This document shows, piece by piece, positions 1 to 35,835 of a DNA stretch of 35,835 nt. The stretch comes from a virus (lineage: Duplodnaviria; Caudoviricetes): the IMG/VR virus record IMGVR_UViG_3300019765_000012, positions 1 through 35,835 of that record, one strand, 5' to 3'. The translations under genes and the position numbers were made by a program. Position 1 is the first letter of the stretch; every line of letters starts with the position of its first letter. The notes under the pieces were generated by a model. The model was not told the DNA's origin. It saw only the letters and a program-made list of their open reading frames with translations, and searched no databases.

Positions 1-157
1 AACCTACAGTTAGCCCTGGAATAACCTTACGCCAACTCAAATCAATGGTTCCTAGTGAACTTGTAGACAAAAAAGTAAAAGGTATAGATTTAGTGTACCT
101 TTCTTTTCTTCCCAAGCCAAGAACCGATTGAGCAGCTATAGTAGTAACAAATGGCAT
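1..157 (-). CDS. 5' part of a putative adhesin/virion protein, runs off the window edge
   Basis: Not in the ORF track. ATG at 157 overlaps the upstream stop (TAATG); frame is open to base 1: MPFVTTIAAQSVLGLGRKERYTKSIPFTFLSTSSLG... The N-terminus resembles that of the 1276-aa protein (MPFLKTTTGRLL). Confidence 0.65.
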   Translation of the reverse strand, partial: MPFVTTIAAQSVLGLGRKERYTKSIPFTFLSTSSLGTIDLSWRKVIPGLTVG

Positions 158-363
158 TATGTCACTTCCCTAATCAACCAAGTACAAGTGAAGTATTCTA
201 CATACAAAGGAGTTGGATTAAGTGTTTCATCATAATCAGGAAAGTTGTCTGTAATCCATTGTTCACACTGTTCATATGTGTTTTCAGTGTGTAGACTTGT
301 TCCGTAATCAGGTCCTGAAAAAAGTTCGTTGTTGCCTGGATCTTCTACCCATACTTCGTACAT
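157..363 (-). CDS. Small acidic hypothetical protein (68 aa)
   Basis: AGGA Shine-Dalgarno upstream, fills the gap between co-oriented genes, stop overlaps the next ATG. Confidence 0.65.
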   Translation of the reverse strand: MYEVWVEDPGNNELFSGPDYGTSLHTENTYEQCEQWITDNFPDYDETLNPTPLYVEYFTCTWLIREVT

Positions 364-375
364 TTTTAAATCCTA

Positions 376-1305
376 TTAGGCAAATTGTGTCATACCCATC
401 AATACTTCAAATGTACCGCTGCCTGTTTTGAGTATTGTAAATGAATAAACATCTAAACTGTTAGCATTACCACTGGTAATATTGACTCCACCTTGATATT
501 TTGGAGTAATAGTAGACCCGTCTACTTGAATTGTGTTGAAATAATAAGGTGTAGCACCATTGGTTAAAATTATAGCGGCAGTGATACTATCAATGTTGTT
601 TAGTATACTGTCTAATGTTTCACTTGAAGTTGCTCTGAAATTAATAGTTCTGTTGGCTGTTTGTGCTGTGTTTAAGTACCACAATGCACCGTCTCTGAGA
701 TCAATGTCTATTGTTCCGCTGGTGGTAGCATTCAAGGTGCCATTTTCAATAATTTCAGAAAAATAACTTGTACCATCTACGGTAAGACCATCTGTTGTTG
801 CAGTACCTGCTATATCAATACCAGTGTTGTTGGTAGTGAGTTTGGTACTACCATCATAAAAAAGTTGAACTCCACTATTAGCAGCGGCAGTAATATAAGT
901 TTCAGCAGTGGTATAGTTACTTACTGTAAATTGTCCGTTGGGTCTTAGTGTTAGTACGCCTTCTGTATTGTCAACAAAAGCTGCACCACCTATACCTGTG
1001 TGATACATCTGTAATTCATTGTTGTCTCCAAGACGAATTTTATCATTGTCTCCGAGGTCTACAGTTTGTGTGTTGGCATTATTCAGTGTGGTTGTAGTAC
1101 CTTGAACTGTTAAATTTCCCGATACTATTAAATTGTTTAGTGTGGCATTAGCTCCTGTATGAAACACAGGAAAGCCACCTGCTGTAGCACCATCATGCAC
1201 AACAATTGTATTTTTGTCTGTATCTACAGTGATTTCACCCGCAGCACCAACAAAAGTATTGTGTTGTGTAGTTGATCCTCTTCTTAGTTGTAATGTTGTT
1301 GGCAT
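376..1305 (-). CDS. Fibre-like virion protein with Mtd-type N-terminal domain
   Basis: N-terminal LQLRRGST...GAAGEITVDTDKNTIVVHDGATAGG matches the major tropism determinant N-terminal motif; G/T/N-rich shaft; C-terminal domain shared with the 804-aa and 1126-aa proteins. Confidence 0.75.
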   Translation of the reverse strand: MPTTLQLRRGSTTQHNTFVGAAGEITVDTDKNTIVVHDGATAGGFPVFHTGANATLNNLIVSGNLTVQGTTTTLNNANTQTVDLGDNDKIRLGDNNELQMYHTGIGGAAFVDNTEGVLTLRPNGQFTVSNYTTAETYITAAANSGVQLFYDGSTKLTTNNTGIDIAGTATTDGLTVDGTSYFSEIIENGTLNATTSGTIDIDLRDGALWYLNTAQTANRTINFRATSSETLDSILNNIDSITAAIILTNGATPYYFNTIQVDGSTITPKYQGGVNITSGNANSLDVYSFTILKTGSGTFEVLMGMTQFA

Positions 1306-1317
1306 TTTTTCTTCCTA

Positions 1318-1794
1318 TTATGTTAATCCTGGTCCTAGGTCTTCTGCAGCAAAAACTATTGTTTTTTCACAATCAAAATTAGTAGCAGTTCCTATTTCAA
1401 ATCCCAAAGTTTGAAAATCTTGTGTTAAATCTCCAAGATCTCCTTGTGGGAAAACAATACCCACAGAATCAAATCTAACCCATTGTCCGTTTTGGTAAAC
1501 TTCCATGACTTGTGTGGTTGTGTTGTAAATTATATCTCCGCCTAATGCTCCTACAATAGCGTCTCGTTGTGCTGAACTTAGTCTAGCAGGTGTAAAAGGG
1601 GAATCTTTGACCAATACCCTACTAGCAGCATCAAGTTCAATATTTGCACCAGCAGTAAATATAGTACTGCTAGTACCAGTTACATTGATATTTCCTGTAA
1701 CAGTGATATTATCAAACTGTACATCATCTGTGTTATCACCGTCGAAATCGCCTGATCTACTTGCAAAATCTGCTTTGTTTCTTACTCTACTCAT
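1318..1794 (-). CDS. Virion structural/fibre-associated protein (158 aa)
   Basis: SSAQRDA...GDIIYNTTTQVMEVYQNGQW fibre module also found in the 819-aa protein; ATG overlaps the upstream stop. Confidence 0.7.
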   Translation of the reverse strand: MSRVRNKADFASRSGDFDGDNTDDVQFDNITVTGNINVTGTSSTIFTAGANIELDAASRVLVKDSPFTPARLSSAQRDAIVGALGGDIIYNTTTQVMEVYQNGQWVRFDSVGIVFPQGDLGDLTQDFQTLGFEIGTATNFDCEKTIVFAAEDLGPGLT

Positions 1795-3209
1795 ACTGGC
1801 ATGTACCTTATATCTATACTTTGATCTTGTAACGGAGCAACAGCAAATGTTAGTGTTGTTCCTGCCACAGTGTAATCACTGGGAGGTAATATTAGACCAT
1901 CTAATATTACCAGTACACTGTCAGCTGTGTGTCCACTGGCAATTGTAAAATTAACTGTGGTATTATCGCCTGTGTACTGATTGCTTGAATATGTCAAACT
2001 AAGTTTGGCATTTGTAATTGTTCCGTCACCTACAGTTGTTACATTTGCAGGCAATCCCAAATAACGTATGTATATTCTAGCATTTAGTGCAGGAGCACCT
2101 GTAAATGTCAGTGTAGTTGAACTAGTAGTGTAGTTGATTGCTGGTTCTTGCACAATGTTGTCTACTAAAACTAACAGTGCTTGTGCTGTTCCTGGGTCAT
2201 GGGACAGTGCATAATCAACTGTATTACCATCTCCTGTGTATGTATCGTTTACATAAAATCCTGTTTGAAGATTAGCAGTACCAATATATCCAAATTCAAA
2301 CTGGCTGTTAGCAGTTGAATAAAACAGTATCTCACCGTCCAGTGCAGGGCCTGCTTCTACATCTGCTAGCGCAGTGATATTTGTTGTGGCAATTCTTGTA
2401 TCAAAGCTAGTTTCAAATTCTGCTTGACTAAAACTTTCACCTGCTTCGAATCTACTCTGTGCTGCATTCCATATTATGGTTTGTCCGTCTGTGGGAGGCG
2501 TACTAAAGTCGACATCTGAAAAACTATCCAGCGTATCTGCTGTGTCTAACAGTCTATCTGTATTAAAGTAGGGCTGTTTATTGAATTGCCAAGCATCCAG
2601 TGCATTATCATATATTAGTGTAGCATTAGCACCATCAATTGTGATTCCTGCACCATCTGCTGCAACTGAATCTGCTGCACCACTAGCTATAGTAATATTA
2701 AGGTCGTCTACGCTGAGTTCGGTACTATTTATAGTGGTTGTTGTGCCGTTAACGACAAGATTACCCGTTACTGTTAAATCATTGCCAATTGTAACATCAC
2801 TGGGAAGTCCAACAGTCACAGTATCAGTTGCACTTACTGCAACCTCTACTTCATTTGCAGTTCCAAGAAATGTAACAGTGTTGGTTGCGTCAATCTGCTC
2901 TGTTGTAACGCCGTCAGTGATACTAAAAATATTACTACTAAAACCACTAATTGTCAAGGTATTTGCTAAATCATCATAATTTAAAGTTATGTTGTTTCCT
3001 GCTTGCAACAGTTGACTAACTCTGTCATCTATGTTTTCAGGACTTTGGTAGAGATTGACAGCACCTTCTGTGATATCATCACTGTCAAATGCAGTGTTGA
3101 CTCTGATTAATGCTTCCCAAATACCAGCCGTGCTGTTATACTTCCAGCCTCTGCCCAAGGCTTGATAGATATCACCATCTGCGGGATTATTTGGAAAGTT
3201 CAGTGCCAT
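1791..3209 (-). CDS. Fibre-like virion structural protein (472 aa)
   Basis: MALNFPNNP N-terminus, TTINSTELSVDDLNITIASGAAD module, two C-terminal YTGDxxT...LVxxDxxxxxP...YT...TLTFxxAP repeats. Confidence 0.75.
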   Translation of the reverse strand: MALNFPNNPADGDIYQALGRGWKYNSTAGIWEALIRVNTAFDSDDITEGAVNLYQSPENIDDRVSQLLQAGNNITLNYDDLANTLTISGFSSNIFSITDGVTTEQIDATNTVTFLGTANEVEVAVSATDTVTVGLPSDVTIGNDLTVTGNLVVNGTTTTINSTELSVDDLNITIASGAADSVAADGAGITIDGANATLIYDNALDAWQFNKQPYFNTDRLLDTADTLDSFSDVDFSTPPTDGQTIIWNAAQSRFEAGESFSQAEFETSFDTRIATTNITALADVEAGPALDGEILFYSTANSQFEFGYIGTANLQTGFYVNDTYTGDGNTVDYALSHDPGTAQALLVLVDNIVQEPAINYTTSSTTLTFTGAPALNARIYIRYLGLPANVTTVGDGTITNAKLSLTYSSNQYTGDNTTVNFTIASGHTADSVLVILDGLILPPSDYTVAGTTLTFAVAPLQDQSIDIRYMPV

Positions 3210-3234
3210 ATGTGTATCCTAGTCTACTTACACA

Positions 3235-3242
3235 TATTTATA
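3235..3242 (-). promoter_or_regulatory. T4-type late promoter TATAAATA
   Basis: Exact T4 gp55 consensus, intergenic, ~25 nt upstream of ATG 3209. Confidence 0.75.
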
Positions 3243-3243
3243 C

Positions 3244-5940
3244 TTATCTCTTGTGCTGAGTGACAAGTTGTGGAGCACCTGACGTAGAACCGTTTGCTAT
3301 AACAGCTCTATTGCTGTTTGCAGCAACAGGTGCTGGAAAATTGTTACTCATTTTAGTAGTATAATCTGGGCTTGCTGTAATACCGCCAACAAACTTAGCA
3401 GTATCATAAACATACAATGCAGCTTGAGAAGTCAAATTGTCTTGTTGTGCTATAAATGCGTATCTTCCATCTGCGGATAATGCAACACCCTGACCAAAAA
3501 ATCCTTGATTTATTGGATTTGGTGTATCAATGTTGTAAAAGTAACTACCTGTAGTTAAACTACCAAGATATGCTCTTCCTGCTTGAGTTAAGCCACCACT
3601 AGTTTCATTATAACTACCTATTAGTACATGACCAGCAGTTTCTGATATTGCAATCTGTTGTTGATTCCCCCGTGTAAAAAAAGAAGTTTGGGTTGGATTT
3701 TGAAACTCCCAAGTGTATGCCGGAGAACTTCCTACTGCACCAAATGTACTTTTGTCCCAAACATAAACTGCACCTTCGTATGTTTTAGGATTGTCTTCTG
3801 CCCCAGGTATACCTACTGCAATCCATTTGCCATCTATTGCAACACTGTATCCCATTCTATCAGCAGTACCACTGGGTAGATTGGGATTTGCTAGTATATA
3901 AGTTGCACTGGTGATCGAACCTGTACTAAAAGTGCTGATATCATACAAATAAGCAGCACCATGTGATCCTTGATTGGTGTGTGTAGTAGCAGGCGCACCT
4001 ACTACAAGCCAACCATTGTGTATAGCTACTTGCCATCCAAACCACGAACTGCCGCTTTGTGTTGCACCATCTGGTGCAGTTGCAAACGATTCTAATGTGT
4101 AATTTGCACTGGTAATAGTACTGCCAACACTGCCGAATGTTGTTATATCATATACATAAACACGACCGTTGGTATTGTAATCATAATCGCCTATAGCAAT
4201 ATAGTTTCCATCTACAGCAACACCAGTACCAAAACCTGTAGAAGATGGAACTGGATTTTGCAAGGTATACAGCAAATCTCCAGATAGATTAAAAACATAA
4301 GCTACACCTGCGCCTGCACCTCCTAAATCTTCTCCTGTCGCACTAACAACAACATAGTTTTCACTCATATCTAGGTTACGACCAAAATAATCAGTTGGAT
4401 CTGATGGTTCAATATCAGGATTGCTTATTGTAAGTTCTACACTCCAAGGCAACGGAACATATGGTAGTGTATCAGTCTCAAAATGATAATTATACCCAAA
4501 GCCTGAAATTTGATTTGCAAGGCTTAAAGAAGTGTTGGCACTGGCTGTAGATGTGATACCACTAGTCAGTGGATTAGCAGCCCCAACACTATTAGAACTA
4601 AAAGTATAGAAGTATGTGGTTTGGGTATTTAACTGTGTTAAATTCCTTGCTGTGTGTATTGTATATGTTGCACCATCATAGTCATATGTGATATTAGCAG
4701 CAACGTTATCCCATACAGCATCATAATCTAATTTTATCAAGTGAACACCTGATGTGCTGTCTCCTAACAAATAGACATTTCCTTGATAATCAAAGTGCAT
4801 TACCATTAGCATTGCTTCAGGTACTTCAATATATGTAAAATCTCTATCCATGCTGCTAACACTAAGATCACTTTTAAAAGGCATGATAACTTGCATGTAT
4901 TTGCTATTGATTATATCATTGTTGAGTGCATAACACCATCTAAGTTCATCAACTGTTGCTTTATTATCTTTGCGTTGTGCAAAAGTACTAGGATAAACAG
5001 CATCGCCCGCTGCAGATCCGCTATAAGGAGTATTAACACTATACGTCATTCGCCTAAGATCGTTGGTGGAAAGGTCTCTGTCATTTATTACTCCAAAGTA
5101 TTGAGTGTTGTTGCTTGCTTGTATATCAAATATTACCCTGTCGCCTGTTTGACCTACAAACAAACAATGATTACAGAAACTAGATGCACTTGTGCTTCCT
5201 CCCCACACACTATAAGGAGAACTGCCGTACACAGTTGTTAGTTCCAGTCTATCTGCGCCATTGCCATTGTTGAATGATGCAATTATAAATCCATCAGTTT
5301 CATTTCCCCCAATAGTAAGCGGACGTCGACTGTAGCCACTGAATGAGGTGCCAACATTTGTGAGTGAAGTATTTGGAATAATTACTGAACTTACAATTGA
5401 TCCTGTGCTGGTATTGAATTTAGCAACAAACATTTCATTATTGGTTTGATCATGTGCAGGAAGAAAAAAACTATCATCTGAAACACAGCCGCCAAGAGTA
5501 TGTCCGCCGTTGGCAGCTTGAAATCCACTCCCGTACTCTATATTTCCGCCTAATTCAATTTGATCTACAATAGAACCGTCATCTGCTACCAACATTAGAT
5601 AAGTATCTCCTGCTGATCCCGGATTACTATTTTTAGAATATATATAAAATCCATCTGTAACAGGATCATGATAAATTTCTGCTGTTTTGCCACTACCTAA
5701 ATGACTGTAGGTTCTTTTTTCAAGTATATCTCCTGTTTTGTCCAGTAGTACTAATAAAAACTCATTGTTGGGATACAGTCGAAGATGAAGTGCAATTATA
5801 CCTTTGCGATTGACAGCCAACGAACTACCAGCACTCATGGTATAATCGCCGCTAGCATCATGCACACCCATAAAAAAACTGCTATTAGGTAGTCCTTGTA
5901 CTCTGCTGATTACGGATGCTAGTTGACTAAAACGTGCCAT
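3244..5940 (-). CDS. Putative adhesin with C-terminal FG-GAP-type beta-propeller (898 aa)
   Basis: Repeats DYFGRNLDMSENYVVVSA, GFGTGVAVDGNYIAIG, WFGWQVAIHNGWLVVGAP, RMGYSVAIDGKWIAVGIP, FFGQGVALSADG, followed by G-x-[AV]-Y-[VL]-[FYW]-like strands. Confidence 0.75.
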   Translation of the reverse strand: MARFSQLASVISRVQGLPNSSFFMGVHDASGDYTMSAGSSLAVNRKGIIALHLRLYPNNEFLLVLLDKTGDILEKRTYSHLGSGKTAEIYHDPVTDGFYIYSKNSNPGSAGDTYLMLVADDGSIVDQIELGGNIEYGSGFQAANGGHTLGGCVSDDSFFLPAHDQTNNEMFVAKFNTSTGSIVSSVIIPNTSLTNVGTSFSGYSRRPLTIGGNETDGFIIASFNNGNGADRLELTTVYGSSPYSVWGGSTSASSFCNHCLFVGQTGDRVIFDIQASNNTQYFGVINDRDLSTNDLRRMTYSVNTPYSGSAAGDAVYPSTFAQRKDNKATVDELRWCYALNNDIINSKYMQVIMPFKSDLSVSSMDRDFTYIEVPEAMLMVMHFDYQGNVYLLGDSTSGVHLIKLDYDAVWDNVAANITYDYDGATYTIHTARNLTQLNTQTTYFYTFSSNSVGAANPLTSGITSTASANTSLSLANQISGFGYNYHFETDTLPYVPLPWSVELTISNPDIEPSDPTDYFGRNLDMSENYVVVSATGEDLGGAGAGVAYVFNLSGDLLYTLQNPVPSSTGFGTGVAVDGNYIAIGDYDYNTNGRVYVYDITTFGSVGSTITSANYTLESFATAPDGATQSGSSWFGWQVAIHNGWLVVGAPATTHTNQGSHGAAYLYDISTFSTGSITSATYILANPNLPSGTADRMGYSVAIDGKWIAVGIPGAEDNPKTYEGAVYVWDKSTFGAVGSSPAYTWEFQNPTQTSFFTRGNQQQIAISETAGHVLIGSYNETSGGLTQAGRAYLGSLTTGSYFYNIDTPNPINQGFFGQGVALSADGRYAFIAQQDNLTSQAALYVYDTAKFVGGITASPDYTTKMSNNFPAPVAANSNRAVIANGSTSGAPQLVTQHKR

Positions 5941-8900
5941 TATGAATAATCCGCTTCGTTAGCAATCACTGTCCAAGAACTGCCTATGCGGAATAAATTA
6001 TAAACAAAAACATCTACACCGTTTGCATTTGAACTACTAAATGCAGTGCCAGCACTGTAGTTAACAGTTGTTGCAACACCATCTATTTGAAGTGCAGTTG
6101 GTACACGAGGTGTAGCACCTTGTACTACAACAACACTAACTGTGTACACATAGCTGCTTGCAGTGTCCATGTTTGTGATGTTTACTGTAAAGTCTGCTGC
6201 TGGTGCTGTGTGGTAAAACACTTGGGCGGAATTGTAGTTGTGTGCAACAACACCTGTGGCTGCAGAAATTGTTGCGATTTTTTCTCTGGTGGTTGTAAAA
6301 CTACTTTTGTTGAGTATGTTCATGCCAGTGGTAATATCAATACCATTTGCATATCCTGTAGTACTAACTGTCTGGGTAACTTTGGCAATATCTTCAGCTC
6401 TTAACAGTAGATTTTCTTGACCAAAAACAACTATACCTTGATTGCCGTTAACAGTGCTTATTGATCCATTTATATTTTGATCCCCGCTTGTGCTTGGAGA
6501 TCCGTCTGTACCTGTAGTACCATAGTTTATAAAGTCAATCCAAGGATCATCTTCTGGTCCAGTATCTTCGCCTAAACTCAAACCTAATACTGCACCTTGG
6601 TTGCCTTGATCTATTACAGTGCGTTCCACATGCATAACGTAACCAGTATTATTACCACTAAATTCAAAATTAGCTAGATCAGGATCGTCATTGCCACCTG
6701 TGCCGTCTATTACAAACCGAGCGCCGTTGCTTGCACCATTGCCAAAGCATTGAAAAGTCAATCTACCATCTTCTGATCCGTTGGTTACATCGCTCATTTC
6801 AGCAAAAATGTAAGCATACAGTGTGTCTGCGCCTGCACTGTCTTTGCCTACAAATCTAATTATTCCAAGATCCATACCATCTGATACACTAGTAGTAGTT
6901 CTTTGAAAATGCAGTTCAGGTCTAGAAGAGCTGCCTGTTTGATCATTTTGTAATATAATTCTAGGTCGCTGGCTGTTTGTGCTGCTGATAAAAATTTTAT
7001 CATCACTAGTACTTGTTGCATCGCCTACTATAACGTGACCACTGTGATTAGGCAGTGTGATTGTATTGTCTTGTGTAGGATCTTCTACTGTGAGTGTTGT
7101 TTCGAAGTTATCTGCTGTTGCTCCTTCAAATATCAAGTTTCCTACCAGATTGACATCCCCAGCTGATAAGTTTCCTACCAGATTGACATCCCCAGCTGAT
7201 AAGTTTCCTACCAGATTGACATCCCCAGTTGAACCAATGGTCATTCTTTCAGTGAATGCGGTACCAAAACTCATAACATTAGTAGATTGATTATAAGTGA
7301 TATATCCTTTGTAGGCATTTGTCCCAGTTGGACTATCAGCAAAATATATATTACCTGAAGTACCTGCAGAAGAATATATAGTTAGACCATGAACAGCACT
7401 ACCATCACCAATAACAACATCATTTGCATTACTATTGAAGTCTCCAGGGTTGTTTAAACCAACGCCAATTCTACCAAATACATCTAGATCAGCACTACTG
7501 ATAGTAACATCATTGACCAATGTCCCCACACTGGTGATATTATTTAAATTGCCTGTTGTGATCACTGTACCCGTTGCATCAGGTAGTGTTACTGTTCTAT
7601 CTGCTGTTGGATTTGTAACTGCAATTGTTGTTTCAAAATCATCTGCTATACTGCCTTCAAATACCACACTGTCAGTTAAAACACTGGTTGCTGTGAGTGT
7701 TCCAGTCAGCTGTAGATTGCCAGATACATCTGTCAGTGCAACTGTACCACTAGCATCTGGTAGTGTAATAGTGTTGTCTTGTGTGGGGTCTGTGGGAGAT
7801 AGCAGTGTTTCAAAATCATCAGCAGTACTTCCTTCAAACACAATACCGTTGTTGTACAGTACAATTTCACCATCTGCATCTGGTATAGTAATTGTTCTAT
7901 TAGCAGAAGTTATGCCTTTGGTAATCGTTGTTGTGAAGTCTGGATCAACGCCCGGCGTTACTGGGTCATCTGCTAGTAATAAATTTGTGCCTTTGATAAC
8001 AAATGGTTGATATGCTGTGGTTCCTGTACCATCAAAGAATAAATAGGTATTTCCATCAATTCTAATATTAAATTCACTACCACTTATAGTATTTGTAGGA
8101 TCTATGTCAATAAAAGTTGTATCGCCGTCTATGCTAAATTCACTATTTCCACCGGCACCTAAATTTAAAGTTATCTTAGGTTGCGAGCCTTGTAGTGTGA
8201 CTTGCGCTGTTTCTTTGGTACTTTCAACTAGATTTAACCAAGTACTGTTGTAAACTTCAAATTTTGTATCTGAACTGTTGTATCTTATCATACCAGTAAC
8301 TGGCGAACTTGATTGTTCAGCAGTTGATCCCACTGGCAATTTAACTGAATCTGTAGATCCTATATCCAGTGTTGCTTGAGGTGTTTGTGTGCCAATTCCA
8401 ACAACACCCGATTGCAAAATAGACATAACACTATTACCGCTAATTCCTGAACTGTCTTCAAAAGTAATAGCATCGCTAGCAGTTCTGTACAATATAGACA
8501 TACCATCTGAACTAGTATTATCATACCCGAACTGTATGCCATGAGATCCGCTGTTTGAACCTAAATCACCCAACTGAACAAGTGCATCGTTTCCGCTTAC
8601 AATAACTTTTGATGTACCTTGAGATCCAACGCCTGTTCCGCCATTGACTTCAAAAAGAGCTGTAGGTTCATCTAATCCTATACCTACTCTGTTGTTTGTA
8701 GCGTCAATTGCAAGAATGCTTGTTGTAGTCGAAGAACTGTGAAATCCTGCAACACCACTTGATCCTACTTCTTCCAAAATAATATCGTCGACTGTTGATA
8801 AAACAAGTCCCAATCCTTTGTTGATTTCCCAAATGTCTCCTGCACTAGAATAATTTAGTGTAGCATTAGCACCGTCCACTGTGAGACCTGCGCCGTTTGC

Positions 8901-9320
8901 ACTTGCTGCATCTGCTGCACCACTAGCAACAGTTATGTTTAGATCATCTACTTCTAGTGTGGTGCTGTTGATAGTTGTAGTAGTGCCGTCGACTGTGAGG
9001 TCTCCTGTGATGTTTACATTGTCTGCAAAGTTTACTACACCACTAAATGTGCCTCCGCTGCTGGCACTAACACTGTCTGCGGCATTAAAAGTTTTGTGAG
9101 ATATTACAGTTATTTCATCATTTAATGATGCGCCAACTGCTAGAACAACTGTAGCACCATCTGTAGCTGTATAATCAGTAGGAGACAACAACACACCATT
9201 TTGAAAAACATCAATAAATGACGGTGTATAAGGCAAATTAAATGTTTGTTGGTTGGCTGTAGCAGTAAAGTTGTGTGCTATTCTTCTACCTGAACCTAAA
9301 CTTCTTCCGATATATGGCAC
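5940..9320 (-). CDS. Long fibre-like virion protein (1126 aa)
   Basis: MPYIG N-terminus, three FEGxxADxFET...TITLP modules, VGIGxxxP fibre repeats, shared C-terminal domain. Confidence 0.8.
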   Translation of the reverse strand: MPYIGRSLGSGRRIAHNFTATANQQTFNLPYTPSFIDVFQNGVLLSPTDYTATDGATVVLAVGASLNDEITVISHKTFNAADSVSASSGGTFSGVVNFADNVNITGDLTVDGTTTTINSTTLEVDDLNITVASGAADAASANGAGLTVDGANATLNYSSAGDIWEINKGLGLVLSTVDDIILEEVGSSGVAGFHSSSTTTSILAIDATNNRVGIGLDEPTALFEVNGGTGVGSQGTSKVIVSGNDALVQLGDLGSNSGSHGIQFGYDNTSSDGMSILYRTASDAITFEDSSGISGNSVMSILQSGVVGIGTQTPQATLDIGSTDSVKLPVGSTAEQSSSPVTGMIRYNSSDTKFEVYNSTWLNLVESTKETAQVTLQGSQPKITLNLGAGGNSEFSIDGDTTFIDIDPTNTISGSEFNIRIDGNTYLFFDGTGTTAYQPFVIKGTNLLLADDPVTPGVDPDFTTTITKGITSANRTITIPDADGEIVLYNNGIVFEGSTADDFETLLSPTDPTQDNTITLPDASGTVALTDVSGNLQLTGTLTATSVLTDSVVFEGSIADDFETTIAVTNPTADRTVTLPDATGTVITTGNLNNITSVGTLVNDVTISSADLDVFGRIGVGLNNPGDFNSNANDVVIGDGSAVHGLTIYSSAGTSGNIYFADSPTGTNAYKGYITYNQSTNVMSFGTAFTERMTIGSTGDVNLVGNLSAGDVNLVGNLSAGDVNLVGNLIFEGATADNFETTLTVEDPTQDNTITLPNHSGHVIVGDATSTSDDKIFISSTNSQRPRIILQNDQTGSSSRPELHFQRTTTSVSDGMDLGIIRFVGKDSAGADTLYAYIFAEMSDVTNGSEDGRLTFQCFGNGASNGARFVIDGTGGNDDPDLANFEFSGNNTGYVMHVERTVIDQGNQGAVLGLSLGEDTGPEDDPWIDFINYGTTGTDGSPSTSGDQNINGSISTVNGNQGIVVFGQENLLLRAEDIAKVTQTVSTTGYANGIDITTGMNILNKSSFTTTREKIATISAATGVVAHNYNSAQVFYHTAPAADFTVNITNMDTASSYVYTVSVVVVQGATPRVPTALQIDGVATTVNYSAGTAFSSSNANGVDVFVYNLFRIGSSWTVIANEADYS
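7135..7232. repeat. 33-bp tandem repeat, about 3 copies (encodes GDVNLVGNLSA)
   Basis: AAGTTTCCTACCAGATTGACATCCCCAGCTGAT is exact at 7135-7167 and 7168-7200; the third copy matches for 28 nt from 7201. Confidence 0.95.
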
Positions 9321-9348
9321 TAGAAAATCCTTGTAAATGTATTATACA

Positions 9349-9356
9349 TATTTATT
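9349..9356 (-). promoter_or_regulatory. Late promoter variant AATAAATA
   Basis: Intergenic, ~28 nt upstream of ATG 9320. Confidence 0.65.
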
Positions 9357-9358
9357 CA

Positions 9359-12300
9359 TTATTCTTCATCTATGAAATTCCTTGCGGTCCATAGAGCATA
9401 AATGTATGTTCCTGGATAGGTGCTATTATTTCCCCAAAATGTATTGTTAACCAGATGATCTAGTTCCCAAACGTCAGGATTAGATGATAAAAATCTCTGC
9501 ACCACACCGTCTTGAGTATTGTTATTTGCTGTCGGAGAATTAAAATCCCATCTATAGTCATTTCCGCTACTAAAACTCTCAACAGCAATTGTATTATTGG
9601 ATAATGCTGGATCTGTTGTAATCTTTTTATACATAGCAAACTCAGGATTATCTTGTCCAGTTGAAATTGTAACTGTTGAACTTGTAGGGCCAGTAAATTT
9701 GCCTGTTAAGAAAGTACCACCTTCTTGTGAGAACAATACAGCTATGTATTTTCTGTTAGCACCTAAAACTCTTTCAGTACTGTCGTGACCTACAGTAAAT
9801 TCTGTACTAGTAGGACTAACAGGAAACGGATATTCATTCACTGTTAATTCAGTTCGAGCTCCGGAAGAAGACTTATTAAGTTCAAGCCACTGATTGTTGG
9901 GATTTGTCAAGTCTTTATGATAACAAATCCAATCTCCTGTTCCACTAAGTGGTTTGATCCACATCATATCAGGAGTAGCTTGTAAGCCGTGTTTAATTGT
10001 TTGAGTAGAACCTGTTGTAACACCGGAATCACCTTCATAGACAAGTATATCCAACTCTTTGGGTGCTTTTCTCCACATGTGTCCTGTAGATGTATAACTA
10101 GAACCACTAACAGTTTGTCCAACTCTGTTGTTGAGCATCATACCTGCTTTGTAATCCCATCTCCAATCACTAGAACTAGTTAAACCTTGATCAGCAGATA
10201 AAAGCAAGTAATTGTTACCTAGTATTCTGGCTCCAAACTGAGGCATGTTTGTGCCACTGTTGTCCATCCATATTCCCATGTCAAAAGGACCATTGTTCAC
10301 GCTGCGTGAATATCCAAATTTTGGCACATTCAAAGCAGTAGGGCGATCATTTTCGTCTGAACCTGGTTTCGCTGGGTTTTCATATAAATCTTTAAAATAA
10401 GGAAGTTTTAAAAGAGAAGTTGTAGACCCTGTGTATTCAAAAGGTAAATTATATCCACCGATTTCTGTTAACCAATTTCTCATTGTGTATCTAATTGCAA
10501 CATACACCACACGTTTATTAGTAAGAGATCTGTGAGAAAGGTCAACATTAAAACCAACACTGTTAGAGTGTACACCTGTACCATTTGTTAGTGTGTTTAC
10601 AGTACTAGAACTCCAGAATATTTCTTCACTGAGAAAAGGACTCATCCCTGTTCTGTTGTTATATTCTGTCCAATAACCGTCATCTACCGCACACAAAGAC
10701 ACCCACTGTGGATCCCATCCAATATCTACAGATGCTTTTCCGTTGGCATCTGTATCAAAATGCCCACAAACAATTTTTCCATTGCTTAAACTAGGATCAT
10801 GTGCAAAAATATAAGCAATGTATTTGGCACCGGCTGCGTTAACTCGAGAATCTGTACCTACACTAAATGAAGAACTACTGGGTATTGTTTTACGCCAAAC
10901 TGCATCATCTGCTGCAACGCCGTCATTTGCTACTTGATCATACCATCCAACAGCACTGGATTGATTTATTGTAAAATATCCATCTTGTGAATTTGATGCA
11001 TCTGCACTTCTATGAAACACCATCCAATCTGCATCTGCTTGTAATAAACTACTAGAACCTATATCATAACATTTTACTATTATCATACCTGGTCTTTGGT
11101 TTAAGCTGTGTTCGATTTGTCTAGCAACACCTGTTCCATCATATTTCACTATATCAAAAAAGTTTTCTTGTTTTTTGATAACCTTTAATTGAGTTTTAGT
11201 ATTATTAACATTAAAATTACTACCAAAAACAGAACCATGAACTGTACTAACACTGTGGAGAAACCAAGGAGTCCAATATTTTAAGTAATTATTACTGTTT
11301 GAACTGTTAGTTGTACTACTAGGAGTTATTAAAGTTCCTGTTCCTGAACGACCTCGTTGGCTGTCAATGAAATAATTTTGACCATTATTGAATGTCTTCA
11401 TCCAATACAGCGCATCAGTTAGTTGTCGGGTATCTTCTAACAATTGATTGCTAGGAGTTTGTTTAGTAACATTTGTTTTAGTATAAGAAGTGCTGCTACT
11501 ATGATTATAATCATTAACATCTTCATTAGCGTTTACTACTGATGTAGATCCTGAATATCTGCTCCAACCAAACGGACTGGCATCATTTGTAAAGTTTACT
11601 GGAAAAGTTGTATCAGATATAGAAAAATGACTTCCCCAAAGACCATTACAATTGTTGCCATCAGCGGGTATTTTAGCTACAAATACCTGCCGACGTTCAT
11701 CCGAAATTTGCGTCTGGTTTTCACTTGTCAGACAAGAACCTATCAACAAAGGATCTCCTGCACTAGACATTGAAAGATAAAGACTATTCAAGTTGCCGTT
11801 ATCGAAATCATCATGTAAAAAATCTATTTTCTTAGCCCAATTGTTAGTGTTACTTGTGGTTGTTACACCTTGATACCTCATTAATATACTGCCAATTAGT
11901 ATGTAAATAGGATAATTTTCACTTGCATCACTGGAAAACACAACCCTTGAAAAACCAGGATTTGAATTACCTGTTGGATCTGTTATATAAAAACTTTTTA
12001 CTTGATCTCCGCCTTGGCTGCTACTACCATCTAAAATTGTGCAATAGCCATATGTTTCGGTAGTAGTTCCACTTATAATTTGTTCAGCAGTACCAGTATA
12101 AACAACATACTTTGCATGAGCGCCTGTACTGTGTTTGTGACTAAATGTTGCATAGGTATAGATATTTAAAAAGTTACTAGCATTTGGATGATCCCAGGAT
12201 ATTCTATACCCTGAACCTTGAGATATATTAGAAGTGCTACTGCTCCAAGTCCACGATGTTCCCCATGAAACGTTACTGCTTTGTTCAGTTGCGGAGCCAG

Positions 12301-13186
12301 TTATCACAACATGCTCATCTCCACCGACATATGCCAACTGAATATCTCCTCTAGGGATAGATATGTCTGGGTCAATTTGCGGAACTGGACTGGTGTGTCC
12401 TACTGTTTTTACATGTTGTTGTATAGAACCTGTTATATCTCCGTTACTTTGTTGTACCCTTATTATTTTTCCCGATGTACTATCATCATAAAGATTCTCA
12501 ATACCCCAGCCAAATAGCCATAAATTTTCTTTGGTGTCGGCTTCTATTAGTCTCATTCGCCATTGATCTGTGGCTGTGCCGCCGTTATCAACATAGCCAT
12601 TCACTGGTTGTATACTCCTATCCCAAGCTGCTGAAGTAGAAGAACCATAACTTATATTAGCCGGAGTTCCATTCAGCTGATAACCATCTCTTTGATATTT
12701 TATAACTATAGCTTCCCATTCGTTAGTATTATTATTGACTCTGTCGCTACCTAAAGCAAACAATTCTCCGTTGGGATTAAGACAAGCATCCTCCCAATCA
12801 TACACACCACTTGTGCCGAATCGAATCCATCGACCTGAATTGACAGTGAATGGTTGAAAATCAGTCGACTCTTCTAATACTATACAGTTGTTGTATTCGT
12901 TGCTCTGAGAAGAATATCCTCTGATAAGTATTCTACCAGATCCAGTATATTCTTTAATTCTTAAGTCCCTGGTATATCCAGGAAAAGTGTCATAGGTATA
13001 AAGAGTGCCTACTGTTGGAGTAGTTTCAGCAGATGGATATATAGGTATTGGTTCTGTTCTTTCTGAGCTGCCATCACCATACCATGTGTCAATATGAAAC
13101 AAATCTTCTGTAAAAGAAATTGGAAGAATGTTACTAATAAATGTAGAGGATAGTAATCGTCCTGTGGTAGTTTTTAAAAAAGGCAT
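9359..13186 (-). CDS. Large beta-rich putative adhesin/tail-tip protein (~1275 aa)
   Basis: ATG at 13186 preferred over TTG at 13189. Two copies of the aquatic-phage motif DIxxYxGxG...IxHxLxxxPxMxxxK...DWxx[FY]H; W/Y/S/T-rich. Confidence 0.75.
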   Translation of the reverse strand: MPFLKTTTGRLLSSTFISNILPISFTEDLFHIDTWYGDGSSERTEPIPIYPSAETTPTVGTLYTYDTFPGYTRDLRIKEYTGSGRILIRGYSSQSNEYNNCIVLEESTDFQPFTVNSGRWIRFGTSGVYDWEDACLNPNGELFALGSDRVNNNTNEWEAIVIKYQRDGYQLNGTPANISYGSSTSAAWDRSIQPVNGYVDNGGTATDQWRMRLIEADTKENLWLFGWGIENLYDDSTSGKIIRVQQSNGDITGSIQQHVKTVGHTSPVPQIDPDISIPRGDIQLAYVGGDEHVVITGSATEQSSNVSWGTSWTWSSSTSNISQGSGYRISWDHPNASNFLNIYTYATFSHKHSTGAHAKYVVYTGTAEQIISGTTTETYGYCTILDGSSSQGGDQVKSFYITDPTGNSNPGFSRVVFSSDASENYPIYILIGSILMRYQGVTTTSNTNNWAKKIDFLHDDFDNGNLNSLYLSMSSAGDPLLIGSCLTSENQTQISDERRQVFVAKIPADGNNCNGLWGSHFSISDTTFPVNFTNDASPFGWSRYSGSTSVVNANEDVNDYNHSSSTSYTKTNVTKQTPSNQLLEDTRQLTDALYWMKTFNNGQNYFIDSQRGRSGTGTLITPSSTTNSSNSNNYLKYWTPWFLHSVSTVHGSVFGSNFNVNNTKTQLKVIKKQENFFDIVKYDGTGVARQIEHSLNQRPGMIIVKCYDIGSSSLLQADADWMVFHRSADASNSQDGYFTINQSSAVGWYDQVANDGVAADDAVWRKTIPSSSSFSVGTDSRVNAAGAKYIAYIFAHDPSLSNGKIVCGHFDTDANGKASVDIGWDPQWVSLCAVDDGYWTEYNNRTGMSPFLSEEIFWSSSTVNTLTNGTGVHSNSVGFNVDLSHRSLTNKRVVYVAIRYTMRNWLTEIGGYNLPFEYTGSTTSLLKLPYFKDLYENPAKPGSDENDRPTALNVPKFGYSRSVNNGPFDMGIWMDNSGTNMPQFGARILGNNYLLLSADQGLTSSSDWRWDYKAGMMLNNRVGQTVSGSSYTSTGHMWRKAPKELDILVYEGDSGVTTGSTQTIKHGLQATPDMMWIKPLSGTGDWICYHKDLTNPNNQWLELNKSSSGARTELTVNEYPFPVSPTSTEFTVGHDSTERVLGANRKYIAVLFSQEGGTFLTGKFTGPTSSTVTISTGQDNPEFAMYKKITTDPALSNNTIAVESFSSGNDYRWDFNSPTANNNTQDGVVQRFLSSNPDVWELDHLVNNTFWGNNSTYPGTYIYALWTARNFIDEE

Positions 13187-13192
13187 CAATAA

Positions 13193-15607
13193 TTACCCAA
13201 ATGTTGATAAGCCAGCAAGTACATCATATGTTCCTGAATTGTTTACTAGAGTGAAATTTACCAAGTCTGTTTGGTTTGCGTTTCCTGTTGGAGCAGATGC
13301 GTTTAACCATTTAATGGTAACACTTGTGCCATTTACTGTACAAGTATTGGGTATGTAAGCACTAGCACCTTGTGTGATTATTAATGCTACACCAATTGTG
13401 TATGTCCCTGATGTAGGCGCATTAGTAAATGCTACTTCAAAATTTGCACTAAGACCGCTCACAGTTTGTGTGGTGTTAGCAGAACCTAATATATCTACTG
13501 TTAAAGTATTGGTAGTAACAGTTCCGACAATATATTCTTCCCATATAGATCCTTCGACTTTAAGAACACTGCCAACAACCAAGTCTGAACTAAAAGTTTG
13601 ACTTGCTGTAAAGTCCTGAGTGCTTTCAAGCAGAGCTACAGTACCAGTTGCATCCGGAAGCGTAATAGTTCTGCTAGCGGTAGGGTCTATGACAGTTAGT
13701 GTTGTTTCATTACCATCACTCGTTGTACCCTCAAACTGAAGATCAAATCCTGTGCCTATCCTGACATAATTTGAGCCTGAGTTTATATTATGAGCACTAA
13801 GTGCTTGTGTGCCACCAACAAACACTCTCCAATATTCTTGTGCAGGTGCCCCTGTGAAATTGAAACCTTCCATATAAATGCCATGAGATATGTCATCAAA
13901 GTAGATTCTATTAGTGTTCCCATTCATGATAATATCATCAGAGAAGGTTTGTTGTGCTGAAAATGTTTGGCTGTTGTCTATAGTTGCAACTGTACCAGTT
14001 GCATCAGGTAGTGTGATAGTTCTGTCTGCTGTTGGATCAGTTACAGTTAGTGTTGTTTCGAAGTCATCTGCTGTTGCTCCTTCAAAGATAAGGTCACCTG
14101 TAAATAGAACATTACCATCCTGCTGTACAGACATAACCCTGTTGCCAGAAAGCCCTGAGCTATCCTCAAAGGTAATTGCATCACTAGCAGTTCGATACAA
14201 GATAGACATGCCATCAGATGAAGCAACATCGTAACCAAAATGAAAACCATGAGGGCCATTATTACTACCCAAATCACCCAACTGAACAAGTGCATCACTT
14301 CCAGTTAAAAAGAGTTTCGTAGTGTTTTGCGCTGTTCCAACGTCTATTGTAACAGTATTGTCAGTGTTTTGTAATAAAACCGTCCCTGTCGCATCAGGCA
14401 GTGTAATTGTACGGTCAGCGGTGGGGTCAGCGACCGTTACAGTTGTTTCAAAGTCGTCGTAAGTTGCGCCCTCGAATATAAGGTTACTACTACCATTCAA
14501 GAAGTAGATACTATTTCCCCACATCCTAATATCTTTAAAGAACGTAGCACCTTGTGTTTCATCACTGTAGAACGTGACTACATCATTATTATCGATGTTG
14601 ATCCTAAGAGACGATGATGTTTCTACATTGTCTGGGTCAACTCTGATTTGCCATGCATCACTATTGGCGTTTTGTTTGTTAGTGATTTGCAGCTTGCTTT
14701 CAGCAACAGTCCCAGCAGTCCACTCGTAAGTGCTTTCTAATTCTATAATAGGATTGTCACCTGTCAGGTTGACAGTATCATTGCTATCAGCAACGACAAG
14801 CGTTCCAGAGACATTTGGGAAAGTGATAGTTTGGTCTGCTGTCAATGAACTTGGATCGAATGTCGCAGAGTTAGTATCTCCAATCTCAAGTTTTCCTGGT
14901 GCCTTAATTCTATCATAATGGAATTCTGCAGAAGTATAAGTACCGTCTGGTATAGAGCCACCGCCAATGTTAGTGACACGATGTTGAATTTCAAGATGCC
15001 CATATCTTTGACTATTGATCAAATCCACATCATCAATAACGCTAGAGATATAGTTGTAAGGTGCTCTGTAGCCTTGTCCTGAAATATCTCCGCCTTCAAA
15101 TACAATTCGAGCTGTTGTATCACCAGCTGCGGAGTTTCCGTCATTTGTATCTCTCCAAAATTTTAATTCTGGAATGCCTTGCTGGCTCCCTCCGTTACCA
15201 AAACTTCTTAGTTCAATTACAGCATTGTTTTGACCAGCAACTTCTGGACGAAATGTCACTACATCATTACTGTTGCTCGAACCATCAATTTGGAAAACAT
15301 GGTCTGCGTCTAGTGTTGTTATAGACGATAAATTATCAAGTGTCTGTGATGTTAGAGCAACCGTTCCTGTAGCATCAGGAAGTGTGATAGTTCTATCTGC
15401 TGTTGGGTTTGTAACTGTTAAAACAGTTTCAAAGTCATCTGCTGTAATACCTTCAAATGTTAGTGAATTTTGCACTGTGATTGTTGTAGAATCAACTGTT
15501 ATAGTTGTTCCACTTACTGTTAGATCACCTGTAATCTGAACATTGTCTGTAGCTGTGTTTATTTGAGCGTAAGATCCAAATTCAGCTAGTTCTTTTGATT
15601 TACCCAT
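13193..15607 (-). CDS. Fibre-like virion protein (804 aa)
   Basis: Four FEG...PTAxRTITLPDATGTV modules, shared C-terminal domain, AAGGA Shine-Dalgarno. Confidence 0.8.
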   Translation of the reverse strand: MGKSKELAEFGSYAQINTATDNVQITGDLTVSGTTITVDSTTITVQNSLTFEGITADDFETVLTVTNPTADRTITLPDATGTVALTSQTLDNLSSITTLDADHVFQIDGSSNSNDVVTFRPEVAGQNNAVIELRSFGNGGSQQGIPELKFWRDTNDGNSAAGDTTARIVFEGGDISGQGYRAPYNYISSVIDDVDLINSQRYGHLEIQHRVTNIGGGSIPDGTYTSAEFHYDRIKAPGKLEIGDTNSATFDPSSLTADQTITFPNVSGTLVVADSNDTVNLTGDNPIIELESTYEWTAGTVAESKLQITNKQNANSDAWQIRVDPDNVETSSSLRINIDNNDVVTFYSDETQGATFFKDIRMWGNSIYFLNGSSNLIFEGATYDDFETTVTVADPTADRTITLPDATGTVLLQNTDNTVTIDVGTAQNTTKLFLTGSDALVQLGDLGSNNGPHGFHFGYDVASSDGMSILYRTASDAITFEDSSGLSGNRVMSVQQDGNVLFTGDLIFEGATADDFETTLTVTDPTADRTITLPDATGTVATIDNSQTFSAQQTFSDDIIMNGNTNRIYFDDISHGIYMEGFNFTGAPAQEYWRVFVGGTQALSAHNINSGSNYVRIGTGFDLQFEGTTSDGNETTLTVIDPTASRTITLPDATGTVALLESTQDFTASQTFSSDLVVGSVLKVEGSIWEEYIVGTVTTNTLTVDILGSANTTQTVSGLSANFEVAFTNAPTSGTYTIGVALIITQGASAYIPNTCTVNGTSVTIKWLNASAPTGNANQTDLVNFTLVNNSGTYDVLAGLSTFG

Positions 15608-15616
15608 CAGTTATCC

Positions 15617-15925
15617 TTACGATTGTTCTAAAACACTCACAATAGCATCAACACTGGTTGCAGTGTTGCTTACTACCACAATTGTATCACCTGCTTCTGC
15701 TATAAGTTTACCTTCAATACAATCTAATGTACTGCCTGTAGGTATAGGAGCGTCTTTTACTATGTGTACAGTATTGAGTTTTGCAGTAGCATTGATCTCA
15801 GAAGCTGTAATATTTGATAGTGTTAAACCAATAATAATACCTGTAGTAGCCACAGGCACAGTGTAAACTGTGGTGTCTCCTACTCCTACTCCAGATGCTG
15901 TATAGTTTTTAAAAGTTTGTGCCAT
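15617..15925 (-). CDS. Small virion structural protein (102 aa)
   Basis: MAQTFKN...TTVYTVP...IIIGLTLSN...IVKDAPIPxGSTL...S[VI]LE pattern, which I recall following ...ALAIALG-ending genes in aquatic T4-like phages. Confidence 0.7.
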   Translation of the reverse strand: MAQTFKNYTASGVGVGDTTVYTVPVATTGIIIGLTLSNITASEINATAKLNTVHIVKDAPIPTGSTLDCIEGKLIAEAGDTIVVVSNTATSVDAIVSVLEQS

Positions 15926-15929
15926 TTTA

Positions 15930-16694
15930 TTATCCTAGTGCAATAGCTAGTGCTGTTGCATCTTCAATTATTTCTTGATATTCTTTGTTGTCCAACTTGT
16001 CTGCATTTAAATTACTTACCAACGTATCACTGGCTACTACAAGGGGTGCTGTACCTTGAGCCACAGTGCTAGTCAATGTATTTACACTTATATCATTGGT
16101 AGTGGTATTACCATTTGTAGTAGCATTGTCCAATGTCACAGCAGGTGGAGTATATGTAAATGCTCCTGTATTGCTGTCATAAGACAATGCACCATTTCCA
16201 CTAGGTGAGTTTGTTGTTATAGTAAGTGTAGGATTACCTGTAAAGTTTGCATAATCCAAATAGTATGGACTGTCTTGTCCATCTAACAAGTCAGCATCAA
16301 TGCCGCTGCCTGATCCTAAATCAGCAGTTGTTAAAATTCTTTCAGTTAAAAAATAAGGTGCTTTGTTGAATACCCAACTGTTACCTGCGTCCGAATAAAC
16401 AATAGTTGCATTAGCGCCATCTACTGTTAACCCGCCACCGTCTGCATCAGCTGATGTTGCTTTTCCTCTTGCTACTGTGATGTTAATATCTTCTACGTCT
16501 AACGTGTGTGTATTAAGTCTGGAGGTACTACCTGTAACTTCTAAGTTACCTAATATAACCACAGTACCCGAGTCTACAATAGATCCGCCTGGTTCTGCTG
16601 TATCGTCTGCTGCTGGGTCAAGATAAAAAGTAGCTGGACCTTTTATATTACCTCCAACTAAAATGTTATCTACTGAAAAATCTTTTGTTGACAT
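15930..16694 (-). CDS. Fibre-like structural protein (254 aa)
   Basis: LDVEDINITVA...GGGLTVDGANAT module, GSGIDADLLDGQD and NLNADKLD fibre motifs, ends ATALAIALG. Confidence 0.75.
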   Translation of the reverse strand: MSTKDFSVDNILVGGNIKGPATFYLDPAADDTAEPGGSIVDSGTVVILGNLEVTGSTSRLNTHTLDVEDINITVARGKATSADADGGGLTVDGANATIVYSDAGNSWVFNKAPYFLTERILTTADLGSGSGIDADLLDGQDSPYYLDYANFTGNPTLTITTNSPSGNGALSYDSNTGAFTYTPPAVTLDNATTNGNTTTNDISVNTLTSTVAQGTAPLVVASDTLVSNLNADKLDNKEYQEIIEDATALAIALG

Positions 16695-16697
16695 ATC

Positions 16698-19658
16698 TTA
16701 TACCAATGTGCTTATTCTTGTTATTTTGTATTCTGTGCTATCAGCACTTGATGCGGTTGCTAGTAATCTAACATTTCCGCTGTTGACATCTGCATCCAAA
16801 CTTAGTATACTAGCACTACCAGTAAAAATTGTGCCATAAGTTGTTATGTATGCACTACTACCATCATGAATTACAATAGCTTCTGCTGTTTGATATTCGT
16901 TGGTAACTGTGTTGGTGGCTTGTATTGTGTATTTGCAACTTCTGAAAGCTGTGATAGCAAATGTGTCTATAGCAGTGGGTGTTACAGTTGCTAGTGTAGT
17001 ACTAGCAGTAGCCAGTGAGCTAACACCGTCAATCCTGATAGCACCATCTACGTGTAATTTTTCTTGTGGGCTTGCGGTTCCTAATCCAACATTACCTGAA
17101 ACATCTACACTGATATTGTTGTGATTGGCTATGCCCAGTTGTTCTAAATTTACCAAATTAATACTGGTGGTGTAAGCATACACAATAATAGTAGTATTGT
17201 TTGCAGGAGGAGTATTAAATGTAACATCTCCGTTGGGTGCAATTGTGTAGTTTGCACTGTCTTCTAACAATCCGTCAATAAAAATTTGATTGTCATCTAT
17301 GTTAGTATTACTAGTAGAGAATGTATCATCTGCACCGTTGCCTGTAAATGTATGAACAGTGTAAACACCTGAAGGTGTGCTGGTTACTGCGGCTGTGGTA
17401 ACAGACGTAACTCTGCCTTGTTGATCAACTGTGATAACAGGAACAGTTGTAGCATTACCGTATACACCTGGAGTTACAGTAGTGTCGTCTAAATCTATAC
17501 TCACTTGATTGTTAGTGACCGCAGTTGTAATTCCAGTGTCGCCTACAAATGTAAGTGTATCCACGCTTGTGTCTACTGCATCAGTTCCACTGTCACCTGC
17601 AATATTTAAACTAACACTGGTAAGACCAGCAGCCAATGATCCCCATGTTGCGCCGTTGTATCCTTCAAAGGTACTGTCATCTGTGTTGTATCTGATCTGA
17701 CCTTGAACTGGTGTTGGGCGTTCTGCTGTAGTTCCAACTGGTATTTGTACAGCTCCGGTTGTTGATATTACTAAATTAGTTCCATCAAATGTAAGATTAG
17801 CATCATCTTCAAGCTGACCACTTGCACCTGCAATTACAACTCTATTATCAGTTAAATCGCTTACTATTAAACTGCTGACAGTTAGTTCTCCAGCAGCGTC
17901 CACTGATATTAAGTTATGGTTGTTTAATCCCAATGGATTTAAAGATAGTGTTACTAACTCCCCTGTAATCATAATATCAATTTGATCACCTAATAGAGGA
18001 GCAACAACAAAAGTTACGACACCGCTTGCTTCTGTATAGTCATTGATTGGCTGTAAAAGTACACCATTTAAAAATACTAAACTTACTGTACCTCCGTTTA
18101 CACCTGTTTGTGTGTCATACTGTGTGGTACTGCCATCACCTGTGTAGTTTTGTTTGATAAATCCAGTATCAGCACCCGGTGTTGTACTGATCCATTCATT
18201 GCCTGTATAGATATATAATTCGCCTGTTGTTCCGGTGTCGAACCAAAAATCACCAGTTGAAATAGTATTAGTTGGTGCTGCCGGCGCTGTGTCTTGATAG
18301 TATGTGTTGGATGTAGAAAAGTCACTGAATACTAAATTACCACTTTGATCAATTATTAATATTTGACCATCTGATCCTCTTTGTGTAGGAAAAGTATAAA
18401 AGTTGTTTGTAGCACTGTCGCCGAAGGTTACCTGACCCAGATTATCAATGTTAAATCTTTCTGAATTGGCTGTATAAAATCTAAGATAATCTTCATCTGA
18501 ATTTAATTCAGCAGTGATATATGTATCACCGTCAACATCTTTAACTCCGCCTAAACTTCCCCAAGCTGCACCGTCGTATCCTTCAAACGTAGCATCTGTA
18601 GTATTGTATCTGATCTGTCCTTGTGCTAGTGTAGTTGGACGTTCTGCTGTGGTGCCAGCTGGTATTTCTAATGCGCCTGTACCTAGTATAGACACTAGAC
18701 CTGTATTATCGATGACCATTCTTTCTGTGCCATCTGTAGTAAATCTTATAGTGTCTTCGTCTGGTGTTGTTTCTAAGTTTATTCCAGTATCACCGTCGGT
18801 GTCAGACAACGATGTACCAGCACTAAGCTGTTGTACTGAAAAAGTAATAGTATCTGTAGCACCATCTGTTACTACATTGATTCCTGATCCACCAACAATT
18901 GTTAGTGTGTCACTAGGTCCGTCAGCCACAACATTATTTTGTCCGTTTACACTGATAGTAGTAAATGCACTAGCAGCACCCGAGCCTGTACCAACAACAT
19001 TCCATGTAGAGCCATTCCAAAATTCTAAGTTGGTAGCATCTGTACTAAATCTAATATAACCTGGATTAGGACTGCCTGGTCTCTGTGCTTGTGTCCCTCT
19101 GGGCAAACCAATAGCACCGTTAGTATCAACTTCCATTACACTACCATTGTATGTGAAGTTTACATCATCTTCAAGTTCACCGTTGAGGCCTGCAAATACC
19201 ACACTATTTTGTGCCAGATCTTCGACATTTAAACTTGCAATAGTAGCTTGACTGTTTACGTCTAGTGTGTCTAGTGTAGTTAAACCATCAACACGAAAGT
19301 TTTGTGTAATACTAGTATCGTTGAAAATCTCAACTTCTCCTAGATTATTGATTGTTAACCGCTGTACACCAGCAGTATAAAAACGTAGTGTATCATCATC
19401 CGATGCTTGTTCAGCAGTGATGTATGTATCTTGGTCTACATCTTTAACGCCACCTAGACTGGTCCAGCTTACACCATTGTAGCCTTCATACTGTGTTGTT
19501 TGAGTATTAAAACGAATTTGACCAGTTTGTACAACTCCACTTTGAGGTCGCTGTGCTGTGTTGCCAACAGGAACTCTCAAAGCACCGCTGGTACTGATAG
19601 TAATATTACCGCTAGCGGTGCTTATTCTATCTCTCTGATGATCTAGGTTTAACGCCAT
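16698..19658 (-). CDS. Fibre-like virion structural protein (986 aa)
   Basis: Four GxxAxRP...GxIR[FY]xT...[YF]EG[YW]xGxxW-type modules, two GGVKDVDxDTYITAE repeats, C-terminal IDTF...RSCKYTIQ...IHDG...YG domain. Confidence 0.8.
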   Translation of the reverse strand: MALNLDHQRDRISTASGNITISTSGALRVPVGNTAQRPQSGVVQTGQIRFNTQTTQYEGYNGVSWTSLGGVKDVDQDTYITAEQASDDDTLRFYTAGVQRLTINNLGEVEIFNDTSITQNFRVDGLTTLDTLDVNSQATIASLNVEDLAQNSVVFAGLNGELEDDVNFTYNGSVMEVDTNGAIGLPRGTQAQRPGSPNPGYIRFSTDATNLEFWNGSTWNVVGTGSGAASAFTTISVNGQNNVVADGPSDTLTIVGGSGINVVTDGATDTITFSVQQLSAGTSLSDTDGDTGINLETTPDEDTIRFTTDGTERMVIDNTGLVSILGTGALEIPAGTTAERPTTLAQGQIRYNTTDATFEGYDGAAWGSLGGVKDVDGDTYITAELNSDEDYLRFYTANSERFNIDNLGQVTFGDSATNNFYTFPTQRGSDGQILIIDQSGNLVFSDFSTSNTYYQDTAPAAPTNTISTGDFWFDTGTTGELYIYTGNEWISTTPGADTGFIKQNYTGDGSTTQYDTQTGVNGGTVSLVFLNGVLLQPINDYTEASGVVTFVVAPLLGDQIDIMITGELVTLSLNPLGLNNHNLISVDAAGELTVSSLIVSDLTDNRVVIAGASGQLEDDANLTFDGTNLVISTTGAVQIPVGTTAERPTPVQGQIRYNTDDSTFEGYNGATWGSLAAGLTSVSLNIAGDSGTDAVDTSVDTLTFVGDTGITTAVTNNQVSIDLDDTTVTPGVYGNATTVPVITVDQQGRVTSVTTAAVTSTPSGVYTVHTFTGNGADDTFSTSNTNIDDNQIFIDGLLEDSANYTIAPNGDVTFNTPPANNTTIIVYAYTTSINLVNLEQLGIANHNNISVDVSGNVGLGTASPQEKLHVDGAIRIDGVSSLATASTTLATVTPTAIDTFAITAFRSCKYTIQATNTVTNEYQTAEAIVIHDGSSAYITTYGTIFTGSASILSLDADVNSGNVRLLATASSADSTEYKITRISTLV

Positions 19659-19683
19659 AGTAGTCTCTCACACTTAATACTAC

Positions 19684-19691
19684 TATTTATG
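19684..19691 (-). promoter_or_regulatory. Late promoter variant CATAAATA
   Basis: Intergenic, ~25 nt upstream of ATG 19658. Confidence 0.65.
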
Positions 19692-19699
19692 TGTATCAA

Positions 19700-21241
19700 C
19701 TAGTTTAAAATACGATACTTGTATTCACTTGAAAAAGGATTAACTAAAAATCTATTATTACCGTTTTTGATACTTCTGCTGTCTGTGTAATCGTTATCTA
19801 GTCCTGTTGAATAGATACTACCTGATGCAGTTTGTGCTAACATGTATTTTTTTAACTGTGCAGGATTCATATGAGGATTTGCTTGTAGTATCAATGCTCC
19901 TACTCCACAAACTTGCGGACTAGCCATACTGGTTCCACTGATATTCATGATCTTAAAGTTAGTGTCTTGGGGATAATTACCTGTGTTAAATTCATTTATA
20001 GTACTACTTGTACTCATTATATCAGTACCCGGAGCGTACAAGTCCACACCAGGACCGTTTTCACTGCTTTGTGCTTTTTGTTCTAAGCCTCCTGAATGTA
20101 CTGAACTATCAATGTTACCTACCACAATTGCTTCATCGTCGTATGGGCTTCCTCCTCTGTGATAATATCTATTAGATCCAAACGCACCACTATTGAAATA
20201 GTTGTTGTAATCAACTCCACCAGGTACATCAATTTTTTGAAAACTGTTTCCGGCAGCAACACAAACATGTATTCCTGCATCTATCATTTCTTGTAGGTCT
20301 GTGTCTACACTAGCAACTCTTACTACATATCTATACAAATTGTAAACACTCACATAAGAACCAACCATACCATAATCTGTTCTTCTGGTTGTACCTGTCC
20401 AATTTGTACCTCTGTAGTTTCCACCTAGTATATTGTAAAAATAACTGCCATATCCCCAACTCATGTTAACAATAGTAGGTCTTTTAAATCCAGTTGCTGG
20501 ATCTACAGGCTTGTTGTTGTGCCATCCTTTTATAACATCAAAACAATCAGTGATGCTGATGCCAGTTCCGGGATCCCCGCTTCCTTCTAGTCCTGCTACT
20601 TTTACACTGTAAATATGAGATTCTTTAGCCCATCCGTATGTTTTGCCTGCAGCAATTCCTGCACAATGAGTTCCATGTCCGTTATAATCTCTATAATGAT
20701 TGGCATTTTGAGTTCCACTTAATCCGCTAGATGTGTACCAATCTATTTGTTGCACACGAGACACGCCATTTTTGTCTTGAAATTCTGGATGATCTACTTG
20801 CAAGCCACTGTCTTGTATCACAACATCAACACCAGTTCCGTCTAGGTTATAGGTATATTGTCCTGTGTTTTCTGTTAGGTTAGAACCATAAGGATTATTA
20901 GTACCAATACAACGTCTCAGTCCCCAGTTGACAAAATTACCACTATCACTGGTAGTTTTGGTAAAGTCTGCTGTTTGTATTGCATTTCTAACAAGTTCTA
21001 AATCATCATCCTGATCTGGTGGTATTGCAACATCTACTACTCTAGGATCGTTTCTAAGAGCTTGTGCTTCTTGGTCTGTTAATGAATAATGTGTGTTTCT
21101 TTCACTCAACAATCTAGCATTGGCTACGTCAACACTACGACTAGGTATAGTAGTATTTCCGGTAGTTTGAGTCATTTCTGCTGCAAAACTAGCAGCATCA
21201 ACGTCACGTTTTAAACTTACTATATATTCACGCTCAGTCAA
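19700..21241 (-). CDS. Subtilisin-like S8 serine protease (513 aa)
   Basis: Triad motifs VVIQDSG, HGTHCAG, GTSMASP; oxyanion AAGN; propeptide-like N-terminus; TTG start with AAGGA Shine-Dalgarno. Confidence 0.92.
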   Translation of the reverse strand: MTEREYIVSLKRDVDAASFAAEMTQTTGNTTIPSRSVDVANARLLSERNTHYSLTDQEAQALRNDPRVVDVAIPPDQDDDLELVRNAIQTADFTKTTSDSGNFVNWGLRRCIGTNNPYGSNLTENTGQYTYNLDGTGVDVVIQDSGLQVDHPEFQDKNGVSRVQQIDWYTSSGLSGTQNANHYRDYNGHGTHCAGIAAGKTYGWAKESHIYSVKVAGLEGSGDPGTGISITDCFDVIKGWHNNKPVDPATGFKRPTIVNMSWGYGSYFYNILGGNYRGTNWTGTTRRTDYGMVGSYVSVYNLYRYVVRVASVDTDLQEMIDAGIHVCVAAGNSFQKIDVPGGVDYNNYFNSGAFGSNRYYHRGGSPYDDEAIVVGNIDSSVHSGGLEQKAQSSENGPGVDLYAPGTDIMSTSSTINEFNTGNYPQDTNFKIMNISGTSMASPQVCGVGALILQANPHMNPAQLKKYMLAQTASGSIYSTGLDNDYTDSRSIKNGNNRFLVNPFSSEYKYRILN

Positions 21242-21263
21242 GTTATTATTTCCTTGTAATATA

Positions 21264-23420
21264 TCAAACTATGCTAAAGTTAATACCACCCGACAGGGTA
21301 AAGCTGCCTTGAATCTCAGTATCACTTACTCCAGGATACGGCGTATTCACAGGAATAGTTGCTTGATACAGTACTCTCGGATCGCCACCGAGTAAGGATT
21401 CATATGCGTGATCAGCTTGTGTCCAATCGGTATCATTTGGTGTTGTAGGTTCAGTACCTTGATTGAAAGAATCAGCTGGTTGTAGTTCTACATTATTTTG
21501 TATCCAATTTTTTAAATCTTCCCAGGTCCAACCTCGATTATACTGCATCACTGAAGCTAAAAGTCCTGCTGCCACAGGTGCTGCTGCACTAGTTCCACTA
21601 AAGCGGGCATCGTAGCAGTTGCCTGAATACACAGTTAAATCACTATAAGTATCATCTAACCTTTGAATCACTCCCTGATTTGCGACAGTGGCTGCAAGAG
21701 TTCCGTCACCAGGTGCATAAAAATCAATTGCAGATCCTGTATTACTGTAATCAATTTTATGCTCTATACGCACAAATGGGTACTGCATAGCATTTCTATC
21801 ACTTAACGCACCAACAGTAATAGCCGGAAACTTCACTGTGGTGTTTCCTTGAAATGTTTGACTTTCTGTTTTACCTATGTGATTAGGGAAACCTCTGCGA
21901 TTGGTTGTACCTGTTGTTTGCACTCCAAATTCGTAAAAACTATCCTGGTATAGTGTGTTTGTATTGTTGTTACTGATTCTATTATCGTAGTTAGGATGAT
22001 CAGGATTTACTATCTGTTGATTACTATTACCGCCTGAGCTAATAAAAATTACGCCAGCTTGTATAAGTTCATCTCCTGCTTGCGTCATACTGTTGTCATA
22101 CATTTCACTAGACCAGCGTCCACTGTCTCCTTTGAGTCCATTACGACTAATGAATCTAGGTTCCCAACCAAGACCATCGTATGAAACTGCCGGATCTGTT
22201 CTCCAATACCAATAGTCACCGGTTTTATCGCTATACCCCGGATTGTGATCATCACTGCCGCCGCTTCTGTATCCCCAACTGTTTGAACTTATTGTAGGGT
22301 CTTTTGTGCCATACAGTGGGTTAATTGGTTTATACTGATGAAATATTTTTTGAATGTCGAAGCCACGTTCAAAACTTCCAATATTGTTAGCTCCATATAG
22401 ATTCATCTGCCATTTATTAGAATTATATGCCCAACCATGAGTTCTACCGTAAAGCAAACTAGCGCACTGTGTTCCGTGATTTGCTGAACTAGGCAGCGTT
22501 GTAGGACTTCCATGTGCATTATCTCTAGTATAACTACTAGGCACTAAAATGCTACCAAAAGCTGCGAATTGCGGGCTACGCTCTTGAGTGTATTGCCACC
22601 AACTACGTGCAATACTTTCAACAGGCACAGTTGTACCGTCCCATCGTGTTGTTAATCTTGTACCTGGACTTGCATCGAACCAGTCTGGATCAATATAATA
22701 AGGAGCATCTAACACCAAATCTAATACATCACAATATCCATCGCCTGGTAGCACATTTCCGCCTGTATAGTCAGATGGGTTCACTGCATTAGTAACACCA
22801 CTGTTAATAAACTCTGTGTGCCCGATCCAAGAGCCATTGTCAGCACAAATAACATCCGTATGTTCTCCTGCACCAAATTGTCTAACTTTTTCACTGGCTC
22901 CCCACTTTGGGCTTGGTTTTTGGGTTGGATAATACCCAAATGCTTGATCTTTCCAATAATATTCTTTGCTTTGCATCCTGACAAACTGATAACTAGCACG
23001 GTTGACAGTAGGTTGTTCAGTCGAGAATTGACTTGTTACTACATAAACGCCTCCTCCACCAAACTCAGATTCTTGGAAATCTGTCCATGTCATATAGTTT
23101 AAGTTTGGTGTTGCCCATCTTTCAGTTTTTACTGTTCCTAAAATTCCGTTGTGTAATTTATCTTCAGGTGGCATAAGTTCAGGATACCTGTTAAAACTTT
23201 TATTAATAAACTTAATTCTACTATCTAATGCAAGTGTTTGAGCTTCTTGTTCAGTGAGCAAAAACTCACCACGAACAGCACTATGTATCATATCATCAGT
23301 GCATGTACACGCTCTGTCAGGAATAGTATCTGGTGTTGCATCACTTGTACACAATTCGTCGTGTATTTCTTGCCATTGCTCTGGAGTATGTGTTCCGAGT
23401 GTATAATATCTTTCGGTCAT
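21264..23420 (-). CDS. Subtilisin-like S8 serine protease (718 aa)
   Basis: VICADNG, HGTQCAS, SNSWG, SSGGN, GTSAAAP. Confidence 0.9.
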   Translation of the reverse strand: MTERYYTLGTHTPEQWQEIHDELCTSDATPDTIPDRACTCTDDMIHSAVRGEFLLTEQEAQTLALDSRIKFINKSFNRYPELMPPEDKLHNGILGTVKTERWATPNLNYMTWTDFQESEFGGGGVYVVTSQFSTEQPTVNRASYQFVRMQSKEYYWKDQAFGYYPTQKPSPKWGASEKVRQFGAGEHTDVICADNGSWIGHTEFINSGVTNAVNPSDYTGGNVLPGDGYCDVLDLVLDAPYYIDPDWFDASPGTRLTTRWDGTTVPVESIARSWWQYTQERSPQFAAFGSILVPSSYTRDNAHGSPTTLPSSANHGTQCASLLYGRTHGWAYNSNKWQMNLYGANNIGSFERGFDIQKIFHQYKPINPLYGTKDPTISSNSWGYRSGGSDDHNPGYSDKTGDYWYWRTDPAVSYDGLGWEPRFISRNGLKGDSGRWSSEMYDNSMTQAGDELIQAGVIFISSGGNSNQQIVNPDHPNYDNRISNNNTNTLYQDSFYEFGVQTTGTTNRRGFPNHIGKTESQTFQGNTTVKFPAITVGALSDRNAMQYPFVRIEHKIDYSNTGSAIDFYAPGDGTLAATVANQGVIQRLDDTYSDLTVYSGNCYDARFSGTSAAAPVAAGLLASVMQYNRGWTWEDLKNWIQNNVELQPADSFNQGTEPTTPNDTDWTQADHAYESLLGGDPRVLYQATIPVNTPYPGVSDTEIQGSFTLSGGINFSIV

Positions 23421-23430
23421 GTTATGTCCT

Positions 23431-25890
23431 TTACAGTGCTGCTATTCTTGATTGAAAATCAGCAAAATCTGTACTTGCTGCTACTTCAGCTTTAAGTGTT
23501 GCTAAACTAATGTATGCTGTCAAATCAGTTGTTAGTGCTACTGTACCGGTTGCATCTGGAAATGTAATTGTTCTATCTGCTGTTGGATCAGTTACTATGA
23601 GTGTTGTTTCAAATGCATCATCGGTAAATCCTTCAAAAACAACCGAACCAAGTTGTCCAATTTGAACTTGACCAAGATTTTCTATATTTTTTCCATCTGC
23701 ATCTAAGGCGCCGCCAAGTTTTGGAGTTGTATCATCTGATACTCTACTGAAAACATTACCATTAACAAGATTACTTGTATGTACATCGAACCAGGACTGC
23801 TCTATTAAACTTGGTAAAACTATATCATACCAACGAGTTACATGTGCTGGATCTGGATTGTTGTTTGTACTAATGTTTAGCCAGTACAAACTATCAATTG
23901 ATCTAATTGTTGGAGGAACAGTACTTAGGTCAATATTACCATACTCAAAACCATCACTGGCTATAGTTTGAGCCCAAGTTGCAAAATCAGCTGGTGTTGT
24001 TGGATTTGCTGACCATATATTAGTAATTTGATCTACAAAATCACTTGATGGTAATAAATTATCATATACAACTTTGGTCATTGCAGCCCAACTAGTATTA
24101 GTATAAATTTCAAACTGATTGTTAGAGCTGTTGTAAATCAAGTCACCGTCTTCACTGGTCTTTGCATCACGTTGAGTGGTTGTAAAACTAGCAATTTTAA
24201 ATGGACTTTGTGTAACTTCTACTCTATCAGTAGCACCTGTGCCTGCTGTGAAATTTATATCTGTTGAACTTGTTATTGTCGGGACACCAACGGCTGTACT
24301 GGTAACACTACCAGTAATATTAATATTACCTGTGCCGATGATATCATTACCATTCATGTTTAGATCACCACCAAGTTCTGGTGTGGTATCATCAACAACA
24401 TTTTGAAAACTGCTTTGATCTATCCAGTCATAATCGCCACCGCTCCAAGATAGTATCTGATTAGCAGTTGCAGTGCTTTGATTTAGATGTGAATCAACAT
24501 CTGAATTTGCATAACCTGCATTGTCGACCCATGCATAGTCTGATCCATTCCAACTTAATACATAACCACTTGTTGGATTTGATTGATTGAGATGTGCATC
24601 AACGTTTACATCGCCGTATCCAGTTGTTTGTGCAACCCATGCATAGTCTGATCCATTCCAACTTAGTACTTGGTTAGCGCCTGCAGTGCTTTGATTTAGA
24701 TGTGCATCAACATCTGAATTTGCATAACCGCCGCCAATCGGTCCCCACGCACCATTGGCGTAGCCCTCAAACTGAGTATCATCTGTGTTGTAGCGTAGCA
24801 TGCCATTTTCAGCAATAGACGGACGCTCTGCTGTGGTGCCATTGGAAATCAAAACTGCACCAGTAAGGCCAAGAGTAACATCCGCGTTGGTGTCATTTAA
24901 GACTAAGTAGCCTTGCGGTGTGCCGCTTTTAGATGCGGAAAAAGTTACTTTGTTTTCTTCTGCACCATCTGTGACATTCGTTGTCGTACTTTGAATACTT
25001 CCATAAGTATGAATAGCTGCCGCACTATTTTTTGCAGAAAAAATTATAGATGTAGTGTCTATTGTAGATGGGCTAGTGGTGTTGTGATAAAGATACACCA
25101 ATGGTCCAAATCCTCCATCACTATCTCTCTCTATAGAGTAGGTTGCATATGGTAGTGTTTGCCTATGAATCATATTCCCAGAAGTGCTTAACAGAGCCTC
25201 TCCGGTTACGCTTGCACTAGTGTCCAAAGAGATACTAAAGTCATCTGTATCGCCAAAGAATATTTTGTCGTCATCTGCAAAATGAATATCGCCATTGGTG
25301 TCTTTTATTACAACATCATCGGTGATTCCATAACCTGCTATTGTGGTTGGTTTGTTTAATAGTGAGTTAAAATCAGTGCTAGCAGTTAACGATTGAGTAG
25401 CAACACCATCCGAAACATATGCTGTAAACGCAGTTCCATCTACACCTGAAGTTAGTCCTGCGTCGGTATATAGTGCCGCAGTAGTACTTGTCAGAACACT
25501 TACATAATAACTATTACCATTGAGTTCTGTCATACCAACAACATCTGTGATTGTAACACTAGCAGCATTTGTAAAATTATGTGCTGCGGTAGTAGTGATA
25601 ACAACAGGATTGGCTTGTGTTGCTCCTGTGATAGTTGCAATAGGTTGAGAAGTAAATTGCGAACTAGCCCATTCCTGTGTGGCCATTGTTCCGCTAGCAT
25701 CAGGCAAAATAATGTCTCTGTCAGCAGTTACACTGGTCGCTTGTAACTTGACTTCAAAATCGTCTGGCACAGTGCCTTCAAAAATTAGTTTAGTTCCTTG
25801 ACTAATCCATATATTACTAGTAGGATAAAAAACAATATCCTGATCTGATTTAAGTTCTAAATCTCTTCCGCTTGCTTTGATGGTGGTCAT
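23431..25890 (-). CDS. Mosaic fibre-like virion protein (819 aa)
   Basis: FEG modules at both ends, ITGATQANPVVITT...ITDVVGMTELNG domain (E1-FCCH-like, common in phage structural proteins), two DDTTPxLGGxL motifs, three 35-aa repeats. Confidence 0.8.
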   Translation of the reverse strand: MTTIKASGRDLELKSDQDIVFYPTSNIWISQGTKLIFEGTVPDDFEVKLQATSVTADRDIILPDASGTMATQEWASSQFTSQPIATITGATQANPVVITTTAAHNFTNAASVTITDVVGMTELNGNSYYVSVLTSTTAALYTDAGLTSGVDGTAFTAYVSDGVATQSLTASTDFNSLLNKPTTIAGYGITDDVVIKDTNGDIHFADDDKIFFGDTDDFSISLDTSASVTGEALLSTSGNMIHRQTLPYATYSIERDSDGGFGPLVYLYHNTTSPSTIDTTSIIFSAKNSAAAIHTYGSIQSTTTNVTDGAEENKVTFSASKSGTPQGYLVLNDTNADVTLGLTGAVLISNGTTAERPSIAENGMLRYNTDDTQFEGYANGAWGPIGGGYANSDVDAHLNQSTAGANQVLSWNGSDYAWVAQTTGYGDVNVDAHLNQSNPTSGYVLSWNGSDYAWVDNAGYANSDVDSHLNQSTATANQILSWSGGDYDWIDQSSFQNVVDDTTPELGGDLNMNGNDIIGTGNINITGSVTSTAVGVPTITSSTDINFTAGTGATDRVEVTQSPFKIASFTTTQRDAKTSEDGDLIYNSSNNQFEIYTNTSWAAMTKVVYDNLLPSSDFVDQITNIWSANPTTPADFATWAQTIASDGFEYGNIDLSTVPPTIRSIDSLYWLNISTNNNPDPAHVTRWYDIVLPSLIEQSWFDVHTSNLVNGNVFSRVSDDTTPKLGGALDADGKNIENLGQVQIGQLGSVVFEGFTDDAFETTLIVTDPTADRTITFPDATGTVALTTDLTAYISLATLKAEVAASTDFADFQSRIAAL
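24418..24729 (-). repeat. Three imperfect ~105-108-bp coding repeats
   Basis: GYxxxxVDxHLNQSxxxxxxxLSWxGxDYxW three times in the 819-aa ORF. Confidence 0.85.
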
Positions 25891-25911
25891 AACAAATACT
25901 CCTCTTGTACA

Positions 25912-25919
25912 TATTTATT
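25912..25919 (-). promoter_or_regulatory. Late promoter variant AATAAATA
   Basis: Lies between the capsid terminator and the GAGGAG Shine-Dalgarno of ATG 25890. Confidence 0.65.
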
Positions 25920-25931
25920 CATTACAGTCAT

Positions 25932-25960
25932 AAAAAAACAGGCTCCGAAGAGCCTGTTTT
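25932..25960 (-). terminator. Intrinsic terminator after the major capsid gene
   Basis: Minus strand AAAACAGGCTC-TTCG-GAGCCTGTTTTTTT: perfect stem, cUUCGg loop, U7 tail. Confidence 0.92.
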
Positions 25961-25982
25961 ATGTTTGTTATGCTTATACCTA

Positions 25983-27143
25983 TTAGGTAAATGCAAGCTG
26001 GTTTGTTGTAACAGCAATTTTTGCAAGATAGTCAGCTGCGTTACCAAGTGATGATGCTTGGTTGCTTAGTTCCACATAACCATAACGTGTCATGAATGAC
26101 ACAACTGGTTCAAATGTTTGTGGATCTAGTACTGTACCGCTTGACATCAGTGGGATGTATGGGCAGTAGAACGCCGCTGCGTCTGTTTCTGTTGAACCTT
26201 TGTAACCAACTAGGACATCGTCGTTAGCTGCATACTGGTTTACATAAACACGCATTGTGCCGTTTAGTGTACCAACGAATTTTGTATTTGTTGGTGCTTC
26301 AAAAGTACCTTCTGTGCTACGTGCAAATGCGCTTGTTGTCGCACTTTGTAGAACTGTTAGTACTGTTGGGCTTACAACTGCCCAGTTACCTGCACCACGA
26401 CGTGTACGTGCTGCAATTGTGTTTGCATTTTTGTTGATTAGAACTGCAAGAGCTGCATGCTCGTCACCAACAAATGTTGCTGTACCACTTACGCTACCTT
26501 GTGCGTATGTGTCAGCTGCTGCACCAGCAAGACTTGTTAGGCTTGCAATGATTTCTTGGTCGATTTCAGCAGTAATTTCTTGTGCAAGTGCTTGCATAAT
26601 TTCTGCTTCAACGTCAAGACCATGCATGCTTTGTGCGTCTTGTGCTGCTTCAAAAGTCCAACGTGCTGATAGCTTACGTGATTTTGCTTCAACAGTTTGC
26701 TTTAGAACTTGAATGCTTAGTTTCTTACCAGCTTCACCTTCTAGAGCTGAAGTTGCTGCGCCGCCGTTGCTTGCTGCATCGCCTGCGTAGCCTGTTGCAA
26801 TTGCGAATGGGCTTAGTGCTTCATCGCCTGCTACGGCTGTGTCAAATGTTTCTGCGTAACGTACACGTAGTGTGTGGATCTGACCAACTGGGCCTGTCAT
26901 AGGCTGAACACCAACGATCTCGTTGGCAATAACAGTTGGCATAACACGTCTAATCACTGGAAGGATAACCTTGTTAAGGGTAGCAATGTTACCACTTTGA
27001 GTTGCACCAGCTGTAACTGCCTCTGCGAGATAGTTCTTGGTGTTTTCAAGTGTTGTTTCCATAACTTGCTTTTTTGTTCCAGTTAGACCGTCTGTAAGAG
27101 CGGATTTAGTTTCGCTCCAATTTTCCATTAGGTTGTCTGCCAT
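25983..27143 (-). CDS. gp23: Major capsid protein, T4 gp23 family (386 aa)
   Basis: IRRVMPTVIANEIVGVQPMTGP, KSRKLxAxWTxExAQD...HGLDVEAE, FYCPYIPL, F-x-TRYG motifs; GGAG Shine-Dalgarno. Confidence 0.96.
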   Translation of the reverse strand: MADNLMENWSETKSALTDGLTGTKKQVMETTLENTKNYLAEAVTAGATQSGNIATLNKVILPVIRRVMPTVIANEIVGVQPMTGPVGQIHTLRVRYAETFDTAVAGDEALSPFAIATGYAGDAASNGGAATSALEGEAGKKLSIQVLKQTVEAKSRKLSARWTFEAAQDAQSMHGLDVEAEIMQALAQEITAEIDQEIIASLTSLAGAAADTYAQGSVSGTATFVGDEHAALAVLINKNANTIAARTRRGAGNWAVVSPTVLTVLQSATTSAFARSTEGTFEAPTNTKFVGTLNGTMRVYVNQYAANDDVLVGYKGSTETDAAAFYCPYIPLMSSGTVLDPQTFEPVVSFMTRYGYVELSNQASSLGNAADYLAKIAVTTNQLAFT

Positions 27144-27154
27144 TTTCGGTCTCC

Positions 27155-28255
27155 TTAACTTATACCGGCTAATTTACGAAGGTTAATAATTTCTGCAGTC
27201 TGACCAGCTTCTGCTGACTCTGTAACTGCTTCTTTATTTCCAGTGATCTCTTTTGAAGATTCACTTAGTACCTTCTTTTCTGGTTGTTTAGCATCTTCTT
27301 TCAATACAGAAGGTAGATACTTGTTGAATGCACTTTGTAACTTGTCTGTTTGTGTACTTTCAAGTAATGCACCCATGATTTCTTTTTGTTGCTTGTTAAG
27401 CGGTGCCATCATCTCTTGCATGACAGCTTTGCGCTCTGCTACGTCTGCTTTGATGCGAGCATCTCTTGCAGATTCTTGTAGCTGAACTTCTTTTTCAGCA
27501 ACTTTTGCTTCAGATTCACTAAGTTTAACTTGTAGTTCGTCCATTGCTTTGTTTAGTTTTGCAACTTCAGTACCTTCATTGAGGTAGCTGCTCATAAACT
27601 CTGCTGCAAATGTTTCGAAAATCTTACGTCCAAAGGTATTTTCTTTGGCTGTTTTGATATCTTCACGTAGTGTTGTAAGTTCATTCTTGATAGTATTTTC
27701 AAGAATTCCCTCAATCTTTTCTGCAGATTTAGCAATAAACTCACGTTTTGTTTCGTTAATGACTTCTTTGCCTTCTTTGATCATTTTGACTTTTGCTTCA
27801 ACTAGTGAGCGTTTGTCTTCATGAAACTCGTTGAGCTCTTTGGTCAGTTGCTCCATAACAAAACCCTCTAGTTGGGCCATGTTAGTTTCTTGCAACTTGC
27901 GGTCTTCGCGAAGTTCGTTAATTTCTTTGCGAAGTGTATCCATCACAAATGAATCAAGCACTTTAGCATGCTCTTTCATATGTTTGCGATATGCTACACG
28001 ATCTTCTGCAACTTTGGCTTTGTCTTCTTTGAACTCTTCGAGTTCTTTAGCAATAACATCACCAATCATTGTATCCATAGCTTCAACAATTTGCGATTTG
28101 TCATTTTCATAACGTTGTGCAAATTCTTCTCTAAGTTCAGCTGTGATTGCCTCACGAGCTTCTGTTAGCTGGGTTTCCCAAGCTTCGGATAGTGAAGATC
28201 TAACCTCCTCGGAGAGCGCATTTGAGCTTAATAGTTCATCCATTGCATGAGCCAT
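27155..28255 (-). CDS. gp22: Prohead scaffolding protein, gp22-like
   Basis: E/K-rich coiled coil positioned between the protease and capsid genes. Confidence 0.85.
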   Translation of the reverse strand: MAHAMDELLSSNALSEEVRSSLSEAWETQLTEAREAITAELREEFAQRYENDKSQIVEAMDTMIGDVIAKELEEFKEDKAKVAEDRVAYRKHMKEHAKVLDSFVMDTLRKEINELREDRKLQETNMAQLEGFVMEQLTKELNEFHEDKRSLVEAKVKMIKEGKEVINETKREFIAKSAEKIEGILENTIKNELTTLREDIKTAKENTFGRKIFETFAAEFMSSYLNEGTEVAKLNKAMDELQVKLSESEAKVAEKEVQLQESARDARIKADVAERKAVMQEMMAPLNKQQKEIMGALLESTQTDKLQSAFNKYLPSVLKEDAKQPEKKVLSESSKEITGNKEAVTESAEAGQTAEIINLRKLAGIS

Positions 28256-28256
28256 A

Positions 28257-28898
28257 TTAATCTCTCCTATACTTCAGGTTTTTAATAAAGTTTGTCACCT
28301 CTTCCTGGAGATAACGTTGTGCTCTGTTGTCGTGTCCTGCTGCACTAGCGACATCCATTAGTACATTACCCCGTCTATGATTCATAATTCTTTCATAGAT
28401 TGGATCGGGATATGCATCCGGAGCACTTGGATTTGCAACTATGTCTACAGTAATAATTTCAAAATCTTTAACTATTCCGTTTTCATTTACATTGCCGCTG
28501 CCTCTACTTGACACGCCTAGTTTTACACCACTCTCTAATAGGGTTTTACAAATGTTTCCCATTGGAGTTGGCAATATTTTCAGCTTACCGATACCGTTAG
28601 CACCATCAATATCCATCTCAGTAATCATGTGACTCACACGATCAAGATTAATATTTAGGTCATCTGGGTGATCAGCTTCACCTAATACACTGTATCCTTT
28701 TTTGATTTTTTCATTGATCGCTTTAACAGCACCATGAATTTCTTCTTTTGTGTAGATACGGTTATTCTGATTGCGTACATCGCCTTCAATAAAGATACCT
28801 TTCATATAGAGGCTTTTGCCACCGTTAGCTTCTTCAATAGCTTCGGTGACAATATTAGCCTGACTATAAGTTAAGTGCTCTTTGAGCGAGGTAAACAT
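28257..28898 (-). CDS. gp21: Prohead protease, T4 gp21 family
   Basis: GIFIEGDVRNQNNRIY, LGEADHP, RVSHMI, TPMG, GVSSRGSG, DIVANPSAPDA. Confidence 0.95.
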   Translation of the reverse strand: MFTSLKEHLTYSQANIVTEAIEEANGGKSLYMKGIFIEGDVRNQNNRIYTKEEIHGAVKAINEKIKKGYSVLGEADHPDDLNINLDRVSHMITEMDIDGANGIGKLKILPTPMGNICKTLLESGVKLGVSSRGSGNVNENGIVKDFEIITVDIVANPSAPDAYPDPIYERIMNHRRGNVLMDVASAAGHDNRAQRYLQEEVTNFIKNLKYRRD

Positions 28899-28899
28899 A

Positions 28900-29709
28900 T
28901 TACTTCATTCCTCTGATTGGACTGTCGCTTTTGTTATCTTCGCTCTTAGCTGCTGGCGCTGAGCTTAGATCGCCTGCTTCTTGTGGACCATCAACGCCCA
29001 TATCTTTAGCGGCTGGAGCAGGTCTACCCTTCTCTTCTCCGCCTGGTGCGCTGTGTGCTTTTGCATCGTTTGGTGCAGATGCATTGCCCGCAACTGGTGA
29101 TGCTTTGTCGCTGCTATCACTGTGTGATACATTAACCGCTGTCATTGTTGCGCCTTCTTCCATAGGCTCAACTTCAGCTTCTTCTTCCATTTCTACGGAT
29201 TCTTCTGCTGGCTCATCGCCCATCATATCAGCAAATGCTGCACGTAGTTCTGCAATTGCATCTTCTACGTTGTCCATGGCCTCTTCTGCTTCTGCTTCAG
29301 GGCTTTCTTCTTCGCCTTCATCATCAGCTTCTGGTTCCATGTCCATTGCTAGATCCATTTCTGCATCTTCGTCGTCCATGTCCTCATCGTCCATGATTTC
29401 TTCTTGCTCGATTTCTTCTTCAGCTGTTTCGATATCATCAAGGAAATCTTCTTCGGCATCAGAAACATCAATTGCTTCTTCTACTTCGTCGTCCTCTGAA
29501 TCATCGTCAGCTTCATCAAGATCGATAGTTTCGTCAAGATCCTCTTCAGTAATCTCGTCTTCTACTACTTCATCGTCTTCTGTGATACTTGACCAATGTG
29601 ATTTGGCTTTCTCAACAAAAACGTTGTGTAGGAGATCAGCAGCTTTGTCCTGCTCATCGTTGACGAGATACTCAAGAACCTTTACTAAAGATTCCTTGTG
29701 TTCGCTCAT
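28900..29709 (-). CDS. Highly acidic prohead core protein (gp67/gp68-like position)
   Basis: D/E-rich low-complexity protein between portal and protease; AAGGAG Shine-Dalgarno. Confidence 0.7.
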   Translation of the reverse strand: MSEHKESLVKVLEYLVNDEQDKAADLLHNVFVEKAKSHWSSITEDDEVVEDEITEEDLDETIDLDEADDDSEDDEVEEAIDVSDAEEDFLDDIETAEEEIEQEEIMDDEDMDDEDAEMDLAMDMEPEADDEGEEESPEAEAEEAMDNVEDAIAELRAAFADMMGDEPAEESVEMEEEAEVEPMEEGATMTAVNVSHSDSSDKASPVAGNASAPNDAKAHSAPGGEEKGRPAPAAKDMGVDGPQEAGDLSSAPAAKSEDNKSDSPIRGMK

Positions 29710-29757
29710 ATCTTTCTCCTTAAAAAATTACAGGCTTACCAAGATGGTTTACATCTA

Positions 29758-29765
29758 TATTTAGT
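29758..29765 (-). promoter_or_regulatory. Late promoter variant ACTAAATA
   Basis: TAAATA core in the intergenic region upstream of the core-protease-scaffold-capsid operon. Confidence 0.55.
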
Positions 29766-29852
29766 AACCAAGACGTTTTACTTAGTAAAACACCTAAAAA
29801 ATGGGTATTTTATGACAAAATTGTCATGATAAGTAAAAAACTTGGAAAAAAT

Positions 29853-30056
29853 TTAGCCTTGAGATGGGGTAGCGTATATTTTTTGTATTCTTTTGGTTCT
29901 ATTAGCATGTTCAATATTGTGTATTTCACGCTGCTTTCTCAAACGATTTAACTGTCTGAGTGTTAGTCTACTCTTGCGAGTATCTGTTATTTTGCGTTCT
30001 GCATACTCATTATCTTCTGCATCATAGTACTCTTTTAAAAATTCCTTATCACGCAT
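29853..30056 (-). CDS. Small head-module protein (~67 aa) with basic C-terminal half
   Basis: Start revised to ATG 30056 (GGAG 6 nt upstream, overlaps the portal end): MRDKEFLKEYY...DTRKSRLTLRQLNRLRK. Confidence 0.75.
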   Translation of the reverse strand: MRDKEFLKEYYDAEDNEYAERKITDTRKSRLTLRQLNRLRKQREIHNIEHANRTKRIQKIYATPSQG

Positions 30057-31722
30057 TTTCATCTCCTGCAGGTGAATTCTCTTCACCGCTAATAGGGCTA
30101 CCGCCCTCTAACTCATCTGTTGTAGGTGCATCAACATCTAAGTCTGACACATCTGTGTCTACATCAAAACTTCTAACACCTACATTGCCCAGTCCTGGAA
30201 CAGTCTCTGTGCTAGCTGCGGCTCCGCTTTGATTTTCTTCTTCCCACATGCGCTCGTTTTTGAGGATTTCATCTTCAGTCCATCCTAAATACTTTTCAAG
30301 TATAAAGCGTCTACTCATATAAGGAACACCTTCTAGTCCACTGAATACATTAGCACGAGCAGCATGTATTTCAATTTCTTTGTATGTGCTAAAGCTCTGT
30401 GGCTCTACAAACTTGAGATTGAACAAGCTACTGTCAATGCTAATCCCTTTGTTTTTCATAAACAATTTGAATTCTTTGTCCAGTGTAGGTGCTAGTGCAT
30501 TTTGCAATCTCATACAGTATTGATTGAATCTATACTCTTGAATAAATGCTGTACCTACTCTGCCGTCCACATAGGTTGCAGTTCCATCTTCTGGACCTGT
30601 TGGCAAATAACTACTGGGCACACGTAATGCTCTCAGCATTTTGTTTGTAAAGTAACGTAGGTCATCAATCTGTCCCAAATTCTCACCGCCTGGTAGCACT
30701 TCAACTTTACTACCTCTGCCTTCAGCAGTTTGTGCAAAGAAGTAGTCTTCCATGATGCTCAGTGGATTGTATGCAGCATCCATAATAGTTGTGCCGCCAC
30801 CTGTTTTGTTGGGAATACGTTTTTGATGAATTTCATTTTTAACACGCTCAACAAAGCCCATTGCTTTGTTTGGTGGCATATTGCCTACATCTACATAAAA
30901 TACTCTGCGTTCTGGCGCACGTTGTACTCTGTAGATAATAATTGAATCTTCAAGCAGTTCTTTTTGCTTGTAGGTTTTGAAAATTGGATCTAGTATACTA
31001 CTACCAAAGGGCCAGTTGTTGTCCATGCCTTCTGTAAGTCCAAGGTGTACAATATGGCTAGCATCAACACTGTATTCTTTGATGTTGCCCAAACTGTTGC
31101 TCATGTCGCTTGGACCAGCACCGTATGCACCTCTGTCCATGACCTGTCCACGCATCATACTGTTGACTGTGCCATATGTTTGTGCATGCTGCACAGGCTG
31201 ACTAACAGTTTTCTCCTGCATATTCAAGTCAATGTTTTTGACAATGTACTGTTCAGGTTGCTTGCCTTTGGCTTCGTTAACAATGGCTTTCATAACATCA
31301 GCTGGATTTACATAGTACAGTTCCCAAGTTTCAGGATCTCTGATGAAAAATTGATCTCCATACTTGATGCTGTTGCGGAACATGCGGAAAATACGCTTGT
31401 CCCAATCCTGCAAGTTACACCATTGTTGCAGTGTTTGTTCTAAAATTTTTGTTTCACTTTCAGTGGCTTGATCTACATAGTCAATTGCAAAAGGTAAACC
31501 TGTTTGTTCACTTACTTGTGTACTGAATTCACTGATGATGTCCAGTGCAGCATTGATCTCGCTGTCCATGTCCATTTGGTCATACTGTACATAACGCTCA
31601 ACACGATTAGGTTGACCACTGTAAACTTCTGGTAGCCAGCTTTGAAAACGGCTAGCACTACTGGGTTTCATGCTTTCGACGTTGTGTCCGCCGTATGCTG
31701 TAAAATGTTTTTTCCAACTCAT
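30049..31722 (-). CDS. gp20: Portal vertex protein, T4 gp20 family (557 aa)
   Basis: LLEDSIIIYRVQRAPERRVFYVDVGNMP, EDYFF...GRGSKVEVLPGGENLGQIDDLRYF...LRVPSS. Confidence 0.96.
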   Translation of the reverse strand: MSWKKHFTAYGGHNVESMKPSSASRFQSWLPEVYSGQPNRVERYVQYDQMDMDSEINAALDIISEFSTQVSEQTGLPFAIDYVDQATESETKILEQTLQQWCNLQDWDKRIFRMFRNSIKYGDQFFIRDPETWELYYVNPADVMKAIVNEAKGKQPEQYIVKNIDLNMQEKTVSQPVQHAQTYGTVNSMMRGQVMDRGAYGAGPSDMSNSLGNIKEYSVDASHIVHLGLTEGMDNNWPFGSSILDPIFKTYKQKELLEDSIIIYRVQRAPERRVFYVDVGNMPPNKAMGFVERVKNEIHQKRIPNKTGGGTTIMDAAYNPLSIMEDYFFAQTAEGRGSKVEVLPGGENLGQIDDLRYFTNKMLRALRVPSSYLPTGPEDGTATYVDGRVGTAFIQEYRFNQYCMRLQNALAPTLDKEFKLFMKNKGISIDSSLFNLKFVEPQSFSTYKEIEIHAARANVFSGLEGVPYMSRRFILEKYLGWTEDEILKNERMWEEENQSGAAASTETVPGLGNVGVRSFDVDTDVSDLDVDAPTTDELEGGSPISGEENSPAGDENA

Positions 31723-31740
31723 ATGAATTCTCTTTATCTA

Positions 31741-31768
31741 ATTATAGTGTATTTATTCGTTTTGTCAA
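31741..31768 (-). promoter_or_regulatory. Sigma70-type promoter with nested late promoter
   Basis: TTGACA-16 nt-TATAAT on the minus strand; AATAAATA (31750-31757) lies within the spacer. Confidence 0.7.
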
Positions 31769-31772
31769 CCTG

Positions 31773-33596
31773 TTAGTTACCATTCAATGCATTGACTAGT
31801 TTCGCTAACAATGCTTCAACCCTGCCTAAATGCGCTGGATTGGCAGGGTTTGCTATGACATCTTGCATTAATTGATCCAGATCTCGTCTTAGGGTCGGAT
31901 CGTTTACATTGCTTGCTAGATCTTTCATACCCGCTATTAATGCATTGACGTTTGTTGGCGCTCTTGCTAACGCTAGAACTTCTTCAGGAACAACACCACT
32001 AAGTTGTCCTACTAAACTTCCTGTAAACAGTTTATCAGTAATTTTTCTAACATCTCCCTGTGCATACTTGAACTTTGGATCCATTTGACGCATGATTGGT
32101 CCAAATGCAGTTTCTCCAAATACTGTTCCAGCTGCACTTATTAGATTTTTAAATGCTTGACTGTCCAGTGCCGCAATAAATTTGTCAGCCATGTTGTTTA
32201 CACTTTCTGATAATTTATTGAGATCTCCGCCACCTACTTTGATTGCCATCTCTGTTGTTCTTGCTTTGATTTCAGCAGCAACTTCATCCATTGTACTACT
32301 TAAACCTCTGAGCCCTTTGTTTTTTCCAGCATCTCCGATAATATCTTTCATAGTCTTATCAAATTCTTCTGTAAAATTTTCTACACTTTGTGTTTGTTGC
32401 TGGATAGTCAATACAGTATTTGCTAGGTCACTATTGAATGCTGCCATAGTTCTCAATTGCGCTGCATCGATTGCACTAGAATTTTTAAGACCTAACACAA
32501 GATCTGCACTTATTTTTGCAAAATCTTCTGGAGATGTGCTGCCGTCAGTTACTGTTGACATGACATAGTCAATAAGATCAGACGCTCCTTGATCTAATAC
32601 GCCTAGTAACTGCGGAGCAAATGCTCTAGGATCTATTCCTGTCGAAACACCTTGTAGTATTGCATCACTAATCTGTTTTCCTGCAGGACCTAAAGCACTT
32701 AGGTTTTCTGCCAGCACCCTGAAACGTTCTGCTGTTTCATCACTTTGTTCACTTAAAAAACTTTGAGCTATAACATTTCTACGTGCTTCTAGCCCAGCTT
32801 TTCTTCTTTCTTGAACGTCTTGACCTGTGAGTCTTGCCATAGCTTCATTTATTTTTAAACTTTCAGTCATCTGTTCAGTAAGTTGCTTTTCAGTAAGATT
32901 TCTCAATCTTTCTGAACCAATTGTTTGACGTCTAACTTCTAGTTCGTCTGCTAGTATCATGGCCATTTCGTCGCTTTTGGTTCCAAAGAAACCAAATTCT
33001 CTAGTGCCTTCTCTAACGGCTGTTGCTAAGTCTAAAAATCTTCTACTACCTTGGTTTGTGTTATCTCCCAAGCCTTTCATGATACTGCCTTGAGTACCAA
33101 CAATTTTACCGAACTGATCCAGTGTAAGTCCCAAGCCAGCAGCTTGATCTTGTACTTGTAACAAATCGTCTCCAAAGCTAACACCAACTCTACTAACTTT
33201 GTTGAGTACTTCTCCCAATTGTTCCATGGTACCAAATACCATGCCAAACTGAACACCTATGTTTGCCATACCCAAACTATCAAACAACTTTTGTCCAAAA
33301 TCACCAGCTTTGGTAACATCACCCAATCTATCAAATCCTGCGGCTGCTGATCCAGCAGCGCCTTGTCCAGTTAAATTTCTAAACAAACTTCGTTGCTGTT
33401 GATTGCCAGAAGCTACTTCTCTGGTTAGATCATTAATAGCTGACTGTGTTTGTCTGTCGTTGCCTTCTACACCTGTGATTGCATCTCTGATTTGCTGACT
33501 CACACTCAATATACTTTGTTGTGTGTCTTCCATAGCAAAATTAGGCACCTCTATGGGTACTGCCCTACCACCAATTGGGATTTGAATTACTGCCAT
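31773..33596 (-). CDS. Putative tape-measure / gp29-like hub protein (607 aa)
   Basis: Helical A/G/L/Q-rich composition, next to the gp26-like gene, length close to T4 gp29. Function is inferred from context. Confidence 0.6.
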   Translation of the reverse strand: MAVIQIPIGGRAVPIEVPNFAMEDTQQSILSVSQQIRDAITGVEGNDRQTQSAINDLTREVASGNQQQRSLFRNLTGQGAAGSAAAGFDRLGDVTKAGDFGQKLFDSLGMANIGVQFGMVFGTMEQLGEVLNKVSRVGVSFGDDLLQVQDQAAGLGLTLDQFGKIVGTQGSIMKGLGDNTNQGSRRFLDLATAVREGTREFGFFGTKSDEMAMILADELEVRRQTIGSERLRNLTEKQLTEQMTESLKINEAMARLTGQDVQERRKAGLEARRNVIAQSFLSEQSDETAERFRVLAENLSALGPAGKQISDAILQGVSTGIDPRAFAPQLLGVLDQGASDLIDYVMSTVTDGSTSPEDFAKISADLVLGLKNSSAIDAAQLRTMAAFNSDLANTVLTIQQQTQSVENFTEEFDKTMKDIIGDAGKNKGLRGLSSTMDEVAAEIKARTTEMAIKVGGGDLNKLSESVNNMADKFIAALDSQAFKNLISAAGTVFGETAFGPIMRQMDPKFKYAQGDVRKITDKLFTGSLVGQLSGVVPEEVLALARAPTNVNALIAGMKDLASNVNDPTLRRDLDQLMQDVIANPANPAHLGRVEALLAKLVNALNGN

Positions 33597-33615
33597 TAAC
33601 TGCTCACTTAACTCA

Positions 33616-33623
33616 GATAAATA
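33616..33623 (+). promoter_or_regulatory. Late promoter variant GATAAATA
   Basis: About 31 nt upstream of ATG 33655. Confidence 0.6.
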
Positions 33624-33637
33624 CTTTTATATACAGT

Positions 33638-33645
33638 TATTTATA
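33638..33645 (-). promoter_or_regulatory. Late promoter TATAAATA
   Basis: Exact consensus upstream of ATG 33596. Confidence 0.7.
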
Positions 33646-33654
33646 GGCGAAAAA

Positions 33655-34530
33655 ATGTCAAATAATCCACTAGCAAATTTCTATCGAAATAAAGAAATAT
33701 ATGTCAAATTGCCCACACAAGGCAAATGGTACAAAAATCCTCCCAAGCTAACAGAGGATGGTGAAATTGGAGTGTATCCCATGACACTGCAAGATGAAAT
33801 TCGCATGAACATTCCAGACAGTTTGTACAACGGTGAAAGTTTGTTTGAGCTTTTTCAAAGCATTTGTCCTGACATCATCGATCCCTATGAAATTGCTATG
33901 CCAGATGTAGATGTACTGCTACTAGCCAGTAGAGCTGCAACCTACAACAAAAAAATGACAATCGAAACACAGTGTACTCACTGTGAGATGTGGCAAAACT
34001 ATGATTTAGATCTTGCACAAATACTCAGCAAAGTCCAAATACATTTAGAAAGATCACCTGTTGAAATTGACGGTTTGCAAATAATGATCAAACCCAATAC
34101 ACTAAAAAGTATTGCAGCAAACACATTAAAAACTGTAGAAGTTGCTAAAATGCTCAGTGCAATCAGCAATGAAAGTGTAGTGCCTGAAAGTCTAAATAGT
34201 ACTTACAAAGAAAGTATTGAGATAAGCACCGCAGCTACAATTGCAATACTAGCAGACGCAATTGAATATGTACAAATACCCAATGGAGAAACTGTAACAG
34301 AAATTGAACACATCATTGAATGGTTACAAAACAGTAACAGAGGAATAATACAAAAACTCAGCGACGAATGCGAAACAATGAATCAAAATGGATTGGAAAA
34401 CAAATTTACATTTACGTGTGCTAGCGAAGATTGTAACAAAACATTTGAAGGTAAAGTAGAGTTTAATCCTAGTTTTTTTTTCGACAACAGATCCATAGAG
34501 CAGAGACTGCAGAACGTATCCAACAAATAG
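33655..34530 (+). CDS. gp26: Baseplate hub assembly protein, T4 gp26-like (291 aa)
   Basis: YVKLPTQG...YPMTLQDE...DVDVLLLASRAATY, CTHC and CxxxxC zinc-type motifs, near-terminal SFFF. Confidence 0.75.
   Translation: MSNNPLANFYRNKEIYVKLPTQGKWYKNPPKLTEDGEIGVYPMTLQDEIRMNIPDSLYNGESLFELFQSICPDIIDPYEIAMPDVDVLLLASRAATYNKKMTIETQCTHCEMWQNYDLDLAQILSKVQIHLERSPVEIDGLQIMIKPNTLKSIAANTLKTVEVAKMLSAISNESVVPESLNSTYKESIEISTAATIAILADAIEYVQIPNGETVTEIEHIIEWLQNSNRGIIQKLSDECETMNQNGLENKFTFTCASEDCNKTFEGKVEFNPSFFFDNRSIEQRLQNVSNK
34473..34482 (+). other. Candidate -1 programmed frameshift site (T TTT TTT / T TTT TTC)
   Basis: Slippery heptamers are correctly phased in the gp26-like frame; the -1 frame opens at 34473 and runs without a stop into the 65-aa ORF. 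Confidence 0.6.
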
Positions 34531-34538
34531 TTGAAGAA

Positions 34539-34736
34539 ATGGACAATCAGCGCAAACAGTATAGAACTATTGTGAATCAATTAGCACTATATTCGAACGG
34601 AAGTTACACAGTTCAAGACATGTACAACATGACGTTTCCTCAACTAGAAGAAATCCAGGATGTGATGAAACAGAAAATCGAAGCAGAAAAGCAAGCATAT
34701 GAAACTGCAAGAGGAACTAATCGTAAAACATTTTAA
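34539..34736 (+). CDS. Small gp51-like hub assembly ORF, possibly the frameshift extension of the gp26-like gene
   Basis: LALYSNGSYTVQDMYNMTFPQLE pattern and its position; frame is open from 34473; no clear Shine-Dalgarno. Confidence 0.65.
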   Translation: MDNQRKQYRTIVNQLALYSNGSYTVQDMYNMTFPQLEEIQDVMKQKIEAEKQAYETARGTNRKTF

Positions 34737-34821
34737 TGTTTCTTCGAAGAGCTAACGCTCATCGTCAAACTCATTTCATTTCGTTTGATATTTCTTTCTT
34801 TGAATAATTATTTTTAATGAT

Positions 34822-35132
34822 TACGTTATTACCCTGTTTTCAGTCGCACTTAGCCTGTTTACGGCCAAGTGCAAAAAAAAAGCTAAGGTCATTACCCCGC
34901 TCCCAAGCGCACCGTTATTAGCGAAACCATATAGGCAGAGGCGGTTGTGCTCGACCCCTTTACTCGCCGCTTTCAACGCAGGCTACTAAATCGCAAATAA
35001 CGGCAACTGATCTAGTAATACCCGTGGGTTGTAATAGCTCAACAGAGCCCACTCTTTTGGTTCATGTGCCTCAGCAAGATCCGACGGTGCGAAAGGTCGC
35101 ACAGACTCAATGCTTATAATTGAGAGGCTATG
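34822..35132 (-). ncRNA. Candidate structured RNA of unrecognised family
   Basis: No long ORF; about 51% GC by hand count over 34861-35100; at least six helices and a loop pseudoknot; stem mismatches read as G-U only on the minus strand. Confidence 0.65.
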
Positions 35133-35561
35133 TTATGACTGGTGTCTAGTTAGTGATTCAACAAGTGCCTTAGATCCGCCTACACGGACATTTATGATGC
35201 CATTATAGTATTCATCTGTTAGTAATACTTGCCTGTCGAACTGTTCTTTGGCTTCTAAGTAACTTAGTTCGCCTCTGCTAGTGCAGTAGTACAGTATTTC
35301 TCTTGTAAATTTTTCAGGGCCTAGTTCTTGTACATCTGCGTTCAACGTGTCACTGCTTCCCCAATAGGTCTTCCAGTCACTTTCTTTTGTTGATCGTCTT
35401 TTGTTTTTTCTGCCTTTGAGAGGTTTTTTAGTTACTTTAAATTGAGCCAGTTTTTTGCCAATGTACTTTTTTCCGTTCGTTAGATTGGTAATGAGATATA
35501 CGAATCCAACATATTCCTCAGGTATTTGTTCAACGATTTTGCCTTGATAAGTCCATTGCAT
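35133..35561 (-). CDS. GIY-YIG endonuclease, T4 endonuclease II (DenA)-like (~142 aa)
   Basis: GFVYLITN...KKYIGKK, YWGSS, FTREIL, SYLE, YYN. ATG 35561 (MQWTYQG) preferred over TTG 35576. Confidence 0.88.
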   Translation of the reverse strand: MQWTYQGKIVEQIPEEYVGFVYLITNLTNGKKYIGKKLAQFKVTKKPLKGRKNKRRSTKESDWKTYWGSSDTLNADVQELGPEKFTREILYYCTSRGELSYLEAKEQFDRQVLLTDEYYNGIINVRVGGSKALVESLTRHQS

Positions 35562-35578
35562 GTTAGTATATAGCAATT

Positions 35579-35608
35579 ACTATATATGCCGACAAAGCGA
35601 AAAGTCAA
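35579..35608 (-). promoter_or_regulatory. Possible sigma70-type promoter for the nuclease gene
   Basis: TTGACT followed by TATATA (16-nt spacer) or TATAGT (18-nt spacer); same GGTTGAC context as the portal promoter. Confidence 0.45.
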
Positions 35609-35609
35609 C

Positions 35610-35835
35610 CTAAAAATACCTTTTTTTCAAGATTTCCCAAGTTTGTTTGTAACCGTTGTCAATCTGGTGATAATGTGTGCTGGCTTGTGCCGCACTGTGA
35701 TCATTACCGCCTGGAAAACAGTTGTCTCCAAAAAAGATAGTTTGTGAACCTTTGTAATCGTTAAGCACTTGTCCTTTGTCACAACCTACTGGAAAAATAT
35801 CAACACTTGTTTCTCCTGCTACTTGTGCAACTACA
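35610..35835 (-). CDS. 3' end of a eukaryote-type phosphomannomutase (HAD IIB family)
   Basis: Hand translation, not in the ORF track: VAGETSVDIFPVGCDKGQVL...IFFGDNCFPGGND...TWEILKKRYF*, matching PMM motifs D[VI]FPxGxDK and FFGDxxxxGGND. Confidence 0.8.
   Translation of the reverse strand, partial: VVAQVAGETSVDIFPVGCDKGQVLNDYKGSQTIFFGDNCFPGGNDHSAAQASTHYHQIDNGYKQTWEILKKRYF

What the first reader, a model, noticed from the sequence alone, without database searches (positions are those of the whole stretch)
34822..35561. Pseudoknotted ~310-nt RNA starting right after a GIY-YIG nuclease stop codon: possible nuclease-RNA system
Seen: this is the largest intergenic gap, ~51% GC while other gaps are very AT-rich. 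Minus-strand helices: 35106-35124 (CUCAAU/AUUGAG) and 35087-35102 (GUGCGA/UCGCAC), both enclosed by CAUAGCCU...AGGCACAUG (35063-35132); bulged stem 35024-35052; 9-bp stem UACUAGAUC/GAUUUAGUA (35009-35017 with 34984-34992), whose loop GCCGUUAUU is complementary to AAUAACGGU at 34911-34919 (pseudoknot); 10-bp hairpin 34846-34872. Three separate positions are G-U on the minus strand but A-C on the plus strand, which indicates the RNA strand. GGGUAAU(G/A)AC flanks the last hairpin on both sides. Known: TnpB and IscB nucleases use adjacent structured RNAs, and large phages carry big ncRNAs such as GOLLD and ROOL. Inference: it is co-transcribed with the nuclease and could be an RNP partner or guide scaffold, a ribozyme, or an origin/primer RNA. 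I cannot assign a family, and the link to the nuclease rests on adjacency only.
Basis: partly seen in the sequence, partly recalled or inferred. Interest (0 to 1): 0.82.

Follow-up and report, generated by a model that had tools for sequence, protein, structure and literature searches.

The report
Jumbo-phage pseudoknotted RNA, likely replication origin
The sequence after this phage nuclease gene keeps a conserved, doubly knotted RNA-type fold that is a variant of a motif catalogued in 2010 and also occurs without this nuclease; it likely pairs with its own DNA to prime copying of the giant phage genome.

Summary
The fold is real. It is not wholly new: its core is the 3' half of Weinberg's 2010 Polynucleobacter-1 alignment, which Rfam's 141-nt model omits. 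The 5' domain differs. The nuclease partnership is not supported. The element follows an unrelated resolvase-like gene in 17 loci, RNA types are swapped among near-identical nucleases, and the Melnitz clade has the nuclease without the RNA. The element ends in two repeats that change together, followed by AT-rich DNA with primase-origin-type mini-hairpins. Cultured enterobacterial jumbo phages hold a similarly built element in this slot plus 3-4 same-strand copies elsewhere. Best reading, about 50%: an RNA-primed (R-loop) replication origin. No skew switch supports this, and transcription is only hinted at. The scan found this family before on other DNA, and I took the Polynucleobacter-1 and origin leads from those notes.

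The parts
35579..35608 (-). sigma70-like promoter (TTGACT-18-TATAGT) upstream of the nuclease gene; predicted
   Evidence: 10 of 12 consensus matches; 6 sites found against 3.5 expected, so weak on its own
35133..35561 (-). 142-aa stand-alone GIY-YIG nuclease (PF19835, PHROG 447); replaceable neighbour, likely a branched-DNA nuclease
   Evidence: model pLDDT 94; best fold match I-TevI catalytic domain Z 8.3, rmsd 2.7, 82 aligned
34825..35132 (-). whole structured element (class A variant); true transcript ends not mapped
35064..35132 (-). 5' domain: closing stem 35128-35124/35072-35068, bulged stem, variable hairpin; stands where Polynucleobacter-1 RNAs have the Rfam-modelled domain
   Evidence: a similar 5' domain is seen by eye on other cores, e.g. 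L440
35024..35052 (-). hairpin with internal loop (P4)
   Evidence: helices 1-2: 5 of 8 pairs change on both sides
34980..35023 (-). stem P5, whose loop (35004-34996) forms pseudoknot 1 with 34919-34911
   Evidence: helices 3-6; same pseudoknot in Weinberg's SS_cons_1
34911..34979 (-). core junction: kissing loop GUUG 34977-34974/CAAC 34947-34944, outer stem 34968-34965/34923-34920, GGGG/CCUC stem, variable hairpin, 3' strand of pseudoknot 1
   Evidence: helices 7-11; same pairs covary in 87 Polynucleobacter-1-type loci
34873..34904 (-). box 1 (GGGTAATGAC, 34897-34888) in a weak hairpin followed by a run of 9 U; possible pause or termination point
   Evidence: T run of 6 or more in 31 of 41 class-A modules; not called by the terminator scan
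34846..34872 (-). last hairpin, between the twin boxes
   Evidence: 12 pairs, 100% paired, only 1 with a two-sided change
34825..34834 (-). box 2 (GGGTAATAAC)
   Evidence: boxes change together across lineages
34789..34824 (.). AT-rich spacer, candidate unwinding element
   Evidence: sequence; present in relatives
34745..34788 (-). two DNA-type hairpins: a GA/GA-tandem stem with GAA loop (34788-34765) and a GCGTTAGC mini-hairpin (34758-34751)
   Evidence: DNA fold z -3.2; conserved; retained when the RNA is swapped in L014; GCGTTAGC is named at St-1 and alpha3 primase origins in PMC13037366

Best explanation
The element is a conserved double-pseudoknotted fold, a 5'-variant of the full-length Polynucleobacter-1 RNA of jumbo phages, and it likely acts in cis as the primer transcript of an RNA-primed (R-loop) replication origin. 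Shown: the fold, the shared core, the twin boxes, the downstream AT-rich DNA with mini-hairpins, the fixed slot between the recombination genes and the convergent baseplate-hub gene, and independence from the GIY-YIG gene. Inferred steps: (1) RNA polymerase reads from the promoter before the nuclease gene through the element; (2) the folded 5' part would let the 3' part, around the boxes and U run, stay hybridised to its template; (3) an RNase H cut or a transcript end would give the 3'-OH for leading-strand synthesis; (4) the AT-rich DNA beyond would open, and its mini-hairpins would load primase or helicase; (5) the twin boxes are probably paired sites for one factor. The nuclease is likely a branched-DNA nuclease that shares the neighbourhood.
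For: Mini-hairpins: C(GNA)G or GC(GNNA)GC motifs occur at 0.16-1.0 per locus per category in the first 150 nt after box 2, apart from near-zero tetraloops on the opposite strand, against at most 0.25 in the other 13 bins (37 A, 51 P1 and 51 B loci, related to each other). Loops such as GTTA, GATA and GTCA fit DNA better than RNA GNRA (own knowledge). The window's GCGTTAGC is the St-1/alpha3 primase-origin mini-hairpin (PMC13037366 passages). T4 oriF and oriG consist of a promoter plus an AT-rich unwinding element and form R-loops; T4 has at least 5 origins, and oriE has direct repeats (PMC3016281 passages). Two cultured jumbo phages hold a similarly built element in this slot and in 4 and 5 dispersed same-strand copies; 72 phage records match it, and those listed show 1-5 places each, mostly 4-5. 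In L014 the RNA is exchanged for class B while the hairpin block stays, as a replaceable cis module would. One lineage has an RNase HI gene directly before a variant element.
Against: No replication data exist. In the 345-kb, 99% complete genome G005 the GC skew follows the coding strand and does not switch at the element. RNase HI was found in only 2 of 15 records. The genome-wide mini-hairpin scan ranks this site first in G005 only by stem length in a 2-versus-2 tie, and not first in the window. The enrichment control is mostly coding DNA. Model R1 does not detect the cultured-phage elements, so their kinship rests on architecture. Their pseudoknot-1 complement beats shuffles in only 2 of 8 parsed copies. 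T4 R-loop origins need no specific sequence, so this elaborate tertiary fold is more than an R-loop requires. Transcription and strand were not shown.
Confidence: 0.5

Rival explanations
1. A trans-acting phage non-coding RNA (scaffold, decoy or RNA-only assembly like GOLLD or ROOL) whose twin boxes bind a phage or host protein other than the nuclease.
For: Two pseudoknots, invariant single-stranded motifs and exchangeable 5' domains suggest tertiary function. RNA-library contigs cover it. Box spacing varies from 47 to 67 nt, which fits a looped single strand.
Against: It does not explain the DNA-type hairpin block fixed behind three different RNA types or the dispersed same-strand copies.
Confidence: 0.25
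2. A cis element for something other than priming: a 3' end-forming or stabilising structure at the convergent junction, or a packaging or recombination site read as single-stranded DNA.
For: It sits where two transcription arms meet. It has a hairpin plus U run at box 1, and a resolvase-type gene is usually adjacent.
Against: G-U pairs and loop-loop covariation indicate RNA tertiary structure. Extra copies in cultured phages lie between same-strand genes, away from this junction.
Confidence: 0.12
3. A ribozyme that cleaves or ligates at the twin boxes.
For: A compact double-pseudoknot core, and two sites that must stay identical.
Against: No Rfam ribozyme match. No conserved internal complement to the boxes that could act as a guide.
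Confidence: 0.07
4. A guide or scaffold RNA of the GIY-YIG nuclease, as in OMEGA systems.
For: Adjacency: the nuclease is upstream in 72 of 78 class-A motif loci and directly upstream in 52 of 59 Polynucleobacter-1-type loci. The protein has a basic hairpin and no separate DNA-binding domain.
Against: The core follows a PD-(D/E)XK resolvase-like gene in L095, L127 and in 15 of 28 resolvase loci. An unrelated ORF separates nuclease and RNA in 5 of 59 loci. RNA type is not congruent with the nuclease tree (quick tree; L014). The Melnitz clade, 76-81% identical, has no element. There is no variable guide end or sign of mobility.
Confidence: 0.05

Closest known systems
Polynucleobacter-1 RNA motif (Rfam RF01718; Weinberg et al. 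2010, PMC2864571, supplementary alignment read)
   Same: Same 3' domain (hairpin, stem with pseudoknot loop, GAGG/CCUC junction, pseudoknot at the 3' end). Same position after this GIY-YIG gene and before the convergent baseplate hub. RF01718-positive loci share the kissing loop, twin boxes, last hairpin and mini-hairpins.
   Different: The window lacks the 141-nt domain that Rfam models and has a different 70-nt 5' domain and different boxes (GGTAAT against RGATRAW). The 2010 alignment stops before the twin-box module and does not mark the kissing loop. Its table lists the motif as probably cis-regulatory, with no function.
ColE1 RNA II preprimer origin (PMC4555960 passages)
   Same: Proposed logic: a folded transcript hybridises to its template and is cut by RNase H to prime. 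Downstream primosome signals are recalled, not from a call.
   Different: No sequence or structure homology was tested or seen. No antisense RNA I equivalent was looked for. Priming is not shown here.
T4 R-loop origins oriF and oriG, and iteron-bearing oriE (PMC3016281 passages)
   Same: A promoter, then an AT-rich unwinding element; several origins per genome; direct repeats at one origin; location near a switch of transcribed strand.
   Different: T4 R-loops need no specific sequence or RNA fold, and the T4 origins share no motif.
OMEGA omega-RNAs (IscB, TnpB), recalled
   Same: A structured RNA next to a nuclease gene.
   Different: The nuclease fold differs (GIY-YIG). There is no obligate linkage, no variable guide, and the position is fixed rather than mobile.

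Membership tests
Polynucleobacter-1 RNA (RF01718) | match to the Rfam model (141-nt 5' domain) | tested here: not met
   no hit at gathering score or E<=10
Polynucleobacter-1 RNA (RF01718) | 3' pseudoknotted domain of the original 2010 alignment | tested here: met
   same helices. A class-A-only model hits 28 of 74 motif-selected loci at the expected place at E<=1, 5 of them at E<0.01, best 1.5e-5, and none of 12 class-B or 9 other nuclease loci. The motif selection favours hits.
Polynucleobacter-1 RNA (RF01718) | same gene context and 3' twin-box module as RF01718-positive loci | tested here: met
   20 of 20 scanned loci are RF01718-positive; context; boxes
OMEGA RNA-guided nuclease systems | RuvC- or HNH-type nuclease (recalled definition) | tested here: not met
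   GIY-YIG by Pfam and by fold
OMEGA RNA-guided nuclease systems | obligate RNA-nuclease linkage with a variable guide end | tested here: not met
OMEGA RNA-guided nuclease systems | RNA-dependent DNA cleavage | not testable with these tools
   needs biochemistry
RNA-primed R-loop origins (ColE1 RNA II, T4 oriF/oriG) | upstream promoter and transcript | tested here: inconclusive
   consensus promoter; low-depth unstranded contigs
RNA-primed R-loop origins (ColE1 RNA II, T4 oriF/oriG) | AT-rich unwinding DNA and single-strand hairpin signals downstream | tested here: met
   sequence level only
RNA-primed R-loop origins (ColE1 RNA II, T4 oriF/oriG) | compositional skew switch at the site | tested here: not met
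   one complete genome, G005; several same-direction origins would not give a switch
RNA-primed R-loop origins (ColE1 RNA II, T4 oriF/oriG) | persistent RNA-DNA hybrid used as primer | not testable with these tools
   needs experiments
RNA-primed R-loop origins (ColE1 RNA II, T4 oriF/oriG) | antisense regulator such as ColE1 RNA I | not tested
   only a 9-of-12 plus-strand promoter-like site at 34785-34814 was noticed
SegE-type stand-alone GIY-YIG (PF19835, PHROG 447) | profile match and GIY-YIG fold | tested here: met
   E 1e-36, E 1e-39, fold

The most novel reading that the evidence does not exclude
A widespread jumbo-phage group starts DNA replication at a class of origin defined by a modular, double-pseudoknotted primer RNA. 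Swappable 5' domains and co-evolving twin boxes set lineage specificity, like plasmid incompatibility groups. The long-orphan Polynucleobacter-1 motif is one version of it, and cultured E. coli jumbo phages carry 4-5 testable copies.
Probability: 0.4. Interest if true: 0.8.

Novelty: new variant of a known kind. Interest (0 to 1): 0.5.

Why it matters
It ties a function-less Rfam motif to jumbo phages, extends it by a kissing loop and a twin-box module, and shows that unrelated-looking RNAs are exchanged in one genomic slot. If it is an origin, it would say how this large phage group (about 290-490 kb among the cultured relatives listed) starts replication; my two paper searches on that found nothing. 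Cultured relatives make it testable. It also removes a tempting candidate for a GIY-YIG RNA-guided nuclease.

Tried and rejected
Rfam: no hit on the window, on 20 nuclease loci or on 4 cultured-phage loci. No tRNA or tmRNA. Blastn of the window element against 50,697 phage records gave only chance 25-28-nt hits; class P1 and B elements gave none. Group I or II intron, RNase P and tmRNA hallmarks (recalled) were not seen by eye, and the flanking genes are convergent, so no gene is interrupted. No conserved internal complement to the boxes was found. GC skew of G005 was uninformative. RNA runs: 8 were laid, all as contigs; 7 have 99-100% identical pieces within or overlapping the element and X7 has none. 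They were selected with this stretch, carry no strand, and their ends disagree (34680-34896), so they map no RNA end. Sequence search of solved structures found nothing; Foldseek gave no E<=0.001. Slx1 scored only Z 3.1, so the resolvase idea rests on gene replacement, not on fold. PF19835 rang nowhere in 5 resolvase-bearing fragments or the controls, so absence is not shown. PF24608 was absent from 23 of 25 records, most of them fragments. The four PA5oct ncRNAs (PMC7318152 passages) do not map to this slot by coordinates, and the EC.P1 element did not match PA5oct. The careful nuclease tree did not finish; the quick tree was used, and 58 of 125 inner branches are open.

Full report
Setting. 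The window is a 35.8-kb fragment, estimated 10% complete, of a T4-like jumbo phage. Virion genes lie on the minus strand and a baseplate-hub gene on the plus strand; at the right end are a phosphomannomutase-like gene and a 142-aa GIY-YIG gene. The hub's closest cultured relatives are 290-490-kb phages such as Atu_ph07, PA5oct and E. coli jumbo phages, at 25-31% identity. The finding lies in the 396-nt gap between the nuclease stop and a convergent 65-aa ORF.

Observation. The quoted helices are in the sequence; GC is 48-49% rather than 51%. Alone the sequence folds only slightly better than shuffles. A 3' motif search gave 78 loci. After dropping truncated and near-identical loci, one chance match and two divergent loci, 35 sequences were aligned. 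On 31 distinct cores the structure pairs in 96.3% of cells, with two-sided changes in 24 of 45 pairs and 0 of 500 shuffles as high; the structure was derived from these data. A second loop-loop pairing (GUUG/CAAC, GUUU/AAAC, GUCU/AGAC) and an outer stem were new.

Identity. Rfam finds nothing. Weinberg's 2010 supplementary alignment (PMC2864571: I read main-text passages and parts 206-207 of supplement 5) has a 3' half with the same hairpin, stem, junction and pseudoknot, whereas Rfam's model covers only 141 nt. A motif from that half retrieved 120 loci. All 20 that I scanned are RF01718-positive just upstream. They follow the same nuclease family and precede the hub, and they show the same covarying pairs, including the kissing loop. 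A model built only from class A hits 28 of 74 of them in register, weakly (best E 1.5e-5), and none of 12 class-B loci. So the window carries the Polynucleobacter-1 core with another 5' domain. One search for the motif name found only the 2010 paper. Three further searches showed, from listings alone, no paper on this element. Unread supplements may bear on this.

The 3' module. Two short direct repeats flank the last hairpin in class A, in the P1 type and in class B, a differently folded RNA found in the same slot (about 820 stored stretches estimated; covariation). The 7-nt boxes are identical within a locus in 88 of 89 parsed P1 loci (101 examined) and 102 of 103 parsed B loci (104 examined), across about ten variants each; shuffles reach at most 27 and 59. 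The parse required a loose consensus, and loci are related. In class A all 41 modules share a repeat, with concerted changes in L156, L096 and L095/L127. No internal complement explains them. Behind box 2 lie AT-rich DNA and GNA/GNNA mini-hairpins, strongly concentrated in the first 150 nt. The window's GCGTTAGC is the St-1/alpha3 primase-origin sequence named in PMC13037366 (passages).

The nuclease is a neighbour. Adjacency is common: 72 of 78 class-A loci (3 too short, 2 with another gene, 1 chance match) and 52 of 59 P1 loci. But L095 and L127 carry class A (78 bits) after a PD-(D/E)XK gene annotated as a RusA-like resolvase. Of 28 loci of that gene, 15 have the core right behind it, 9 have RNase HI followed by a B-like start, 2 have another variant, 2 were unresolved, and none has a GIY-YIG hit in the flanks. 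Five P1 loci have an unrelated ORF between nuclease and RNA. L014 has an 85%-identical nuclease and the class-A hairpin block but a class-B RNA. Melnitz and four related proteins have no element. In cultured relatives the slot holds a PDDEXK_15 gene (PA5oct) or an endonuclease VII (annotated in XaC1, weak Pfam hit in EC.P1) on the opposite strand. Replacement by two kinds of junction resolvase suggests that the GIY-YIG protein does that job; this is inference, and its fold is closest to I-TevI, not Slx1.

Cultured counterparts. EC.P1 and XaC1 hold a non-coding element of about 500 nt in this slot. It has a GUUG/CAAC loop pair with one covarying position, an outer stem, twin CGTCAA boxes round a last hairpin, and, behind the syntenic copies at least, AT-rich DNA with mini-hairpins; the EC.P1 hairpin closely resembles the window's. 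It occurs 4 and 5 times per genome, on one strand, mostly away from any nuclease gene that I recognised, and 72 records match it. My model does not detect it, and pseudoknot 1 beats shuffles in 2 of 8 parsed copies, so kinship is probable, not shown. G005 has one detectable copy.

Mechanism. A transcript ending in paired boxes, then unwindable DNA with primase-type hairpins, in one to five same-strand copies, fits an RNA-primed origin as in ColE1 (PMC4555960 passages) and T4 oriF/oriG (PMC3016281 passages). Against this: no skew switch in G005, RNase HI in only 2 of 15 records, weak genome-wide ranking of the hairpin block, and no stranded RNA data. I put the origin at 0.5, a trans-acting RNA at 0.25, another cis role at 0.12, a ribozyme at 0.07 and a nuclease guide at 0.05. 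The origin idea and the downstream hairpins were suggested by earlier notes; several others repeat it, which is not independent evidence.

Verdict. A real element and a new variant of a known, function-less motif. The nuclease-RNA system is not supported. Interest 0.5.

Noticed in passing
L019-L080 and L160-L279 (class B): A different large structured RNA of about 330-450 nt with strong covariation and no Rfam match occupies the same slot and ends in the same twin-box module.
   Followed up: partly
L424:2636-3055 and 3130-3680; also L425-L431, L433: An RNase HI gene sits between the resolvase-like gene and a further RNA variant; a NUMOD3 endonuclease gene lies upstream.
   Followed up: partly
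L440, L442-L445, L447, L449; L446, L448: Mosaic elements: a class-A-like 5' domain joined to a core with P1-type boxes, or to another 3' part.
   Followed up: partly
L453:6150-6780 (PQ657772.1), L454:6980-7780 (OR258281.1): A multi-copy non-coding element of cultured enterobacterial and Xanthomonas jumbo phages, unannotated and not in Rfam.
   Followed up: partly
window 35133-35561: PHROG 447 labels this GIY-YIG family 'NAD synthetase', which looks like a misannotation. It alternates in one slot with PD-(D/E)XK and endonuclease VII resolvases.
   Followed up: partly
window 34530-34539: The hub gene ends before a T-run, and the 65-aa ORF behind it appears to begin in another frame. L014 shows the same layout, and in PA5oct no such ORF is annotated. 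It could be an overlapping or frameshifted gene pair.
   Followed up: no
L451:6560-8040 (PA5oct): A long, poorly annotated gap with AT-rich DNA and mini-hairpin-like sequences in the same slot; not matched by the EC.P1 element.
   Followed up: no
window 34785-34814 (+): A weak promoter-like site (9 of 12) pointing into the element from the opposite strand; possible antisense transcript.
   Followed up: no
L291, L297, L307, L345, L349, L014: Unrelated 86-341-aa ORFs are inserted between the nuclease and the RNA, so the site accepts insertions.
   Followed up: no
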